Sequence record: LC597490.1
DNA length: 64,000 bases
Reading direction: 5' to 3' (one strand)
Shown: positions 1 to 64,000 of the stretch, piece after piece
How positions within the stretch are numbered: the first letter of the stretch is position 1
How the letters are laid out: each line of letters starts with the position of its first letter
Program-made: the position numbers and the translations under genes
Notes under the pieces: model-generated
Told to the model about the DNA's origin: nothing
What the model saw: the letters and a program-made list of their open reading frames with translations, nothing else
The model's database searches: none

Positions 1-9
1 TGTTATAAT
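1..9 (+). promoter_or_regulatory. extended -10 element (TG-n-TATAAT), cut by the window edge
   Basis: TGTTATAAT at 1-9, followed by RBS AAGGAG and ATG at 31. Confidence 0.55.
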
Positions 10-30
10 AAAACAAAGGAGAGATTTTCC

Positions 31-402
31 ATGGGCTTAGTAAAAAACGAAACGAAGTTGTATTTCCCAGAAGGTTTCATCTGGGTATTGTATGATGCAG
101 GAGATGACCCAGATGGATACTGCATTGAAGTAGTAGGTGAAGAAGGATTTGATGGTCCACTAACTACTATCGCAAGTTGGACATTTGGTGATGGCGAAGA
201 TGCTCATGACATCTGGACTCGATGGGGCGACTACGTATCCGATAGATTTGAAGAAATCGAAGGAGATACAGAAGCTTGCAAAGCATTAATCGAGGAACTA
301 ACCAAGATTGAATGTGATGCAAATGAGCCAAAACTCAAGCATCTATCTGACATCATTAATATTATGTTCATTGTTATGAACCATATGACGAGAGAGGGGT
401 GA
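31..402 (+). CDS. acidic hypothetical protein
   Basis: ORF track; RBS AAGGAG; D/E-rich. Confidence 0.75.
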   Translation: MGLVKNETKLYFPEGFIWVLYDAGDDPDGYCIEVVGEEGFDGPLTTIASWTFGDGEDAHDIWTRWGDYVSDRFEEIEGDTEACKALIEELTKIECDANEPKLKHLSDIINIMFIVMNHMTREG

Positions 403-406
403 TGAA

Positions 407-745
407 TTGAAATTCGATTTTTATAGTGAGCCAACGTTTCATATTTATGAGACAAGGGATTCTTTATTAAATGAGCGAATTAATAAAATGTTAACTTCTA
501 AATATAAACAAGAAGTAAAAATCATTCTGCAAACTACAAAGCATAATGATAAGTTAACATTTACAGCAGATGAAGATACGTTGGATTTACTATCACAAGA
601 ATATCACTATCAAGATGATTGTGCATATGCGGTAGTTGATTGCTTCATCATGGAGTTGTATTCTTTAGATGATACAGAGTATGACGGTCTTATGGTCTAT
701 TATGACATAGACGATGCTTTAATTCACATTTACAAAAGAGTTTAA
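407..745 (+). CDS. hypothetical protein
   Basis: ORF track; TTG start after GAGGGG; tightly packed. Confidence 0.7.
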   Translation: MKFDFYSEPTFHIYETRDSLLNERINKMLTSKYKQEVKIILQTTKHNDKLTFTADEDTLDLLSQEYHYQDDCAYAVVDCFIMELYSLDDTEYDGLMVYYDIDDALIHIYKRV

Positions 746-766
746 GGGACAAAGGGGAATAGAGAA

Positions 767-1405
767 ATGCTTATCATCGCACTAGAAGGCCTAGACAAAG
801 CGGGCAAATTTTCGCAAGCAAAAGTTATTAAAGAATACTTAGAAGCAAAAGGTTATAAAGTTGCCACATCAGAGTTTCATCGTTATGATACACCAACAGG
901 TGAATTGATTTTAAAATGGTTGACAGGTGAATATAATGTTGACCAAAAAACGATTGAATTAATTATGGCAGCAGATAAGCAAGCACAACAACAATGGTTC
1001 TATGAGTTAGAACAAGAAGGATATCAGTATCTAATCCTAGATAGATATATTCATAGTCAATATGCATATGGATTATCTACAGGCTCTGATAAAGAGTGGT
1101 TAGATGAAATGCTTTATTTCTTACGAGAACCTGATATTGTTGTTTATATCGACATTGATGCAGAAACATCTATGGCTCGTAAAGGTAAACATAACAACGG
1201 TGAAAATGACCGCTATGAAAGCGACAAGCGTTTGCTAGAACGAGTTAGAGAAACGTATCAAAGCTTTGCACAATATGAAGATAAACCTGAAAAGTTCTTC
1301 CCTGGATACCAATCCTTTTTCACCATCAATGGTATGCAACCAGTAGATGATGTGACAAAAGATATTCGAGAACTGTTTGATAAGTTGACTCCTAAATTTT
1401 ATTAG
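767..1405 (+). CDS. tmk: thymidylate (dTMP) kinase
   Basis: P-loop IALEGLDKAGKFSQ, LILDRYIHSQYAYG motif, PDIVVYIDID, lid-region DRYE. Confidence 0.92.
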   Translation: MLIIALEGLDKAGKFSQAKVIKEYLEAKGYKVATSEFHRYDTPTGELILKWLTGEYNVDQKTIELIMAADKQAQQQWFYELEQEGYQYLILDRYIHSQYAYGLSTGSDKEWLDEMLYFLREPDIVVYIDIDAETSMARKGKHNNGENDRYESDKRLLERVRETYQSFAQYEDKPEKFFPGYQSFFTINGMQPVDDVTKDIRELFDKLTPKFY

Positions 1406-1440
1406 GGGTCTCAATCATATTTCGAATAAGGAGGTTAACC

Positions 1441-1908
1441 ATGAGTGTATTAACGATGGAAGAAGCAGAATGGTTACAGTGTAAAGCACAATTAAAAGCG
1501 AAATTAAAAACAATTACAATCCCATTAGATGTTACACCAGGAATTACAAAGGGATTGTTAGCAAGAATTGATTCATTCTTTACCGATGTTCGTTTAGAGA
1601 TTGGAGAAATCCAAGCAGTTAAAGAACGAACAGAAAGTCTTATTCGTGAGTGGGAACGTGAAAAGACGGAAGGTAAAAATGAAATGGATAGAAAAAGAAA
1701 TGCGACAGTTGCACTTCAAAATTATCCGATTGGTAACAATGAAACAATCAACATGTACGACTATCATCGTCAAGTGGTTGAACGGTACAGTGTATTGCAG
1801 TCTATTTTGGAGACTTTACAAGCGAAACAAGCAAGACTAATCACAGTAACGGGAGTGTTGAAATTGGAAAAAGAGTTAACAGGAGCACAGGACATAGGAG
1901 GAGTATAA
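1441..1908 (+). CDS. helical/coiled-coil hypothetical protein
   Basis: ORF track; RBS AAGGAGG. Confidence 0.75.
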   Translation: MSVLTMEEAEWLQCKAQLKAKLKTITIPLDVTPGITKGLLARIDSFFTDVRLEIGEIQAVKERTESLIREWEREKTEGKNEMDRKRNATVALQNYPIGNNETINMYDYHRQVVERYSVLQSILETLQAKQARLITVTGVLKLEKELTGAQDIGGV

Positions 1909-1910
1909 GA

Positions 1911-1936
1911 AAGCGGGGGTTCTGAACTCCTCTTTT
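1911..1936 (+). terminator. possible intrinsic terminator
   Basis: GGGGGTT-CTG-AACTCCT stem with G-U pairs, followed by CTTTT. Confidence 0.4.
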
Positions 1937-1962
1937 CAAAATTGAAAAGGGAGGAACGAACA

Positions 1963-2235
1963 ATGTTAATTAAAGAACATGCTGTCCGCCGATATCGTCA
2001 GCGTATTGGCAACAAGAATACATCTAAATCAAGAGTGATACGCTCTATTCAAAAGGAGGTAAAGGATCGTGTGATGAAAAGAACACGTCCTAACTTGGAA
2101 GGTAAGTATTTCATTCATACAAAAAATATCACTGCTGTATGTGTAAGAAATACGATTGTAACTATCTTGCCTCCAATTACCTTTAAGGATGCGAAAGAAG
2201 ATACTTCTTCGGTAAAAGAAATACAATGTGTATAA
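1963..2235 (+). CDS. small basic protein with HAxxRYxxR motif
   Basis: ATG 1963 after GGGAGG; MLIKEHAVRRYRQRIG and C-terminal IVTIL strand. Confidence 0.7.
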   Translation: MLIKEHAVRRYRQRIGNKNTSKSRVIRSIQKEVKDRVMKRTRPNLEGKYFIHTKNITAVCVRNTIVTILPPITFKDAKEDTSSVKEIQCV

Positions 2236-3004
2236 GATTCGGGTGAGTGACTTGTATAAGTGTACAAAAGAGATTCATGACAAATGCCAGAACAATTCTT
2301 TATGCCATCTATGTGATGGTGAATCACTTTATCGTAATGACAAAGAAGCAAAAGCAGAACGAAAGAAAGTTTATCAAGAACAGCAAGAAGAAAATGATAA
2401 ATATTTTAAAGTTCACAAGAAAGAAAAGAAAGAAGGTATGGGATTCGAAAAACGAGTAGCTGGTAAGTGGAACTCTTTCATGGGTGGAAACACCAAGAAA
2501 AAGAAAGTAGCGAAGCCAAGACTAGATACATTCTTTGATGAGGAACCAGAAGAGGAAGTTAAACCAAAGAATCCAAATCAAAGTCTCATACCTTCTAAGT
2601 TACCAACGCAGATACCGAAAAAGACAACAGTAGTTGGTAAAGGCGGAAAGAATGAAGCCCGCCGACAAGCTAACTCAGGTGCTATGTGGTATGCAAAAGG
2701 TGACATATCCTTGGAATTTGCATTGATGGAATGTAAGGAACGAGGAAGTAAGAATGGTCGGGGTGAAAAACAGATTACGATACCGAAGCTTTGGCTTGAT
2801 AAACAGGATGCTGAAGCTACGCAAGAAGGTAAGAGTTTCTGGTATTTACCGTTTGGTTATAAGAACTCTGAAGAGATTTACCTAATAAAACCATTTGACC
2901 ACGAACTAGAATTTGTTGCAGAATTAAGAAGACTACAGGCAGAAAATGAAAGTCTTCAGCAACAATTAAAGGAAGCGCAACAAGCGAAAGAAGGGGAGAA
3001 GTAA
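2228..3004 (+). CDS. Hjc-like Holliday junction resolvase (PD-(D/E)XK) with Cys-rich N-terminus and Lys-rich insert
   Basis: GMGFEKRVA, ARRQANSGAMWYAKGDI and LMECK motifs. Confidence 0.7.
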   Translation: MYKIRVSDLYKCTKEIHDKCQNNSLCHLCDGESLYRNDKEAKAERKKVYQEQQEENDKYFKVHKKEKKEGMGFEKRVAGKWNSFMGGNTKKKKVAKPRLDTFFDEEPEEEVKPKNPNQSLIPSKLPTQIPKKTTVVGKGGKNEARRQANSGAMWYAKGDISLEFALMECKERGSKNGRGEKQITIPKLWLDKQDAEATQEGKSFWYLPFGYKNSEEIYLIKPFDHELEFVAELRRLQAENESLQQQLKEAQQAKEGEK

Positions 3005-3005
3005 G

Positions 3006-3236
3006 ATGACTGAGAAGATATATCCAGTCGAATTTAAGTTTGGCGGAATGCTGCATATCCGAGCAAAAACCCCAGAGGAAGCAGAAGAGATTGCATACAG
3101 CATTTTGGATGAACGAGTAAAGGAAGAGAATTACATCAACGAACTTGAACGTTATGTATACAAGGATGTCATCGAAGAAGATGCCGAGGATTTGGCAGAA
3201 TTTACGAAGTATGGTGGCAAGCCTGATAACGTTTAG
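3006..3236 (+). CDS. hypothetical protein
   Basis: ORF track; RBS AAGGGGAG. Confidence 0.7.
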   Translation: MTEKIYPVEFKFGGMLHIRAKTPEEAEEIAYSILDERVKEENYINELERYVYKDVIEEDAEDLAEFTKYGGKPDNV

Positions 3237-3247
3237 GGGGAAGTAAT

Positions 3248-3592
3248 ATGGAGCTAGATCGAGACGAGATTATCTATCTGAAGTTAATGTTAATAGCAGG
3301 GGAAAGTTACATGGCTATTCGACAAAGAATGGGTACGAATTGTACGACAATTTATAAAATCGCTACATCCCAAATGTATGACGTCGTTTACGTACCTGAA
3401 TTTGATGAAGCCATGGAAGAAAGAACACAGATGATGACAGAAACATTTCCTCTATTAAATGAAAAGGAAGTTTCTGAATTATGTATTGGAAGATATATGG
3501 GTGACAGTATTATGTCACTTGCTGAGAAGTATGGTATATCTTCGCAGTATGTGCAGCAAGTTATTAACAAGTACAAGGAAATTTACATCTAA
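3248..3592 (+). CDS. double HTH-like DNA-binding protein
   Basis: two HTH-like units (GESYMAIRQRMGTNCTTIYKI; GDSIMSLAEKYGISSQYVQQVI). Confidence 0.65.
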   Translation: MELDRDEIIYLKLMLIAGESYMAIRQRMGTNCTTIYKIATSQMYDVVYVPEFDEAMEERTQMMTETFPLLNEKEVSELCIGRYMGDSIMSLAEKYGISSQYVQQVINKYKEIYI

Positions 3593-3604
3593 GGAGTGAT
3601 ACAC

Positions 3605-3826
3605 ATGCGAAAACGATTAACAAAGGATGAAGCTGTTTTAATCAAACTGATGTTAATGGGCGGAGAAACTTACAGTACCATTGAAAAGAAGATGGATATT
3701 ACTGGAGCAAGCATTTCCGATATTGTCCATGGGCGTTCTCATAAAGATATATTTGTTCCAGGATTCGTAGAAGAAATGCGTGTTCGTCTAAAGAATCCGA
3801 ATCACAGTTCCAAAATGAAAAAATAG
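3605..3826 (+). CDS. HTH-like protein, paralog of upstream gene
   Basis: LTKDEAVLIKLMLMGGETYSTIEKKMDITGASISDIVHG aligns with LDRDEIIYLKLMLIAGESY; RBS AAGGAG. Confidence 0.65.
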   Translation: MRKRLTKDEAVLIKLMLMGGETYSTIEKKMDITGASISDIVHGRSHKDIFVPGFVEEMRVRLKNPNHSSKMKK

Positions 3827-3837
3827 AGGTGTTTTAA

Positions 3838-4011
3838 ATGAGAATGCATGAAGATTTTCATAGATGCCTGAAGTGCAATCATCCCTGGTTTGTTGAAAAG
3901 ACCAGGGTTGTTTTGCATGAAGCATCCACAACAGACAATGTAATATTCAAACAGCAAGAAAAAACATATGTATGTGAGTCATGTGAGACTCCGTTCAAAC
4001 AGGAGGCATAA
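3838..4011 (+). CDS. 57-aa zinc-ribbon protein (not in ORF track)
   Basis: read by hand: MRMHEDFHRCLKCNHPWF...YVCESCETPFKQEA; RBS GAGGTG. Confidence 0.7.
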   Translation: MRMHEDFHRCLKCNHPWFVEKTRVVLHEASTTDNVIFKQQEKTYVCESCETPFKQEA

Positions 4012-4013
4012 CA

Positions 4014-4409
4014 ATGGAAGAGAACTACAAAGAATTTGTAAAGAATATGTTTGGCAAGAAAGCAGAAGTAGCGGAGGAGGGACCAGCTACTGTTAAGTTC
4101 ACACCAAAGATGGTTCTCTTAACTCCCGAAGAGACATTAGCTGCAACTAAGATTGGATATGAGGAATTGGAACAACTTCATATTGAACTAGACAAATGTC
4201 TAGAAGCAGTAAGTGAAACTGGTATTTATCAATGTTTACAGCCTTACATTCAAGACTTACTAGATGCAATGCAGGATGTAGAAGAAGTATTAAACAATGA
4301 CATTGATGAAACGAAGTTATCTGATGTTGTAAAAGAAGAGTATGAAAAGCTTCAAGCGAATCGTAGTTATTTATTACGCTTCTTATTAGAAAATAATTCT
4401 AAAAAATAA
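4014..4409 (+). CDS. acidic helical hypothetical protein
   Basis: ORF track; RBS AGGAGG. Confidence 0.75.
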   Translation: MEENYKEFVKNMFGKKAEVAEEGPATVKFTPKMVLLTPEETLAATKIGYEELEQLHIELDKCLEAVSETGIYQCLQPYIQDLLDAMQDVEEVLNNDIDETKLSDVVKEEYEKLQANRSYLLRFLLENNSKK

Positions 4410-4418
4410 GTCTAATTG

Positions 4419-4447
4419 TTTCCTTGACTAGTAGATTATGGTATACT
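4419..4447 (+). promoter_or_regulatory. sigma-A-type promoter with TRTG -16 element
   Basis: ATTATGG-TATACT (-10 at 4442-4447); weak -35 TTTCCT at 17 nt; intergenic. Confidence 0.6.
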
Positions 4448-4478
4448 TGCAGTAGCTCTTAGGAGAGGAGTATTCAAC

Positions 4479-4757
4479 ATGGAAGAACAAGAACTAAATA
4501 CTTCTTTGGAAAAAGTAGCATATTTAATGGATGCGTTTCCAGAAGCCAGAGAAAATTATGCTTTCTTATTACTAGCGTATTGGAAAGTATTTGACGATAT
4601 TGCAATTCCACACTCCTTATTTTTAGAAATTATGGATAAGGCTACTCAACCAGAAACGATTAGTCGGGCAAAACGCAAAGCGAAAGAATTCGCTAGGATG
4701 CGTGCATTTTTAGAACAACATCAAAAGGCGGAGGCATCGGACCAGGCAATGGCTTAA
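4479..4757 (+). CDS. hypothetical protein, possibly DNA-binding
   Basis: ORF track; RBS GAGGAG; PETISRAKRK motif. Confidence 0.7.
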   Translation: MEEQELNTSLEKVAYLMDAFPEARENYAFLLLAYWKVFDDIAIPHSLFLEIMDKATQPETISRAKRKAKEFARMRAFLEQHQKAEASDQAMA

Positions 4758-4777
4758 ATCAAGGGAGGATTTATCCG

Positions 4778-5014
4778 TTGGAGTCCAGTTCATACTTAGG
4801 TCGTTCTCGTGGATATTTAACGAAGGGGGCGAAGTACAAAGAACGTTATGTAGAGAATCAGTGTCCAGAGTGCGGGAATGCACGGTCATACGAAGACAAA
4901 TGGCATACTGGTACAAACTACACATGTTTAAAACGTTCTTGCCGCCATCAATGGTTTGTATCTAAAAAGAAACAAGAAGAATTCAAAGACTTATATCCAG
5001 AAGACATAGAGTAA
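4778..5014 (+). CDS. zinc-ribbon protein
   Basis: CPECG...CLKRSC; RBS GGGAGG; TTG start. Confidence 0.65.
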   Translation: MESSSYLGRSRGYLTKGAKYKERYVENQCPECGNARSYEDKWHTGTNYTCLKRSCRHQWFVSKKKQEEFKDLYPEDIE

Positions 5015-5057
5015 GAGGATAATCCTTTTGCTCTTTTATTCTGAGGAGGAGAAACAA

Positions 5058-5642
5058 ATGACACAGATTAGGGGAAAATTTACACTTATCACAGGAACAA
5101 TGTTTGTAAAGAAATCACTTTGGTTATTAGACCAAGTAAAACAGGCGAAGAAGGATGGTATTTACTACCTATGTGTATCAACAACAAAGCCTGAAATTAA
5201 ATCAAGAGCATCTGAAATGGTTGCTCCATCAGCACAGATTAATCCTGATGACCCAAATGAACTACAAGAATTACTGGAGACTTGTTATAAAGAACACGGT
5301 GAATACCCAGAGATTGTATTCATTGATGAAGTTCAATTTATTCATGCATCTGGTATCAAGGTTCTAGATTGGATGTTATCAGAAGGAATCAATGTGGTGG
5401 CAGCAGGATTAACTCATGATTTTCGTCATCAAGTTTTCCCTATCATCCAAGACATCTTTAAGTATCAAATCCTGTCTGCACATTTGCAACATGCAATGAA
5501 GTGTCAGATTTGTAATGAGAAAGAAGCAACACATAATCAGCGCTTACTGTATGGACAACCGAATACAACAGGTCCTCTTATTGCACTAGATGGTGATGTC
5601 TATACGTATGAAGCACGTTGTGGAGATTGCTATCAGTCCTAA
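5058..5642 (+). CDS. tdk: thymidine kinase family protein with atypical P-loop
   Basis: LITGTMF, IDEVQF, AAGLTHDFR, and zinc site CQIC...YEARCGDCY; ATG 5058 after GAGGAG. Confidence 0.85.
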   Translation: MTQIRGKFTLITGTMFVKKSLWLLDQVKQAKKDGIYYLCVSTTKPEIKSRASEMVAPSAQINPDDPNELQELLETCYKEHGEYPEIVFIDEVQFIHASGIKVLDWMLSEGINVVAAGLTHDFRHQVFPIIQDIFKYQILSAHLQHAMKCQICNEKEATHNQRLLYGQPNTTGPLIALDGDVYTYEARCGDCYQS

Positions 5643-5655
5643 GGGAGATGTTAAT

Positions 5656-6165
5656 ATGATTACAGCTGAAGGTATGTTTTTATTAAGTAAAGATCGAAAT
5701 GGAGAATCTTATCTCGTTAAACGTGGTGATCGTATGTATAATGTACAAGCCACGAAACGAGTTAATACTCCACCTAGAGATTGGTTTCGAATTGGTGATA
5801 CGATTACCCTTGGTGGGGGTACTATTAACGCAGGTGCGATTAATGGGGGTACGCTTCGAGTAACTGGTGACTCTGAACGTTTAACTACTGTCAGTACTGG
5901 TGAAATGGTTGGGGAATTACCAGCACGTTCAACAACTTCTACAGACAACACAGATGATGGTGTTATCAACCATGCGGAGCCACAGTACTGTCAGTTTTCA
6001 TTTAGGAGAGAAGAAAGCCTTAGCACACTTGCTACACTGAAGCGTTTTGATGATGAAACCGAAAGTCAATTTATAGCCAGATTCCATGAATTATTAAATA
6101 TTCTTGCGCCATATAACAATGATGATGCTCTTACTTCTATGCGACATGAGGAGTCTTTAAGTTAA
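5656..6165 (+). CDS. hypothetical protein
   Basis: ORF track frame; ATG 5656 after AAGGGAG. Confidence 0.65.
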   Translation: MITAEGMFLLSKDRNGESYLVKRGDRMYNVQATKRVNTPPRDWFRIGDTITLGGGTINAGAINGGTLRVTGDSERLTTVSTGEMVGELPARSTTSTDNTDDGVINHAEPQYCQFSFRREESLSTLATLKRFDDETESQFIARFHELLNILAPYNNDDALTSMRHEESLS

Positions 6166-7644
6166 TGATAAGCATTCGCTTTCAAGACCCTTACATTATT
6201 TTAAAAACAGAAGGGCATTTAGCAAGTAATCTATACAGTGATTTTATGATGTTCGTCGAGCATAGCGGCGGCATCTTCAATCCAAATAAGTATGAGTGGT
6301 ATGTACAGAAACAACATATCGACACCATGCTTAGTCACTTTCATGAAAAACATCTGGTATGGTTTACTTCAGTGGAAGAAATAAAAGGATTAACGGAACA
6401 CTTAGTTCCTCAGTTTACTTTTTCGGATAAGCATCTTGATACAATGAAGCTATCTCCGTTCCCGTTCCAAGCGTTAGGTATTAGTTTCTTAGCAGAAATG
6501 AAGAGAGCTATTATCGGTGACAGTATGGGGCTAGGAAAAACCTTGCAAGGACTTGGTGCCTTTCATAAGTTATATCAAGATGGAATTGTTACAAAAGCAA
6601 TTGTAGCTTGTCCGACTTCACTGAAGTACCAATGGGAAGAAGAGATTCAAAAGTTCACAGATTATAAAGGATTGGTTGTAGATGGTACAACTAAGAAACG
6701 TATGAGTACATACAATGAATTTCAATCGTCTAATGAATACCAATTCTTATTAATCAATTATGAACTAGTACGAAATGATATTGATGTATTGAAGGACTTT
6801 CACTTTGATGTTCTAATATGTGATGAGGCACATCGACTTAAAAATCGTGCAGCTAAACTCACAAAGTCAGTGAAACAAATCAGTGCTGATTATCGTTTTG
6901 CATTAACAGGGACGCCATTACAAAACAGAGCCGACGAATTATTTTCCTTATTCGAGGTAATTAATCCAGAGGTACTTGGTTCATTTACTGAATTTAAAAA
7001 GAAGTATTTAGTTTATGGAACTAAGTTTAATCGTAGAGGCGTTTTAATTGGGTATAGGAAGCTAGGAGAATTAAGGAAGGCAATTGCACCTTTCTTATTA
7101 CGAAGGCTGAAGGAAGATGTATTAGATGACTTGCCACGTATTATGTATCGAAAGATAGAAGTAGATATGAATGAAACACAGCATAAACTACAAGATGTCT
7201 TGAAGAATAATGCGGCCGCTTTATCACAAGAGTTAGCTGATTGGTATGAAACCAATGAAGCGGAACATCCGAAAGAAGGACAGATTATGGGCTATCTAAA
7301 TTTAATGATGGCTGTAGCTGACCATCCTTTATTGTTCCGATTAAGTAACTCGAACATGGTAAAGAATTATCATCAATACATTGCTAGTGATTGTCGTTCA
7401 CCAAAGCTTGATGAATTAGTCGAGATGGTAGAACAATTATTAGAAGACCCACAAACGAAGATCGTTATCTTTACTCAGTTTGCTAGGATGCAAGGTCTTA
7501 TCTTAGATAGCCTAGCACCATTTGCAGAATGTGTAGCCATTAATGGTTCGATGACTGCAAAGCATAGGCAAGAAAGTTTGTCAGACTTTAGAGAGAAACC
7601 ATTCATTCGTGTTATGGTTTGTACTGACGCAGCCAACTATGGGT
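6165..7644 (+). CDS. SNF2/SWI2-family helicase, exon 1
   Basis: GDSMGLGKT, CPTSLKYQWEEEI, ICDEAHRLKN, LTGTPLQN, LRRLKEDV, SPKLDEL, VIFTQF; breaks at CTDAANYG. Confidence 0.9.
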
Positions 7645-8986
7645 CGTGTTTGGCCCTTATTTCACGAATTGCTGGAATATCCTAAAGCTATCTAGGCTAC
7701 AACGTAATCGGTAACGATAAGCGTGAATGCTTAAAAACTAGATAGATGTACAATGGACAATCAGCAGCGATGCCTCCTTAGTGATAAGGTGGAGCGTTCA
7801 GAGACTATCGAAAGTATCTTCACATTTTCAGTTAACTAAGTATTGACATAGTTGAAGGAAAAGGTTGAAATTGATATTAGTAGAGGACATTGTAAGTAAT
7901 TACATTGTTCGGCGTGAGACTCTGAAGGAGGTTGGTAATATGCCAGCAAAGATTACATTAAACGAAGTACAGTTAACTTATCTGTTTCGAGATAGAAACT
8001 GTACACTAGATGTTATTGGAGAACAAATGAATTGTTCAAGATACACTGTTGCAAAAGCTATCAAAGAATATGGATTGAAAAGAAAGTATGAAGATGAAGA
8101 GTGGTTACGTGCTACTCATCATACTCATAAGAAAACGATTGGTGACATGGCTGAAATGGCTTGTTGTGCTCGTGATACGATTCGTGTAAACATGAGAAAG
8201 TACAACATTGAAACTTTAGATGAAGTAAGATACAGTGGTGTTCGTAAGTATCGAGTAAATTATAATTACTTCGATAATATTAATAACGCTGAAAGAGCTT
8301 ACTGGTTAGGATTTATTCTTGCAGATGGAAGTATCATCAGGGAAACAACTGGTGTGCTTAGATTATCTATCCATCTAGCACATAAAGACCGTGACCATTT
8401 AGTAAAGTTTCGAGAGGCAATATTATCAGATGCCCCAATTGAAGATGGTCATACTTTTCTTAATGGTAAAAGCCATGCCTATTCAAAAATAAGAATCAAC
8501 TCAAATGATTTTTGTCTTTCTCTTATGGAAAGAGGAATTGAACCACATAAGTCTACTCGTGAAAAAGTGCCAACAGGTATTCCTGAAGAATTTGAAAAGG
8601 ACTTTATCCGAGGTTACTTTGATGGTGATGGTTGTTTCAGTTATTGGTTCGATAGCAAACGACAACAATTCGTTCGAAACTTTAATGTAATCGGAAGCCA
8701 AGAAATTGTAGATTGGATTCGTGATAGAATCTCTTCTAAGTTTAAAGCCAATGGGAAAGTAAAACCTATGGGTAAGATTTTCCGATTTGATGTAAACAGT
8801 GAAGAGACTGAAAAGGTCATGAATTGGCTCTATGAAGATGCCGATACTTACTTGCTTCGTAAGTACGATAAATACAATGAGTGGCTCTCCTTGAAGCACA
8901 GGGAAGATATAGTCCGACCTCTAGTTGAAAAGCTAGAGAGCTAGGCAGAAATGACCTAGCCCCACATAGAGTGGTGTAACAGAATG
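7645..8986 (+). mobile_element. group I self-splicing intron with homing endonuclease
   Basis: P (AATTGCTGGAA, near 7666), Q (AATCAGCAG, 7759), R (TTCAGAGACTA, 7797), S (AAGATATAGTCC, 8904); exon ends in U7644 with U-G pair in P1; terminal G8986; splicing restores NYGLNMQFAN. Confidence 0.9.
7940..8944 (+). CDS. intron-encoded LAGLIDADG homing endonuclease with N-terminal HTH-like repeats
   Basis: AYWLGFILADGSI and FIRGYFDGDGCF motifs; ATG 7940 after AAGGAGG. Confidence 0.88.
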   Translation: MPAKITLNEVQLTYLFRDRNCTLDVIGEQMNCSRYTVAKAIKEYGLKRKYEDEEWLRATHHTHKKTIGDMAEMACCARDTIRVNMRKYNIETLDEVRYSGVRKYRVNYNYFDNINNAERAYWLGFILADGSIIRETTGVLRLSIHLAHKDRDHLVKFREAILSDAPIEDGHTFLNGKSHAYSKIRINSNDFCLSLMERGIEPHKSTREKVPTGIPEEFEKDFIRGYFDGDGCFSYWFDSKRQQFVRNFNVIGSQEIVDWIRDRISSKFKANGKVKPMGKIFRFDVNSEETEKVMNWLYEDADTYLLRKYDKYNEWLSLKHREDIVRPLVEKLES

Positions 8987-9255
8987 TAAATATGCAGTTT
9001 GCAAATGTTCTTATTCATTATGACTCTCCTTGGAATCCTGCTACAAAGGAACAAAGGGATGGTCGTATCCATCGTATTGGTAGTACTCATGATTCTGTAA
9101 CGATTTATACAATGGTTACAGTAGGGAGTATTGATGAAACCATACAAGAAGTAATGAAAGAGAAGACAGCATTATCGAATCAGTTAGTAGAGAATAACGC
9201 AGCTGGTCGAAACGCTTTAAAAGAATTAATGAAATTAGCTACGGCGGGGGATTAA
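8987..9255 (+). CDS. SNF2 helicase, exon 2 (spliced product 582 aa)
   Basis: LNMQFANVLIHYDSPWNPATKEQRDGRIHRIG = SNF2 motifs V-VI; exons 1480+269 nt = 583 codons. Confidence 0.9.
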
Positions 9256-9270
9256 ATCCCCTGCTTTTTT
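9244..9270 (+). terminator. intrinsic terminator
   Basis: GCGGGGGAT-TAA-ATCCCCTGC followed by TTTTTT. Confidence 0.85.
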
Positions 9271-9291
9271 ATGTACAAGGGAGAGATAGTC

Positions 9292-9924
9292 ATGTCATAC
9301 TTTATTCAGTTCCCTGATGAGGAACTATTAACAGAGGAAGAAAAAATCATCAAGGAGAATATAGGTCTTGTAAAGAAATCCATTGAACAGATATTTCCGA
9401 ATATCAAATTGATTGCTGACAATCACCGAATGGATGTTGAAGATTTATATCAAGTTGGTATGATGGGATTATGGTTGGCAGCCAAACGTTTTGACCATAG
9501 CAGAAAGCTTAAATTTTCTACATATGCAGTAGCCACAATTAAAGGATATGTATACAATCATATTCGTGACAGTGGGTACATGCTCAAGTTTCCTGCTGAA
9601 GTTCCAACGAAAATAAGAAAACAATTCAAGGTTGTTGGTGAACTTGTAAAAGATGCAAATGGTGAGACTATTAACTTAGAAGAGTTTATGCCATTAGTTG
9701 ACCCACCAAGTAAGACAGTTGATAGAAAAATAGATGCTGAAATCCATCGAGAAGAACTTCGCCCAATGTTTTCCGATAAAGAAAACACTGTCATTGATTT
9801 AATGATGCAAGGTGTGGAACTAAAAGATGTACACAGAAGATTAGGTGTGTCTCGTCAATTAGTTAACTTACGCAAACAAAGCATCATGAAGAAGATGAAA
9901 GCAAGAGAATTAGGATTAGCATAA
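9292..9924 (+). CDS. sigma-70 family RNA polymerase sigma factor (SigB/SigF-like region 2)
   Basis: ENIGLVKK, DVEDLYQVGMMGLWLAAKRFD, KFSTYAVATIKG, C-terminal HTH; ATG 9292 after GGGAG. Confidence 0.88.
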   Translation: MSYFIQFPDEELLTEEEKIIKENIGLVKKSIEQIFPNIKLIADNHRMDVEDLYQVGMMGLWLAAKRFDHSRKLKFSTYAVATIKGYVYNHIRDSGYMLKFPAEVPTKIRKQFKVVGELVKDANGETINLEEFMPLVDPPSKTVDRKIDAEIHREELRPMFSDKENTVIDLMMQGVELKDVHRRLGVSRQLVNLRKQSIMKKMKARELGLA

Positions 9925-9937
9925 AGGAGAGATTGAT

Positions 9938-10318
9938 ATGTTTGATGAGTATGCTTTAAAGTTAGCGAAACAAATGATTCCAGGTAAAGAAGACTGGGTA
10001 TATGACAAATTGGTTTGGGAAATTCCATTCTATCCATTTGCAGACCAACATCAAGTTAAGAAGTATATGGAAGAGTACCAAAAAGGATTTGAAGCATTTG
10101 GTGATAGTTACACACCTTGGGTTCATATGACAAAACATCACTTGCTTTTATTACGTGAAGGTCAAGTAGTATTAAAAACAAATGCGACTGTTGATGTTAT
10201 CAAGATCATATTTGATAATGAGCCACCACGTACAGCAGAAGAATTTGTAGAGGTACTAAAGAAATATGGATTTATTGCTTATCGTGATGAGGTGGAACAT
10301 ACATGGACACTCAGATAA
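9938..10318 (+). CDS. hypothetical protein
   Basis: ORF track; RBS AAGGAG. Confidence 0.75.
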   Translation: MFDEYALKLAKQMIPGKEDWVYDKLVWEIPFYPFADQHQVKKYMEEYQKGFEAFGDSYTPWVHMTKHHLLLLREGQVVLKTNATVDVIKIIFDNEPPRTAEEFVEVLKKYGFIAYRDEVEHTWTLR

Positions 10319-10509
10319 AAGTAGGCGACAGAGTTCGTATTGAAACATTGGAAGCGAATGGTTGGGGACGGGTTACATTTATTGATGTAGCTCGTCTCCT
10401 TTCTCATCATACCTTTCCTATTCAACTGGAGTTAGATGAGCCATATGACGACAGTGAGCAGGTTGTATATCGAGTCAGCTTAGAAGACATAAGAGAAAAG
10501 GAGAGTTAA
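10303..10509 (+). CDS. small beta-rich (SH3/KOW-like) protein
   Basis: IKVGDRVRI..GWGRVTFI pattern; RBS GAGGTGG. Confidence 0.6.
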   Translation: MDTQIKVGDRVRIETLEANGWGRVTFIDVARLLSHHTFPIQLELDEPYDDSEQVVYRVSLEDIREKES

Positions 10510-10510
10510 G

Positions 10511-10951
10511 ATGCCGACACTTATTAAATACACTGTTGAAGTCATCGTAGATGCTGATAAAGTTTTTAGTGATGACGAAGAATACACAAGGGGTGCAATT
10601 GAGAGATTGCTAACTTCTGATTATGGCAGTAACTTTACACGAGTAAATGATGAGAAAACAAAAGTGAAAGTTATTCATCATGAAGAAAGAGACCCTGAAA
10701 GAGTCATCATAGAGCAAGCTGTTGATGCAGAATATGAAGATATTTTAGCACATGATGATGACAGTATTGAATTAGAAGAATGGGATGTAGATTTCATTGC
10801 ACAACAAATATACTATGAACATGATATAGACGTACCTACTTATGTCACAGATGAAATTAGGGCTTCTATTCGTCATGCAATGGAAGAAAAATTAGAAAAA
10901 CAAAATGCAATTACTCAGGGGGATGAAGAAGATGGAGAGAAAGAAAATTAA
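10511..10951 (+). CDS. very acidic hypothetical protein
   Basis: ORF track; RBS AAGGAG; about 42 D/E against 15 K/R by hand count. Confidence 0.75.
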   Translation: MPTLIKYTVEVIVDADKVFSDDEEYTRGAIERLLTSDYGSNFTRVNDEKTKVKVIHHEERDPERVIIEQAVDAEYEDILAHDDDSIELEEWDVDFIAQQIYYEHDIDVPTYVTDEIRASIRHAMEEKLEKQNAITQGDEEDGEKEN

Positions 10952-11330
10952 TTTAATCATGGATGTATTTTATGACAAGGCACAAAACGATAAGGACATC
11001 AATGTTATTGCAGCAAAAATGAATGCGTTGTTTAAAATGAAAGGTACGTTGAACTCATTGCGTACAGCAAATGGTTCTCCAGAACGTATTCATATAACAG
11101 AAATGCAAGGTATTCATCATGAGTTCTTGTATCGAGAAATTGAATCACAACATGAGTTATTAACACATCCTGACTTCGGTGAGTACAAAGATGTTGAGCC
11201 ATTTAATCGTGAAGACATCGAGCGTGCTATTCAAGTTGCAATGGAAAGTGAAGACTTATGGAATATGTTCGATGGTACACTTAACGACATTATCAAGGAG
11301 CAACTGGACAAAAAAAGAGAAAGTGAGTGA
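10932..11330 (+). CDS. hypothetical protein
   Basis: ORF track frame; ATG 10932 after GGGG. Confidence 0.7.
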   Translation: MERKKINLIMDVFYDKAQNDKDINVIAAKMNALFKMKGTLNSLRTANGSPERIHITEMQGIHHEFLYREIESQHELLTHPDFGEYKDVEPFNREDIERAIQVAMESEDLWNMFDGTLNDIIKEQLDKKRESE

Positions 11331-11527
11331 TAATGATGAACGAACATGATGAATGTTATTGCGAAAGCTGTGACTATAACTTCTTGCTACTAATGGTTAG
11401 TAAGAAGTTATGTCCAAGATGTAGAAGCTTTAAATGGCACGTAACAAAACCAGCACCACTAGAAGTAAATGCATCTGTATTTTTAGAAAGAAGAAAACAA
11501 AAACAAATTTATGCGAAGGGGATATAG
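11327..11527 (+). CDS. small zinc-finger protein
   Basis: CESC...CPRC; overlaps previous stop (GTGA). Confidence 0.6.
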   Translation: MIMMNEHDECYCESCDYNFLLLMVSKKLCPRCRSFKWHVTKPAPLEVNASVFLERRKQKQIYAKGI

Positions 11528-11530
11528 TAT

Positions 11531-11899
11531 ATGAAGGTAATTAAAGAAGTATGGTATAGTATATATGAAGGTCAATTTGCGACTTTCACATATGACAGCT
11601 ACGAAGCACTTGCAACTGACACCAAAGGTTATGTAATCGTAGAAGAAGAAACTCCAGATGTTGGAGAAAGAGATGTATATGAATCTTATGATGAGGCAGT
11701 TTACATGCTTGCATTAGAAACTGGTGGCGTAGCCATTGGTCAGGACTATGTAGTCATTTGCCATGACGGAGAAGAATTAGTTTACTGGGGTAAAGAAGAA
11801 TGGGAAGCTGATCCTAGCATCTTGCCTTCTATTGTAAATGCAGTAAAGCTTTATTATGATAAAGGACCAGAATATATTTCACTATTATTGCATTCTTAA
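11531..11899 (+). CDS. acidic hypothetical protein
   Basis: ORF track. Confidence 0.7.
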   Translation: MKVIKEVWYSIYEGQFATFTYDSYEALATDTKGYVIVEEETPDVGERDVYESYDEAVYMLALETGGVAIGQDYVVICHDGEELVYWGKEEWEADPSILPSIVNAVKLYYDKGPEYISLLLHS

Positions 11900-11933
11900 T
11901 TGGAAATAAACACTGGTTTATTTTTAAAAAATA

Positions 11934-11946
11934 ATTATGTTAGACT
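11934..11946 (+). promoter_or_regulatory. extended -10 promoter with TRTG
   Basis: ATTATGT-TAGACT, AT-rich upstream region, intergenic before 11998 ORF. Confidence 0.5.
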
Positions 11947-11948
11947 AA

Positions 11949-11975
11949 TAAGGCGGGTTCATCCCGTCTTATTTA
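11949..11975 (+). terminator. hairpin or weak terminator directly after the -10 element
   Basis: TAAGGCGGG-TTCAT-CCCGTCTTA then TTTAT. Confidence 0.55.
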
Positions 11976-11997
11976 TATACTAAGGAGGAGAATCACA

Positions 11998-13071
11998 ATG
12001 CAAAAGCAACTATTAGAAAATATAAAACAAGGAATGACGAAAGAAATTGAAAGACTAGATTTTACTAATCATGAACTAATTCATACTAAGTTAGAAGAAT
12101 ACTTAGCAGCAGTTCGTTCTATCTCAAAAGTGCCACAAATTTTCAATAACCTAGAAGTAACAGAAGTAAAAGAAGTAAAACCTGCCATTAAGAAAGTAGA
12201 AGAAGTTAAGAAAGAAGAAACAGCTCGTGCAATGTATCGCTTCGAGAAACGAATCAAGGGTGGTAACTTACCAGAGAAAGATGCATTTGTTCCTGAAAAG
12301 AAAATCCGTGAGCTAGATTTACAAACAGGCGATATGTTATATGCAGAAAAGATTGAAACAGAACCAGGTTATACTGGCCCAATTCAATATGAATATACAT
12401 TAGCTCAACGTCGTGATAAAGAATACCCAGAGAACCGAGTACAAATTGAGAAATGTATTGTTAAATTAGATGAATCAATTTCTCGTTTCTATGTAGATAA
12501 AGATATTAATGGTAATGAAGTATCACTACCAGATGTACCAGGTGCAATTTATTTACCAGAATCAGATACAGATGATATGAAAATGCAGGTTGATGATGTT
12601 GTAGATATTGCTTACGATATTAATAACCCAAATTATTTACGTGTGGTTTGGCGTTACAATATTAGCGACGTGTATACATCAGCTCCAACACAATCACAAT
12701 TAATGCTTGGTGCTCGTATTAAAACTGATAAAACAAAGAAAGTATATGAAGCAACATTAGATGGTAAGTTGGTCTTAATGGTTGGATATGAGCCAGGTAA
12801 ACCTCAAATTCGTGAAGAGGTTGAACGCCGTAAAGGAATTTTCGAATGGGCTGAAGGTCGTGAAGAAGACAAGCGTTTATACTCAATGATTGCAAGAGCA
12901 GATGCAGTTATCTTCATGCTTGAGTTTATGAAACATGCAGGTTCTATTAAAGGTGTAGACTACTGCAAACGTTTAGGTGTTCCATTCGATACAATGCATA
13001 ACTTTGGTCGTACGGAGTTCATCAATAAGACAGAAGCATTACTACGTTTAGATGAGAATGCAACGGCATAA
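11998..13071 (+). CDS. protein with C-terminal DUF2325-like domain
   Basis: VLMVG...ADAVIFMLEFMKH...YCKRLGVPF C-terminus; RBS AAGGAGGAG. Confidence 0.7.
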   Translation: MQKQLLENIKQGMTKEIERLDFTNHELIHTKLEEYLAAVRSISKVPQIFNNLEVTEVKEVKPAIKKVEEVKKEETARAMYRFEKRIKGGNLPEKDAFVPEKKIRELDLQTGDMLYAEKIETEPGYTGPIQYEYTLAQRRDKEYPENRVQIEKCIVKLDESISRFYVDKDINGNEVSLPDVPGAIYLPESDTDDMKMQVDDVVDIAYDINNPNYLRVVWRYNISDVYTSAPTQSQLMLGARIKTDKTKKVYEATLDGKLVLMVGYEPGKPQIREEVERRKGIFEWAEGREEDKRLYSMIARADAVIFMLEFMKHAGSIKGVDYCKRLGVPFDTMHNFGRTEFINKTEALLRLDENATA

Positions 13072-13097
13072 AAAAGAGAGAAGGTTTATTCCTTCTC
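13071..13097. terminator. hairpin between convergent genes
   Basis: GAGAAGG-TTTATT-CCTTCTC with upstream A-run. Confidence 0.5.
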
Positions 13098-13472
13098 CTT
13101 CTCACGTTGTGCTAGTTGTCGCTCTCTCATCGACATCCACTTCAAGATAACATCATCGGGGATGAGTCGGTAAGTATCATCGTACTCGTTCCTATTTAAT
13201 TCTTGTACTGTAGATTCGAATCCGCAGTCACTACACTTCAACCATTGGTATCCAGTTTCATCATTGAACTCATACCCAGTCATCTTACCTGCACAGCGAG
13301 GACAGTTCCTTCCTGTAGACCAAAAACTTTGAGCAGGTATTTTATTGTGATTGTTGGTTGGGATATCAATATCGGGCCACTTCTGCTTGTCTTGTTTTTG
13401 AGCCAATAACTTACCAGCAACTTGGTCATCTGATTGTTCTTCAAATAGTTTTTTCTTTGCCAATGGATTCAC
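13086..13472 (-). CDS. zinc-ribbon protein
   Basis: CPRC...WLKCSDCG; GTG start after AAGGA. Confidence 0.7.
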   Translation of the reverse strand: MNPLAKKKLFEEQSDDQVAGKLLAQKQDKQKWPDIDIPTNNHNKIPAQSFWSTGRNCPRCAGKMTGYEFNDETGYQWLKCSDCGFESTVQELNRNEYDDTYRLIPDDVILKWMSMRERQLAQREKEKE

Positions 13473-13501
13473 GTCCTTTACTATGAAATCGGGGGATTGT
13501 C

Positions 13502-14335
13502 ATGTATAACCAAAACATAAAAGAGATAAAAGAAAGATTTAAAACAGAGAATCTTGTTGATATGGTTCATCTACATTTAATGGATGAAGCAGAAAAGAAA
13601 CAACAAGAAAGATATGAGCAAGGCAAGATAGGTAAGTTCTACCCATCTTCAGTAGGTCAATGTAAGAGGAAGTGTGTATATCAAATGCTAGGCTATCCAA
13701 GTTCTTCTATGGAAGGAAAAGGACAGTTAGTATTAGAGAATGGTACAAGCTTCCACGAACGAATGGAAACAATATTTGGTGACATGGGAATCTTAATTGC
13801 CCCAGAAGTAAAACTTACAAATGAAAGATATCGTATTAGTGGTCGTACAGATGCATTAATATGGAACTTCTTAGCAGATGAAAGTGAAGATTTTACTGGG
13901 GAGACAATTCGTTTATATCAACCTAATGAAGATGGAGAGGACGAATTAATTTACGAGGGGCCGAGCGATGCGGTTCTACTTGTTGAATTTAAAAGTATTA
14001 AGTCTAAAGGATACAATGAGTATCTTCCAAAGACGAAAGCTAAAAAAGAACATGAGATGCAATTACAATTATACTTCTTTTTAACAGGCATTTCAAAAGG
14101 ACTTGTGTATTATGAGAACAAAGATACACAGGAACAAAAGTATTATATTGTAGAACGTAATGATGAAATGATAGATGAAATATTATCAGGTATTAGCGAC
14201 ATCATTAGTTGGAATGACCAAGGTAAATTACCTGAGCGTGAGTTTCAACCAACATCATTTGAATGTCGTTACTGTAACTACCGTGACCTTTGTCACCCAG
14301 TCGTGAACCAATATACAATTGAAGACTTAATTTAA
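13502..14335 (+). CDS. Cas4-like PD-(D/E)XK exonuclease with 4-Cys Fe-S staple
   Basis: YPSSVGQC, GTSFHE, ISGRTD, VEFKS, QLQLY, CRYCNYRDLC. Confidence 0.85.
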   Translation: MYNQNIKEIKERFKTENLVDMVHLHLMDEAEKKQQERYEQGKIGKFYPSSVGQCKRKCVYQMLGYPSSSMEGKGQLVLENGTSFHERMETIFGDMGILIAPEVKLTNERYRISGRTDALIWNFLADESEDFTGETIRLYQPNEDGEDELIYEGPSDAVLLVEFKSIKSKGYNEYLPKTKAKKEHEMQLQLYFFLTGISKGLVYYENKDTQEQKYYIVERNDEMIDEILSGISDIISWNDQGKLPEREFQPTSFECRYCNYRDLCHPVVNQYTIEDLI

Positions 14336-14361
14336 GGAGTAGCTTTTCACGGCTACTCCTT
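14334..14361. terminator. bidirectional terminator
   Basis: perfect 10-bp stem AAGGAGTAGC/GCTACTCCTT between convergent genes. Confidence 0.8.
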
Positions 14362-14985
14362 TTCCCATTCTTTATCTTCTTGTCGTAGAAATGAAAGTGC
14401 TGCAATATTATTTTCCACTTCAGCTCGTCTCATTTTAAACTTATGATTCTGGAACACTTCAATGAAGTCCATTGATAGACCGCCTTCAGTTGTCCATACT
14501 CTTTCAAAAGCTGAGGTAGGTTCAGTTCCTAGTATAAGAGTTTGCTTGATGTGTTGATAAATATCAATCATACCCATATTGTCAGCGTCATCGAATACAA
14601 CATACTTTGCTTTTCGAATCCAAGTTGTATTGTTGTCATGTTTAGTCGTGAAGTAAATATCGAATCTCTTACCGTCTTTAACGAATCCAATGCTGTTGTA
14701 TAAGACATCTAAAGTATAACCATATTCTCTTTCAATTTCTTCTTCTAATTCGATAACGACATGTCTTGTATAGGCTAATTGACTAGGCATGTTTACAATG
14801 AATGCACTGTCTTCACCTTTCTTGATTAACCATTCAATGCCACAAGTAGTCTTGCCTTTTCGACGAGCTACTTTAGCGGCAATGATTTTGGATTTAAAGT
14901 TGTCGATGGTTGTTACCCATTTCATTTTTCTTACGGATTCATCCATCGTCATATTTGTTTTAGAATTTGCATGGTTGATTAGCAT
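14353..14985 (-). CDS. P-loop NTPase resembling a terminase ATPase domain
   Basis: Walker A VARRKGKTT, Walker B YVVFDDAD; no nuclease domain; start uncertain. Confidence 0.6.
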   Translation of the reverse strand: MLINHANSKTNMTMDESVRKMKWVTTIDNFKSKIIAAKVARRKGKTTCGIEWLIKKGEDSAFIVNMPSQLAYTRHVVIELEEEIEREYGYTLDVLYNSIGFVKDGKRFDIYFTTKHDNNTTWIRKAKYVVFDDADNMGMIDIYQHIKQTLILGTEPTSAFERVWTTEGGLSMDFIEVFQNHKFKMRRAEVENNIAALSFLRQEDKEWEKE

Positions 14986-14989
14986 TTAA

Positions 14990-15484
14990 TTACCCCCATA
15001 TTTTTTTATACAATTCTGGATTAACAGATTGTATTTCTAATGGAATTGATTCTACAGTTGTCTTCCTAAAGTAAGGAATCTGGATAACTGTAATACCTTT
15101 GCTTTTACATATCTCTACTTTCAAGCTATCACATTCTTGTTGATAGTTAAAGTTCTCTTCTGTTTTATGAAAGTGTTTAGAGTATTTGTAGTGCTGTTTA
15201 CCGTTAATTTCAAAAGCTAAATTATATCTAGGATAGTAACGGTCTAGCTGCATGAGGTAGCCACGAGGACTTATTAAGAAAGAGTAAAAGCCTTGGTCAA
15301 TATAACCTGCATCAGGAAAGACTTTATCTAAGATAGCAAAGATTTTTTCTTCTTCCTTGCTGGCATATGACTTCTTTTGCTTCTTCACTTTACTAGAGGA
15401 TTTGCAATCATTGCAGAGGATTGGTTTGTGTGTTTTGTAAGAGAGTTTTTTATTACACTCTTTACAATTCGTGAATCTCATCAT
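14990..15484 (-). CDS. Vsr/DUF559-like endonuclease with N-terminal zinc finger
   Basis: CKEC...CNDC; LDRYYPRYNLAFEINGKQHY...DSLKVEIC...GITVIQIPY. Confidence 0.75.
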   Translation of the reverse strand: MMRFTNCKECNKKLSYKTHKPILCNDCKSSSKVKKQKKSYASKEEEKIFAILDKVFPDAGYIDQGFYSFLISPRGYLMQLDRYYPRYNLAFEINGKQHYKYSKHFHKTEENFNYQQECDSLKVEICKSKGITVIQIPYFRKTTVESIPLEIQSVNPELYKKIWG

Positions 15485-16274
15485 GGCTGTCAGTCCCTTT
15501 AAGTTTTTCTACAGCACGTTTGCGCTTATGAAAAACAGTTGTTTCATTCATACCAATCATTTCAGCGATTTTCTTATCTGATTTCTTTTCCATATACCAT
15601 TGTGAAAGAATGATTCGTTCGATAGGAGATAATGATAGAAAGATCGGATGGCAAGTTAGTCCTCTAACCCAGCTGTTTCCAAACTCTCCGTCTTCTTCGA
15701 AAGAGATGCGAGGTGTATCAAGTAAGTCCCTGTCATCAATTTCAATTAAGCTATCTTCATCAATATGTTCTTCTTCTTCAAATGGAAGGAAGTCTTTTTC
15801 TACATATAGGTAACCGTATGCTTTTTCTAGATACACTCGTAAAGCGTATCGGTAACTGTTGAATAAGTAACCAGTAAAGTATATATCTTCTTTTTGTTTT
15901 TCATATCGAGTTGCTTGTTGCAAGAACAACATAATTAAATCCTGTTGTAAGTCTTCATCAGGAATAGAACTATATTGTTCCTGCAAAGTATCCATAATAT
16001 AAGAGCCAATTTCTCGTGTTCGAGAACTACTTGTATATGATAGAAAATACTTACGAGCGTTCTCATCTTTGATGTAGAGAGCAAGGAATCCACGGATGTC
16101 CTTATCCTCCATGAAGATTTTGCCGCCACGTAGCACACGGTAGAACTTTCCTAAATAGGAGTTCTCTTTAATTTCGTAAGAACTCCCAGCGAAAAGCTCC
16201 AGTAATTGTTCTGCATATGTTTCGTTTCCTTGTTGATAACCGTATACGATTTTATCTATCTCTTTTCCGTTCAT
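15462..16274 (-). CDS. divergent sigma-70 family sigma factor
   Basis: IVYGYQQGN, EDLQQDLIMLFLQQATRY, FTGYL; region 4 LSPIERIILSQWYMEKKSDKKIAEMIGMNETTV. Confidence 0.8.
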   Translation of the reverse strand: MNGKEIDKIVYGYQQGNETYAEQLLELFAGSSYEIKENSYLGKFYRVLRGGKIFMEDKDIRGFLALYIKDENARKYFLSYTSSSRTREIGSYIMDTLQEQYSSIPDEDLQQDLIMLFLQQATRYEKQKEDIYFTGYLFNSYRYALRVYLEKAYGYLYVEKDFLPFEEEEHIDEDSLIEIDDRDLLDTPRISFEEDGEFGNSWVRGLTCHPIFLSLSPIERIILSQWYMEKKSDKKIAEMIGMNETTVFHKRKRAVEKLKGTDSHDEIHEL

Positions 16275-16276
16275 AG

Positions 16277-16537
16277 CTAAATACCCAATCTGTATCGTTC
16301 GAGCACAATGTTGTGTCGTACAACCCTTTCATCTTCATCAGTGAAATGTTCAGTAGCTGCTAAAAGGAAATCTGAGAAGTCTTCCTCAGTGAATGGAATC
16401 GGTACAATATCATCTTGTTGGAAAAGCTCTGCTTCTACAAGCACGTATACTAAATCATCCAAAGTGTCATCTTCTAAGTGTTCGTAAAACTCATCCATTG
16501 ATAAAACAAAACGTGTATCACCTTTAAATAATTCCAT
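16277..16537 (-). CDS. small very acidic protein
   Basis: ORF track; about 24 D/E in 86 aa; stop abuts sigma gene. Confidence 0.7.
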   Translation of the reverse strand: MELFKGDTRFVLSMDEFYEHLEDDTLDDLVYVLVEAELFQQDDIVPIPFTEEDFSDFLLAATEHFTDEDERVVRHNIVLERYRLGI

Positions 16538-16540
16538 TAA

Positions 16541-17002
16541 CTACACCCCTTTTCCAGCAAACTCACTTAGTCCAATGCCGATAGCATCAGTGATATCAGT
16601 CTGCCCTTTTCGCAATTTTAAATCAAACTTTTCTGTCACATAGTTCCATGTTAGTACTTTGTCGGTAGAACCTTTTCCATGTAATCGTTTACGCCATGCT
16701 GATGGCATACGATACTCAAATGGAATACCTCTCTCCATACAAAGCACTTCCATCATTGTAGATACTCGAATCAGTTTTTTAGAAGTAGCTGCATTGCTAC
16801 CTTGATACTGGTCTTCGCATATTACTTTGTCAATTTTATATTCATCTAATAGTATTTTTAAAGATTCGTATTGTTCTTTAAATCTCTCATCTACATCTTT
16901 TGACTTAGGTTTTATTTCACCATAAGCAAGGAGAGTAAACTCATCCTTCAGGTACCCCCAACCTGTACAAACTGTAGATGGGTCAAATGCCATAATAGCC
17001 AT
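16541..17002 (-). CDS. ruvC: RuvC-like Holliday junction resolvase
   Basis: AFDPSTVCTGWG, VICEDQY, PSAWRK, DITDAIGIG. Confidence 0.85.
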   Translation of the reverse strand: MAIMAFDPSTVCTGWGYLKDEFTLLAYGEIKPKSKDVDERFKEQYESLKILLDEYKIDKVICEDQYQGSNAATSKKLIRVSTMMEVLCMERGIPFEYRMPSAWRKRLHGKGSTDKVLTWNYVTEKFDLKLRKGQTDITDAIGIGLSEFAGKGV

Positions 17003-17071
17003 AGTTATTCATACCCCTTTGAACTATCTATCTACTATAACAATACCATATTTTTCTTCTACTTATATATA

Positions 17072-17100
17072 AATCTAACCATTGCTGAGAAATTTTTCAA
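17072..17100 (-). promoter_or_regulatory. TTGA-N17-TGGT/TAxxTT class promoter
   Basis: minus strand TTGAAA-aatttctcagcaatggt-TAGATT upstream of ruvC. Confidence 0.55.
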
Positions 17101-17114
17101 TAGAGAGGACAAAT

Positions 17115-17143
17115 AAAAAACAGAGCGCTTAATTACGCTCTGT
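17115..17143 (-). terminator. intrinsic terminator
   Basis: ACAGAGCG stem (8 bp) followed by T6 on minus strand. Confidence 0.7.
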
Positions 17144-17770
17144 CAGTAATGCAAATTCAGTTACAGCATTTCGGATATAGTCTTCAATATAATTAGTTGC
17201 CCACTCAGGAATATCTTCGTAAGATACTTTACCATTACGCATTGCTTTACGAAGCTCTAAAATTTTCTTGTCTACTTCTAATGAAGCATCATTAACTAGT
17301 CCAGATACAACACCTGAAACATTACCAAAGGTAGCTTCAGCTAGTTTGTTTTGTTCAGCTCGTATTTGTGATACCAAGCTATTCAATGCTTTCATTGTTA
17401 ATGTATCTACGAATAACTTATGGAAGTCTTGGAATAAATCAGGCCCCATCTTATCATTAATCATAGCTTCCACTGTCGTAGCATAAGGAACATAGTCAGG
17501 TTCTTCTGGCGGAGCCAATGTACCTACGATATGACCACCTACATTAACTGTTGGTGCAGGTTGTGCAATGAATGTAGATGATTCAACTGTATACGCTTTG
17601 TTATCTTTCGTATCTAATGTGAATATCTCTACTTCATTTTCATCATCAGCTGTAGTAGCTGGTGGGTTAGCAATTGCGAACTTGGAGATGTAACCATTCA
17701 GCTCATCTTCCTCTTTACGCATATGTGCTTCAATCTCTTCTTCCGTCATAGTTTCACGAATGTCTTCCAT
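17129..17770 (-). CDS. hypothetical protein
   Basis: ORF track; RBS GGAGG; abuts clpP stop. Confidence 0.7.
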   Translation of the reverse strand: MEDIRETMTEEEIEAHMRKEEDELNGYISKFAIANPPATTADDENEVEIFTLDTKDNKAYTVESSTFIAQPAPTVNVGGHIVGTLAPPEEPDYVPYATTVEAMINDKMGPDLFQDFHKLFVDTLTMKALNSLVSQIRAEQNKLAEATFGNVSGVVSGLVNDASLEVDKKILELRKAMRNGKVSYEDIPEWATNYIEDYIRNAVTEFALLTERN

Positions 17771-18363
17771 TATTCTTTTACCTCCTGAACAGGGAATGCA
17801 GAAAGAATTTCATCTACAATTCCGTGTTTCTTTCCTTCTTCTCCACGCATAAACCAGTTTTGTTTTTTAAGTTTCACATCATCTAATTTTTCTTTTAATA
17901 AGTTTGTACGCTCCAGTACTACCCCATCGTACATGCTCATTAAAATTTCCATCTCTTCTACGGACTCTTTAATTTCTTGGCGTTTGCCACCAGTCCAGCA
18001 AGCTACATCATGATACATAAGGTGTGCATCTTTAGAAGCAAATCGCTTATGTCCACATAGGAGAATTAAGAACCCCATACTCATTGCTTTACTAATACAA
18101 ATTGTATGAATTGGTGTCTTGCTCATTCGAATGGCAGTATATAATCCCCAGCCAGAATAGCAATCTCCACCAAATGAATCAACATAAAGTTCAATTGGCT
18201 TACGTTCATATTTTACTTTCTCTTGTTCCATCTTGTCATCATGTTTGTTAATCTTAATGATTTCTTGCGTAAGAGAATGGCAGTTGCCCTCTTCAACATA
18301 CCCTGTTAAAAATAATAAACGATTCATTGTGTCTTTAGTTTCTTCCATGCTCAACTTCTCCAT
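17770..18363 (-). CDS. clpP: ClpP-like serine protease
   Basis: LLFLTGYV, YVDSFGGD, AMSMG (Ser), LMYHD (His), HGIVDEIL. Confidence 0.85.
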   Translation of the reverse strand: MEKLSMEETKDTMNRLLFLTGYVEEGNCHSLTQEIIKINKHDDKMEQEKVKYERKPIELYVDSFGGDCYSGWGLYTAIRMSKTPIHTICISKAMSMGFLILLCGHKRFASKDAHLMYHDVACWTGGKRQEIKESVEEMEILMSMYDGVVLERTNLLKEKLDDVKLKKQNWFMRGEEGKKHGIVDEILSAFPVQEVKE

Positions 18364-18377
18364 CTGCTTATATATTT

Positions 18378-18698
18378 TTATAGTACGACTTTTTTAAGTG
18401 TAAACTGGTGAGCTTTCTCTACATCCTTAGCACCAGACTCTATGAAAGTAATCCCCTCTAGTTTTATCTTCATAGTTCCTGATTCACCATATACAATGAT
18501 AACTAAGTTATAAGACTCTTTTACCAGTTCTTCAAAAGCATTCATTACGACTAATGACCCAACATATACATTGTTGAAAGGGTCACCTTTCCAAGTAACA
18601 GCTTGTATCTCAGCTACGATATCTCCATCTTGTGATAAGAGATGTTGAGATGCACCACTAAAGCCAGTGAATGTTCCTTGATAAAGAAGATTAGTCAT
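18378..18698 (-). CDS. hypothetical protein, possible tail-tube-fold paralog
   Basis: ATG 18698 after GGAGG; FTGFSGA...EIQAVTW...GSL...LEGITF pattern. Confidence 0.55.
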   Translation of the reverse strand: MTNLLYQGTFTGFSGASQHLLSQDGDIVAEIQAVTWKGDPFNNVYVGSLVVMNAFEELVKESYNLVIIVYGESGTMKIKLEGITFIESGAKDVEKAHQFTLKKVVL

Positions 18699-19074
18699 AA
18701 ATATTAACCTCCATGAATTCATCAAATAAAAATGAAAAAGATTTTGCTTTAAAATGGACGGTCATTATTTCAGGTTGTGCTTTCCAAACGACACCATATT
18801 CTTCTGTACCTAATTCAACACCTTCAATACGATAAGTTTTCTTATAATCGAATTGATTTTTAAATAAGATACGTAATTCGAATGGAGTTTCAGGTAGTCG
18901 CTCAATAGGATTTCTATCCCAAACTGTAAAGGTTAACTTTCCTGTTACAGGATAATCTTCTTTTGTTTTATCTACAGACCATTGTGCATCGTATAGTTCA
19001 CCTAAAACACTGTTATTAGCATAGCCAATAATATCTGAATGTGGATTAAAAGGATACTCTGGATATACACCCAT
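18691..19074 (-). CDS. hypothetical protein, possible tail-tube-fold paralog
   Basis: SDIIGY...GELYDAQWSV...GKLTFTVWDR...PFELRILFKN...IEGVEL pattern; RBS AGGAG. Confidence 0.55.
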   Translation of the reverse strand: MGVYPEYPFNPHSDIIGYANNSVLGELYDAQWSVDKTKEDYPVTGKLTFTVWDRNPIERLPETPFELRILFKNQFDYKKTYRIEGVELGTEEYGVVWKAQPEIMTVHFKAKSFSFLFDEFMEVNIYD

Positions 19075-19076
19075 AA

Positions 19077-19601
19077 CTATTCTCCTTTCTTAGCTTTCAT
19101 ACGATCTAGCTTACGTTGAGCTAAGTCGATAATGTTCTCCCCACCTAAAGCATTCACAACTGACTTTAACTCTTCTTGTTCTTTCTTAGAAGTGTTCTTC
19201 ATCATATTACGACGTTGTTCACGATTCATTTGCACATAACAAGCTTCAATAACAACTGAACCTTCTGGGTCGATGCCAACTTCGATTGTATCTACATTGT
19301 CTTTAATGACTTTCTCTTTTTGTAGATAAGCAATAACACTTTCTTGTGTAAGAACAGTTTTAATCTTCTCGATTTGAACTTCTGTACTTAGGTCTAACCA
19401 TTCAGGTGTACGAGCAACTAAGTCTTGTACAGCTTGTTGTTGAGCCTTCTCAGTTAATCTACCAATCTCAAGAACTTTAAGAATAGCTGGGTTGCTTACA
19501 ACGATACGTTGCATAACCATGTTGCTCATATTATGAGAAGAAAGATAGATGCCAGGTACTTCTGTTACAGCAACTTCTTTATTCTGATTTTGTTTCGTCA
19601 T
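19077..19601 (-). CDS. hypothetical protein
   Basis: ORF track frame; likely ATG 19601. Confidence 0.7.
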   Translation of the reverse strand: MTKQNQNKEVAVTEVPGIYLSSHNMSNMVMQRIVVSNPAILKVLEIGRLTEKAQQQAVQDLVARTPEWLDLSTEVQIEKIKTVLTQESVIAYLQKEKVIKDNVDTIEVGIDPEGSVVIEACYVQMNREQRRNMMKNTSKKEQEELKSVVNALGGENIIDLAQRKLDRMKAKKGE

Positions 19602-19722
19602 CTTGTTCTTCAACCTCTTTCTCTTTGAACGATTTCTCGATTACTTTTTCTTGGAATGTAAGTTCATCGTTGTCTTTCAGTTCCATAATCTGTGTTCCAT
19701 CTTTACGAACGAATTTCAACAT
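19579..19722 (-). CDS. 47-aa charged protein (not in ORF track)
   Basis: read by hand: MLKFVRKDGTQIMELKDNDELTFQEK...; RBS GAGG; bridges the gap between neighbours. Confidence 0.5.
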   Translation of the reverse strand: MLKFVRKDGTQIMELKDNDELTFQEKVIEKSFKEKEVEEQDDETKSE

Positions 19723-20065
19723 CGGCTCTAGCCTCTCTTTCTATTTGAACTTCTCGTAGTAATTCTAATGTACGGTCACCTTCTTGACCATCTTCTAGCG
19801 CCTCTAATGCATCCAATGTTTCATGCATCATACCTTTTAAAGTATATTCCAATACCTTACGGCCACAAGAACGATACTCTTGTCCTTCATGTGTTGCAAA
19901 AGTGAATCCTTCAATTTCTTCTTCGCTTTGGAATTTGAAAGCTACACGATCTCTAGAAAAATCTGTTTCCACATGAACTAATTTTGACCCTTTTGGAATA
20001 TCAAACATAGTTTCTAACAGTTCAAACGTCATGACACTAAGAGAACCATATCTAACATTACTCAT
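19703..20065 (-). CDS. hypothetical protein
   Basis: ORF track; RBS GGAGG. Confidence 0.7.
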   Translation of the reverse strand: MSNVRYGSLSVMTFELLETMFDIPKGSKLVHVETDFSRDRVAFKFQSEEEIEGFTFATHEGQEYRSCGRKVLEYTLKGMMHETLDALEALEDGQEGDRTLELLREVQIEREARADVEIRS

Positions 20066-20096
20066 TGTTCATCCTCCAATGGGTAAACAAAAAGAC

Positions 20097-20366
20097 CTAA
20101 AGGTCTAATTGTTCTTTCCACTTTTTATCAATCGTCTTACGAGCATAAGTTACCATGCTATCTAACAGTAAAAGACTTTGTTCTTTACCTTCTACTTCGA
20201 TAGAAAGGTTACCCTTCTCAGTTAATACAACACGGTAAGCACAACGGATAGAATCTGCTACCTCTTCTGATGAAGCTGCTTCTACAGTTTCTACAGCTTC
20301 TGATGGTGATTCAACTACTTCTGTAGCCTCTACTTCAATTATTTCGGATTTTGTTTCGTTTGTCAT
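20097..20366 (-). CDS. hypothetical protein
   Basis: ATG 20366 after AGGAGG (shorter than track ORF). Confidence 0.7.
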   Translation of the reverse strand: MTNETKSEIIEVEATEVVESPSEAVETVEAASSEEVADSIRCAYRVVLTEKGNLSIEVEGKEQSLLLLDSMVTYARKTIDKKWKEQLDL

Positions 20367-20379
20367 TGTTTCTTCCTCC

Positions 20380-21171
20380 TTAGAATTTGCTTGCTTGGCA
20401 GATATCTTTGACAGGGCAGCTTTTACATAAGAACGTATGCCTTGGGTAGAATTCTTTTCGCTCAATGCCATTTGCAACTCCTTTTATAATAGATTTCATA
20501 CGATTGTAATCTTCTTCTGTTTTATGGACTTCGTATTCAGTCCCTTTCTTTAAGAATGATAGAACCATTCTATCTTCTTTTTTCTGGAATAAGTTTCGGA
20601 AAGCGTAGGATGCTACCGTTGAATGAAGGTCTTGTTGTAGTAACATTGGGTCAGACATCTCATTTCCCATTCGGAAGTCAACGATGTCGATGTATCTGTT
20701 CTGTTGGTCTTTATCATTCAGTTCTCGTACCAGTTCAAATGTCCCTGATACGTTGATACCGTCTATGCTAACACGATAATCATGATTGATAGCGATAGGT
20801 ACTCCTGGATTCTTATTGTTCTTACGATGGAAATCCATGAGTGATTTAAAACCTTCCATATTATAATCACGTTTATCAATCTCATAGGAACGATACTTGA
20901 GGACTTGTCTCTCTTCAAATAGAGATTGTACAAGGTCTTCACCACTATAACGATATTCGGCCCAGATACTTGCCCATTTGTCTTTCATTTGTTTTGGAGT
21001 CATGATTCGACCATCTAATAAAGCATAGTAGAAAGAATAGATTGCTTTGTGCATTGCTTCCTTATAAGCACGAGAACCTTCTTTCTCTTGGTCTAAACCA
21101 TCCACATAGCGTAGTTTATATTGATAAGGACAATATAAGTAGGTTTGGATTTCAGGAATTGTTAGATTCAT
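20380..21171 (-). CDS. RecB/AddB-like PD-(D/E)XK fold protein with degenerate active site
   Basis: YLYCPYQYKLRY, AMHKAI, SGTFELV, DIVDFRMG, CKSCPVKDIC. Confidence 0.75.
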   Translation of the reverse strand: MNLTIPEIQTYLYCPYQYKLRYVDGLDQEKEGSRAYKEAMHKAIYSFYYALLDGRIMTPKQMKDKWASIWAEYRYSGEDLVQSLFEERQVLKYRSYEIDKRDYNMEGFKSLMDFHRKNNKNPGVPIAINHDYRVSIDGINVSGTFELVRELNDKDQQNRYIDIVDFRMGNEMSDPMLLQQDLHSTVASYAFRNLFQKKEDRMVLSFLKKGTEYEVHKTEEDYNRMKSIIKGVANGIERKEFYPRHTFLCKSCPVKDICQASKF

Positions 21172-21337
21172 CTTCATCACCATAAAAATAATTGTAATCA
21201 ATTTCAGTATTTTGTAAATAGGATAAGTCGATTTGATATCGTTCCATCATCCAATTTACAATGCGTTGTTTCTTTAACGGGTCGAATGCATCCCATTCTT
21301 CACATGAGATGGAAATACCTAGTTCATGATACATCAA
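21152..21337 (-). CDS. hypothetical protein
   Basis: ORF track; TGATG coupling to upstream gene; RBS GGAGG. Confidence 0.6.
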   Translation of the reverse strand: MMYHELGISISCEEWDAFDPLKKQRIVNWMMERYQIDLSYLQNTEIDYNYFYGDEDESNNS

Positions 21338-21513
21338 TATTCCTCCATGTATTCGTCGCTAATTTCGAAAGCGTGGCTTTCACAAACTGGGCAACAAGGA
21401 GACAACTCCCAACTCTCAACATAGAATTGGAAGGAGCACTCCAGACATGTTACCCATTCATTTTCAGGGGTACCTTTTACCCACTGAACTTTACGTTTTC
21501 GTTTCAAGGTCAC
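21334..21513 (-). CDS. 59-aa zinc-ribbon protein (not in ORF track)
   Basis: read by hand: ...WVTCLECSFQFYVESWELSPCCPVCESH...; GTG overlapping phoH stop. Confidence 0.6.
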   Translation of the reverse strand: MTLKRKRKVQWVKGTPENEWVTCLECSFQFYVESWELSPCCPVCESHAFEISDEYMEEY

Positions 21514-22805
21514 AATAGTTCTACTCCTAACTGTGCTAGTCTAGAGCGTACAACAGTTTCCATTGTGATATGTCCCACAATATCTTGACCTTGGAATCTA
21601 TCAATTACATAAGATAGTCCATTAGAGCCAGGAGTTAGACGGTGATTATCAATCTGCTTTGGACTTAAATCACCTAAGAAGATTACTTTAGAACCTTCAC
21701 CAGCACGAGTGATTATTGTAGCAGCTTCATGAGCTGTCATGTTCTGGCAATCATCAACAATAATGATTTGGTCAGGTAAGCTTCGACCACGGATGTAAGT
21801 CATCGCTTCGAGTTCTAGAGTACCACTTTCCACCATGTGATAAATCTTTTCCTTCGTTGGAAGGTTCGGATTTAAATCCTTTGGAGTATAATCAGTTAAG
21901 AGGTAGTCTAGAGCATCGAATGTGCTCGCCATCCAATCTTCTAGTTTCTCAAGTTTGTTACCAGGTAAGTAACCAATGTCATTACCTACAGCAACTAGAG
22001 GACGCATGATTGTAATCTTCTTGTAGGTTTCTCTGCGAAATGTTTGTTCTAACGCACAAGCCAATGCCAGGAGTGTTTTACCACATCCACTTGGTCCAAT
22101 CGCAGTTACGAAATCTATATCTTTATTCATGCAAAGCTCCATAAGGAAAGCTTGCTCATCATTATTTGATTTTGGTTTTACTTTCCATGCTTCATAGCTA
22201 CGTTCAAGTGGAACAACTAAATCTTTGTTCGGGTCCTTAATGCCTTTGCCAATGACATTTTCATACTCGTCTAGTAAATATACCAGCTGGTTTGATAAAA
22301 TGTCATCTGGTAGTCGTAATTGATTTGTTCTGTTCCATATATCAATTTCCTCAGGTGCTAATACAAATGATGTTTTGCCAGTGTAGAGTTTGTTTGCATC
22401 AACGTCATTAGGAGCGAAGCTTGTGCTATCTACTTCTAATGCGTCTGCAATTACTCTTGCATGAATGTCTTGTGAGACTAATTTGGCATCGAATTTCTTA
22501 GCTGTTAAGATGATGTCGTAGTCAGGTTTCGATGGGTCAATCTCTTCTTCTTTTAAATAGATTTTGACAATATGGTTACCAACTGCTACACCTTCACGTA
22601 AGTTCCCTTGTAATCTTAATTTATCAAGGAAGCGGATAGCAGCACGAGAATATTCATTTTTAGACTCATGACCTTGCTTGAATTTATCAACCTCTTTTAA
22701 TACCACATGTGGCAATACTAAAGTTGTTGGTTCTGTAAAGCTTTCAAGGACTGCTTCAAATGTTTGTTCTAATAATACATTTGTGTCTAAAACAACGTTA
22801 TTCAT
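21510..22805 (-). CDS. phoH: PIN-domain PhoH-family ATPase (PhoH2/YlaK-like)
   Basis: VLDTNVLL, LKEVDKFK (PIN); GPSGCGKT, RPLVAVG.DIGYLPG, IRGRSL, TRAGEGSKVIFLGD..QID. Confidence 0.9.
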   Translation of the reverse strand: MNNVVLDTNVLLEQTFEAVLESFTEPTTLVLPHVVLKEVDKFKQGHESKNEYSRAAIRFLDKLRLQGNLREGVAVGNHIVKIYLKEEEIDPSKPDYDIILTAKKFDAKLVSQDIHARVIADALEVDSTSFAPNDVDANKLYTGKTSFVLAPEEIDIWNRTNQLRLPDDILSNQLVYLLDEYENVIGKGIKDPNKDLVVPLERSYEAWKVKPKSNNDEQAFLMELCMNKDIDFVTAIGPSGCGKTLLALACALEQTFRRETYKKITIMRPLVAVGNDIGYLPGNKLEKLEDWMASTFDALDYLLTDYTPKDLNPNLPTKEKIYHMVESGTLELEAMTYIRGRSLPDQIIIVDDCQNMTAHEAATIITRAGEGSKVIFLGDLSPKQIDNHRLTPGSNGLSYVIDRFQGQDIVGHITMETVVRSRLAQLGVELL

Positions 22806-22850
22806 TTGTATTTTCCTCCCCAGAGCAACTTTGTTGTACCTCTTGAATTA

Positions 22851-22880
22851 ACCGTAAGCAATTGAAATGGAAAAAGTCAA
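22851..22880 (-). promoter_or_regulatory. candidate promoter of the same class upstream of phoH
   Basis: minus strand TTGACT-N18-TACGGT with TGCT before the -10. Confidence 0.4.
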
Positions 22881-22915
22881 TGAAAAAAGAAAAAATTCTG
22901 AAAGGAGATTTTAAA

Positions 22916-23404
22916 ATGTTTACTGATGATGAATTATTTAAATATCCATACCTGAATTTTATTTCAGTTGGAGGAGAAGTTATTGCATTAAAAGATTCTA
23001 TGTATGATGGATTAAAAGGAGTGATTGAAGAAGTTAGATATGGAGAGGAAAGAGAAACAGAGAATGATTGCATTCTTGATATTGTTGTAACGTATCATGC
23101 GACTGATGAAGAAGTTGCCATCTCTCATCCACAACTAAATGGTACAAGTATATGTGAAGTTATTATGGGAGAGGATGAATTAGGTTTTCTTATCGAAGCT
23201 ATCAATCGAGACAGTTATCTTACAGCAGCTGGTGTCCCAGTTTGTCCTACTTGTTTAGAAGGAATAGATGAGGTAATTGTTCAAACCATTCAGACACAAA
23301 AGTACAAGTCTTATAAGGGGCATTTATTGAAACAACCTGAAGGCCATACAGATGAAATTACAACATGTTTACGATGTGATACTCCTCTCTTATTTAGACA
23401 GTAA
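22916..23404 (+). CDS. hypothetical protein with C-terminal zinc finger
   Basis: ATG 22916 after AAGGAG; CPTC...CLRC. Confidence 0.7.
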   Translation: MFTDDELFKYPYLNFISVGGEVIALKDSMYDGLKGVIEEVRYGEERETENDCILDIVVTYHATDEEVAISHPQLNGTSICEVIMGEDELGFLIEAINRDSYLTAAGVPVCPTCLEGIDEVIVQTIQTQKYKSYKGHLLKQPEGHTDEITTCLRCDTPLLFRQ

Positions 23405-23430
23405 AGCAACAAAATAGTATTTGCATAACA

Positions 23431-23459
23431 TTTCATTTGTATGTAAATTATGGTACAAT
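23431..23459 (+). promoter_or_regulatory. sigma-A-type promoter with TRTG -16 element
   Basis: TTTCAT-N17-TACAAT with ATTATGG; similar to the 4419-4447 promoter. Confidence 0.6.
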
Positions 23460-23495
23460 CTCAATAGAAAATAGACAAGAAAGAAGGAAGTTATT

Positions 23496-24374
23496 ATGAC
23501 AAACAACAACATTTTTGAAATGAAACCAATCTTCGATGTAAACGCTGCTCATGCAGTATTAACAACACCACTTGACCCATCTTGGATTAAAACAAGAGAG
23601 GTGCAAAAAACCAAGTTGAGTTACATTGAAGGTTCAACAGTTATTGATTTATTAAATACAGCTTTCAATTACCAATGGAGCTTTGAAATTATTGACAAGG
23701 AAGTTGTTGCATCATTACCAAAAGCAATGACTGAATGGGATAATAAGAAGAAACGAAAAGTTCCTGTAACAGATAATGATGGCAATCAAGTATATCAACC
23801 ACAGCCACCAGTTATTAATGTGACTGGACGATTAACAGTTCCTGGTCTTGGGTTCCGTGAACAATATGGTTCGAAGATAATCATCGGCGGAGCAACTGAA
23901 CAAGAGCACGCTTTGAAATCAGCGGCGACAGATGCTCTAAAGAAATGTGCTTCGTTATTTGGAGTAGCAGCAGAGTTATATCGTGATGAATATACTGTAT
24001 CGGTACAAGAAGCAATGCAGTACTTAGAACAGAATAATCAGGGTTATGCTCCAGAGCAAACGCAACAACCACAGCAAGAGCAGTACACGGCTCCACAACC
24101 TGTAAAAGACCCAGAGCCTGTTCAACAGCCACAACAAGAACAACAAGGTTCTAAGGAAGCAACAGGAGCTAAACCAGCTTCAGATTGGGATTCAAAAGAC
24201 ATCACTAAGATGAAGGAACTGAAAGCAACTTTAGGTCTTGAAACAAACGATGACTTGAATCCATATGTACAACGATTCTTCGAGAATGATGCGATGACAG
24301 TTTATCATATTACACCACAGAATATTAAAGCATTTAACATTTTCTTAGCTCGTCAAATTGAGCAAGGTGCTTAA
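23496..24374 (+). CDS. Rad52/Rad22-family (Sak-like) ssDNA annealing protein
   Basis: LSYIEG..VIDLLNTAFNYQWSFEI, GRLTV, KSAATDALKKCASLFGV; Q/P-rich linker. Confidence 0.85.
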   Translation: MTNNNIFEMKPIFDVNAAHAVLTTPLDPSWIKTREVQKTKLSYIEGSTVIDLLNTAFNYQWSFEIIDKEVVASLPKAMTEWDNKKKRKVPVTDNDGNQVYQPQPPVINVTGRLTVPGLGFREQYGSKIIIGGATEQEHALKSAATDALKKCASLFGVAAELYRDEYTVSVQEAMQYLEQNNQGYAPEQTQQPQQEQYTAPQPVKDPEPVQQPQQEQQGSKEATGAKPASDWDSKDITKMKELKATLGLETNDDLNPYVQRFFENDAMTVYHITPQNIKAFNIFLARQIEQGA

Positions 24375-24378
24375 TAAG

Positions 24379-24408
24379 AGGGGGGCTTATTAGCTCCCCT
24401 TATTTTTT
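24379..24408 (+). terminator. intrinsic terminator
   Basis: AGGGGGGCT-TATT-AGCTCCCCT then TATTTTTT. Confidence 0.75.
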
Positions 24409-24426
24409 ATATAAGGAGGGATTTTT

Positions 24427-24714
24427 ATGAGTGAGGTAATTAAAGTATATACACCAATCTTGCCTATTGGTTCTGGACCAATATGTGAGAAAATAGAAGA
24501 TGCTATGTTTGATATCATTGAACATATTGCAGAAACTACTGATAGAAGCTTATCAGATGAAGCTGTTGAAAGATTAGCAATGAAAGTAATCAAGCAACAT
24601 GATCTTCAGAAAATAAATTTAGGTATGATTCCAATCGCTTACGAATGCCATCTTATGGTAAACTTAATGCCACGAGATGAATTTGAAGCATTGCCTGAAT
24701 TTATGGGTTACTAA
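24427..24714 (+). CDS. hypothetical protein
   Basis: ORF track; RBS AAGGAGG. Confidence 0.7.
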   Translation: MSEVIKVYTPILPIGSGPICEKIEDAMFDIIEHIAETTDRSLSDEAVERLAMKVIKQHDLQKINLGMIPIAYECHLMVNLMPRDEFEALPEFMGY

Positions 24715-24758
24715 CAAAGAAAGCAACTGGCTTAGGCAATGGCAAAGGAGGAAGTTTT

Positions 24759-25481
24759 ATGAGTCAAGAAATGATTAATTTAAGTTTGTTCTTCTTCGAA
24801 CATGTAAAAGGTATTGGTAGAGATACAGGTGGACAGATTGATGCGCCACCTACTTATAAGAAGATGGTGATGGAGGACTGCTTCAATTTACTTCAGAACA
24901 AATACACAGCTAGAATGCTCTTCTCTGCAATGAAAGATTATAAGACGCATGTAGAAGATGCTAGTCTAGTATATAAAGTGAGTGATATTGTTAAGCACTT
25001 TAAACTCGAACCTGATGGAACTGGAGTAAAAGAAGAAGTGAAAGAGAACTTGATGGAAGTTGGACGATTCTATTATCATCCTGCTTTACAAGTAACTCCG
25101 CCACCACCGACAGTTAAAGTAAATGATGATGGAACATTTCAAGCATCATATGAAGCTGATGAGTATTTCTTAGAAATGAAAAGCCACTTCACAATGGATG
25201 AGTTGCTACATTATTTCTATAATCGAACAAATGCAAAAGATACATGTCACCCAGAACGTGATAAAGGTTCATTCCGTTTCTTATTAAAGCATTGTTCGAT
25301 TGACCATATCTTATATACAATTGATGAGGCAATGGCATTAGTAGAGGATGGAGAGGCTCGTTATCCGACCAATCCATTAGACCTACAACAATATCTTCCA
25401 CACGGTAGATCATTACTGGAAGATAGAATGAATGCATGTTTCGAGGAGGGTGTTAATTATGTCAAACCAAGATATCAGTAA
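24759..25481 (+). CDS. hypothetical protein upstream of primase
   Basis: ORF track; RBS AAGGAGG; overlaps primase start. Confidence 0.75.
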   Translation: MSQEMINLSLFFFEHVKGIGRDTGGQIDAPPTYKKMVMEDCFNLLQNKYTARMLFSAMKDYKTHVEDASLVYKVSDIVKHFKLEPDGTGVKEEVKENLMEVGRFYYHPALQVTPPPPTVKVNDDGTFQASYEADEYFLEMKSHFTMDELLHYFYNRTNAKDTCHPERDKGSFRFLLKHCSIDHILYTIDEAMALVEDGEARYPTNPLDLQQYLPHGRSLLEDRMNACFEEGVNYVKPRYQ

Positions 25482-26469
25482 GTTCGTTCACATCGAAGGC
25501 GGGCGTAATCTTCCAACAGGAGGATTCGTTCGTAACGAGATGATGGATATTAGTCAGATTAAAGAGTGGAGACAAAAGAATAATAATGAAGGCTTGTATT
25601 TATCAGCTTACTTATATGACAATGTAGATGTAGCTGAAGCAAACTTATATGGAAGTTTTTATTTAGACTTCGATGCAGAAGAAGATTTCGATAAAGCACG
25701 TAAGGATGCGATATCTGTTATCTGGTATTTGAAACAACGTTTTACTTACAATATTCCAGAATCATTTATTCGCATATTCTTTAGTGGTAAGAAAGGGATT
25801 CACATTGTTATCCCAGCGAATGTATTCGGCATCGAACCACATAAGCATTTAAATGAGTTCTACAAGTTAATGGCATTAAAGATGGGTGAGCAAGCAAAGA
25901 ATGGAACACTTGATACTCGTATATATGACCGACGTCGTTTGTTCCGTGTATATAATAGTCTTCACCCTGATACAAAGTTATTTAAAATACCTCTAACATA
26001 TTTTGAGTTAACAACATTATCAGTAGAAGAAATTAAAGAGAAAGCAAAAGAGCCACAGCCGATGCGATATGAGCAGACATATGAAGTAAATCGTGCAAAG
26101 GCAGAATATGAAAAATATATGGAGCAATGGAAAATTCGTTTCGAAAAGAAATTTAGTAAGAAGAAACAGTATGAAACAAAGCCATTAGATTTCGTACCAC
26201 ATTGTATTCAGGAGTTATGGGCTTCTGGTCCAGTAAAAGGACAACGTAATGATAGTGCGGCCGCATTAACATCGTTCCTCAAGAAACAGGGGTTATCAGA
26301 GGAAGAGGCATGGAAGAACTTAGTGAAATGGAACAGAGAGTCATTGTCCAATCGTGAATTGGAAATGGTTATGAAAAGTATTTACCATAAGAACTATGAG
26401 TACGGTTGTGCCCGTTTAGAAACATTGGCAACATGTGTAAAGGAAAAATGCAAACTATATAGAAAATAA
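25459..26469 (+). CDS. archaeo-eukaryotic primase (AEP) with PriCT-1-like C-terminus
   Basis: YLDFD, FSGKKGIH, RRLFR, GQRND, WN motifs; ATG 25459 after GAGGAGG. Confidence 0.85.
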   Translation: MSNQDISKFVHIEGGRNLPTGGFVRNEMMDISQIKEWRQKNNNEGLYLSAYLYDNVDVAEANLYGSFYLDFDAEEDFDKARKDAISVIWYLKQRFTYNIPESFIRIFFSGKKGIHIVIPANVFGIEPHKHLNEFYKLMALKMGEQAKNGTLDTRIYDRRRLFRVYNSLHPDTKLFKIPLTYFELTTLSVEEIKEKAKEPQPMRYEQTYEVNRAKAEYEKYMEQWKIRFEKKFSKKKQYETKPLDFVPHCIQELWASGPVKGQRNDSAAALTSFLKKQGLSEEEAWKNLVKWNRESLSNRELEMVMKSIYHKNYEYGCARLETLATCVKEKCKLYRK

Positions 26470-26492
26470 TTGCATATTGGGGGAAGAGAGCC

Positions 26493-26651
26493 ATGGGAAA
26501 AATGTTATCACAAGAAGAGATCAATCTTGCAAAAGGGAAAATTATAAGTGAATTTGAAAAGGTATGTCCAACACCTCGTTCATTCGAACAAATGAAGAGA
26601 GAGACTCATCGTGTATTCGATGAGTTATTTAAACAAGGGAAAAGCAATTAA
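26493..26651 (+). CDS. 52-aa protein (not in ORF track)
   Basis: read by hand: MGKMLSQEEINLAKGKIISEFEKVCP...; RBS GGGGG; fills the primase-helicase gap. Confidence 0.6.
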   Translation: MGKMLSQEEINLAKGKIISEFEKVCPTPRSFEQMKRETHRVFDELFKQGKSN

Positions 26652-26666
26652 CGAGGGGGCATAATC

Positions 26667-27767
26667 GTGGCAAAACACATTTCATTAGAAGAACTATTAG
26701 CATCAGACGGAGTACCCAACTTAGAGCCACCAGAAACTGCTCAAGAGGAAGCACCAGAGGATGAACCGACCAATGTATTACAGAGACCATTCTACGTCAA
26801 TAAGATGATGAAAACGATTGAAGAGGTAAAAGAGTACTCTTGGAATCGTGGTGAAATCGGTGGTCTTGACTGGGGCTTCGAATCATTTAACAAAGCATTT
26901 GAAGGATTAAATACAGGCGTTCACTTAATAGCAGGTCAGTCCAATATTGGTAAATCTGGTATGTGTATGCAATTAGCATGGCAGATAGCACAAGCGAATA
27001 AAGTCATTGATGAGAAGCATACGAAAAAAGCATTTGTATTATACTTCTCGTTAGATGATAATAACAATGAATTACTTCCACGTTTAATCGCAATCGACCA
27101 AAGAATTCCAATCAATGCTGTTCGTTTCCCTAAAAAGTATGAGGACAATGAGCATTACATGGAACGTATGGAAATTGGTTATGAAAGATTAATAGAGTCA
27201 ACAGACTTAATTCATATGTTAGATGTTAACGAAGGTTCTAGCATTGAGTATATCGAAGCGACTACTGAAAAGTATTCATTGGAATTAGCACAACAAGATG
27301 AAGACTATCAAATCGTATTATTCATTGATAACTTCCATGATATTACGGTAGAAGATAAGTCAATTGGTAATGATGAAAGTTCGAAATACAATCACATTGC
27401 TGACTTACTAACTCGTATCGCAACGAAGTTTGATTGTCCGATTGTATGTACAGCTGAGTTCCGTAAATTAAATGGTAACAAACGTCCAAAGATAGATGAT
27501 ATTCGTGAGTCAACTAAGATTGGTTATGAAGCGAAAGCGATTCTATTATGTTATAACGAGGTTGGTCTTCGTGGTCAGCAATCTAATATTTATTGGATGC
27601 GTGATGATAAGCCTGATAAGCAACCCGTATATGAAGCTCAAGTTGGTAAGAATAAGTTTGGTTCATTCAAAGGTCGTTTATATTTTGAATTTGTACCAGA
27701 GATGTCTTATTTCCGTGAGGTTCCACCAGAAGGAGCACAACGTTATTCACAAATGGTAAGTGGTTAA
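26667..27767 (+). CDS. DnaB-like replicative helicase (C-terminal ATPase domain)
   Basis: GLDWGF, AGQSNIGKS, LYFSLD, LFIDNF, RPKIDDIRES, GKNKFG. Confidence 0.85.
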   Translation: MAKHISLEELLASDGVPNLEPPETAQEEAPEDEPTNVLQRPFYVNKMMKTIEEVKEYSWNRGEIGGLDWGFESFNKAFEGLNTGVHLIAGQSNIGKSGMCMQLAWQIAQANKVIDEKHTKKAFVLYFSLDDNNNELLPRLIAIDQRIPINAVRFPKKYEDNEHYMERMEIGYERLIESTDLIHMLDVNEGSSIEYIEATTEKYSLELAQQDEDYQIVLFIDNFHDITVEDKSIGNDESSKYNHIADLLTRIATKFDCPIVCTAEFRKLNGNKRPKIDDIRESTKIGYEAKAILLCYNEVGLRGQQSNIYWMRDDKPDKQPVYEAQVGKNKFGSFKGRLYFEFVPEMSYFREVPPEGAQRYSQMVSG

Positions 27768-27804
27768 GGGGGACAACCTCCTTAGCCCATAGGAGGTATA
27801 AGGA

Positions 27805-28587
27805 ATGGAGCAACAAGTAAGGAATTTAATTGGGAAGAAGTTTGGAATGTTAACTGTACAATCGGTTAATCGTATTACAGAGTATGGGGATGCAAGATGG
27901 AATTGTATTTGTGATTGTGGTAAGGAAACAGTGAGAGGTGGACAATACTTAACTGTTGGTAAAAACCTATCTTGTGGATGTACAAACCGAATGAACCGTA
28001 AAGAACCTATGTATAAGAGGGACTTCACAGGTTATCGTTTTGGCAACCTTACTGCAATAAAACAATTGGAACAACTAGAAGGTTCTGATTGGATGTGGGA
28101 ATGTGTATGTGATTGCGGTAATAAGAAAGTAACTAGAATTAGAAGTTTATTAAGTGGTGGAACATCTAGTTGTGGTTGTTTAAGTAGCGCAATTAAAGTA
28201 GATGAAGTTGGAAACGAGTACGGATTACTGGAAGTAATAAAAGATGCTGGTACTTTAAATGCTGGTCATGCTTCATGGTTATGCAGATGTAAGTGTGGGA
28301 AACAAATCATCTTGTCTGGTGCATATCTACGTAGAGGTTATTATGATTCATGTGGATGTACGAAAGATAAAACACATTTAACTGACCATCAAATCTACAG
28401 CTTAGTGGTATATGAATTAACAAAAGAATTCGAGCACTATTCAAAACATGGTGATGTTTCATTATGGAATCATAGCTTTAATGATTTTGCCGATTGGTCA
28501 TTGGAAACAGGTTTCGAATTAGGGAAGAGACTTGTTCCAAAGGATTCAACTGAACCATTATCATTAAACAACTACAAATGGATTTAA
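27805..28587 (+). CDS. protein with three WxCxCxCG zinc modules and degenerate HNH-like C-terminus
   Basis: repeats GKKFGMLTV..WNCICDCG..SCGC; tail SFNDFADWSLETG...NNYKW. Confidence 0.7.
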   Translation: MEQQVRNLIGKKFGMLTVQSVNRITEYGDARWNCICDCGKETVRGGQYLTVGKNLSCGCTNRMNRKEPMYKRDFTGYRFGNLTAIKQLEQLEGSDWMWECVCDCGNKKVTRIRSLLSGGTSSCGCLSSAIKVDEVGNEYGLLEVIKDAGTLNAGHASWLCRCKCGKQIILSGAYLRRGYYDSCGCTKDKTHLTDHQIYSLVVYELTKEFEHYSKHGDVSLWNHSFNDFADWSLETGFELGKRLVPKDSTEPLSLNNYKWI

Positions 28588-28597
28588 AGGAGGAAGC

Positions 28598-28831
28598 ATG
28601 ATGTATAGCCAAAAGGATATAATCAACCTATGCGAAGCTGCATATCAAGCAGGGTATATAGAAGGAGGTCGATACGGAACTTTACCTGTTGCAACAAAAG
28701 AAGCAAAGTATCACACGATTTACTTCCCTATGTATTTAGAATGGGTAAAAGTAAGAAAGGATTTAGCTGAAGACGATAAGGCAAAGACTGATTTCGGTGT
28801 TTATGCTGAACGTGAATTCGCCAACTATTAG
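28598..28831 (+). CDS. hypothetical protein
   Basis: ORF track; RBS AAGGAGG. Confidence 0.7.
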   Translation: MMYSQKDIINLCEAAYQAGYIEGGRYGTLPVATKEAKYHTIYFPMYLEWVKVRKDLAEDDKAKTDFGVYAEREFANY

Positions 28832-28842
28832 GAGGTGTTGAC

Positions 28843-28881
28843 ATGATGGATGGAGATACTATCGGAGGCGAAGAGCAATGA
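28843..28881 (+). CDS. 12-codon mini-ORF
   Basis: MMDGDTIGGEEQ after AGGAGGTG; ATGA overlap with next ORF. Confidence 0.35.
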   Translation: MMDGDTIGGEEQ

Positions 28882-29003
28882 CTGTAGCAAGGACTTATAT
28901 ATGCAAAAATAAATGTGAGCCTGAAGTCATAACTGATGCTATAACATATACACCAATATGTTATCACTGTGGAGAGTATATGGTAGAAGGCTCAGATGCT
29001 TAA
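28878..29003 (+). CDS. 41-aa zinc-finger protein (not in ORF track)
   Basis: MTVARTYICKNKC...PICYHCGEYM; RBS GGAGG. Confidence 0.6.
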   Translation: MTVARTYICKNKCEPEVITDAITYTPICYHCGEYMVEGSDA

Positions 29004-29021
29004 ATTAAGGGGTGAAGAGTA

Positions 29022-29438
29022 ATGTCTATTAAAAAGATATGGAATAAGATTGAACACGTTCCTTATCGAGGTACTGCAAGATTAATAAAGCCAGCCGTGA
29101 GATTCAAGAATTTGCATTCCAGAGAAGCATATTGTAGATATTGTGGTGGAGACATACTTTATAGTTCTTCACCCTATACATCATGGCCTGATACATACGA
29201 GGGAGTTCCTTCTATCGCATCTGGAGTTATTAGATATGCAACACATTGTAAAACCTGTGGGTTATTAAATGAACCATATGATAGGGTTTACTTCGACGCA
29301 TTAGATAGAGAAGATGGTTCTGTTATTGAAGATTTTTCAATGGATGCTGGATACGTTTTTGATAAAGCAAATTATGATGAGTACTTAGAAGAGTATAACA
29401 AAGATGGCTTTATAACATTTATTATTCGTAGACCTTAG
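29022..29438 (+). CDS. zinc-finger hypothetical protein
   Basis: CRYCG...CKTCG; RBS AAGGGG. Confidence 0.7.
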   Translation: MSIKKIWNKIEHVPYRGTARLIKPAVRFKNLHSREAYCRYCGGDILYSSSPYTSWPDTYEGVPSIASGVIRYATHCKTCGLLNEPYDRVYFDALDREDGSVIEDFSMDAGYVFDKANYDEYLEEYNKDGFITFIIRRP

Positions 29439-29454
29439 AGTAGGAGGAAGAACA

Positions 29455-30312
29455 ATGGTTGTGGGGAGAAAGATGAAAGACAGAACTGGAGAAAAGTTTG
29501 GCATGTTAACTGCTATTCGTTATGACGGGAAAGATGACCGTAACAATGTAAAGTGGCATTGTGAATGCGAATGTGGCAAAACCAAAACTGTCTTAGCAAA
29601 AGATTTAGTAAGCGGTCACACTAAAAGTTGTGGATGTATGAAAGGATCAGGCGCTAAGTTAAATAAAGACGGCGTTGGCTTTAGCACCAAAGATTTAAAA
29701 GGTCAACGTTTCGGAAAGCTAACTGTTGTTGAAATGGGAGACAGAACGATTCATGGACATTTAACTTGGAAGTGTAAGTGTGATTGTGGAACAGAAAAGT
29801 ATATTGCAGGTAAGTATCTACGAGGTGGTAATACAAAAAGTTGTGGTTGCCTAGCAAGAGAAATGTCTGCGGTTCGTGTAGCTGCAATAGCAAAGAAAAG
29901 ATTTGAAAAGGCAACTGGTAAGAAACCTGAAGACCACATTGGGGAAGCATTTAATTACTTTGTTGTTAAAGGTGTCAGCACGAAAGACAACAGAACAAGT
30001 TGGTTAGTTGAATGTGGATGTGGAGCTGAACGCAACATTATCTGTCACTCATTAACAAGTGGGAAACGACAGAGTTGTGGTTGTGTTGCCAATGCACATA
30101 ATCTAACTGACCATCAGGTTAGAAAACTAGCAATCAATTATCTTACTGCTAAATGGAAGATGGTTACTGATGCAAAACAAGGTAACGCATGGGATAACTC
30201 ATTCGATATCTTTGCAGACTGGGCTTTTGAAACTGGGTATGAGCTAGGTAAACATTTTATGCTTACGAACATTTATCGTTCTTATTCACCAGAGAATTGT
30301 TATTGGGAGTAA
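29455..30312 (+). CDS. paralog of 27805 gene: three zinc modules and degenerate HNH-like C-terminus
   Basis: GEKFGMLTA..WHCECECG..SCGC x3; tail SFDIFADWAFETG...YSPENCYW. Confidence 0.7.
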   Translation: MVVGRKMKDRTGEKFGMLTAIRYDGKDDRNNVKWHCECECGKTKTVLAKDLVSGHTKSCGCMKGSGAKLNKDGVGFSTKDLKGQRFGKLTVVEMGDRTIHGHLTWKCKCDCGTEKYIAGKYLRGGNTKSCGCLAREMSAVRVAAIAKKRFEKATGKKPEDHIGEAFNYFVVKGVSTKDNRTSWLVECGCGAERNIICHSLTSGKRQSCGCVANAHNLTDHQVRKLAINYLTAKWKMVTDAKQGNAWDNSFDIFADWAFETGYELGKHFMLTNIYRSYSPENCYWE

Positions 30313-30313
30313 C

Positions 30314-30682
30314 TTGAGAGGGGGTGACGATGTGATATCACATGGAAGTCTTCATGCGATTAAACCAAAAGATTCAACAAAAGAAATTGTGAAGCGTATT
30401 CCACTTGAAAAAGCACAAGGATATGGTCAGTACCTTTTAATTGGAAAAGACGAGCACGCTATTACACCTGTAGAAGCAACTACTAAAAGAGTAAAAGAAG
30501 TATTACAACAATGTGCAGATGAATACGGTATTTATATTTCATGTAATTATAATGAACCAGGCGGCTCTGAATGGGGAGAGAGCCGTGAAATATCTATTAC
30601 ATTTGGCAAAGTACCTTTACATGATGGGATTAAGTTGGGGACGAAACTAGGGGGATTTGAAGAGGATGAAGAAAACGCATAA
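30314..30682 (+). CDS. hypothetical protein
   Basis: ORF track; start uncertain. Confidence 0.6.
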   Translation: MRGGDDVISHGSLHAIKPKDSTKEIVKRIPLEKAQGYGQYLLIGKDEHAITPVEATTKRVKEVLQQCADEYGIYISCNYNEPGGSEWGESREISITFGKVPLHDGIKLGTKLGGFEEDEENA

Positions 30683-31025
30683 GCAAATGTTACATCTGAT
30701 TACAGCAGCTGGACTAAGCGTATCCGTTTTATCTGGTTGTTCTGGATATGATGCAGAGCAAGACCAAAAGAAAGATGATATATCACAATGTGATCCAAAA
30801 AAAGATAAGTGTGAAAAACGTGAGCGTTCTGGCGGTGGCTTCTTCTGGGTTCCGATTACTGGTAGTACAACTAGTGGCGGAACATCAGGAGCTACCTCAG
30901 GTTCTACATCTGGTGTAGTAAGCGGGGGAGGAAGTAAAGCTTCTACATCATCAGGAGCTACTTCAGGAAGCACGTCTGCGCCATCAAGCGGTATCGGTAA
31001 CGCAAAGGCTCCAGCAGGTTCTTAA
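30666..31025 (+). CDS. lipoprotein with Gly/Ser/Thr-rich tail (YgiB/YjfM-like context)
   Basis: signal peptide with lipobox LSGC, Cys pair CDPKKDKC, FFW, repeated SGxTSG tail. Confidence 0.75.
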   Translation: MKKTHKQMLHLITAAGLSVSVLSGCSGYDAEQDQKKDDISQCDPKKDKCEKRERSGGGFFWVPITGSTTSGGTSGATSGSTSGVVSGGGSKASTSSGATSGSTSAPSSGIGNAKAPAGS

Positions 31026-31053
31026 TCTGTTGGAGTACATAAGGGGGAGAAAC

Positions 31054-32274
31054 ATGTTCAATCAAGAACAATATATCAAAGAGTTCTATGAAAAGAATGA
31101 TGCGTTAGTGGAGAAGGGTTTTTCATGGGGAACACTTTATGAAAATGAAGAATGGAATCAGTATATGAGTTTAACTCCTATTCCACTTTCGGAGTTGTCT
31201 TATCAAAACATCCTGAAAGCAACAACAGAAATCGGACGAATCATCCAGAAGTATTACTGGCATGTATGGGATACACCAGAGATACTGGGACGACTAAAAC
31301 TCAACCCACACATTCTTGATGCAATTAAAGGCGGTAAAGATAATCTATTTAGTTATCTATGCAGATTTGATTTTATTATTAACGGTGATGATATTAAGTT
31401 AATTGAGATTAATGCAGATACACCAACTGGATTAGTTGAGCCAAGTATTGCGAACCGTTATTTAATAGAAGGAACTGAGTATAAACATCTCAACACACAT
31501 GAAGAATGTTTAACCAATATGTGGTCTCAGTTCATCAAGAGGTATAAGATACCTTCAGATGAATACATTTACTTCACAAGCTATGATTGGCATGATGAAG
31601 ATAGAGAGACAACTGAAATGATTATGGAACAGTGTCTGCATAAGAACAAACAATATGTGGGTGTCCAAGATTTAATGGTAAATGAAAGCGGATTATATGA
31701 TGCTTACGGCAATCCTATTAAATATTTATACCGATTATATCCGCTTGAGTATTTACTAGATGACAAGGACGATGATGGTCGTCCAATTGGTCGATGGTTA
31801 TTGAAACATATTGCAGATGGAAAAGTCATTATGCTGAATCCACCATCTTCTATCATTCCACAACATAAAGGATTCTTAGCTTTATTATGGGATGAATACG
31901 AGAAAGGTAAATTATTTACGGCAGAAGAGAAAGAAATTATCCGTAAGTATTTCTTACCAACTTACTTCACACCAGGGTTATTAAAAGATTATGTAGAGAA
32001 ACCAATCTTTGGTCGTGAAGGTGGCGGCGTTCGTATTGTAACAAAAGAAGTACAGGAAGAAGACAATACAGAATACTACCGCAATCAAGATATGATTTAC
32101 CAACAGTATGTAGATATGCCGAAACAAGTCATTGATACATGGGATGGCCCGTATGAAGGACGACTACTTGTAGGCTCACATCTTATTGGTGGAAAACCAG
32201 CAGGTATATTCTATCGTATTGGAGAACCAATCACAGGTAACTTATCAATGTTCGCACCAGTAGGAATTAAATAG
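31054..32274 (+). CDS. glutathionylspermidine synthase-like ATP-grasp ligase (YgiC/YjfC-like)
   Basis: RFD, EINADTPT, EDRET, LYRLYPLE, NPP, KGFLALLW, KPIFGREG, IYQQY. Confidence 0.88.
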   Translation: MFNQEQYIKEFYEKNDALVEKGFSWGTLYENEEWNQYMSLTPIPLSELSYQNILKATTEIGRIIQKYYWHVWDTPEILGRLKLNPHILDAIKGGKDNLFSYLCRFDFIINGDDIKLIEINADTPTGLVEPSIANRYLIEGTEYKHLNTHEECLTNMWSQFIKRYKIPSDEYIYFTSYDWHDEDRETTEMIMEQCLHKNKQYVGVQDLMVNESGLYDAYGNPIKYLYRLYPLEYLLDDKDDDGRPIGRWLLKHIADGKVIMLNPPSSIIPQHKGFLALLWDEYEKGKLFTAEEKEIIRKYFLPTYFTPGLLKDYVEKPIFGREGGGVRIVTKEVQEEDNTEYYRNQDMIYQQYVDMPKQVIDTWDGPYEGRLLVGSHLIGGKPAGIFYRIGEPITGNLSMFAPVGIK

Positions 32275-32287
32275 GGGGAAGAAAGCC

Positions 32288-33013
32288 ATGGTTATTAACT
32301 TAGAAAAAGCAACGAAGGATGTAAAGATTGTTTTAGAAAAGAAGGAGATTTTCGGAGAGAAAGCGAATATTAAAGTAGTAGTAGACCACTCAGGTTCTAC
32401 TGGAGATTTATTTAGACATGGTGTAGTTCAAGCAACACTAGAGCGTATTCTAGCTGTTGGTCTTAACATGGACTCAAACCAGTCTATCGAAGTGTATGCT
32501 TTCAATGGAAATGTAACATACATCGGAGAAGCAAATGAAAATAATATCGAGAACTTTACGAAAGACGTCTTCCTGAAGAAAGTACGTGTTGAAGGTGGTA
32601 CTCGATATTCACCAGCTATGCAAGCCGTTGTAAAAGATGTAGAGGCGGAACCGAAGCCTCAAGGATTCTTTTCTAAGTTGCTAGGAAAGAAAGAAGCTCC
32701 TGTCATTGATAAGGACTTGCCTACATTCGTTTTCTTTATTACTGATGGTGACAACTCTGATAAGAACATCACAGAGTCTTACATTAAAGAGATTTCAACC
32801 AAACCAATCTTCTGGCAGTTTATCGGAATTGGTTATAGCAGCATGGCATTCCTAGACAAGCTGGATAAGATGGAAGGTCGTACTGTAGACAATGCAAACT
32901 TCATCCGTGCAAAGAATATTCAAGATATGACTAACTCAGAACTATACGAAGAAATTTTAAATGAATATCCATTATGGTTGAAGGAAGCTCGTAAGCTGAA
33001 AATCACAAAATAA
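32288..33013 (+). CDS. vWA domain protein of the TerF-C-terminal type
   Basis: MIDAS DHSGS, GGTRY, FFITDG, PIFWQFIGIG, GRTVDNANF. Confidence 0.85.
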   Translation: MVINLEKATKDVKIVLEKKEIFGEKANIKVVVDHSGSTGDLFRHGVVQATLERILAVGLNMDSNQSIEVYAFNGNVTYIGEANENNIENFTKDVFLKKVRVEGGTRYSPAMQAVVKDVEAEPKPQGFFSKLLGKKEAPVIDKDLPTFVFFITDGDNSDKNITESYIKEISTKPIFWQFIGIGYSSMAFLDKLDKMEGRTVDNANFIRAKNIQDMTNSELYEEILNEYPLWLKEARKLKITK

Positions 33014-33021
33014 TTGGGGGC

Positions 33022-33378
33022 ATGTTCATGTTTAAAAGTTTAGAATGCGTATCCGTACCCGTTACAGATTTAGAGAAAGCTTTTGATTTCTATGTATCAA
33101 TGGGATTAGAAGAGTCATGGCGTATTGAACGAGAAGGTGGAGCAGTTCTTGTTGGATTAAAATTCCCAAATAAGAAAAGCTCTGAACTCGTTTTAAATTA
33201 CAAGGGTGCTGTTCCAGAAATGGAAGTCGAGATTGCTGTTGGTAGTGTCCATCATACAGTGAAGAAACTGAAAAAGAATCCTGATGTAAAAATCATCGTA
33301 GAGCCTTTCGAAACAGAATCAGGCAATGTTGCAGTATTCGAAGCACCAGATGGTAACGTATATGTAATTGTAGATTAA
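33022..33378 (+). CDS. VOC (glyoxalase/bleomycin-resistance) family protein
   Basis: VSVPVTDLEKAFDFY..GL; FEAPDGN. Confidence 0.85.
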   Translation: MFMFKSLECVSVPVTDLEKAFDFYVSMGLEESWRIEREGGAVLVGLKFPNKKSSELVLNYKGAVPEMEVEIAVGSVHHTVKKLKKNPDVKIIVEPFETESGNVAVFEAPDGNVYVIVD

Positions 33379-33397
33379 GTTGCAAGGGGGAGTATAT

Positions 33398-33709
33398 ATG
33401 TCACCACGAGTATATGAAATTAAGCCAGGGGAAAGAATCAAAGCAAAAACGTACGTAGATGTACCAGATAAAGATACGTACAAAAAACGTACAGTCATAG
33501 ATGGAGTAGAGTATCTTGGTGCTTATGAGGTTTTTGAGAGAAGACTTTCAAAATTCATTCATGACTTCGAAAAAGAATTTGGATTAGAAGTTGATGCAAC
33601 TCTAAACCATTCTTATTACTCTAATGTTCATCACCAAAAGATTGTGTTGAACTGTAAAGAGTTGGTGCCAGAAGGTTCATTCGTTGTAATGAAACAAGAA
33701 GAGAAATAA
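33398..33709 (+). CDS. hypothetical protein
   Basis: ATG 33398 after GGGGGAG. Confidence 0.65.
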   Translation: MSPRVYEIKPGERIKAKTYVDVPDKDTYKKRTVIDGVEYLGAYEVFERRLSKFIHDFEKEFGLEVDATLNHSYYSNVHHQKIVLNCKELVPEGSFVVMKQEEK

Positions 33710-33723
33710 GGGGACAAGGGAAT

Positions 33724-34317
33724 ATGGAGAGAACGGTTGATAAAGAAATAAGACCATTCCTCAAAGAGCATCTTCATACTTTGTATGGGGATGTTCCTAT
33801 TTATGAGGAGTTAGCTATTGCATATCATAGTACAGTTGTAGATATGGTGGTATTAGCACAAGGGGAATTGATTGGGCTTGAGATCAAAAGTGGGAAAGAC
33901 AATTTACGCCGACTTCCAACTCAGATTAAAAACTATGATAAAGTGTTTTCACGTAACTACATTGTCGTAGATGACAATCATTTGGAGAAGGTAGAGAGAA
34001 TGGTTCCGCATTACTGGGGTATCATCCTTGCTTATCATGATGGTACAGGTGATGTATTCATTGAACTCTATCGTGATGCAGAAGAGAATCCGAATCAAGA
34101 TGCATACTGGGTTCTTGAGTTATTATGGAGAGAAGAATTAACATATTTGATGAAGAAGCATGAGATATATCGTGGTATGTCAAAAGCTAGAATGGTAGAG
34201 AGGCGTCGTAAATTATTGCTTCATCTATCATTATATGATACTGTACAAGAAGTCATTCATTTATTACCGCAACGAGATGGATGGAAAAGCAACAAAGAGG
34301 AGGAAGTAGAAGTATGA
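33724..34317 (+). CDS. sce7726-like PD-(D/E)XK nuclease-fold protein
   Basis: YEEL, VVDMVV, GLEIKSGKDNLRRLPTQ..NY..VF, WGII, LLWREEL. Confidence 0.75.
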   Translation: MERTVDKEIRPFLKEHLHTLYGDVPIYEELAIAYHSTVVDMVVLAQGELIGLEIKSGKDNLRRLPTQIKNYDKVFSRNYIVVDDNHLEKVERMVPHYWGIILAYHDGTGDVFIELYRDAEENPNQDAYWVLELLWREELTYLMKKHEIYRGMSKARMVERRRKLLLHLSLYDTVQEVIHLLPQRDGWKSNKEEEVEV

Positions 34318-34850
34318 ATACAGAGACAAAGAAATTAGCACGTAAGTTATTAGAGGCAAATGGTGTGAAAGGTTTAGAAGCATTAGCAAAAGAACCAGCC
34401 ATGATGACATGGATTGAAACATCATTAGCTCGTATTGCTGAAGCTCATCAGAACTATACGTATTTTGAAAAGGTTCAGATGACTGCCGAAACATTTGTTA
34501 AGCTCGTAGAAACATTCCATTCAGAGTATATGGAACAAGATGAGTATACAGAAGAGTTTGGAAAAGAGTTCTTCTATTTAATTGGTCACTTATTAAATGA
34601 AGAGATTCCTACTCGTTTAGAATATGTAGATGTTAACGAGTTGACTCCAATGATTAATGATATTTTAGCGGAGCAAACATTCACGACACCAGAAGTAAAA
34701 CGTGTTCCAATTAAGTTAGATGACGAACAAAAACTTCAGTTAGAAGATTTAGAGGCTGCTGGTGTTTTAGACATTATTGCGGAACGCAATGTCTTACGAG
34801 TTCAAGTAAATGCATATGAAAAACGATTAAAAGAATTAGGTGAAATATAA
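34314..34850 (+). CDS. hypothetical protein
   Basis: ATG 34314 after GAGGAGG; ATGA overlap. Confidence 0.7.
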   Translation: MNTETKKLARKLLEANGVKGLEALAKEPAMMTWIETSLARIAEAHQNYTYFEKVQMTAETFVKLVETFHSEYMEQDEYTEEFGKEFFYLIGHLLNEEIPTRLEYVDVNELTPMINDILAEQTFTTPEVKRVPIKLDDEQKLQLEDLEAAGVLDIIAERNVLRVQVNAYEKRLKELGEI

Positions 34851-34874
34851 GAGGGCTTCGGCTCTCTTTTTTTT
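34849..34874 (+). terminator. intrinsic terminator
   Basis: AAGAGGGC-TTCG-GCTCTCTT then T-run. Confidence 0.9.
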
Positions 34875-34913
34875 ATTTGTGATTCATTATGTATGGGGTA
34901 AGTGTGCCGCTAT

Positions 34914-34948
34914 AAAAAGAAAAGACGACCTTAAAGGTCGCCTTTCTT
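34914..34948 (-). terminator. terminator of lysis operon
   Basis: CGACCT/AGGTCG stem around the holin stop, with T-run on minus strand. Confidence 0.65.
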
Positions 34949-35167
34949 CTCTTCAGTTTCTGCTTCAGCAGCAGGGTCTTTGATGCCTGTACCAATAGAT
35001 GGGTTGTTGATAACACCAGCTAATACAAGAACATAAAGAACTTTTTCTACATAGTCATTGTAATGACCTAAGTCAGTTAAATAACCTGCGTCCATAAGTC
35101 CCATTCCAATTAAACCAGCTACAGCTACCCATAGTACATAGTTTTGAAAACGGCTTTGAGTCTTCAT
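34931..35167 (-). CDS. small two-TM holin
   Basis: SRFQNYVLWVAVAGLIG...VLVLAGVINNPS pattern; follows endolysin. Confidence 0.8.
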   Translation of the reverse strand: MKTQSRFQNYVLWVAVAGLIGMGLMDAGYLTDLGHYNDYVEKVLYVLVLAGVINNPSIGTGIKDPAAEAETEEKKGDL

Positions 35168-35185
35168 ACATACACTCCTTTTAAA

Positions 35186-36184
35186 TTACTTAACTACTAC
35201 GTACTCTTTTGCAGCTGTGATATAAATGCCAGATTTCGTTTTATACATTTTGTATCCATCTACAGTAAGCACTTCAGTAATTGTTAATGCTGTGCCTTTG
35301 TTGATTTGTTTCCCTTTGTCATTCCAGTTAGCAGAGTTGTAAGTGTACAATCCATCAACTAGCGCCACAACAAGCTTGCCTACTTCATTAGCTTGAGGCG
35401 CTGGGATAAAATCCACGAAGTCTTTGATAATCCAAGCGTCACCGCCGACATTGTACCATCCGTTTTGTTCAGCCCATACGATGTAAGTTTCGCCTTGGCG
35501 AGCTTTACCGTCACCTTGATAACCAGTACCAGGAGCGATATCGTAGTTTGTGCCTGGACCTTTACGAATGTTTACAACATCACCTGTTACAGTTAATGTT
35601 CCGTAACGACCATCAGATGGAGGAGCTACAGTACCGCCACCACCAGTGCTTCCACCAGTAGAGCCGCCACCTACTGTTTGACCAGTTAAAGCTTTAACAA
35701 TAGAGTTAGCGATTTTGTCTGTGTTCCATTTACCCATGTCACCAGCGTTGTCAATGAAGCCAAGCTCGATTAAGATCGCTGGAGCAGCAGTGTTGTTTAA
35801 CACATAAAGGTCTGTACGAGGTTTAGCACCACGGTTAGACCAGCCGATGTCATCAGAAAGCTGTTTAGAAACCTTAGCTGCTAGAGCTTGTTGGTCATAA
35901 TAGCAAACCTCAACACCATTTGCAGTTCCATTGAACGCATTCAAGTGAAGCGAGATGTCTAAGTCTACCTTATGAGCATTACACTTAGCTACGATGTTTC
36001 GAAGGTTAGCAGACTGAGTTGCTCCTACCTCATCAGTACAGTCATAAACTGTATGACCAAGGGCACGAAGTTTTGAGATTAAAGCGTCTTTTACCTGACG
36101 GTCTAAGATGTGCTCTTTCCCAAATTGAGAGTTTGCTCCCATTACGATTCCGTTGTGACCACCGTGTACGTTATAAGTTGCCAT
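35186..36184 (-). CDS. endolysin: Amidase_3 N-acetylmuramoyl-L-alanine amidase with SH3b-like cell-wall-binding domains
   Basis: VHGGH, KEH, ISLHLNA, AILIELGFIDN; Gly linker; VNIRKGPGTNY; ATG 36184 after AGGAG. Confidence 0.93.
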   Translation of the reverse strand: MATYNVHGGHNGIVMGANSQFGKEHILDRQVKDALISKLRALGHTVYDCTDEVGATQSANLRNIVAKCNAHKVDLDISLHLNAFNGTANGVEVCYYDQQALAAKVSKQLSDDIGWSNRGAKPRTDLYVLNNTAAPAILIELGFIDNAGDMGKWNTDKIANSIVKALTGQTVGGGSTGGSTGGGGTVAPPSDGRYGTLTVTGDVVNIRKGPGTNYDIAPGTGYQGDGKARQGETYIVWAEQNGWYNVGGDAWIIKDFVDFIPAPQANEVGKLVVALVDGLYTYNSANWNDKGKQINKGTALTITEVLTVDGYKMYKTKSGIYITAAKEYVVVK

Positions 36185-36218
36185 TGAACCATCTCCTATT
36201 AATTTATTCGACAATCAC

Positions 36219-36821
36219 TTACAAGTTACGTGGCAAGGATTGTCGTGCGTGGTGTGGTAATCCCTTCTCTAAATTGTCTAAATGTACATCGTGTAAGTGG
36301 CGTAAAGCCAACTGGATTACCACGATAGACAATATGATTTGTAAAACAAATGCGATGATAGTGTAGTAATCAAATGGAGTAGTATGCTGGTGTATCCCCA
36401 GCCAACTGAAGATTGGTAATGTCATAGCTAACGTTCTAATAGAAAAAGAGAATACGATTACACAATAGAGGATGTGCATAGAAGATTGTAAGTGCTTCTC
36501 TAAATAACGGTAACACCAGACTGCACTGAAGAGATACAAACTATTTATAACCATTAGACTCAGAAATGTATAGTCCTGAACCACATTTTTTTCAAAAAAG
36601 AATGTGACGATTGTCCAAAGTAAAGCCAGAGGAAAGCTAATTGCATATCCTCCAACTAAAACTGCGAATAAAGCGGGGATTGCGGCAATGTCTATCATTC
36701 TGGAATCTGACAGTGGGATGTACCCTAATCTTGTACCTGCTAAGATAAGTACAGGTAATGAAAAGAAAATGCCTACTAATAATCTACTTTTTAACATACA
36801 CATTCTGCTATGGTGTTTCAT
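36219..36821 (-). CDS. multi-TM membrane protein resembling an ECF transporter S component
   Basis: about 6 hydrophobic segments; TRLGYIPL...IAAIPALFAVLVGG pattern. Confidence 0.6.
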   Translation of the reverse strand: MKHHSRMCMLKSRLLVGIFFSLPVLILAGTRLGYIPLSDSRMIDIAAIPALFAVLVGGYAISFPLALLWTIVTFFFEKNVVQDYTFLSLMVINSLYLFSAVWCYRYLEKHLQSSMHILYCVIVFSFSIRTLAMTLPIFSWLGIHQHTTPFDYYTIIAFVLQIILSIVVIQLALRHLHDVHLDNLEKGLPHHARQSLPRNL

Positions 36822-37344
36822 GTTTACTCACATCCTTTTCTGTAACTTCCCCTTCGTTTGTTGGAGTAGCTACTGTTGGTTGCGGCTGACCTCCTTGGTC
36901 TGCTTGTTGTTGTTCTTCCAATAACCCTTGAGGCATTTTAGGACGAACCATAGCCATGTATAATGTCTCTAAGTGCATTGCCAACTTCACATGACCTAGC
37001 TTCGCAGTATTCTTGATAGAAGAAAGAATCTCTAAACCTACCAACATAGTGATAAGCGCCCATCTAGAAGTGTCTGGAAGACCAGCTACCATGTCGAATG
37101 CATGAAACATTATAATCCATAAAGAGTAACCGAAGATTTTGTTTACTAACTTAGAACCAAGTAGACCCCAAGTGAAGGTCTTCTCCTTTCTTGCTACTTG
37201 AACACCGAACCATAAGTCAACTAAGATTACCGCAACTAGGTAAGACATTTGGATATCAACAGGACCCAATAGAAAAACTATCAATCCTTTGATGTACAAC
37301 ATCGGTTCTTGTAAATGTGTTAATAAAGAAGTATGCCAGTTCAT
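36808..37344 (-). CDS. holin (Phage_holin_4_1-like)
   Basis: FLLG..D....LVAVILVDLWFG, K...Y...II, EILS..KN..KLG. Confidence 0.75.
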   Translation of the reverse strand: MNWHTSLLTHLQEPMLYIKGLIVFLLGPVDIQMSYLVAVILVDLWFGVQVARKEKTFTWGLLGSKLVNKIFGYSLWIIMFHAFDMVAGLPDTSRWALITMLVGLEILSSIKNTAKLGHVKLAMHLETLYMAMVRPKMPQGLLEEQQQADQGGQPQPTVATPTNEGEVTEKDVSKHETP

Positions 37345-37389
37345 AACATCAACCCGCTTTCGTAGGAATATTCCTCCCCAATGGAACTC

Positions 37390-38652
37390 CTACCACTCTC
37401 CAACTTCTTTTACATAGTATGGTAGTTTGAGAGAAGAGATAATCGGCATTATATCGCCTTGTTTCTTGAGTATCGTTTTCACGTATACTTTCTGCATATC
37501 TGCCATTACCTCGTGACCGAATGGAAACTCGTGCGTTAATTCTTTATTGTAATACAGTTTGTGTTCAATCAATCCATTCACATTGGTCAAGTTCCCTACG
37601 GCTGTTTCAATAGAAGGTTTATCTATGCGGTGGAATCGTTTAGTTGTGCCCTCTAAGCTGAACGTCGATACGAACTCAACTTCTTGTTTGTCGAATTGTT
37701 GGTAGCATAAGTTGATGTCTTGGAATCCGTAAACGAAGTCTCGATTGTCTTCATGTTGAAACCAATAGCGTTGTGTAAAGTGGATTTTAATCTCCGCCAT
37801 TTCTGTACGTGGGAAAGATAAGTACAGCTTACCAGCAGATTCAATTGGAGAAGGTAGTTCTTGCCCTTTCCCGTCACGATAAACTGGATAATTCGGAAGT
37901 CGGTGCCATGACTCTCCCATTCCCTTATATTGAATATCAGTAATTGTCATACTGTATTCAGGGTACGGATGAAGTAATAACGTATTCGTAAATGCATTAT
38001 TAACTACATCCAACGGAACTTTAATATGCAGAATCCCATATACTTCACGAATTGCAGATTTGTTGGGGAAAGAAGATGTGTGAACCCAGAATGTATTTTT
38101 GTTAAGGTCTATTGCCTTATTCATCTCTTTATCTTCAACCATGTAGAACTTTCGATCTTTAGTTTCTTCATCTATTTCCTGTCTATCATTGCTTTCATAT
38201 AGAGTCATGCTTAAACTAGATGGTATACCCACTTCCTTATTATCGAAAATATGAACAAGCTTAGGTATAACTGCACTCTCAGGAATACGGATGTGACCAT
38301 ATATTGGGTCAATAAGAGCTTGACGTTCTATATTACCATCAGACAGATTATCTAAAGTATAGAAGTTCTGTGTGAATTCTCGTCGCCCTTTATCTTTATT
38401 CTCTGCTTTGTTTTGGTACTGGATGTCAGCAAGTTTACCTTCTAGTTCATGCAATTTTCGATGTAGGAAAAAGTTCTCTCGTAATAATACGTCCATGTTT
38501 TCCCCTATCAGTTTATCTTGAACATTTACGGTATCAAACAAACGAACAAGGTCGGTATGGATATCATTGCGAATCTTATTAAATTCAGTAGAGCTAGATG
38601 GTGCTCTATGAATGTTTGGATTTTGTTGGCTAATAGGCTGCATATAACTCAC
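37390..38652 (-). CDS. putative virion structural protein
   Basis: 420 aa; shared N-terminal motif SSTEFNKIRNDIHTDLVRLF; RBS AAAGGAGTGAG. Confidence 0.65.
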   Translation of the reverse strand: MSYMQPISQQNPNIHRAPSSSTEFNKIRNDIHTDLVRLFDTVNVQDKLIGENMDVLLRENFFLHRKLHELEGKLADIQYQNKAENKDKGRREFTQNFYTLDNLSDGNIERQALIDPIYGHIRIPESAVIPKLVHIFDNKEVGIPSSLSMTLYESNDRQEIDEETKDRKFYMVEDKEMNKAIDLNKNTFWVHTSSFPNKSAIREVYGILHIKVPLDVVNNAFTNTLLLHPYPEYSMTITDIQYKGMGESWHRLPNYPVYRDGKGQELPSPIESAGKLYLSFPRTEMAEIKIHFTQRYWFQHEDNRDFVYGFQDINLCYQQFDKQEVEFVSTFSLEGTTKRFHRIDKPSIETAVGNLTNVNGLIEHKLYYNKELTHEFPFGHEVMADMQKVYVKTILKKQGDIMPIISSLKLPYYVKEVGEW

Positions 38653-38658
38653 TCCTTT

Positions 38659-39420
38659 CTATAGCATTTGTTTAAGTTGATGTGATGCGTAATCTAACCG
38701 TGGCTTTAAATCTACTTCTAGGGGACTCACATTACAAGGTACTTCTTCCATTCTCCATACTTCATAAGAGAGAATATCAATAACCCCTTTTTCTAATACA
38801 CTTGGTGTTCTGGAAACATCTATGTTAAATGTAACCATTCCACGCTCATCTGTCGAGAACCTTGTGTCAAAACATTCATCTTTTTCTGTTGATAAAATCT
38901 CAGAATAGAAATGACCTTTTCTTGCATTCACGCTTTCACTACCGAAAGCGAATTGATTTGTGTTTCCACTCACACCTCTTGCAAGAATACGTACATAGAA
39001 TCTATCTCCTTCTTCAGCCATAATGGAGAAACGAATGCCACATGGTGAATCTAAAGCTGGGTTTTCTAAACGGATGCGGTCAATCTGTTTTGTCATCTTA
39101 CACTGTCCATATACTTCCCAAGCTAACTCTTTCCATTTGTCAGTAACAACAGATTCCGTTGTCTTACAGATAGAAGTAGAAGTTGGAACATTGCAAGCTG
39201 GGTTCTTTTGACCATGTGTATAATAATTGAAGTTGTTATCAATCTTATGACTAAGACCTTCTTCTCCTGTTCCTTCATTCTCATATATCTTTGTATATAA
39301 GAAGCGTAAGTCATGAACAGATTCTTGAACAAAGTTATGATATCCTTCTATGGTAGTTGGGCCACGGAAAGGAGCATTTGCCCGAACAACTGTCGGGCGA
39401 TAATCTACTCGTTGTTTCAT
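38659..39420 (-). CDS. putative virion structural protein
   Basis: motif FRGPTTIEGYHNFVQESVHDLRFLY; jelly-roll-like C-terminus; RBS GAGGAGG. Confidence 0.65.
   Translation of the reverse strand: MKQRVDYRPTVVRANAPFRGPTTIEGYHNFVQESVHDLRFLYTKIYENEGTGEEGLSHKIDNNFNYYTHGQKNPACNVPTSTSICKTTESVVTDKWKELAWEVYGQCKMTKQIDRIRLENPALDSPCGIRFSIMAEEGDRFYVRILARGVSGNTNQFAFGSESVNARKGHFYSEILSTEKDECFDTRFSTDERGMVTFNIDVSRTPSVLEKGVIDILSYEVWRMEEVPCNVSPLEVDLKPRLDYASHQLKQML
38828..38856 (-). promoter_or_regulatory. candidate intragenic promoter of the TGGT-TACNTT class
   Basis: TCGACA-N17-TACATT with TGGT, about 180 nt upstream of the 38652 start. Confidence 0.35.
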
Positions 39421-39432
39421 AATGAGCCTCCT

Positions 39433-41517
39433 CTAGCTAAACAAGATACGATAGCGTTTTAGTTTTGGAGAGATATCTGTCTTCACACGATCTCTGCTAA
39501 ACTCTGCTTTAAACAGAATCTTGTCTTTGATATCTCCTTCTATTTGATTAAAGAAGAATTCATATTCTAAACCTGGAATTGCATGGTTTGTAATTACATA
39601 AATCTCATCTTCTTTTTCAAGCAAAGCATACTTCGTAATGTCTGTATTTTTTACGTTGTATCTTAAATCAAATAGTAAAACCTTCTTCATTGTCTCTGCT
39701 CTACTATATACATAAGAACCAACTTCTCGTGGGTCAAATCCTACGTTGATAGTAGAACCATTACTGTTCTGGATGTTTTTTGTATAAGCAAGGACAACCA
39801 TTTCATTCCAACCATTTTCAAATACATATGTTAAAACTGTACTTTCACTTGGAACACCCTTGAACAATTCTTTACCATTAATATAGATAGCAATTGGTTC
39901 TGTACTAGCAGGGATACTACGCACCTCAGTTGTTTGCTCTTCACAGAATACACCTAGTGTATACATATAGCTTCGAGCTTCTTTCTGAATTGTTTTATCC
40001 ATTAATAAGCTAGGCTTACCATCCTGCATTGGAACATAATCATAAGCAACCGTATCTAATGTTCTATTCCAATCTTCAATAGAAGGAATATGGTCTTTAT
40101 GGTCTGGGTATTGACCAGCAAAGTATTTAACACCCCATGCATTCTTACCCATATATAATCTCTCTGTATTCTCAATGATTCCTTTGTGCTTAATACTTCC
40201 TATCTTGTAGAAGGAAATGCCATTGGCTCTTAACTCAGGAAGTTCATGTTCTGAAATGGAGATATCTTTGCGGACAGATAAGAGAGTTGGCGGAGCATTC
40301 ATGATGTTTTTAAAATCAATGATTTGCTCATACTTAGGAGTCTTGTCATTACGAGGTGAGATACGTTTCCACTCTATTTCTCCTTCTGCTGGAGGTAGAG
40401 CAATAAAATATTCTAAGTTAGAACCATGAGGAACGAAGTCATCTACTTCTAATGATACTTGGTTAATTGTGAAGTTCTGGTTCGGTAAAGCTTGTACCTC
40501 AAGTGGTTTTGTTTGCATTGTAGCAGACTCAGCAAATGATAACTGATAGAAACGAATTTGTTTTAATCCAAATATATAGTGCTGTAGCATCTGGTCTTTT
40601 GTTTTCCCAGGTACATCTTCCAAATCAGGAATCTTTTTAGATAGAACAATACGTACAGCCGTCGCTTCAATCGTAGGGAAGTCAAATGATGTTGCATCCA
40701 TAACGAACTCACCATTCTCATGATAAGGAAGCTTGAACCAGTTCAATCCATCTGGAGTAAACTCGACTCTCATATATGTTTCTTTCGGACTAAGCATCTC
40801 GCATTCTACTCTATTCATTCTTTGCTTAGATTCAAATGAAAGAAGTAAGTATGATACAACTTCCTCTTTAATAGAAGAAACTACTCGTTCTTGCCAGAAT
40901 TCATTACGTCCATCTTCTAGGATATAGGATGGATAACCACTTAACCGTTCCTGTTTCACATGTTCTTTAATTTCATCTGCAATAGAGAAACGAACATTTG
41001 TAGCAGGAGTAATACGGGTAGATGTATTCCATGCATTCGAGATGCTTACTTCATGCTGTTTGATATCTATAAATGCATCAGACTTAGATTGGTCGATTTT
41101 ATTCGCATCATCAAATACATCGTACACACTATTTAATATACCAGCTTGACTATAGATTAATGCCAGCTCTTTTAATTTCTGTTCAAGTGCTCGTACTTCA
41201 TACATCAGTTTATTCTTACCAACCTCAAACTTATTTAGCTTTTGGTTTAGTAAGTCATGAAGTTCTTTTGTATTCTCATACAGTAAGTACAAGTCCTTAT
41301 AGATGTTATCTAAGTCTGCATTATACATTGTAGAAGAAGCTTGTTGCTGCGGACGTACAGAATGGAAATCATAAAGAGGTTGTGATAAAGGATGTTGATC
41401 TAGCTCGTAGTTTAGTCGCCCTAAGAACTCGTGACTAGATGGTAAGTTACCTTTTTGTAATTCACTTTTTAGGATACGCTCAACGGTTTCATCAAAACGT
41501 TTTTCTTTAATACCCAT
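39433..41517 (-). CDS. putative virion structural protein
   Basis: ATG 41517 after AGGAGGTG; motif SSTMYNADLDNIYKDLYLLY; discoidin-like middle. Confidence 0.7.
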   Translation of the reverse strand: MGIKEKRFDETVERILKSELQKGNLPSSHEFLGRLNYELDQHPLSQPLYDFHSVRPQQQASSTMYNADLDNIYKDLYLLYENTKELHDLLNQKLNKFEVGKNKLMYEVRALEQKLKELALIYSQAGILNSVYDVFDDANKIDQSKSDAFIDIKQHEVSISNAWNTSTRITPATNVRFSIADEIKEHVKQERLSGYPSYILEDGRNEFWQERVVSSIKEEVVSYLLLSFESKQRMNRVECEMLSPKETYMRVEFTPDGLNWFKLPYHENGEFVMDATSFDFPTIEATAVRIVLSKKIPDLEDVPGKTKDQMLQHYIFGLKQIRFYQLSFAESATMQTKPLEVQALPNQNFTINQVSLEVDDFVPHGSNLEYFIALPPAEGEIEWKRISPRNDKTPKYEQIIDFKNIMNAPPTLLSVRKDISISEHELPELRANGISFYKIGSIKHKGIIENTERLYMGKNAWGVKYFAGQYPDHKDHIPSIEDWNRTLDTVAYDYVPMQDGKPSLLMDKTIQKEARSYMYTLGVFCEEQTTEVRSIPASTEPIAIYINGKELFKGVPSESTVLTYVFENGWNEMVVLAYTKNIQNSNGSTINVGFDPREVGSYVYSRAETMKKVLLFDLRYNVKNTDITKYALLEKEDEIYVITNHAIPGLEYEFFFNQIEGDIKDKILFKAEFSRDRVKTDISPKLKRYRILFS

Positions 41518-41518
41518 A

Positions 41519-43333
41519 CTACACCTCCTCCTGTAGAGTAACACGTAATGCATAATCTTCTAATACTGGTGTATAGAATTTATAGATGTCTTCATCACTA
41601 TCACGTTTCTTTTCGATAACAGGACGAGATAGAACCATCTTTAACCTTACGCTTGTTACTTCTTTTTTCGATTCAATAATACCTTTATATAAACCATACT
41701 GATTATCTAATACACTTTGCTTCCCATTGATTTCATAAATCTTTGGTGGGAACTTATCATTCACAGGTTGATGGTGCATAGGAGATATTGGCGACCAGTT
41801 TACATCATCTACAGAAATAAAATACTGAATCCAATCTTGTGATGTACTTACTAAGTCTGTAAACAATGGAGGTATCTTCTCATTTGCATACAACATAATC
41901 TTTTCAATTGGTTGTGTCGTTTCAAACTTAGTGGAGAAGATTTCACTTTTCTCTACAAACTCATAACTCATGATGTTAATATCACGAATACCAATAGCGT
42001 ATCTCCAGCCTGGAAATGCTTCTACAGCCTTCTTAATCTTTACATTGTCTTGTAGGCTATGCTCACCAATCTCAGCTGTTATTAAGCGTGCAGGAACCTG
42101 AGAAGAAGGGACTCTCGTTCTCTTCTCTGTCTCTTGACCAACAGCATTACGACTCTTACGAATCTCTTCATAATACGTATGACCAATTAATTCTTCATAC
42201 GCTTCGTTCTGGTCGAACACAACTTCAATGTACTTTGCCTTACGTGAAGGGAATACCCATACACCTTGTCCAGCAAACTTAGAAGATTCGAAGTCATTGT
42301 CACCAGTGAATAATTCATCTTCACGATAACTTTGGGATGTCGTATTCAAGGATGTATTTAGTACGTACTCCCCTTCTTCATAGATACCTTTGTAATCAAA
42401 ACCATCTTCTGAAGTACGAAGAGAATATACAATGACTTTCCCTGTAGAGAATACAGGATGATACGGCGCAATACTAATCCAGTTAATATCTTCTGGTTGT
42501 TCCAATTCAATAACAAGTTTCATACGTAATGTATCGCCTTGTTTCTCGCCATTTAACCATTCGAAGTCATATCCTTTTGGTTCACCCATTACTAATGACT
42601 TATCAATATTCACCATCTCATATTCGAAAATACTATCTGGCCTATTATCAATAAGAGCAGCAGGGTTATTATTTGGAATCTGTTCTTCTAAGTATGAATA
42701 AACTGTTTCACCTTTTTTATTAATCATACGTCTAGCTAAATGCTTTGTACCGTATTCACCATTACCATCTATAGAACGAACCTTAGCCTTTTGACTTCTA
42801 TTTAAACTAGAAGAACGTGCTAATGTAACAATACCTTCATTGGTAGATACATGAGCTGCGGTTCCCATATTCATCTCTTCTTCGATTAGCTTCTTATCAT
42901 TAAAGCTATCTTTAAAGTAGACACTGTTTTCCGTTTGTTCTTTTGCAAGTAACTGAAGGTCATTCGCCACATTCGCTAAACTCTTAATTCGATCATGAAC
43001 CTTTTGTTTTTCTGTTTGTGCATAGTTGAAGTAATCGGAAGCAAACGTACCCATCTCTTCAATATCACCATACAGAATATTTACATCTTCTACCATTTCT
43101 TTTGTATTCTCATTGTATTCTTCAAAGAAAGGGAAATGTCCTTCTTCTGCATAACGTTTTTGAAGTAAAGGATTTCCAAGGTTCTTATAGAAGTATTCAA
43201 TCGTTTGACCAACGTAAGCAGATACTTGTTCTTTTGTTGCATCCTTACCTAGCTTTGCAACAGCTTGTGTTGTTAAATACTCCATCTGTCTTTCAAGAAT
43301 CTTTGATTTAATAGTTAAAGACGACAATGCCAT
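41519..43333 (-). CDS. putative virion structural protein (paralog of 39433)
   Basis: EEYNENTKEMVEDVNILY; FPSRKAKYIEVVF; RYAIGIRDI. Confidence 0.7.
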   Translation of the reverse strand: MALSSLTIKSKILERQMEYLTTQAVAKLGKDATKEQVSAYVGQTIEYFYKNLGNPLLQKRYAEEGHFPFFEEYNENTKEMVEDVNILYGDIEEMGTFASDYFNYAQTEKQKVHDRIKSLANVANDLQLLAKEQTENSVYFKDSFNDKKLIEEEMNMGTAAHVSTNEGIVTLARSSSLNRSQKAKVRSIDGNGEYGTKHLARRMINKKGETVYSYLEEQIPNNNPAALIDNRPDSIFEYEMVNIDKSLVMGEPKGYDFEWLNGEKQGDTLRMKLVIELEQPEDINWISIAPYHPVFSTGKVIVYSLRTSEDGFDYKGIYEEGEYVLNTSLNTTSQSYREDELFTGDNDFESSKFAGQGVWVFPSRKAKYIEVVFDQNEAYEELIGHTYYEEIRKSRNAVGQETEKRTRVPSSQVPARLITAEIGEHSLQDNVKIKKAVEAFPGWRYAIGIRDINIMSYEFVEKSEIFSTKFETTQPIEKIMLYANEKIPPLFTDLVSTSQDWIQYFISVDDVNWSPISPMHHQPVNDKFPPKIYEINGKQSVLDNQYGLYKGIIESKKEVTSVRLKMVLSRPVIEKKRDSDEDIYKFYTPVLEDYALRVTLQEEV

Positions 43334-43345
43334 GTTATCACCTCT

Positions 43346-44794
43346 TTACTTCATAGTTTTTGTTTTTAATGTATAGTGCTGAACCTGTGGAGATACTGTT
43401 GCATCATCAAGTGTATTTCTACGTAAGATGATTTTCACACGGAATGTAGATACTAAATAATCATAGGAAGCTACAATTGTACCGCTACCATGATTCTTAA
43501 CAAGTTCATCATAGATTGTAGATGGTTTGAATGTTTCAGTGAAGATGAGCTTATTACCTTCTTGGTAATATTCTAATCCTTTGTAACGTTCGTCTTTTAC
43601 AAGAGAGTATGGTTTTAATAGCGGCCACTCACCTGTTTTATAATTCGTTCTATTATACATATACACTTCTTGCTTCTCATCACCAGTGAATGGTTTAACT
43701 TCACGAACAGTTTTACCATCTGGTATTGCAATCTGTGCATCTTTAATAGAAACCTCAATTGGCTTATACGAAGCCGTATTTGGATTGTATTCTTTCGTTT
43801 GTTGAATTGCCTCATAGTTTACGTAAGGGTATTTAGAAAGCATTAACGTTTTGTTATGATTCGTCCCAGTTGGGAATTCATCTACTTGTTTACGAATAGA
43901 CAATTCTTGTTGAGCAATATCTATTGTCCATGGGTTTCCATCTGGCGTGTAGTCAATTGTGTAAATACCAAACTGGTCTACACTTTCTTGTAGCTGGATT
44001 GTTCTATTACCAACTAAAGTCCAGAATCTGTTTTCTAAAACCAATCCATTCTTATAGATAACTGGTTTGAATGAAGCAGATAGACTAGCAGGGAATCGAA
44101 GTTCTGTTGTTCTCTTGCCATCAAATAGTAAACGTTCACTCTTAATGAGCTTCTGTCCTTCTGGTAAGATAGCGTGCCAATCTTTTAATGTAGGTCTAGG
44201 TACATAAGATACATAGTATTCAACAGATGTTTGCTGACTCGTACTCTTACCACCAACTTCATCAAAGATCGGATGATATTCTGCGGCCGCTAATGATACT
44301 TCCATAACGTTTCCTTCTACTTCAAAAGGCGTACTAACTGAAATAGAGTTCTCTTCATATTGTTTATGCATGAAAGAGATATTACGAAGACCGTAGATGT
44401 ATTCGAACTTTTCTTTTCCACTTTCTGATTCTTCTGCTGAAGCTGACATAGGAGAGATTGGTGGAGGTCCAGGTATTTGATTGCTCTCTGGTTTTACAGA
44501 AGATGCATACACTGGAGAAGAAGATGCTGGTGATGTTGGATTCTCTACACTCTTTACAGCAGTTTTACTTTCCTCAATCCATTTTTCAGATAGAGGATTT
44601 CGAATAATAGGAAGCTGTTCATCTTTTGGAGGAATTGATATGGTTTCATTACCACCAGAATTATCTTCCTTCTTAATTGATTCAGCATAGATTGTTTCTG
44701 TATCTACAGATTCAACTAGCTTTTGAGATGTTTCCGTCCATGTAGAATTTTCATTCTCAGGGAATGTTTCAAATACATTTCTAATCTTTGGCAT
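43346..44794 (-). CDS. putative virion structural protein
   Basis: low-complexity N-terminus, then EYIYGLRNISF...SVEYYVS; RBS GGAGG. Confidence 0.65.
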   Translation of the reverse strand: MPKIRNVFETFPENENSTWTETSQKLVESVDTETIYAESIKKEDNSGGNETISIPPKDEQLPIIRNPLSEKWIEESKTAVKSVENPTSPASSSPVYASSVKPESNQIPGPPPISPMSASAEESESGKEKFEYIYGLRNISFMHKQYEENSISVSTPFEVEGNVMEVSLAAAEYHPIFDEVGGKSTSQQTSVEYYVSYVPRPTLKDWHAILPEGQKLIKSERLLFDGKRTTELRFPASLSASFKPVIYKNGLVLENRFWTLVGNRTIQLQESVDQFGIYTIDYTPDGNPWTIDIAQQELSIRKQVDEFPTGTNHNKTLMLSKYPYVNYEAIQQTKEYNPNTASYKPIEVSIKDAQIAIPDGKTVREVKPFTGDEKQEVYMYNRTNYKTGEWPLLKPYSLVKDERYKGLEYYQEGNKLIFTETFKPSTIYDELVKNHGSGTIVASYDYLVSTFRVKIILRRNTLDDATVSPQVQHYTLKTKTMK

Positions 44795-44808
44795 GTTCGC
44801 CCTCCTTC

Positions 44809-45726
44809 CTATTCATTCATTTCTTTCTTATGTTTCTCTAGTCCAATATTCTTATCATGTTGCCAATCTCCAACATACTTCTGCTCTTGTCTTTGTTTAG
44901 CTAAATCATACATGTAATACAATACTTCATCAGACCATCTTGCTGCACCTTGTTTTACAGAAGGCAACCAGCCATTTTCCATTCTCCATAAAGCTTGTTT
45001 CGTTAATTTAGCTACCTTGTCATTGTATGGTTGACGTTTGTAATTCTCTTGTCTAAATACAATTGTGAACCGTCTAGCTAATACCGCTGGGAATTGGAAC
45101 GTCATTGTTTTTACACTTGCATCCACCTTATTACGGAATACTAATTCTTTACGAGGATGGAATGTTTCAATATCTTCTTCATAAGAAATAGATACAGCTT
45201 CCATAGGTAGTTCACAGAATGGTTCGATATTGATTTCACTAACAGGTTTTGGTCTGTCAAAAGTAACGTGAATTTTTACATAAGCCCCACCTTCAGGTAA
45301 TAGCTCTTTCTCAATACCCTCAACTACTTTTTCATCTACATCAGATGGTTTCTTTCCAATCTGTTCTTTTAAAGTTAGGAAAGCCAGTTCACTAATTTCG
45401 ATTTGGGATACAGAGTTCTCTGCTCGTAAATCCATCTGTACTTCAAAGTCATGAGCAAATGGATTCAATGAGTCTCCAGCCCAAGGCCATTCATAAGGGT
45501 ACTTAGAAATGAGTCGCCATAGTAAGTCTAGTGATTCAAGTAATCTAGCACCTGGATTTGCTACACGAATTTTATCAATGGTTTCTCCAATCCGTTTATC
45601 TTTACTAGATGTAGGAACAAGTGCAGCGACTTGTTTTGCATTATCAAGAGGATGTGGAAATGTAATTTTCCATAATCCTTCTCGTTCTTGTATGGAAACG
45701 GATATAGCGTATTCTACTTTATACAT
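44809..45726 (-). CDS. putative virion structural protein
   Basis: IHVTFDRPKPVSEINIEPF...FQFPAVLARRFTIVFRQENY; RBS AAGGAGG. Confidence 0.65.
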   Translation of the reverse strand: MYKVEYAISVSIQEREGLWKITFPHPLDNAKQVAALVPTSSKDKRIGETIDKIRVANPGARLLESLDLLWRLISKYPYEWPWAGDSLNPFAHDFEVQMDLRAENSVSQIEISELAFLTLKEQIGKKPSDVDEKVVEGIEKELLPEGGAYVKIHVTFDRPKPVSEINIEPFCELPMEAVSISYEEDIETFHPRKELVFRNKVDASVKTMTFQFPAVLARRFTIVFRQENYKRQPYNDKVAKLTKQALWRMENGWLPSVKQGAARWSDEVLYYMYDLAKQRQEQKYVGDWQHDKNIGLEKHKKEMNE

Positions 45727-45748
45727 ATTTAACCTCCTTTATTTCAAT

Positions 45749-45781
45749 AAAAAAGGACGGGCAGCCGTACGCCGCCCACCC
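45749..45781 (-). terminator. GC-rich intrinsic terminator
   Basis: GGGTGGGCGGC-GTACG-GCTGCCCGTCC then T6. Confidence 0.75.
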
Positions 45782-45824
45782 CAGGAGAGAATTCAAATGG
45801 CTAAAAAGGGTTTCCCCTTGCTTA

Positions 45825-45853
45825 AAAGTAACCATTACCTATACTTCAGTCAA
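45825..45853 (-). promoter_or_regulatory. TGGT-TACNTT class promoter
   Basis: TTGACT-gaagtataggtaatggt-TACTTT (17 nt). Confidence 0.65.
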
Positions 45854-45857
45854 GATA

Positions 45858-48800
45858 TTATTTATATTTCACCCATAGTTTCGCATCAGGTAAGAAAGCC
45901 ATATAGTTAGCGGAAGACCCATCGAACTTTAATCCGAAACCACGGTCTACGCCATTCGCAATTTTATTCTGAACGAATCCAGTAACATTGACCCATTTAC
46001 CTTCGCCCCATGAGAACCAGTCTGTTACATATTCAGAAGATACAGGCGGATTATTATCTGGTCTTCTATCAGCATATTGATGGGCAACAATTCGAGCCTC
46101 ACGAGCACCAGAGTTACCACCTTTGCTGTAACGAGTAATGTATAACTGAGCATCAATAATAGTCTTGCCTCGTAATGTGTTAGCCAAGTCAGATGAGAAC
46201 CACCAAGTACCAGTACGGTTTCCGTATCCCCATGTTCCTTGCTTAACATAGATTTCGTCATCCCAATAACCATTGGCTGACCAGTTTTGTCCACCTTGAG
46301 AACTCCACTCTCTTACGTATTCTGAAGGAGGTGGTGGTGGCGGAGGTGTAGCTTCTCCATAATCTACTGTCCAGATATCATTTCTCCATGATAAGCCATC
46401 TCCCATATATCCACCGACATATGCATTTGCCCATCGAGTAACACTACCATCTGGTCTTGTGCCTTCACCTTGAACAACAGCGAAGTCAGATACAAGAATG
46501 GAGATAGGATTTCTTCCACCTTTACAGTCTTTAATATAAGCATTTGCATTGTAAATGATAGAGAAAGCCCTAGACTTCACATCATATATCTCAATAGATA
46601 CTGCACGGATATATGCCCAGCGAACACCTGTGATACCCATCTCAACTTTCTTATTTCCATACAACTTACAATACCAAATATCTACGTTAGGAGAAGCAGT
46701 AACATTGATTAGTGAATCTGTTCCTGTTTCAGCCATTGTTCTGTCTTGAGCTTGCATAATGAAATGAGCAATATACAGCTGACACATTACACCATTTACA
46801 ACAATACCAGAGTTGATGGTTTTTCGAGCACCACTGTCGTCACTTCGAACAGTTATTGCACCAGGACCCATGAATCCATTTATGAATATAGGACTGTCGA
46901 TATTCCCATTCAATTGGATGAGTTCAATCTTATTACTGATGAATTTACCCATCTGGTCAATAAAAGCTTGTATGTTTCTTTTTGGTGCTCCTCTAGTACC
47001 AGAGTTATTATCGTTTCCGTTAATAGAATCGAAGAATATTTGACCGACTGTTTTATCTGTTCCAACTACACCGCCGACAATTACATCAGCTTGTATACGA
47101 GGGAAGTAAGCACCAGTCTCATCAATTTGACCTACCGTTTCAGTTTGTCCGTTTCCGCTTTTCTTTACAACTTGTAGGAAACCATTACCTGTAGATGTAC
47201 CTAATTTCAAAGTACCACCTTGTGCTTGGTCAAAAGTAAATATTCCGCTATCGACATCAGTAACAGAAGGATGCGCCCAGTAAGAATCAATAGTAGCTGT
47301 GTTGGAATAATGATGGAAGAATCGAATAGCTACATATCTAGTATCAGGATGCATTGCATAAGCTGTGTCTGTATTCAGTCCTCTACCTATTAAGTCTGGG
47401 TCTGTTGATGTAGCAGGAAGAAGTAGTGATTCCATATCCCGCCAATTATCATACTTAGCACCAGCAGCTCCAACTAAGAAGTATGGGTTTGTTGAGCCGA
47501 ATCCACCTTCAAAGTTTCTATTAGAATAGTTAAACCATTTCATACCGATTGCTTGCTTATTCGCATTATATGCCATAACACCAAAATAGATTCTTGCAGT
47601 TGGAGTTGTATTAGGCATATATGCTGATACCTTAACACGATAAGTTTTACTCGTATTGACTTCGAACAAGCTGGAGTAAATTTGTAAGTCCGACCCTGTT
47701 GTCATTTTTAATACCTTACCATATTGACCTTTTGGATCATTAACAAGACTCATTGTGCCACCATTTCCTAGACTATAACCTTCTAGTGTTCCAGTATTAG
47801 AGAAGTTATTAACAAGGTCTTTTGCTAATACAGATAGCTCATTTGTTGTAATCGTTCCAGACTGGATATGACTTGCATTAATTGCGTTCGACTGAATATG
47901 TGTAGCGTTAATTGCATTAACAGCGATATGTGTAGTTTTAATACTGCCATCTACAATTAATTCTCCACCATTCTTTCTTCTCACTTCTACATTTGTGAAG
48001 TACCAGTTTCCGAAGTTTGCAGTTCCACCAATCTGAACAAACGCTCTTGCTCTAGTTTGAATTTCACTTGTTCCTAATGAGATTTCTCCAGAAACCCGAA
48101 TCCATTTACCACCAGTAGGAGCTTGGGTAATTACTTTCCAGTTTGGATTACTTCCATCTGTCGAAGTAAAATTCATTCCAATACCAATTGGTAATGTACT
48201 ATCCGTTGTATACACATCAGCAGATACAAAGAACTTATCGCCAGGTTGTACAGTAAACCAATTCTCACAATAAGTGTCACGTATCTGTGTGCGACCAAGA
48301 TACTTAGTCGGGCCACCTAGTGTGTTCTGAACAGCTACAACATTTGCTGTCCATCCAATAGCAGTACCATCTGCAAACTGGGGATTCGTTGCATAGTTAG
48401 TAAAATCAGATATAGCAATCTTATCAGCAGTAATTGTATTTGTTTCAATTAGTCCACCTTTGATGTAAGTAGTTCCGCCGATAGCATTCCCTTTCCATAC
48501 ATTTACTAAATCACGAGCCGTATCCCATGCAGAACCTCTATTGTTAAGAGATGTCGCAACATCAACAATAGCATCTGTTGCATCCTCAGGAGCAGGACTC
48601 CAATCTGTTGCACGATTACCAGCTTCTAGTTTTACTTGTCTAAAGCTAACAGCTGAAGCACCAGCAAAACCATTATTATCAAAACGAACATATCCTTCTC
48701 GTTCATTAGCATTGGTTCTAAATGTATAGACTAAACGAGTCCATGTCTTAGCTGGTAAATTACGAGGAGCATATTCATGAACGAAATCGAACTCTTTTGT

Positions 48801-51800
48801 AGAATCAAAGTTTCGTCCTAAGAAATACATATCAGTTGTTGTATTTCCATCAAGCCATACCATAGCACTCAATGTATATTCTGAATCAGGATTAACTCGA
48901 ACCCTTGTAGAGGAAGCAGTCTTTTCTGCTACAACAGTATTGCGAATCGTAAAAATGTTTTCCCTCCAGTAATCTGAGTTATCTACAGACAATGTTCCAG
49001 CATGTGTCCAATCTTTTGTATTGATTGGATTAGATGAATTACGAATTAAGTTACGCCCACCAACATTTACATTATCAATTAGATACTGTGTATCAGCTGG
49101 ACTAGGAGACCATTCTGTAGCAACATTTCCACGTTCTACTTTAATCTTTGCAACAGAAATACTACCATTCTTTGTAATCCAAATATAGAAGTACGGATTC
49201 TTTAATGTGACATCTCCGCAAGCTGCTGTTCCAACGTACTTCATCCATTTACCAGTTGGAGTATCTTTTGTGATGTACTTGAATGGGAATGAGTTTACAT
49301 TTGACCCGTTAGGGTTTATTCCTTTAATCTCAATACCCATACCTTCATCTAAAGTCGTATTGATTTTATACCAGAATGAAACAGTTATAAATTCTCCTTT
49401 ATAGAACTCTTGAATACCTGCCTGTGCTTTTAAATCTTGAGACATACCTTTCCAAACGTTAGTAGTCGCACCAGAAGAACTTAAAGTTACGAACCTTCCA
49501 TATTGTGAATCACTCCCCAATACAGCATCAGCAATTCCAGAGTTCGCCCAAAGTTCTTTCGCTCTAAAGTAATCACTATTATTGATAAGATTTGTTCCAC
49601 CGAATTGTGTATTAGCAATCTCGGTTTTAGCCTTATCAGATATATAGTTATTAAAGGATACATCACCTTGGAAGTTAATGTTCTTCGCTTCAATCTTAAT
49701 CGCTTCAGGAGTTAAGTTAATTGCAGATACTAATGTTGTTCCATCTACTACATCTTTACCACCAGACTGCTTTACAATTAATCCAATTCGATTAGATGTT
49801 TGTTCAATAGATGTTTGCATTTCTGTAGCCATTGTAGATAGAGGAGAATTAATACCTTGAGGGATACCGTTTTGAATTAATGAACTTACTTCAGCATATG
49901 GCGCATCAGTTGTATTAGGCATAATAGATTCAATACCATTACCACGACCAATACCTGGAATACCAATAAGAGCTTGTGGATAACGTTGGTCATTAATGAT
50001 TTTACCTGAGCCACCACATCGAGCTAATGCGTCAGAAAGCTTTTGATGTGTATAAGCAGAATCTTGAGTCGTAACTAAAACAATCACATCATCTTTTAAT
50101 GAGTTTAATTTGTCAGCCATTGCATCTCTATCTGCTACAGTGCCATGTGTGTCATAGGTTTGTGTAAAAGTGACTGCTAAATCTGAACGTCTTAATGTCA
50201 TCAAGCAATGTCCACGTCCATTATTAGGTGTTACATCTTTATTGTTTAATACTACTAATCTACCAGCAGGTCTGTTTTGACCAGTACCTCTCAAATAAAT
50301 ACGACCTGTGTTAACTATCTTTTGTGTTTCTGTGATCGTAGATTCGAATTTTCCATCATAAGCTTGGAATTGTTGAGTAACTGTAGACTTGTATTTTTCT
50401 AATGCTTGAACAGTATCTTCAGGGTTAGGTGACCAACTCGATGCTTTGTTTCCTTCTTCTAATTGAATAGATACAAAGGAATATGTTCCAGTTCCAGCAG
50501 CGCCACTTCTACCTAGATAAATTGTCTCGTTTGCAACCGTAGGAGTATACGTTAGTACTACTTTCTCCCATTGATTTTCTTTTGTAGCAAAAGCAGTAGC
50601 ATAGGCATTATTGTTATTCAACATAATGACAGGTTTAATAGTTGAACCTGGCTTTACCCATACCCATGCAGATAATGTATGAACAACACCTGGAGTTACT
50701 TTTACACTCTGCATAACACCTTGGTTCGCAGCATTGATTTCCATACTAATACATCTAGGGGAGTCTTGGATTGTACCTTGCGTATCAACCCATAACTGTG
50801 TAGGTAATCCCCACTTAGCCCATTCAGCCATAGTACCATCTAAGAAAGCACTATTACGAACAATGTTTCGTCCACCAATAACCATAGCGTTTAATTGGCT
50901 ATCAGCATAATCTTTGCTAACTTGAGTAGAATCATTGATAGCAGATGTCGTATCTTCAGGAGCTTCAGTCCAATCTGTCGCTTTACTTCCTGCTTCCAAC
51001 TTAAATGAATGGAAATAGAATGTAGTAGCCGTACCATCTTTTTGATAGTAGATAACATTTGAATGGTAAGTACCACTTGTATTAGCTTTGAATGTATACG
51101 TAAACTTTTGCCATGAAGTAGTAACCCCATTAGCAGATTGTCCGCCATCTTCAGAACCAATTGTAATCGTACAGTTACGACTAGCTTTAATATAGATAGA
51201 CCATGTATATGTTTCACCATTTCTCAAAGGCATAGTAGATGGTTTGTGTACACCACCAGATATTGTTCCATCCATTGTTACTACCATAGCTTTACCGCTA
51301 ATCGCACTAGGTTCATTTGAAACAACAACAGTCTTTGCATTGTTCCAGTTCCATTCAGACGTACCTTTCACGAAACCAGTTCTAGCAATTAAGTTTCGTC
51401 CTCCAACTTGAATATCATCCATTCGAGTATACATGTCAGCTGGGTTAGGTTGCCACGCCGTTACCGTATTTCCTTCTTCTAATTTCATGTTTCGCAAATA
51501 AGAAGTTACATTTAAAGTATTTAAATCTTGATGATAAATGAAAGGAGTGAATTCTGTTTCTCCTGTTGCAACAGTCTTAATTCGAAGTACAATCTTTTCC
51601 CATGTATTAGCGGTTGCAGTTGTTTTAGATAACAACCATTTACCTGCACTATGAACATTCTCTCCATTTCGAGTCCAGCAATGTAAAGGAGCAGATTCAT
51701 TTACAGGCATGTCTTTGCTAAACATAACTTCTGCACTAAAGATATATTCCGTACTAGGTTTTAGTTTATATAGTACATGACTCCATTGTTTATATGAGCC

Positions 51801-52487
51801 AATACCTTTGATAGCTTTTGCTCCATCTTTATCTACAACCTCAATAGATGTGCCTGAGTTCAATTCCCAGTATTTAGTATTTACGAAATCCCCACTATTA
51901 AATAAGATATTTCGACCACCAATACTCATGTTGTCTACTTTATCTTTAATCTCTTTCGGATTGTATCCACTTTCGAATTGAGTTGTATTGTCGATGCGTA
52001 ATGCATCAGCACGGATTGCTAGTTTACCATCCTTTGTAAAGAAGATACCCTTTACACGGTCATCACCTGTTAGAACAGTCCATGTGTTTGTAGCATCAGC
52101 TGGAGGTTTAGAGCCTGTAATATTTGTGTAGTCTGGTGCAGTTACTTTGTTCCATAAGATACTACCACCAGTCATTTGAATATTACCTTTAATTACGAGG
52201 TCTCCATTTACATCAGCGCTCATAAGTATTTCGTTTGTATCTTTCTTTTTAAATTCAATTCCTTTAGATGCAGCAAGTGTAAGTATATTCTTAGAACTGA
52301 CTATCGTAATACCATTCGTACTATCAATTTTAACTCCGTTATAGTCTTGATTTAATTGAACAGAGTTACCAGCTTTATCCCAAGTACTCTTGTTGTCAGT
52401 AATTATGTTATTAGAGAGTTTTGCTAATTCGAGATTCATAATCTCTGTCGATTCTTTGTAATCATTCCACATCGTTAACTGTGGCAC
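45858..52487 (-). CDS. giant modular tail fibre/receptor-binding protein (2209 aa)
   Basis: about 7 CBM_4_9-like modules (GGRNL...KLEEGN.AT.W.P.PED), ILEI-like domain, beta-helix region (DSINGNDNNSG..PKRNIQ), poly-Pro linker, C-terminal domain. Confidence 0.8.
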   Translation of the reverse strand: MPQLTMWNDYKESTEIMNLELAKLSNNIITDNKSTWDKAGNSVQLNQDYNGVKIDSTNGITIVSSKNILTLAASKGIEFKKKDTNEILMSADVNGDLVIKGNIQMTGGSILWNKVTAPDYTNITGSKPPADATNTWTVLTGDDRVKGIFFTKDGKLAIRADALRIDNTTQFESGYNPKEIKDKVDNMSIGGRNILFNSGDFVNTKYWELNSGTSIEVVDKDGAKAIKGIGSYKQWSHVLYKLKPSTEYIFSAEVMFSKDMPVNESAPLHCWTRNGENVHSAGKWLLSKTTATANTWEKIVLRIKTVATGETEFTPFIYHQDLNTLNVTSYLRNMKLEEGNTVTAWQPNPADMYTRMDDIQVGGRNLIARTGFVKGTSEWNWNNAKTVVVSNEPSAISGKAMVVTMDGTISGGVHKPSTMPLRNGETYTWSIYIKASRNCTITIGSEDGGQSANGVTTSWQKFTYTFKANTSGTYHSNVIYYQKDGTATTFYFHSFKLEAGSKATDWTEAPEDTTSAINDSTQVSKDYADSQLNAMVIGGRNIVRNSAFLDGTMAEWAKWGLPTQLWVDTQGTIQDSPRCISMEINAANQGVMQSVKVTPGVVHTLSAWVWVKPGSTIKPVIMLNNNNAYATAFATKENQWEKVVLTYTPTVANETIYLGRSGAAGTGTYSFVSIQLEEGNKASSWSPNPEDTVQALEKYKSTVTQQFQAYDGKFESTITETQKIVNTGRIYLRGTGQNRPAGRLVVLNNKDVTPNNGRGHCLMTLRRSDLAVTFTQTYDTHGTVADRDAMADKLNSLKDDVIVLVTTQDSAYTHQKLSDALARCGGSGKIINDQRYPQALIGIPGIGRGNGIESIMPNTTDAPYAEVSSLIQNGIPQGINSPLSTMATEMQTSIEQTSNRIGLIVKQSGGKDVVDGTTLVSAINLTPEAIKIEAKNINFQGDVSFNNYISDKAKTEIANTQFGGTNLINNSDYFRAKELWANSGIADAVLGSDSQYGRFVTLSSSGATTNVWKGMSQDLKAQAGIQEFYKGEFITVSFWYKINTTLDEGMGIEIKGINPNGSNVNSFPFKYITKDTPTGKWMKYVGTAACGDVTLKNPYFYIWITKNGSISVAKIKVERGNVATEWSPSPADTQYLIDNVNVGGRNLIRNSSNPINTKDWTHAGTLSVDNSDYWRENIFTIRNTVVAEKTASSTRVRVNPDSEYTLSAMVWLDGNTTTDMYFLGRNFDSTKEFDFVHEYAPRNLPAKTWTRLVYTFRTNANEREGYVRFDNNGFAGASAVSFRQVKLEAGNRATDWSPAPEDATDAIVDVATSLNNRGSAWDTARDLVNVWKGNAIGGTTYIKGGLIETNTITADKIAISDFTNYATNPQFADGTAIGWTANVVAVQNTLGGPTKYLGRTQIRDTYCENWFTVQPGDKFFVSADVYTTDSTLPIGIGMNFTSTDGSNPNWKVITQAPTGGKWIRVSGEISLGTSEIQTRARAFVQIGGTANFGNWYFTNVEVRRKNGGELIVDGSIKTTHIAVNAINATHIQSNAINASHIQSGTITTNELSVLAKDLVNNFSNTGTLEGYSLGNGGTMSLVNDPKGQYGKVLKMTTGSDLQIYSSLFEVNTSKTYRVKVSAYMPNTTPTARIYFGVMAYNANKQAIGMKWFNYSNRNFEGGFGSTNPYFLVGAAGAKYDNWRDMESLLLPATSTDPDLIGRGLNTDTAYAMHPDTRYVAIRFFHHYSNTATIDSYWAHPSVTDVDSGIFTFDQAQGGTLKLGTSTGNGFLQVVKKSGNGQTETVGQIDETGAYFPRIQADVIVGGVVGTDKTVGQIFFDSINGNDNNSGTRGAPKRNIQAFIDQMGKFISNKIELIQLNGNIDSPIFINGFMGPGAITVRSDDSGARKTINSGIVVNGVMCQLYIAHFIMQAQDRTMAETGTDSLINVTASPNVDIWYCKLYGNKKVEMGITGVRWAYIRAVSIEIYDVKSRAFSIIYNANAYIKDCKGGRNPISILVSDFAVVQGEGTRPDGSVTRWANAYVGGYMGDGLSWRNDIWTVDYGEATPPPPPPPSEYVREWSSQGGQNWSANGYWDDEIYVKQGTWGYGNRTGTWWFSSDLANTLRGKTIIDAQLYITRYSKGGNSGAREARIVAHQYADRRPDNNPPVSSEYVTDWFSWGEGKWVNVTGFVQNKIANGVDRGFGLKFDGSSANYMAFLPDAKLWVKYK

Positions 52488-52517
52488 GCATACTCACCTA
52501 CCTTTATTTTTATATAG

Positions 52518-52544
52518 AAAAAAGAGAGCATTTCTGCTCTCTTT
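52518..52544 (-). terminator. intrinsic terminator
   Basis: AAAGAGAGCA-GAAA-TGCTCTCTTT then TTT. Confidence 0.85.
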
Positions 52545-52573
52545 AACGTAACCATACTTTACCAATCCGTCAA
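52545..52573 (-). promoter_or_regulatory. TGGT-TACNTT class promoter abutting the terminator
   Basis: TTGACG-gattggtaaagtatggt-TACGTT (17 nt). Confidence 0.65.
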
Positions 52574-52597
52574 TATACAAACGAACTATATTAGTTG

Positions 52598-52747
52598 TTA
52601 AGCATAAAGATTTGGATTTTTTGGAGTTGCAATGATGAAGTCTGCTTCAGGTTCAGTGATGAACTTTGCCTTTGCATACTGACGTACTTGTTGCTCTTCT
52701 TTGATCTTGTCAACAATCCACATGTTTAAGATAAATTGATACATCAT
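52598..52747 (-). CDS. XkdX-like small protein (49 aa, not in ORF track)
   Basis: MMYQFILNMWIVDKI...KFITEPEADFIIATP; RBS AAGGAGG; follows fibre chaperone-like gene. Confidence 0.7.
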   Translation of the reverse strand: MMYQFILNMWIVDKIKEEQQVRQYAKAKFITEPEADFIIATPKNPNLYA

Positions 52748-52852
52748 GAATCCTCCTTTTGATAATTTCTGGTTGTCTTTGGCCCTAGACTAATGATGAT
52801 TAAAATAATTCTTTTTATGCATAATTGGAACTTAACATTTCAATCTGCAATA

Positions 52853-52881
52853 AATGTAACCATTTGATATAGGAGTGTCAA
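52853..52881 (-). promoter_or_regulatory. TGGT-TACNTT class promoter
   Basis: TTGACA-ctcctatatcaaatggt-TACATT (17 nt). Confidence 0.7.
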
Positions 52882-52886
52882 TGGTA

Positions 52887-53273
52887 TTAAATTGGTAAAT
52901 TCATCTTCTGCAACATCGGAATCATGTTCATCATTTGAATCACAGTATCCTCTGTGTTATTAATACGGCTCTGTAATTCATTGTTTTTTTGTTCCAACTT
53001 ATCTCTTTCTTTTTTAATAGCTTCTAACTCTTCTTCTATTGTTAGTTTATTAACAATGAAGTTTTTCGATAAGTCTGCCGCCATTATTTCATCTGTTATA
53101 AGAGCATCAATTTCTATTTCATAATCATCAGCAAGAATAAGATATCTTCCTTCTGTAAAACTAAAGACTGCTTGATTTGTTTTTACTTCATTATCTACAA
53201 TCTCTACAATAGTTAGGTTTTTATCTATATACTCAACTTTGTCTTTCTCTCGTGTTAAATAGATTAATTGCAT
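52887..53273 (-). CDS. putative fibre assembly chaperone with C-terminal coiled coil
   Basis: LEQKNNELQSRINNTEDTV; located between fibre gene and XkdX-like gene. Confidence 0.6.
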   Translation of the reverse strand: MQLIYLTREKDKVEYIDKNLTIVEIVDNEVKTNQAVFSFTEGRYLILADDYEIEIDALITDEIMAADLSKNFIVNKLTIEEELEAIKKERDKLEQKNNELQSRINNTEDTVIQMMNMIPMLQKMNLPI

Positions 53274-53288
53274 ACTAACACCTCTTTT

Positions 53289-53313
53289 AAAATAGAGGGC
53301 TGTTAAGCCCTCT
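53289..53313 (-). terminator. intrinsic terminator
   Basis: AGAGGGC-TTAACA-GCCCTCT then ATTTT. Confidence 0.6.
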
Positions 53314-56300
53314 TATTTGTACTTAACCCACAACTTAGCTTCTGGAAGGAATGCCATGTAGTTAGCAGATGAGCCATCGAACTTTAACCCAAATCCTCTA
53401 TCTACACCGTTAGCAATTTTGTTTTGAACAAAGCTTGTAACGTTAACCCACTTGCCTTCACCCCAACTAAACCAATCTGATACATACTCACCAGATACTA
53501 ATGGGTTATTTGGTGGTCTATTATCAGCATATTGGTGAGCTACGATTCTAGCTTCACGGGCACCTGAGTTACCGCCCTTACTATATCGAGTGATATAAAG
53601 TTGAGCATCAAGGATTGTTTTTCCACGAAGCGTGTTAGCCAAGTCACTAGAGAACCACCATGTACCAGTACGGTTACCATAGCCCCATGTTCCTTGTTTA
53701 ACATAAATCTCATCGTCCCAATATCCATTTGCTGACCAGTTCTGTCCGCCAAGTGAAGACCATTCACGGACATACTCAGATGGTGGTGGCGGTGGTGGAG
53801 GAGTAGCTTCGCCGTAGTCGATTGTCCATACATCAGAACGCCAGTTAACACCATCACGATTGTAACCACCAATGTAAGTGAATCCCCAACGAGCGATAGA
53901 ACCATCCCATCTTGTAGCTAAACTTCCGTTGTCTACATTATAGTCACCTTGTACCCAAGCATAGTCAGATGTAAGAATTGCAACTGGGTTTCTTCCGCCC
54001 TTACAACCCCATCCTACCCATGCACCAGAATTATAGATAACAGATAAAGCACGGTTTTTCACATCGTAAATTTCTGTATATGTTACACGAACAAATCCAC
54101 CACGTACAACACTAATACCCATATCAACTTTTTTATTTGCATATATTTTACAGTTGTAGACATCCACATTTGTAGAAGCCCAAACATAAACACATGCATC
54201 TGTTCCAGGTGCAGTAAAGTTGTCCTTACCTTGGAATATCCAGTGCTGTAAGTATAGATTACATGTAACGCCATATACAACGAAGTTACCATAAGCATTT
54301 CTTTTTACAGAATCAGCTCCACCAATAGTCATTGTGCCTGGACCAAAGAATCCTTTGATAACTAAAGGTGCATCTATTTGCCCATTCTGCAACCATATAC
54401 CTATACGCTCACTTAGATACTTACCTAGACCATCCAAATAAGATTGTATGTTTCGTTTTGGACTAGCTTTTGTTCCAGGGTTATTGTCATTACCATTTAC
54501 AGAGTCAAAGTAAACGTCTCTACCTTCCATCTCCATACCAATTACATTTCCTATAAACTGGTCGGCTTGAATCTTAGGGAAGTAAGCTCCTGTTTCATCA
54601 ATCTGTCCAACAGTCTCTTGTTGTCCTTGCGTACCTTTCTTAACTACCTGCAAGAATCCGTTACCAGTATCTGTACCTAGTCGCAATGTTCCGCCGACAG
54701 CTTGGTCGAATGTAAACATCCCACTATCTGTTGCAGTAACAGATGGGTGTGCATAATAGGAATCAACACTCGTTTTAGAGTAATGATGGAAGAAACGAAT
54801 TGCTAGATACCTAGTATCAGGGTGCATGATTAAAGCTGTATTCGTATTGAGTCCACGACCAACTTGTTCAGAAGAACTAATTGTAGTTGGCAGTACTAAA
54901 GCTTCCATATCTCTCCATGTATCATACTTCAGACCTGTATTTCCAATATAGAAATAAGGATTTGTTATGAGGTAATCAGAATCAAAAATACCAGATGCAT
55001 AATCAAATTGCTTCATACCAATTACAGTTTTATTTGCATTGTAAGCCATGACACCAAAGTACAATCTTGTTGTAGCAGTAGGTGTTGGCATAAGTGCGGA
55101 TACCTTGATTCGATATGTCTTACTTGAGTTGACTTCAAATAGAGTAGAGGTAATTTGCAAGTCTGACCCTGTTGTCATTTTCAGAACCTTACCATACTGG
55201 CCTTTTGGGTCAGCGACCATAGAGATAGTTCCACCAGAGCCGATGGAGTAACCTTCTACACTATTCGTATTCGAGAAGTTATTTACTAAGTCCTTTGCAA
55301 GAACGGACAACTCATTTGTAGTGATAGAACCAGATTGGATGTGAGTTGCATTTACTGCATTCGTTTGAATATGTGTAGCATTTACACTATTAACTGCCAG
55401 GTTCTCTGCTGTAATCGTACCATTAACAAGTAACGAACCAGAGTACATCTTGCGTAATTCAATCTGTCTTAGGTAATAATAGCCTGTTGTACTACTATCT
55501 TTCTCTGCAAAGAATTGAACTCGTTTAACAGTTTTACCATCAGTTGGTTCAGCGGTAATTGTTAGTTTCGTTTCAACTAACCCATAAGTTGTTGTGATAG
55601 GCATACCAACAATTCCTGCATTTGACCAAGTGCCATCAGTGTAGTGGTATCGAACAATGAAGTTTATATTCATGCTCGTTTCTTTATAACCATAGAATGC
55701 TAGATAGTATTGATCTTTCACTTTAAACTCCATCGTATTTGCTTCTGAGAAAGTTGCATTAGCATATGCCGCTTGTCCAATTTTGATATATCGTTTCGTT
55801 CCAACAGTTACTACTGTATATGGAAGATTGTCTCTATCTTCATTGATTGCAGATAAGTTAGTAAAGTCACCGATTGCAATCTTATCAGCTAAGATCGTAT
55901 TCGTTTGAATGAGACCACCATTGATTGTTGTCTTACCATTTTGTGCTGCACCCTTCCAGCTATCAACTAAAGTAGAGGCATTAGACCAAGTAGTAGCATT
56001 AGCATCCAATAATACTTTGGAATCATATGCCTTTATCTCTTCACTTGTAGCAGCTCTCGTAATAACAGAATCGAAATACATTACGTTAGCTGGTTGTGTG
56101 CTATCAATCGTACTCCATGATGCCATTGGATAAATACCATATCCACCGAAGTCTGCATTGTATGGAACTTTAAATACTTTTGATACCGTATACCATTTAT
56201 TTAGTACTGGACTTGGTATAACATCTTTAAACTTAAACACAACATCATAATAGATAGACTTCTTATCGCCTCTCCAGTATCGGAACAACAGACCAGCTGG

Positions 56301-59300
56301 ATTAATAGAACCACTTTCCAATTTAAATGTTGCTTCAAGATAAATGTATTCATAGAATGGTTTGTCCCATGAATCTTGGCTAAAATATCCAGCGCTTCCT
56401 GCTGCTGTTGTAAATTTAACGGAGTTACCATTACCATTTGGAGATGCTACTTTTACAGGAGAAGCACCAACTAAACCGTAGTAACTATTTGGTAAAGCTG
56501 CTTTCCAATCTGCGAAGTTGTAGTTTTTATGGAAGAAACTAGATTCATTCGAGGAGATAACGTTTGTGTAGTCTTTAGCATTTTGTTCAGCTGTAGCAAT
56601 TTGATTGTCTACATCACCAATAGATGGCTTCCATGCTGTTGCTTTATCACCTTTTTCAAACTGCATACCAGTTATATATAAAATACCAGCTGTAGCAGTT
56701 TTAGATGCACCGAAATACAGACGAGCATATTGAGTTTTAAACTCTACAGTAATAGAACATCTATGCCATTTCTTATCATTATAGAAACTTGAATCCATCT
56801 GTCTGATGTCATAAGTTAAACTTGTATTACCATCACGCATACCAAGAGACAGGTTCGATGATTCTGACTTCATATATGCAGAGATTGTATATCTTCCTGG
56901 TTCAACTACTAAATCAATATACGCCCAACAATCTGTGTCTGCTTTTGTTTCTATTCGAATTGCTTTAGAGAAACCATTTAAGTCCGTAATGTTTTGGATT
57001 GCATTGTTTCCGTTCATAGTGAGGAATGGAGCCAGTGAACCTGAAGCTAAATTAGAGTTATCTAAATAGTTCAATGTTCCTACTTCCATATCATCCATGT
57101 AAGCATAGTAGTCTTCTGGAGCTGGTGCCCAAGCCGTTGCCTTATTACCGACTTCCACTTTTAGATTGTTTACACGAATCCATGCATATCCATTTGAACC
57201 AGTTAAGTCTCTACCTGTTCTACCAGCGATCAGTAAGCAAGCTTTCTTGTCATCACGATTTGGAATAAATGAGTAGTTAATTTGGTAGTAGTTTGTAGCA
57301 GAACCATTTGCAATTGGAGTTGCCACGGGGAAGTCTGTCGTTCTTACTGTAGGAAGACCTTGGTTATTTCCACCATCACTATACATGAGATACAAGTAAT
57401 CAAGAGTATTGTTTAATTCACTTGTAGCTACATTCATAGATACTGTATACTCTACGCCTTTCTTGACTTCAAATGTTCTACCATATCCAACCATACCAAC
57501 AGCTGAGTTTGCTGGAAGAACCTGCTGCTTCCCATCAATAATACTTTCCATCTTTAAGAAGTTAAAGTTGTTCCATGCATCCCAGACAACAGAAACTGCT
57601 GTAGGTTGCCCACTCCATTTCTCCCATCCTTTAACTGTAGTGAACATTGTTCCAGTAACCATATTACGGACACCGATATTTACTTTGCCAATCTCATTTT
57701 TAACATAGTTTCCATCAACCTTGTTATTGATTGTATTAGCAGTCGTAGTATCAAATGCTGAGAATGTTACCTTACCTTGAAGGTCAATGTTTTCAAAACG
57801 AATCTTCGCATCAGATGGAGTTAAGTTAATTTGTCCAATGATCGCTCGACCATCAACAACCTTCTTATCTCCCTCTTGTTTTAGGATAACGTTAATACCA
57901 TTAGCTGTTTGTTCAACAGATGTCATTCTACCTTCCATTAACTTCTTGTCAGCATTATAAGTATTACTTTCTACCTTAGAAGAAATCTTTCCATCCATAA
58001 CAGTAAAGTTGGTATTCACTGTGTTTACATAACGACCCGTATTTACAGGGATGATAAAACCTTTATCTGTTTCTGCATACGTTCCAGATTTCGCACTATC
58101 AAATAGTGGAGTCCAATTTCGCCCATCTACAGATACTTCTGTTTTGGTCTCTTTATAAATACGTCCATCAGTGTAGTAACGCCAAACTTGAATAAAGTCT
58201 AAGTCATCATAGATTCTTGTTAAATCTATTTGTACGAATCTAGCATTAGTACCAGAAGAAGCAACTTCACCATAGTTTCCAGAAGTTAAATTATCATTCG
58301 TAATGTTAGATAAAGGATTGTTCGGGTTTACCACACCATTCGTAACAACATTCATTCTTGATGCTACGTTTGTTCCATTACGCATAGCTTTAATTTGAAC
58401 CCAATGGTTTACATCATTCTTGTCACTACCTCTAGACCAGTCACGAATATAACGTACCTTTACAATGTCACTTCTATTCGAAGCCATGATTGCTTCTTGC
58501 TCTTGTTCTTCTGGAGATAGTGAGAATGATGTTGCTTTGTTTCCGTCTTCCCATTTAACATTTCGAATCCAACCAGAACCTTCTGGATTATCGTAGACAT
58601 TTGCTCCGTAGAAATAGAAGTTAATAGGCTTAGTTATATCGAACTTATCATCTACAACGAATGTAGTAGAAACCTTTTCCCACTTATTGATTGTAGATGC
58701 TGCATAATTCCAGAGGTATTGACGGAACTGAGCTGTTGTTGTACCAGTAGGAGTATGATGGAATCCTGCACTCAATTTGTAATTCACATTGTCAGTCATC
58801 ATTTCAAAACTGATTGTATATTCCCTACCAGCTTCGAACTTAATTTGAGTAAGTCTTTCAGGGGAAATGTATTGAGAAAACCCTAACCATCTATTCTTCA
58901 TCCCGAACTGCGTATTCAAGTTGTTAAATTCAAGAACAGGATATCCGAACTTAGAGGTATTCAAGTGAGCGTGATAACCAACAGTAGGGTTCGTTGTTCC
59001 AGCATTGTATCCATTTGACCAAGGTTGGTTCGGTGCTAATAGACCATTTAGTTTTTCATCCCAAGCCAATGTTCCAGGTAACATTTCATTGTAATAGCGG
59101 AAGTCTCCATTGAAGAAGTAGTTACGAGTTGCACCTACATTAATACCATCAACAGAATCTTTAATAGATTCAGCAATATCTTCTTTTGAGATTCTGTGTT
59201 CAGAAGCTTTTGTTCCTTGTTCGAACATAGGGAGTGCAATATAAGCAACACCATTTTTCCATACTCGACAACATACACGAACTTTCGTTGTTGCATCAGG

Positions 59301-60218
59301 GATAACACCAGTCGCACTGATTCTTACCCATTTATTATTAGGTGTATTATCTTTGTCTAAAGATGTTGAGAATGTAGCTGTTCTCGTATTATCATCTCTT
59401 TCACAAATAATCTCCATAGCTAGTCCGCCATCTAAACCTGCTACGTTCGGACTCATTACATAGAAAGAAGCAGTATGAGCTTTCCCAGCCATGAATGGCA
59501 TATTTGTTTGCTCAAGACCTCGATAAACGTTCCCTGTATTTCCACTTTGATTTGATTTCAATGTAGGATAGCCACGGAATGTTTCTTCTGTCACAACATC
59601 TACATCTTTAACTTTTGTATAGTATGTCATGCCCTTTCTGAATGTAGAGTCACGGAAAATGTTTTCTCCACCAATTTCAATCTTAGTAGGGTCATAACCA
59701 TTTTCGTATGTTGTACTTGAACCAACAACGATTGCATCAGCTTTTAATAGAAGCTTATTGTTTGATGTATAGAACAAACCTTTGATTCTGTCATCAGTTG
59801 TTAACGCCGTCCAAGTATTCGTTGCATCAACAGGTGGCTTTGTCCCAGTAATAAAGTCATAACCAGGTTTAGAGGTTAATGTGTTCCAAGCAATATTACC
59901 GCCAGTCATATTGATATTACCTGTTACAGCTAAGTTACCTTCAGCATCTACACCAAAGATCGTACTGTTATCAGAAGTCTTTGTTAAGTTAATACCAGCC
60001 GTAGCATTTAATACTAATTTGTTTTTACTGCTTACAACAGTAACGCCATTCGTATCTATCTTTACACCATTGTAGTTCGCACCGATTTGAATAGAAGTTT
60101 TACCTTTATCCCAGTCCGATTTATTGGCATCAATTGTTGTGTTAGATAGTTTACCAAACTCAAGATTCAATACTTCTTGATATTCTTTAAAGTCATTCCA
60201 TAATGTTAATTGAGCCAT
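53313..60218 (-). CDS. giant modular tail fibre/receptor-binding protein (2301 aa), paralog of 45858
   Basis: shared N-terminus and last ~700 aa; CBM-like modules; discoidin/F5-8-like domain (VRYIRDW..GS.KN..NHWVQI); beta-helix. Confidence 0.8.
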   Translation of the reverse strand: MAQLTLWNDFKEYQEVLNLEFGKLSNTTIDANKSDWDKGKTSIQIGANYNGVKIDTNGVTVVSSKNKLVLNATAGINLTKTSDNSTIFGVDAEGNLAVTGNINMTGGNIAWNTLTSKPGYDFITGTKPPVDATNTWTALTTDDRIKGLFYTSNNKLLLKADAIVVGSSTTYENGYDPTKIEIGGENIFRDSTFRKGMTYYTKVKDVDVVTEETFRGYPTLKSNQSGNTGNVYRGLEQTNMPFMAGKAHTASFYVMSPNVAGLDGGLAMEIICERDDNTRTATFSTSLDKDNTPNNKWVRISATGVIPDATTKVRVCCRVWKNGVAYIALPMFEQGTKASEHRISKEDIAESIKDSVDGINVGATRNYFFNGDFRYYNEMLPGTLAWDEKLNGLLAPNQPWSNGYNAGTTNPTVGYHAHLNTSKFGYPVLEFNNLNTQFGMKNRWLGFSQYISPERLTQIKFEAGREYTISFEMMTDNVNYKLSAGFHHTPTGTTTAQFRQYLWNYAASTINKWEKVSTTFVVDDKFDITKPINFYFYGANVYDNPEGSGWIRNVKWEDGNKATSFSLSPEEQEQEAIMASNRSDIVKVRYIRDWSRGSDKNDVNHWVQIKAMRNGTNVASRMNVVTNGVVNPNNPLSNITNDNLTSGNYGEVASSGTNARFVQIDLTRIYDDLDFIQVWRYYTDGRIYKETKTEVSVDGRNWTPLFDSAKSGTYAETDKGFIIPVNTGRYVNTVNTNFTVMDGKISSKVESNTYNADKKLMEGRMTSVEQTANGINVILKQEGDKKVVDGRAIIGQINLTPSDAKIRFENIDLQGKVTFSAFDTTTANTINNKVDGNYVKNEIGKVNIGVRNMVTGTMFTTVKGWEKWSGQPTAVSVVWDAWNNFNFLKMESIIDGKQQVLPANSAVGMVGYGRTFEVKKGVEYTVSMNVATSELNNTLDYLYLMYSDGGNNQGLPTVRTTDFPVATPIANGSATNYYQINYSFIPNRDDKKACLLIAGRTGRDLTGSNGYAWIRVNNLKVEVGNKATAWAPAPEDYYAYMDDMEVGTLNYLDNSNLASGSLAPFLTMNGNNAIQNITDLNGFSKAIRIETKADTDCWAYIDLVVEPGRYTISAYMKSESSNLSLGMRDGNTSLTYDIRQMDSSFYNDKKWHRCSITVEFKTQYARLYFGASKTATAGILYITGMQFEKGDKATAWKPSIGDVDNQIATAEQNAKDYTNVISSNESSFFHKNYNFADWKAALPNSYYGLVGASPVKVASPNGNGNSVKFTTAAGSAGYFSQDSWDKPFYEYIYLEATFKLESGSINPAGLLFRYWRGDKKSIYYDVVFKFKDVIPSPVLNKWYTVSKVFKVPYNADFGGYGIYPMASWSTIDSTQPANVMYFDSVITRAATSEEIKAYDSKVLLDANATTWSNASTLVDSWKGAAQNGKTTINGGLIQTNTILADKIAIGDFTNLSAINEDRDNLPYTVVTVGTKRYIKIGQAAYANATFSEANTMEFKVKDQYYLAFYGYKETSMNINFIVRYHYTDGTWSNAGIVGMPITTTYGLVETKLTITAEPTDGKTVKRVQFFAEKDSSTTGYYYLRQIELRKMYSGSLLVNGTITAENLAVNSVNATHIQTNAVNATHIQSGSITTNELSVLAKDLVNNFSNTNSVEGYSIGSGGTISMVADPKGQYGKVLKMTTGSDLQITSTLFEVNSSKTYRIKVSALMPTPTATTRLYFGVMAYNANKTVIGMKQFDYASGIFDSDYLITNPYFYIGNTGLKYDTWRDMEALVLPTTISSSEQVGRGLNTNTALIMHPDTRYLAIRFFHHYSKTSVDSYYAHPSVTATDSGMFTFDQAVGGTLRLGTDTGNGFLQVVKKGTQGQQETVGQIDETGAYFPKIQADQFIGNVIGMEMEGRDVYFDSVNGNDNNPGTKASPKRNIQSYLDGLGKYLSERIGIWLQNGQIDAPLVIKGFFGPGTMTIGGADSVKRNAYGNFVVYGVTCNLYLQHWIFQGKDNFTAPGTDACVYVWASTNVDVYNCKIYANKKVDMGISVVRGGFVRVTYTEIYDVKNRALSVIYNSGAWVGWGCKGGRNPVAILTSDYAWVQGDYNVDNGSLATRWDGSIARWGFTYIGGYNRDGVNWRSDVWTIDYGEATPPPPPPPSEYVREWSSLGGQNWSANGYWDDEIYVKQGTWGYGNRTGTWWFSSDLANTLRGKTILDAQLYITRYSKGGNSGAREARIVAHQYADNRPPNNPLVSGEYVSDWFSWGEGKWVNVTSFVQNKIANGVDRGFGLKFDGSSANYMAFLPEAKLWVKYK

Positions 60219-60237
60219 TTGAATCCTCCCTCCTTAT

Positions 60238-60981
60238 TTATTTTGGCATTGTCATTTGTATTGGTTCATCAGTAATTACGATATCAGCCCAGTACGTTTG
60301 ACTAGAACCATCCATTGCATTACTCAATACATAATCTTCAGAGATTGTCGGAAGCGGTGTTCCTCGTCTATCTACAACTTCGATCTTAGCTGTAATCTCT
60401 CCACGCTCATTCATGATTGCATTTACATCTCTTGTCTTTTGAATCTGTAAGTTGTATTGGTCATGAGTACGTTCGATTGGAGCGACAGGTAATTCTTTAC
60501 CATTTCTATCACAGAACAAGTAAGCTGTTTCTTCCGTATAGATTTCTCTATTCGCTTGAGATGTGAAATCATCTCCACGAAGGATTAAGCCTACTTCACC
60601 TTTCTTGATAAAATGAATGGCATCAATTTGTTGTCCTAATGCTGTTACTTCTTTCTGCATATCAGCCAACATACCATCGAAGATATGGTCGTAGCTTGCA
60701 GTTATCTTTTCTAATAGAAGAGAGTTGTGGAACAAGTAATTTAAATCCACCTGCATGTTTGCACCAATCTGATTATGGATTTCAGAATCTAATCTATCAG
60801 TCTGCAATAATAGTTTTGATAACGGTTCGTGTTTCTCTGCTACTGTAGCAAGCGCACGTTTAAATTCTTCTTCTGTATAAACCGTATTAAACAAGTCATC
60901 ATAATTCTGAAGTACTCGTTCTACTTCTATACGTTGACTCTTAGGTAGGACTTCAAGATATCCTTTTAAATAAGAATTCAT
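60238..60981 (-). CDS. putative virion protein, N-terminal-type paralog of 39433/41519
   Basis: ATG 60981 with ATGA overlap; LDSEIHNQIGANMQVDLNYLF; ends after AMDGSSQTYWAD. Confidence 0.65.
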   Translation of the reverse strand: MNSYLKGYLEVLPKSQRIEVERVLQNYDDLFNTVYTEEEFKRALATVAEKHEPLSKLLLQTDRLDSEIHNQIGANMQVDLNYLFHNSLLLEKITASYDHIFDGMLADMQKEVTALGQQIDAIHFIKKGEVGLILRGDDFTSQANREIYTEETAYLFCDRNGKELPVAPIERTHDQYNLQIQKTRDVNAIMNERGEITAKIEVVDRRGTPLPTISEDYVLSNAMDGSSQTYWADIVITDEPIQMTMPK

Positions 60982-61328
60982 TTGTTTTCCTCTCTCTCTA
61001 CCGTAGTTGTAATATGGTGAACCCACGGTCCAGGTTCTTCACCAACTGCTCTCATTCTAATGTGATTAGCTTGAGCTGGAATTGTTTCTTCTTGGAGGTA
61101 TACCCATGTGCCATCATTAGCACGGATACGAATACGAGGATTAAAGTTTTCGTTAATCTCTATTCTCTCGTGAATCATTCTTGCGAAGTCAGAAGGTATC
61201 TCACCTTTACTATGAGAACGGATTCGATATTGTATATGAGGCCCAATTGATTTTGGGTCTTTAGTCGTTGTCGCATACTTACCATATTTATATCTTGTGC
61301 CGTATCTGAATCTACCATATTGAGGCAT
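60978..61328 (-). CDS. small basic protein with YG/RY-rich N-terminus
   Basis: MPQYGRFRYGTRYKYGKY; RBS AAGGAG. Confidence 0.65.
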   Translation of the reverse strand: MPQYGRFRYGTRYKYGKYATTTKDPKSIGPHIQYRIRSHSKGEIPSDFARMIHERIEINENFNPRIRIRANDGTWVYLQEETIPAQANHIRMRAVGEEPGPWVHHITTTVEREENK

Positions 61329-61350
61329 ATTCGAAAGCTCCTTTCATATG

Positions 61351-61375
61351 AAAAAAGAGGGCTTTCACCCTCTTT
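61351..61375 (-). terminator. intrinsic terminator
   Basis: AAAGAGGGT-GAAA-GCCCTCTTT then TTT. Confidence 0.85.
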
Positions 61376-61376
61376 G

Positions 61377-61406
61377 AACGTAACCACTTACGGTTGATAT
61401 AGTCAA
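61377..61406 (-). promoter_or_regulatory. TGGT-TACNTT class promoter abutting the terminator
   Basis: TTGACT-N18-TACGTT. Confidence 0.6.
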
Positions 61407-61414
61407 GATAAATC

Positions 61415-64000
61415 CTAGCTCAGGTATCCTACAAAGTACATTGTACCGTTTGGAATGAATGTAGTATTGTGTCCCGTTTCACCTACATTGAATCGTCTCC
61501 AAACTTTGTTGGCATCCATATTTGCAACATACCATTTACGACTTGTTCCATCATACATAATATAACCAGTAGCTCCTCCAGTTGTGAGGTATCCTTTTGT
61601 AACAGTCATTCTTGCACCGTTTACAATTAAATACCCATCTTTTGTTTTATCTGGATTGCCTTGGTCATCATATCCATGGAATAGGAATTTCTCTACGCCA
61701 CTTACGTTTTCTACTGTAGACATAAGTCCTTTTGTAGAAAGACGATTAGCAGTTTCAACAACATAGTTTTTACTGTTTACTTCTGTTGTAACATCTTCGA
61801 ATGTAAGCATATCTACTTGAACAACACCAGATGCATCACCCTCATAGTTTGCAATAAACATTGGACGTACATAAACTGTTCCAGGACGGAAGTTCGGATG
61901 AACATCTCCAGTTCCAGTAATTAACCCAGTAAATGTTTGCCAACCATCTGTTACTTTCAGGTTGACACCATTTGCTGCGAAGTAACGATGATTACCTGCT
62001 CCTCCAGTAATGTTCTTGTAATTACCATCTAGTGTAGCAACACCAGCATACACTTTATTCGATGCGTTTCCATTTGTTACAGTTTGTTTTACACGGAATG
62101 TCATGCGATATGTTTTATTCGTATCAATTGGAATAGCATTCTTAGAGAAGATTGTTTTACTCATACCAGTTACTTGAAGTACACTACCTCCGCTTGCACC
62201 AACACCACTTACTTGTTGGATACCAGGTTGTCCCGCTAATGACACAGGGTTCTCACCTTCAGACACTGGGGAGTACAACATAATGGCTCTTTCGAAGAAT
62301 GGGTCTTGCAGTTCTTTAAATGACAAGTTTGGATTATATCCATCTTCGAAAATGTTGTCTGGTCCAATTTGGATTAATTCTGCTTTAATCTTACCAGTGG
62401 TGATTGTAGTTCCATCAAAGACAGTTACACCAGGTCGTAATACATCTGATGGAATGTTCTTATTAGTAGTTTCCCAAGGTGGACGCCATTGCATATTGAT
62501 TCTTGCTCCGCCAGTACCTTCGAAGTATTCAATAGCAATTGCATTCCATGTACCAGCTTCGAGAGTAACTGTAGCACTTTTATCAGCAGGATCATATGTC
62601 GGTACATCCAATATAACAGTATTATTAAGAGTGATTTTTACACCGTCATCAGCTTGAGCAATGATTGTGTAATTACCTGTTTCTTTCGCAAACAAGTATC
62701 CTTGCCAACGAACAGAGAAATTATCTACAGTAGGAGCTACAATTCCTGGTCCACCTGTTCCCCAGTTAAATGAGATTACAGGGTCAATCTTTTGACCTGC
62801 GTAGTTTTCAAAGTTTCTTCCTCTATAGTAATGACCAGTCAACCCAACCTCACGAGCTGCTATTGTCATATGCTCCGCAGATATGCTTCCAGCTGCAATT
62901 TTATCAGCTGTGATTGCACCAACAGCTATGTCTTCATCCGTATGCAGTTGCCACAATGTAGCTACATTTCCTCTTTGAAGCATTGGACGTGCTACCCAGA
63001 ATCGACCATTCTTAGTTGGATAAAATCTAATTCTCATTTTGGTTGTGTCAGCAGGAGCAGTTCCTTTTAATGTATACCTATTCCAAACGTTGTTCTCTTT
63101 TGGATTTATGTTTGCATACAACTGAGGAAGTCTTTCTTCTCCTTTGTAAAACTCCATTACCATAAATGCAGCATTATCAATCGTTGTAAAATCATCTGTT
63201 GTCGTATATACAGAAGCGATAAATTCTTCACCAGCAGCAGTTGGAACGAATTCAGAATAAGCCGAACGCCATACATTCTCTGCATATCCTGACATATCAA
63301 TCTTTAATGTATTGCTATCATTAAATTTTTTCGTAACATCTACTGACCAGAATTTTTCTTTGTTTTCAATGCCTGTCCAATACTTAGGAGTAAAGAACTT
63401 AAATTCTGTTTCATGAAGCAATTGTTGTGCAGACACATTGATGTTCCCAGCATTTACGATTGCTGCATCTAGATTTAAGATTTTGACTTTCGCCGCATCT
63501 AAGTTACCAGTAGTAATAGAGTCAGCTCGAATTTCAAGCTTCGTACCGTTCTTAATGAACATACCTTTGATGTCGTCATTACCTGTTAATTCTTTATAGG
63601 TATTTGTTGCATCAGTTGGCGGCTTCGTTCCAGTGATCTTAGAGTAGTCAGGACCATTACCAGTAATTTTATCCCATGAGATGCTACCACCTTGCATGTT
63701 AATGTTACCAGTAATCGTTAAGTTACCTGTTGTACTATCTACACCGAAGACTACAGCATTATCAGATGTTCTTAAAATCTCGATACCTTTTGTCGCATTC
63801 AGTGTTGTTTTGTTTTTAGAACTTGTAATCACAACACCATTTGCAGTATCAATCTTCACACCGTTGTAATCTGTAGCAGGTTTAATACTGTTGTCAGCAT
63901 TATCATTAATTGTCTTAGCAGTTGTAGAAAGAAGTTTATCCATACTGTCGTATAGTTCTCTCCATTTTAAATCCCAATCTGCTTTTACAATTGTAAGATT
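61415..64000 (-). CDS. third fibre paralog with PA14 domain; 5' end outside the window
   Basis: frame open to 64000 (NLTIVKADWDLKWRELYDSMDK...); shared DYNGVKID...KPP.DATNT module; PA14 GLTGHYY..IDPVISFNWG..DNFSVRWQG..ADDG. Confidence 0.8.
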   Translation of the reverse strand, partial: NLTIVKADWDLKWRELYDSMDKLLSTTAKTINDNADNSIKPATDYNGVKIDTANGVVITSSKNKTTLNATKGIEILRTSDNAVVFGVDSTTGNLTITGNINMQGGSISWDKITGNGPDYSKITGTKPPTDATNTYKELTGNDDIKGMFIKNGTKLEIRADSITTGNLDAAKVKILNLDAAIVNAGNINVSAQQLLHETEFKFFTPKYWTGIENKEKFWSVDVTKKFNDSNTLKIDMSGYAENVWRSAYSEFVPTAAGEEFIASVYTTTDDFTTIDNAAFMVMEFYKGEERLPQLYANINPKENNVWNRYTLKGTAPADTTKMRIRFYPTKNGRFWVARPMLQRGNVATLWQLHTDEDIAVGAITADKIAAGSISAEHMTIAAREVGLTGHYYRGRNFENYAGQKIDPVISFNWGTGGPGIVAPTVDNFSVRWQGYLFAKETGNYTIIAQADDGVKITLNNTVILDVPTYDPADKSATVTLEAGTWNAIAIEYFEGTGGARINMQWRPPWETTNKNIPSDVLRPGVTVFDGTTITTGKIKAELIQIGPDNIFEDGYNPNLSFKELQDPFFERAIMLYSPVSEGENPVSLAGQPGIQQVSGVGASGGSVLQVTGMSKTIFSKNAIPIDTNKTYRMTFRVKQTVTNGNASNKVYAGVATLDGNYKNITGGAGNHRYFAANGVNLKVTDGWQTFTGLITGTGDVHPNFRPGTVYVRPMFIANYEGDASGVVQVDMLTFEDVTTEVNSKNYVVETANRLSTKGLMSTVENVSGVEKFLFHGYDDQGNPDKTKDGYLIVNGARMTVTKGYLTTGGATGYIMYDGTSRKWYVANMDANKVWRRFNVGETGHNTTFIPNGTMYFVGYLS

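Follow-up and report, generated by a model that had tools for sequence, protein, structure and literature searches.

In Bacillus phage vB_BceM_WH1 (WH1), a large phage of Bacillus cereus, the gene for an SNF2 helicase contains a 1342-nt group I intron with boundaries at 7644/7645 and 8986/8987, and this intron is very probably self-splicing and mobile. Positions refer to the window, the 64,000-nt stretch of LC597490.1 that we analysed, and all features described here lie on its plus strand. The GenBank entry lists three separate, unrelated CDSs in this region and leaves the intron unannotated; gp015, gp016 and gp017 in fact represent a single SNF2 helicase gene together with a homing endonuclease encoded in its intron. 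Judged from its sequence, this is a selfish element of a textbook kind; its location had not been described before and is found again in other phages. Literature searches retrieved no paper on the SNF2 motif V intron site, nothing combining SNF2 and group I introns apart from a DarB/SNF2 gene with a group II intron, and nothing under the phage name vB_BceM_WH1.

The interrupted helicase gene and its intron-less alleles

Exon 1 (6165-7644; 493 codons plus 1 nt, ending ...AAC TAT GGG T) carries the SNF2-related domain (Pfam SNF2-rel_dom, PF00176, 170 bits) and positions 3-78 of the Helicase_C profile. Left unspliced, the frame from 6165 meets a stop at 7685. Exon 2 (8987-9255) supplies the second half of motif V, motif VI and the C-terminus, and the 87-amino-acid ORF at 8992-9255 holds the remaining Helicase_C segment (profile positions 83-110, Pfam). 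Joining the exons yields 1749 nt, or 582 codons plus a stop, translated ...TDAANYG|LNMQFAN... across a restored motif V; Helicase_C, split at profile positions 78/83, becomes complete, and the SNF2-related N-lobe is present. The product matches phrog_62 in PHROG (E 5e-116). The predicted spliced junction is ...TATGGGT/TAAATATG..., or in a wider reading ...AACTATGGGT/TAAATATGCAG.... An intrinsic terminator-like hairpin (9243-9265) lies at the end of the gene.

The sister phage Edson (PV796108.1, 6168-7916) has an uninterrupted SNF2 allele, collinear with exon 1 and, at 1749 nt, identical in length to the joined WH1 exons. The two align without gaps across the junction GGGT|TAAAT, with 551 of 582 amino acids identical, and a shift of the junction by one base in either direction produces a mismatch. 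The original prediction had placed the splice sites exactly here and derived an open joined frame with motif V restored; the Edson allele bears out both, and all the coordinates given in that prediction hold. Five silent differences between Edson and WH1 fall within the 24 nt upstream of the insertion site. Three further related intron-less SNF2 alleles were present in contigs from public sequencing runs. The runs searched contained relatives only, none of WH1 itself, and no splicing evidence was found among them; a single RNA-library contig without the intron, reading GGA CTG at the junction, stems not from WH1 but from another allele that is probably intron-less.

Fold and conservation of the ribozyme

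The intron (7645-8986) has a complete P1-P10 fold in which every core helix is canonical. It is delimited by the Edson boundaries and supported by partial Rfam matches, canonical helices and covariation among five introns. In the P1 hairpin (7641-7656), GGGUC (7641-7645) pairs with GGCCC (7652-7656), which puts the pair U7644.G7653 at the 5' splice site. The P1 loop (7646-7651) plus G7652 serves as internal guide for P10 and pairs, as 7646-7652, with the first seven nucleotides of exon 2 (8987-8993); the terminal intron nucleotide is G8986. The U-G pair at the cut, P10 and the terminal G had all been proposed from the letters of the sequence, and all their pairs are canonical; the P (AAUUGCUGGAA), Q (AAUCAGCAGC), R (GUUCAGAGACUA) and S (AAGAUAUAGUCC) elements proposed with them were likewise all found.

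P3 joins UUUCACG (7660-7666) to CGUGAGA (7913-7919) by seven canonical pairs, with double compensatory changes at five of the seven positions. Just 3 nt separate P1 from P3 in all five introns, and P2 is absent. Canonical pairing and covariation support the P4-P6 domain (7667-7800), which comprises P4 (7670-75/7761-66), P5 (7680-82/7755-57), P5a (7688-95/7738-45), a P5b hairpin with a GUAA loop at 7711-14, P6 (7767-69/7795-97) and P6a (7773-80/7785-92) with a GUGA loop. The R element with the P7 5' strand (7796-7807; P7 uses G7801 and 7803-7807) is nearly invariant, its sole change among the five introns being G-to-C in L103. Compensatory changes also occur in P7.1 (7814-18/7873-77) and P7.2 (7885-95/7900-10, GUAA loop), the IA-type peripheral helices that fill 7814-7910; by these helices the intron is IA-like (IA2-like), though the P2 of many IA2 introns is absent. 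P8 brings together a 5' strand at 7920-7931 and a 3' strand at 8887-8903 (CUCCUU...CAGGG) that lies within the last endonuclease codons, 7920-24 pairing with 8899-8903 and 7925-30 with 8887-92. The S element (8904-8915) consists of J8/7 (AAGAUA) and the P7 3' strand (UAGUCC), and is translated ...EDIV... in the endonuclease tail. The 3' module (8919-8986) contains P9 (8919-26/8931-38, GAAA loop), P9.1 (8940-45/8955-60), P9.2 (8962-65/8971-74) and the terminal G. This P9-P9.2 module is found in 27 other viral contigs as well, none of which (0/27) matches the WH1 SNF2 gene by tblastn.

In the covariance-model check suggested in the original prediction, Rfam RF00028 yields two partial matches, one for each half of the intron, with scores of 28.6 bits at E 6e-5 and 17.3 bits at E 0.16. 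Both are below the gathering cut-off of 50; the alignments position P4, P5, P6, R and S. We attribute the low score to the 1-kb ORF in P8, which splits the match. ORF-less relatives with an equal P5 extension score 80-88 bits against the same model; one example of a phage intron above the threshold with a P5 extension of the WH1 type is that of the BpSp DNA polymerase gene (87.5 bits). Phage introns that carry ORFs escape standard detection at the Rfam gathering threshold. The Rfam placement of P3' at 7809-7816 with a local P8 at 7817-7858 was rejected, as 7913-7919 gives seven perfect pairs that are compensated in relatives, and 7814-7877 is P7.1 instead.

The same SNF2 codon is occupied in at least seven other phage contigs (L017, L018, L102, L103, L104, which is partial, L133 and L135), and the interrupted SNF2 genes are 34-46% identical to that of WH1 (four compared). 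The fold was compared in five introns, WH1 and four full-length homologues from metagenomic phage contigs (L017, L018, L102 and L103). Compensatory changes are seen at 41 of the 68 pairs in the 5' halves. Of the pairs, 93.5% are canonical, compared with about 38% once partners are slid or permuted, a control made generous by the derivation of the structure from the same five sequences. In the 3' halves, where MAFFT misaligned P9, this helix was assessed per sequence. P1 and P10 co-vary with the exon sequence (P1 is GGCCU/GGGCC in L103), the U.G pair at the 5' splice site, terminal G and P10 recur in the four homologues, and removal of the intron restores motif V in all five. The proposal of a group I intron with a LAGLIDADG gene at SNF2 motif V is supported both by an intron-less allele and by covariation in homologous introns.

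We propose that the SNF2 gene is transcribed through the intron and that the RNA would then fold into the IA-like ribozyme. Exogenous guanosine would attack after U7644, positioned in P1 by the U.G pair; P10 would align exon 2, and the exons would be ligated after G8986. Splicing would restore motif V (TDAANYG-LNMQ) and with it a 582-amino-acid helicase. In a mixed infection, the endonuclease would cut intron-less SNF2 alleles such as that of Edson near the insertion site, and repair off the intron-bearing copy would copy the intron into the cut allele. WH1 and Edson form a natural intron-plus/intron-minus pair for the study of intron-mediated competition between co-infecting phages, which has reportedly been shown for PhiPA3 (PMC11620839).

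The endonuclease and its lineage

The endonuclease gene, gp016 (7940-8944, 334 amino acids), lies within the P8 loop. As originally predicted, it occupies the interval between R and S and runs on through S and P9: the ORF reads through J8/7, P7' and P9 and stops at 8944 inside P9.1, its C-terminal tail being encoded by the ribozyme core. The gene starts at ATG 7940, which has GGAGG 8 nt before it and opens a protein whose N-terminal MPAK is conserved among homologues; TTG 7865, the start in a mechanical ORF call, was rejected in its favour. Two N-terminal HTH units (residues about 9-87) precede LAGLIDADG motif 1 (YWLGFILADGSI, 8300-8335) and motif 2 (FIRGYFDGDGCF, 8603-8638). Both catalytic aspartates, D129 and D230, are present, and none of D129, G130 and D228-G231 varies among 16 homologues. 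Pfam LAGLIDADG_3 (PF14528) matches with 30.4 bits (cut-off 22.5), and phrog_4645 of PHROG over the full length (E 9e-52). A search of the PDB with the endonuclease sequence gave nothing significant; the relation came from a fold search. The AlphaFold model (pLDDT 89.3) has a pseudo-dimeric alpha-beta-beta-alpha-beta-beta-alpha fold, and its top Foldseek matches in the PDB are all single-chain LAGLIDADG enzymes (E 3e-11 to 1e-8, probability 1.0). From sequence and model, the protein is a single-chain double-LAGLIDADG enzyme, putatively a homing nuclease; a reading of gp016 as a recombinase was rejected.

At least 443 relatives of this endonuclease were confirmed in viral contigs. IMG/VR contained no close relative (37% identity at most), and the close relatives came from ENA and Logan contigs. 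The lineage follows SNF2, with eight copies carried in introns at the motif V site and three (L019, L101 and L134) free-standing, directly downstream of an intact SNF2 gene. The two states are interleaved on the (unrooted) tree. In L017 and L018, the endonucleases are 64% and 52% identical to that of WH1, more than the host exons are (44% and 43%), and this excess of identity points to horizontal spread. SNF2 motif V is to be added to the conserved sites colonised by homing elements, with a whole LAGLIDADG lineage specialised on it. The tail of the free-standing L019 endonuclease contains ...EDRV..., a possible S-element fossil too weak to call.

Could the intron splice while its protein is inactive or mainly a maturase, so that the element is fixed in WH1 rather than mobile? 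Among the best structural matches are the bI3 maturase and I-AniI, which is bifunctional, and the intron is present in just one of two sequenced relatives, with no recent spread seen. We nevertheless consider this unlikely, since the catalytic aspartate pair and the wider motif residues are invariant in the 16 homologues and a single lineage occupies a single site in SNF2 genes that are 34-46% identical, besides standing free beside SNF2. For the shared site and the free-standing copies, active nuclease-driven spread appears, from these sequence comparisons, to be the best explanation.

A still less probable alternative, to which we grant only a slight chance, is that the insert is a degenerate intron or simply an inserted endonuclease gene and does not splice, which would leave SNF2 as two pieces of 506 and 87 amino acids, or dead. 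The three separate CDSs in GenBank, the in-frame ATG (8992) near the start of exon 2 and the Rfam score under threshold would fit such a gene in pieces, and split yet functional phage genes arising from endonuclease insertion are known (PMC3045599). However, the core helices, U.G pair, terminal G and P10 are intact and kept by compensatory changes in five lineages, ATG 8992 has no Shine-Dalgarno sequence in front of it, and the split falls inside motif V, leaving the first piece with 13 intron-encoded residues at its end. Removal of the insert at the protein level, as an intein, has next to no chance of being correct: LAGLIDADG_3 is the intein/HO-type LAGLIDADG family in Pfam, and helicases often host inteins (PMC4760082), but the reading refutes itself on the frames, those of 6165, 7940 and 8987 being in different phases with stops at 7685 and 8944 between them, and a Pfam search found no Hint domain whereas a complete ribozyme is present.

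The original prediction considered the pairing of a LAGLIDADG intron with a SNF2 gene uncommon. This agrees with a 2014 review in which phage introns mostly carry GIY-YIG, HNH, PD-(D/E)xK or EDxHD enzymes (PMC3984707), but LAGLIDADG cases in phage introns have been reported or annotated, and the SNF2 site itself recurs. One LAGLIDADG gene in a group I intron is described in Bastillevirinae (PMC11878797), Staphylococcus phages have genes annotated 'DOD homing endonuclease' and 'intron-encoded endonuclease', and the dnaE gene of an Alicyclobacillus phage has a LAGLIDADG enzyme too. LAGLIDADG genes in phage introns are under-described, not unprecedented.

The Staphylococcus Twort-like 'DOD' enzymes, the dnaE endonuclease of Alicyclobacillus phage KKP_3916 and the PHROG family phrog_4645 share with the WH1 protein the HTH units, the double LAGLIDADG and an intron-borne location in phages of Firmicutes. 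They differ in sequence (24-35% identity) and in target (recA, dnaE, gyrA and others), and the KKP_3916 ORF precedes the ribozyme core instead of sitting in P8. The organellar and archaeal enzymes bI3 maturase (2ab5), I-Tsp061I (2dch), I-AniI (1p8k) and the I-OnuI family have the same fold and two LAGLIDADG helices with catalytic acids, at 11-18% identity; the additional tandem N-terminal HTH domain of the WH1 protein is missing from these structures, and its host is a phage.

A possible coupling of endonuclease expression to ribozyme folding

The phage IA2-type introns (T4 td/I-TevI, the SPO1 and Bastille DNA polymerase introns, Twort, and those of the Bastillevirinae survey, PMC11878797) have in common with WH1 the P7.1/P7.2 core, an ORF looped out of a peripheral helix, an insertion site within a conserved catalytic motif encoded by a gene for DNA metabolism, and an endonuclease ribosome-binding site hidden in RNA structure with a promoter-like element inside the intron (PMC2988022). 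WH1 departs from them in its LAGLIDADG enzyme, in place of GIY-YIG or HNH, in lacking P2 and in its SNF2 helicase host. Another difference is that its ribosome-binding site is sequestered by a core helix, P8, formed with the far end of the ORF, whereas the other introns use a local upstream hairpin.

The endonuclease Shine-Dalgarno sequence, GGAGG (7927-7931), forms part of the P8 5' strand, as its counterpart does in the four homologues, and in every one of these introns the P8/Shine-Dalgarno duplex places among the best 0-2% of all ORF windows. The pairing partly overlaps a conserved protein motif, EWLSL, so that some of its conservation could be protein-driven. Since the Shine-Dalgarno sequence is one P8 strand and pairs with the 3' end of the ORF it serves, ribosome loading would be confined to the time before P8 has formed. 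Folding of the ribozyme would then turn endonuclease translation off, and this shut-off would shield P7', P8 and P9 from ribosomes. It is possible, though we hold the idea tentatively, that P8 acts as an RNA switch making translation and ribozyme folding mutually exclusive, and that the lineage has moved repeatedly between the free-standing state and the P8 loop of the intron. Such a switch would allow a brief window of co-transcriptional translation, followed by shut-off and splicing. The five aligned introns form a small system in which the link between endonuclease translation and a core ribozyme helix can be tested.

Genes for free-standing homing endonucleases with intron insertion sites as their targets have been proposed to invade introns (PMC3984707), and the SNF2 lineage is found in both states, free-standing directly behind an uninterrupted SNF2 gene and within the intron of an interrupted one. 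Its relatives of both kinds are useful for understanding how endonuclease genes enter introns; if the lineage has indeed moved in this way, they would form a natural series for the assembly of mobile group I introns.

Sequestration of the ribosome-binding site together with an internal promoter is established for the intron endonucleases of T4 (PMC2988022). In WH1, TTGACA occurs at 7843-7848 in the P7.1 loop, with a weak -10, and the promoter scan made no call there; at the equivalent position, L018 has a 12/12 sigma-70 promoter.

Split SNF2 gene and predicted splice junction

The studied region shows 100% identity to LC597490.1 (229.8 kb; the phage's host is B. cereus), and positions in the window are also those of the record. 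GenBank lists three CDSs here, unrelated to one another, gp015 (6165-7685, 'DEAD/DEAH box helicase'), gp016 (7940-8944, 'recombinase family protein') and gp017 (8992-9255, 'DEAD/DEAH box helicase'), and annotates no intron. In the 506-aa ORF, Pfam detects SNF2-rel_dom (170 bits) together with profile positions 3-78 of Helicase_C, and the 87-aa ORF has positions 83-110; since Helicase_C is divided between the two, the break falls within the C-terminal lobe of the helicase. For the middle ORF, the LAGLIDADG_3 score exceeds the Pfam cut-off. An intein is ruled out because the three ORFs are in different phases with stops between them. Joining 6165-7644 to 8987-9255 gives a 1749-nucleotide frame reading TDAANYG/LNMQFAN, so that the split at motif V, the LAGLIDADG insert and the restored open frame of the original prediction all hold.

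The decisive control was the intron-less phage Edson (PV796108.1), the sole close relative of WH1 (vB_BceM_WH1) in the phage collection searched. Edson is 90% identical to exons 1 and 2 and lacks the intervening 1342 nucleotides; its SNF2 gene has the same length, exactly 1749 nucleotides, and encodes a protein sharing 551 of its 582 residues with the predicted product of the joined WH1 exons. The alignment is gap-free across the junction (Edson GGAT/TAAATATG, WH1 GGGT/TAAATATG), and shifting the WH1 junction by one base in either direction creates a mismatch, which confirms the exact exon junction claimed earlier. Further intron-less alleles of WH1-like phages occur in contigs of three public runs (GGA CTG, GGA TTG). 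One such contig comes from an RNA library; as its junction codons are unlike those of WH1, with C rather than U at position -1, its sequence most likely represents an intron-less allele, not a spliced WH1 transcript. In run X2, an oligo-dT metatranscriptome with the label 'tick metagenome', one contig shares about 98% identity with the SNF2 exons of WH1 and has the intron-less form of the junction.

Ribozyme fold and homologous introns

No Rfam model matched the WH1 region at its gathering score. With permissive filters, however, RF00028 aligns on both flanks of the ORF, at 7578-7867 (28.6 bits, E 6e-5) and 8779-8937 (17.3 bits, E 0.16), and the alignments include the predicted P, Q, R and S elements. 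The complete fold, built by hand, is canonical in every helix. It comprises P1 (7641-45/7652-56) with the proposed U7644.G7653 pair at the cut, P3, P4, P5 with a P5a-c extension (GUAA loop), P6/P6a (GUGA loop), P7, P7.1, P7.2 (GUAA loop), P8, P9 (GAAA loop), P9.1 and P9.2, together with two other anticipated features, terminal G8986 and a P10 pairing 7646-52 with the first seven bases of exon 2. The Rfam alignment forces P3' to 7809-16, which we rejected, UUUCACG (7660-66) pairing better with CGUGAGA (7913-19). The 105 nucleotides thereby left in between form a P7.1/P7.2 pair typical of subgroup IA. P2 is absent and the subgroup was judged from the helices, so we call the intron IA-like.

We sought homologues of the endonuclease in a 5.8-billion-protein set and, for eleven of them, inspected the contigs of origin; the closest are 64% and 52% identical, followed by others at about 35-45%. 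In seven other phage contigs (L017, L018, L102, L103, L133, L135 and the 5'-truncated L104) the homologue lies inside a SNF2 gene whose interruption follows the same glycine of TDA-N-G/LN-Q. Full introns could be delimited in L017 (3789-5113), L018 (1910-3254), L102 (1207-2526) and L103 (1968-3330); each of these begins directly after a U that pairs with G, has G as its last base, and would restore motif V on removal. In L103 (1960-1975, 3325-3335) the same codon is interrupted one base to the 3' side (GGC CU/C), and P1 is remodelled (GGCCU/GGGCC) with its U.G pair retained. The site reads GGG U in WH1, L017, L018 and L102, and GGC CU in L103, whereas intron-less alleles have GGA, a contrast that fits the needs of P1.

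RNAalifold, run on the 5' halves of the five introns, independently finds P1, P3 (with the 7913-19-type P3'), P4, P5, P5a-c, P6, P7.1 and P7.2, with double compensatory changes in 41 of 68 pairs. In a control count, 93.5% of cells were canonical in the proposed pairing, with 42 compensatory pairs. Sliding the partners by 1-3 columns lowered these figures to about 38% and 6-11, and 500 partner permutations reached no more than 51.5% and 18, the tested structure being drawn from the same five-sequence alignment. Compensatory changes also occur in P9, P9.1 and P9.2, and P10 tracks the exon (GUGUUU/AAAUAU in WH1, AGAUU/AAUCU in L017, AGGUUUA/UAAACUU in L018 and L102). Phage introns that pass the Rfam threshold also have this P5 extension, among them the DNA polymerase intron of Bacillus phage BpSp (87.5 bits) and one in Staphylococcus phage DW2 (80 bits). 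The P7'-P9-P9.1 module recurs in 27 viral contigs, none of which gave a tblastn match to a WH1-like SNF2; the ribozyme scaffold is therefore a common phage type.

How uncommon is this pairing of enzyme and site? According to a 2014 review, the enzymes of phage introns are mostly of the GIY-YIG, HNH, PD-(D/E)xK or EDxHD kinds (PMC3984707), and LAGLIDADG occurs in one of 45 introns in a 2025 Bastillevirinae survey (PMC11878797). The literature mentions introns in helicase genes of Staphylococcus phages; our literature search found no description of one at SNF2 motif V. The claimed rarity needs qualifying: the site is recurrent and homologues in Staphylococcus phages are already named 'DOD' or 'intron-encoded' endonucleases in GenBank. 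The WH1 element is well-formed, and SNF2 motif V is a newly recognised, recurrent target site.

The endonuclease, its proposed expression control and its probable spread

The 334-aa putative homing endonuclease starts at ATG 7940, eight nucleotides downstream of GGAGG; its N-terminal MPAK is conserved in homologues, for which reason the mechanical start at TTG 7865 was rejected. Its whole length aligns with phrog_4645 (E 9e-52), and the first 90 residues in addition resemble the DNA-binding parts of 'HNH endonuclease' PHROGs. The catalytic Asp of both LAGLIDADG motifs (D129, D230) is invariant across 16 sequences. In an AlphaFold model (pLDDT 89.3), residues 9-87 form two three-helix units ahead of a double alpha-beta-beta-alpha-beta-beta-alpha core; every one of the best matches of the model in the PDB is a single-chain LAGLIDADG enzyme (bI3 maturase, I-Tsp061I, I-AniI, I-OnuI family). 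About 14 C-terminal residues have low model confidence; this tail (...REDIVRPLVEKLES) is no more than J8/7-P7'-P9 in translation, with an EDIV signature seen again in homologues. As predicted, the ORF overlaps the core; it forms the loop of P8.

The Shine-Dalgarno sequence lies within the P8 5' strand (7920-7931), whose 3' partner (8887-8903) is the last ORF codons, immediately before J8/7. This arrangement is kept in the five introns with differing sequence (AAGGAG/CUCCUU, AGGGAU/AUCCCU, GUGAUA/UAUCAC, GGAGU/ACUCC, UUAUAGGAG/CUCUUAUAA), the P8 duplex ranking 0-6th per intron among about 310 equal-sized ORF windows. Ribosomes could load on the endonuclease mRNA only before the P8 3' strand is transcribed; P8 formation would then stop translation and free the overlapped core to fold. 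For the T4 intron endonucleases, hiding of the RBS in RNA structure combined with a promoter inside the intron is established (PMC2988022); in the present introns, by contrast, sequestration would be by a core helix. The L018 intron has a perfect sigma-70 promoter (2118-2146; TTGACA-17-TATAAT, with TG, 12/12) in its P7.1 loop, a short distance before the start of the endonuclease gene. TTGACA is kept with a weak -10 in L017 and at the WH1 equivalent (7843-7871; TTGACA at 7843-48), where a promoter scan did not call the element.

Endonuclease identity to WH1 in L017 and L018 (64% and 52%) exceeds that of the host exons (44% and 43%), which fits horizontal spread. Three lineage members (L019/L020, L101 and L134) are free-standing; each follows directly after a SNF2 gene that is uninterrupted, and has its own RBS. 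In an unrooted maximum-likelihood tree they interleave with intron-borne members, L134 being sister to L133 (support 99/97) and L019 and L101 falling within the WH1/L017/L018/L103 clade (99/98). This is consistent with the proposed entry of free-standing endonuclease genes into introns (PMC3984707), the unrooted tree giving no direction. A further member of the lineage occupies a group I intron in contig L132 (2220-3480); the host gene there cannot be recognised as SNF2 and has a weak VWA_2 hit as its sole Pfam match.

Other interruptions in related genes and phages

Among the SNF2 genes that carry the motif V intron, some are interrupted again at Walker A, after ...MGLG (WH1 aa 124/125), by an element with another LAGLIDADG ORF (L017:1630-2653) or one resembling an ORF-less group I core (L133:~725-990; R at 836, S at 926). 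Two IMG/VR contigs (L060:1794-4366, L063:49-2621) have a divided SNF2 gene, broken close to the DEAH motif (around aa 230 of WH1), with a LAGLIDADG ORF on the opposite strand between the pieces.

Outside the window, WH1 DNA polymerase III alpha (locus L016) is annotated as three CDSs (gp235-237), whose gaps (LC597490.1 195709-196432 and 197354-197756) give sub-threshold group I matches (28.7 and 32.2 bits); Edson has two corresponding matches, and none of these carries an intron annotation. Group I introns (Rfam 70.6 and 41.7 bits) carrying LAGLIDADG and HNH-repeat endonucleases, all unannotated, break dnaE of Alicyclobacillus phage KKP_3916 (L003, 57581-65559) into at least four 'hypothetical protein' CDSs. 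In Bacillus phage Goe21 (L005, 43681-47387), a LAGLIDADG-type ORF separates the two annotated pieces of gyrA; Rfam found no intron core at E 0.01 or better, and the interruption may be either an intron or an intein. In the jumbo Listeria phage LPJP1 (L006:2811-3003), group II intron D1-D4 matches strongly (94 bits) close to a group I-like element.

Follow-up and report, generated by a model that had tools for sequence, protein, structure and literature searches.

GspS couples the carboxylate of the C-terminal glycine of glutathione to spermidine; Bacillus hosts are generally without glutathione and use bacillithiol instead. Among the ATP-grasp enzymes, RimK and tubulin-tyrosine ligase extend the C-terminus of specific proteins. 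For YgiC and YjfC, a peptide-polyamine ligase activity was reportedly described by Pederick in 2023. Where a recent review treats these two ligases, they are reported as peptide-spermidine ligases and not as glutathionylspermidine synthases, in line with what had been put forward in an initial annotation of the DNA described here, and their physiological substrate in E. coli is stated to be unknown (PMC11762307). In E. coli and Salmonella, both are encoded behind a lipoprotein gene, in the pairs YgiB-YgiC and YjfM-YjfC. The hss-gss cluster of the phages Motura and phiRSL1 has been published as serving the synthesis of glutathionyl-homospermidine, with no discussion of the lipoprotein (PMC9992855).

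Here, we analyzed a stretch of 64,000 nucleotides (the window), which is identical (100%) to positions 1-64000 of the Bacillus phage vB_BceM_WH1 (LC597490.1), a Bacillus cereus phage with a 230-kb genome of which the window covers the first 64 kb. The lipoprotein-then-ligase order recurs in the genes gp057 and gp058, and this pair is the Bacillota/phage counterpart of YgiB-YgiC and YjfM-YjfC.

The gp057-gp060 region and its gene block

The genes gp057 to gp060 are four co-oriented and intact ORFs, each with a GGGGG-type ribosome-binding site located 7-11 nt 5' of the ATG (Table 1), confirming the gene calls, sites and positions of the initial annotation. They reside within a co-directional block of 18 genes (24427-34850), in which all gaps are 46 nt or less, which is flanked on both sides by terminator-like hairpins and which also harbors the primase and DnaB genes. 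The tight packing previously noted for the four genes is real, but it is a property of the whole 18-gene block and not peculiar to them. For the preceding gene, gp056, no match was found in Pfam, PHROG or PADLOC, and the possibility that gp056 and gp061 are paralogs flanking the cluster was ruled out (BLASTP E 0.59).

Table 1. Positions of the features discussed in the text, in coordinates of the window.
Feature	Position	Strand	Basis or remark
gp056, small protein	30332..30682	+	17-nt overlap with the gp057 start
gp057, DUF1190-like small lipoprotein, 119 aa	30666..31025	+	ORF, annotation, partner of ligase in relatives
gp057 signal peptide and lipobox LSGC, lipidated Cys = residue 25	30666..30740	+	read from sequence; hydropathy
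gp057 Cys pair C42, C49, in acidic/basic stretch	30789..30812	+	two-Cys pattern of partner lipoproteins
gp057 Gly-aromatic motif GGGFFWVPITG	30831..30863	+	motif position; region aligning with DUF1190
gp057 C-terminal 12-mer SGIGNAKAPAGS, proposed ligase substrate end	30987..31022	+	conservation
gp058, YgiC/YjfC-type ATP-grasp acid-amine ligase, 406 aa, predicted cytoplasmic	31054..32274	+	PF03738, structure matches
gp059, stand-alone vWA-TerF-like protein	32288..33013	+	PF10138; phrog_5359; intact MIDAS
gp060, single-domain VOC (glyoxalase/bleomycin-resistance fold) protein	33028..33378	+	PF00903; alternative ATG 33022
Terminator-like hairpin with T-run, closes the 18-gene block	34849..34868	+	upstream counterpart 24378-24401

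It had been proposed that the four genes constitute one dedicated phage system, in which the vWA and VOC proteins cooperate with the lipoprotein-ligase pair. In WH1 and in phage Edson the four genes lie side by side and are co-transcribed, and the vWA gene remains near the ligase gene in a third relative, contig L011, both of which would be in favor of such a system. However, when co-occurrence was examined as the initial annotation had suggested, all four genes were found to be adjacent in WH1 and Edson only; the third relative is without the VOC gene, and its ligase and vWA genes are separated by a further gene, a homolog of gp056 being located there. A tblastn search of 80 bacterial loci with the vWA and VOC proteins of WH1 (E 1e-3) retrieved neither gene within 5 kb of the ligase, and both were likewise not found near the ligase gene in FADO-type phages. 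Both genes also occur in many phages devoid of the ligase: the vWA gene is present in 311 phage records (among the Bacillus phage records in WH1 and Edson only) as well as in other phage-like contigs without ligase, and VOC homologs with 57-58% identity are encoded by Tsamsavirus-type phages of the B. cereus group, with neither ligase nor vWA gene nearby. A four-gene module was rejected on the basis of this distribution across phages and bacterial loci and, with genes packed equally throughout the block, we consider a common system of all four very unlikely. The vWA and VOC genes are accessory genes unrelated to the lipoprotein-ligase pair, and their products probably act independently of it.

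With regard to the individual assignments, gp059 is a full-length member of the vWA-TerF-like family (PF10138; E 1e-53, 182.9 bits), and its MIDAS, already described as intact, is formed by residues D33, S35, S37, T105 and D153, which are invariant in 19 diverse relatives. The proposed link of this protein to Ter stress or anti-phage neighborhoods did not hold for WH1: a tblastn search of the whole genome with phage TerD, TerC and TelA proteins returned nothing better than E 0.08, and none of the proteins gp057, gp058, gp059 and gp060 matched a PADLOC family at an E of 0.01 or lower, so that membership of gp059 in a Ter or defence system was rejected. The identification of gp060 as a VOC protein was substantiated by its match to Pfam Glyoxalase (PF00903; 30.2 bits, cut-off 20.6), while its sequence matches in the PDB were weak (best E 0.025).

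The ligase gp058 and its lipoprotein partner gp057

The gp058 protein was matched by the Pfam family GSP_synth (PF03738) with an E of 5e-58 and 197.5 bits (cut-off 29.3) over profile positions 3-369 of 371, and it retains each of the 24 residues that are invariant in a cross-phylum alignment of 12 family members. The invariant residues include R104, D106, E118, N120, D122, K316, R321 and E322, and all of the previously listed catalytic motifs, RFD, EINAD and KP..GREG, are represented among them. Sequence matches in the PDB were obtained to YjfC (1.9e-17) and YgiC (2e-15). Accordingly, a Foldseek search with the AF2 model of gp058 (pLDDT 91.9) identified YjfC (7uk6) as top match, with an E of 6.5e-25 and TM scores of 0.75/0.78, along with 7uk8 and 7uka (TM 0.73-0.81). 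The solved structures closest to gp058 are those of YjfC and YgiC, to which its sequence identity amounts to 21-27%, compared to about 50% for the ligases of the B. cereus group, and gp058 is a YgiC/YjfC-type ATP-grasp ligase. A bifunctional GspS was ruled out: gp058 has no N-terminal amidase domain, and the GspS equivalog model NF007801 (NCBIfam) scored 42.2 bits at a cut-off of 882 and matched at profile positions 255-575 only. No signal peptide was found in gp058, gp059 or gp060; ligation driven by ATP therefore cannot take place at the cell surface, and the suggestion that the ligase acts on a cell-surface target was dismissed.

The partner protein gp057 possesses a signal peptide of 25 residues (hydropathy maximum 1.85 in a 15-residue window) that ends in the lipobox, and a tail of 53 residues, 38 of which are Ser, Gly or Thr and in which one 9-residue stretch is present twice; both the lipobox and the repetitive tail had been recognized before. 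A tandem repeat at the DNA level was looked for in the tail region and none was found. Partner lipoproteins from other loci have in common the lipobox, two additional Cys residues, a Gly-aromatic motif and a tail of low complexity, and exactly two Cys residues follow the lipobox Cys in 79 of 81 unique sequences. The Gly-aromatic motif of gp057 is the counterpart of a short hydrophobic segment in the host and YgiB versions. It is neither long nor hydrophobic enough to form a membrane helix (hydropathy maximum over 19 residues, 0.34), and a helix that would place the tail in the cytoplasm was rejected for the phage protein; in the host lipoproteins, where the maximum is at most 1.48, such a helix is borderline.

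A direct membership of gp057 in Pfam DUF1190 was ruled out, as the protein has no Pfam match and the search with PF06693 remained blank even at E 10. Other partner lipoproteins approached this family, those of B. yunxiaonensis, phiRSL1 and Motura with E values of 0.055, 0.02 and 4.9e-4, respectively, all of them below the cut-off. By hhalign, the phage-type and B. cereus-type lipoproteins were aligned with a probability of 94.5% (E 8e-8), and comparison to DUF1190 gave 1.1e-4 for the alkaliphile type, 4.5e-3 for the B. cereus type and 0.14 for the phage type, with reversed-sequence controls at 0.04-0.45. The region in which the Bacillota-type lipoproteins align with DUF1190 is the Gly-aromatic motif. 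A search with Salmonella YgiB gave close enterobacterial relatives only (at least 83% identity), which are too uniform for a diverse DUF1190 profile.

The association between lipoprotein and ligase, as well as the likeness to YgiB-YgiC and YjfM-YjfC, had been brought up in the initial annotation, and both were corroborated. Of 92 related loci, at least 83 have a small lipoprotein gene immediately upstream of that for the ligase; the loci were drawn from Bacillus, Paenibacillus, alkaliphilic bacilli, Proteobacteria and large phages. The pair is present in at least five lineages of large phages that are unrelated to each other, its carriers comprising FADO-type phages, phiRSL1, Motura, IMG/VR contigs and large metagenome contigs; in Aeromonas T4-like phages and in DSS3_VP1 the ligase is present with no lipoprotein directly upstream. 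Thus, lipoprotein and ligase are a conserved two-gene unit. In alkaliphilic bacilli the pair is accompanied by genes for DUF350 and a K+ channel, as in the E. coli yjf operon, and more generally the cellular dyad keeps company with the envelope-stress genes PspA, DUF350 and K+ channel (cf. PMC11237479). Because gene order and lipoprotein architecture are the same and the alkaliphile loci contain these operon partners, the relation to the E. coli pairs looks like homology, beyond analogy. The WH1 lineage retains its own diverged pair, consisting of a ligase about 50% identical to those of the B. cereus group and a lipoprotein of about 120 residues with the host-type 12-mer. In Motura, a homospermidine synthase gene precedes the lipoprotein and ligase genes (cf. 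PMC9992855); the annotation of WH1 contains no gene for polyamine biosynthesis.

The C-terminal end of the lipoprotein and a candidate role for the pair

The partner lipoproteins end in GG (51 proteins) or in AGS (33 proteins). The C-terminal sequence SGIGNAKAPAGS is typical of the B. cereus group and its phages, other partners ending in GG, and within the AGS class the last 11 positions are conserved to 94-100% (32 unique sequences). Between phage and host, the peptide sequence of the 12-mer is unchanged and 8-9 of its 12 codons differ synonymously, so that recent transfer was ruled out as the cause of the identical tails. The C-terminal end of the lipoprotein is thus held by selection through many silent changes. 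Conservation points to the extreme C-terminal end and not to Ser, Thr or Gly side chains of the tail, which had been envisaged as the target of ligation. The AGS tail is distributed by host group and not by ligase phylogeny; its binding partner may therefore be a host component and not the ligase. Ligase residues that would covary with the tail class (AGS versus GG) were looked for, and no signal was obtained: 5 discriminating columns are common to the WH1 and B. cereus clades, compared to 0-6 for other pairs of clades.

Based on these comparisons, our preferred reading, to which we assign a probability of roughly 0.45, is that the cytoplasmic ligase amidates the C-terminal carboxylate of the lipoprotein with a polyamine prior to export, and that the phage pair alters the envelope of the infected cell. 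In the proposed reaction, cytoplasmic gp058 would activate a peptidyl carboxylate as acyl phosphate and couple it to an amine, for which a polyamine such as spermidine is the most probable candidate. As to the carboxylate, the most probable choice is the alpha-carboxylate of the co-encoded lipoprotein, whose C-terminal end is invariant. Because the ligase has no signal peptide and mature gp057 no membrane helix, this modification would have to precede export, i.e., occur before the unfolded lipoprotein exits via Sec and becomes lipidated. The predicted product is a disordered Ser/Gly tether that is anchored by its lipid at the outer face of the membrane and carries a cationic, amidated tip. 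As the cellular dyad accompanies envelope-stress genes, the phage-encoded pair probably modulates the envelope of its host during infection, which might provide stress tolerance until lysis or exclude other phages; the sequence does not choose between the two.

Amidation of the lipoprotein is favored by the position of its gene upstream of the ligase across Bacillota, Proteobacteria and phages, and by the fact that it is the extreme end of the protein which stays conserved through silent codon changes. The Pfam, PDB sequence and fold matches agree on YjfC, YgiC and the synthetase domain of GspS, and the carboxylate-polyamine chemistry of these enzymes and the homospermidine synthase gene in the Motura cluster point in the same direction. 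Arguing against amidation are the awkward topology, the lack of covariation between ligase and tail, the AGS tail that follows the host group, the occurrence of some phages with a ligase but no adjacent lipoprotein, and the lack of an annotated polyamine gene in WH1.

Alternatively, the ligase might produce a soluble conjugate, e.g., of a small peptide or thiol with spermidine, and shift the pool of free polyamine in the infected cell, with the lipoprotein as a partner or sensor. The topology problem would be avoided, and both the ligases without adjacent lipoprotein in some phages and the missing covariation of ligase residues and tail type are in agreement with such a product. Phages encode many enzymes of polyamine metabolism, and hss-gss clusters have been read in this way (PMC9992855). 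However, a soluble conjugate leaves unexplained why the C-terminal residues of the lipoprotein are fixed across phyla, and we consider it rather unlikely. The classical product, glutathionylspermidine, is itself unlikely, because Bacillus uses bacillithiol rather than glutathione.

It might also be speculated that gp057 mimics the host lipoprotein and competes with or replaces it; on its own or in modified form, it could block a step at the surface such as entry by a superinfecting phage. Exclusion of other phages by a phage-encoded lipoprotein is known, e.g., for T5 Llp and TP-J34 Ltp, and gp057 is reduced to 119 aa from about 200 aa in the host, lacks a 13-residue hydrophobic segment and still has the same last 12 residues. 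However, short versions are also encoded in Paenibacillus chromosomes, and the phage retains its own ligase, which favors a working pair over a decoy, rendering mimicry improbable. Finally, polyamine- and amino-acid-modified thymidines occur in some phages, and with primase and DnaB encoded in the same block the ligase might be thought to place an amino acid or polyamine on phage DNA or on a nucleotide precursor. We regard this as extremely improbable, as in cells and phages alike the conserved partner is a lipoprotein that is exported, the closest enzymes use peptide carboxylates, and the WH1 annotation lists an ordinary thymidylate synthase, a DHFR and a dUTPase but neither a hydroxymethylase nor a kinase set.

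Returning to amidation of the lipoprotein, the neighboring lipoprotein is a concrete candidate substrate for YgiC and YjfC, with its end fixed in Proteobacteria, Bacillota and phages alike. It is conceivable, if somewhat unlikely, that the DUF1190-type lipoproteins are the missing substrates of these ligases, C-terminally amidated with polyamine in the cytoplasm before export to yield a lipid-anchored tether tipped with polyamine, and that the lipoprotein-ligase pair was captured by at least five unrelated lineages of large phages for remodelling the envelope of the infected cell. Several unrelated large phages carry the whole pair and not just a "glutathionylspermidine synthase", the usual annotation of these genes and a name that is probably wrong in hosts without glutathione. 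The gain is a better annotation and an idea on protein modification that is open to testing, with no hint of a new kind of system.

Comparison with known systems

Ter clusters with a TerF-type vWA protein are found in bacteria and in the phages phi92, FBKp34 and CcrBL9, and gp059 belongs to the same family; in these phages the vWA gene lies beside genes for TerD, TerC or TelA, which the WH1 genome is without. RimK and tubulin-tyrosine ligase offer a working likeness only, as they belong to other ATP-grasp subfamilies and add amino acids and not polyamines. E. coli GspS and trypanothione synthetase share the synthetase fold with gp058 (Foldseek E around 1e-20, TM 0.7), and their chemistry, carboxylate plus polyamine, is the one proposed here for gp058. 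The differences from GspS are the amidase domain, which gp058 does not have, and the hosts, which do not contain glutathione. In the gsp genes of phiRSL1 and Motura, a phage ligase likewise follows a small lipoprotein ending in GG; these lipoproteins are closer to DUF1190 than that of WH1, and Motura has the additional homospermidine synthase gene. Compared to YgiB and YjfM, gp057 is half the size, has no Pfam DUF1190 match and ends in AGS instead of GG, and the WH1 pair resides in a virus of a Gram-positive host with no outer membrane. The ligase fold and the invariant residues are nevertheless common to gp058, YgiC and YjfC, and the architecture of YgiB and YjfM matches that of gp057 in the lipobox, the Cys stretch, the Gly-aromatic or hydrophobic motif, the low-complexity tail and the Gly-aromatic-Gly near the fixed end.

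Gene content and linkage

The window matches, at full identity, the opening 64 kb of the 229.8-kb genome of the B. cereus phage vB_BceM_WH1 (here WH1), and phage Edson has the same gene set at 85% identity across this region. The four ORFs of the initial annotation, encoding the lipoprotein gp057, the ligase gp058, the vWA protein gp059 and the VOC protein gp060, were confirmed in position, each preceded by a G-rich ribosome-binding site. On sequence grounds, the Pfam domain assignments are firm: GSP_synth for the ligase (E 5e-58), vWA-TerF-like for gp059 (E 1e-53) and Glyoxalase for gp060 (30.2 bits, cut-off 20.6); the family search gave no match for gp057, which carries the lipobox LSGC. The catalytic motifs noted earlier in the ligase are present, the enzyme retaining every one of the 24 invariant positions of a 12-member cross-phylum alignment, and the MIDAS of gp059 is intact, its residues being invariant among 19 vWA relatives.

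The proposal that the four genes form a single dedicated system was not supported. Intergenic gaps are at most 46 nt throughout the 18-gene block that holds them, so that close spacing is not specific evidence for these four. Relatives also break the linkage. A related 229-kb metagenome contig (L011), with a ligase 74% identical to that of WH1, has the order lipoprotein, ligase, gp056-like gene and vWA, and VOC was not found in it. FADO-type B. subtilis phages again have a small lipoprotein gene directly before the ligase (45% identity), followed by a PghP-like hydrolase gene, and have neither vWA nor VOC. Among 80 bacterial loci retrieved using the ligase alignment, none had vWA or VOC within 5 kb of the ligase (tblastn, WH1 queries, E 1e-3). 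Conversely, both genes occur elsewhere. The vWA gene is present in 311 phage records, among Bacillus phages only in WH1 and Edson; otherwise it resides in phage Ter clusters or, in Bacillus phage-like contigs, stands alone amid small early genes. VOC homologs (57-58% identity) are carried by Tsamsavirus-type phages amid unrelated neighbours. TerD, TerC and TelA are absent from WH1, and no PADLOC model matched any of the four proteins.

Two Bacillus phage-like contigs have a stand-alone vWA-TerF-like gene next to an Apyc1-type (anti-Pycsar) gene or near a Tad2-like gene, which hints at a setting of counter-defence genes. gp062 is 98-99% identical across the three related phages, its neighbours being far less conserved, and its L011 counterpart has Pfam Phage_P4_cII. 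The gaps between the DNA polymerase III alpha CDS of WH1 suggest intervening elements.

Coordinates of features in the window, in later WH1 segments (L100, L101) and in other phages and contigs
Sequence	Position	Strand	Feature
Window	24427-34850		Co-directional block of 18 genes including the four genes; terminator-like hairpin at either side
Window	27805-28587		gp051, Cys-rich repeat protein; paralogue of gp055, C-terminal part in common
Window	29455-30312		gp055, Cys-rich repeat protein; phrog_374 (HNH endonuclease) match, E 1e-56; no Pfam match
L011	4982-5593		gp051/gp055-related copy (also in Edson)
Window	33724-34317		gp062; phrog_984, E 1e-37; PADLOC model PDLC02989 'cll', E 1e-17
Window	36219-36821	-	200-aa ORF in unannotated gap of the WH1 record, between amidase gp065 and gp066
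Edson (L002)	12673-13275		Annotated counterpart of the 200-aa ORF
L100	30353-34551 (genome 194353-198551)		DNA polymerase III alpha, three separate CDS; gaps ~700 and ~400 nt
L101	16026-16796 (genome 229026-229796)		Final gene of WH1 genome; 'enterotoxin' is the depositors' label
L011	131-2105		LAGLIDADG-type ORF directly 5' of shortened DnaB_C gene; WH1 has one DnaB (366 aa) at this site
L108	4249-4965		Site of the stand-alone vWA-TerF-like gene and counter-defence-type neighbour, Bacillus phage-like contig
L107	3209-3481		Site of the stand-alone vWA-TerF-like gene and counter-defence-type neighbour, Bacillus phage-like contig
DSS3_VP1 (L105)	951-1937		Gene before gsp: K+-channel-like protein, TVGYGD filter motif

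The lipoprotein tail as candidate ligase substrate

When the gene upstream of every ligase was read by script in 92 loci, 88 lipoproteins were found; with the window's own added to the set, 84 end in GG (51) or AGS (33). Exactly two Cys follow the lipobox Cys in 79 of 81 unique sequences; a Gly-aromatic motif and a tail of low complexity are likewise present in most. At its C-terminus the WH1 lipoprotein shares 12 residues, identically or nearly so, with B. cereus-group chromosomal and plasmid partners, while the remainder of the phage protein differs and is 80 residues shorter; across this tail class, conservation at the final 11 positions is 94-100%, and variants of the ending are present in two large metagenome contigs. 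The phage and host coding sequences differ at 8-9 of these 12 codons, every change being synonymous, which rules out recent transfer as the cause of the shared tail; the codon comparison indicates selection on the peptide.

GspS is known to activate a peptide at the carboxylate of its C-terminal glycine, which it then couples to spermidine. The co-encoded lipoprotein would present just this kind of end, its place fixed at the stop codon, and is the proposed substrate of its ligase. Since the ligase has no signal peptide (nor do the vWA and VOC proteins) and the mature phage lipoprotein no membrane helix, the reaction would need to precede Sec export, which a disordered tail would permit. Counting against a lipoprotein substrate, no residue of the ligase covaries with tail type, the AGS ending goes with host group and not with the ligase tree, and certain phages have a ligase without an adjoining lipoprotein. 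A soluble polyamine conjugate as the ligase product is a serious rival. For the phage, the pair may serve to tolerate envelope stress or to exclude other phages.

Relation to known lipoprotein-ligase dyads

By sequence as well as by fold (Foldseek, TM 0.75-0.81; AF2 model, pLDDT 91.9), the solved proteins nearest to the WH1 ligase are YjfC and YgiC, followed in Foldseek by the synthetase domain of GspS and trypanothione synthetase. The ligase has no amidase domain and scores far under the cut-off of the GspS equivalog model. YgiC and YjfC are reported to be peptide-spermidine ligases whose natural substrate is unknown (PMC11762307, PMC12568646). The pair of phage Motura is preceded by a homospermidine synthase gene (PMC9992855).

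The phage lipoprotein did not reach Pfam DUF1190, the family of E. coli YgiB and YjfM, at the sequence level. Profile comparisons linked phage-type to B. cereus-type lipoproteins (E 8e-8) and alkaliphile-type lipoproteins to DUF1190 (E 1.1e-4), while the direct phage-DUF1190 comparison gave E 0.14 against 0.04-0.45 for reversed-sequence controls; the profile link would thus run through intermediates only, and we name the protein DUF1190-like by architecture and context, not as a Pfam member.

Salmonella YgiB and YjfM share the layout of the partner lipoproteins and end in GG, as does, in phages phiRSL1 and Motura, the protein whose gene precedes gsp. Alkaliphilic bacilli have an operon of lipoprotein, ligase, DUF350, second ligase and K+ channel; DUF350 and the channel recur in the E. 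coli yjf operon, and the same partners are described in PspA-linked neighbourhoods (PMC11237479). The channel-like gene before gsp in phage DSS3_VP1 echoes the channel of these yjf-type operons. The pairing and E. coli analogy drawn initially are right, and stronger than was then thought: comparative genomics had already revealed the dyad of which this pair is a phage-borne representative. What is new is the conserved C-terminus, which yields a testable hypothesis on the ligase substrate.
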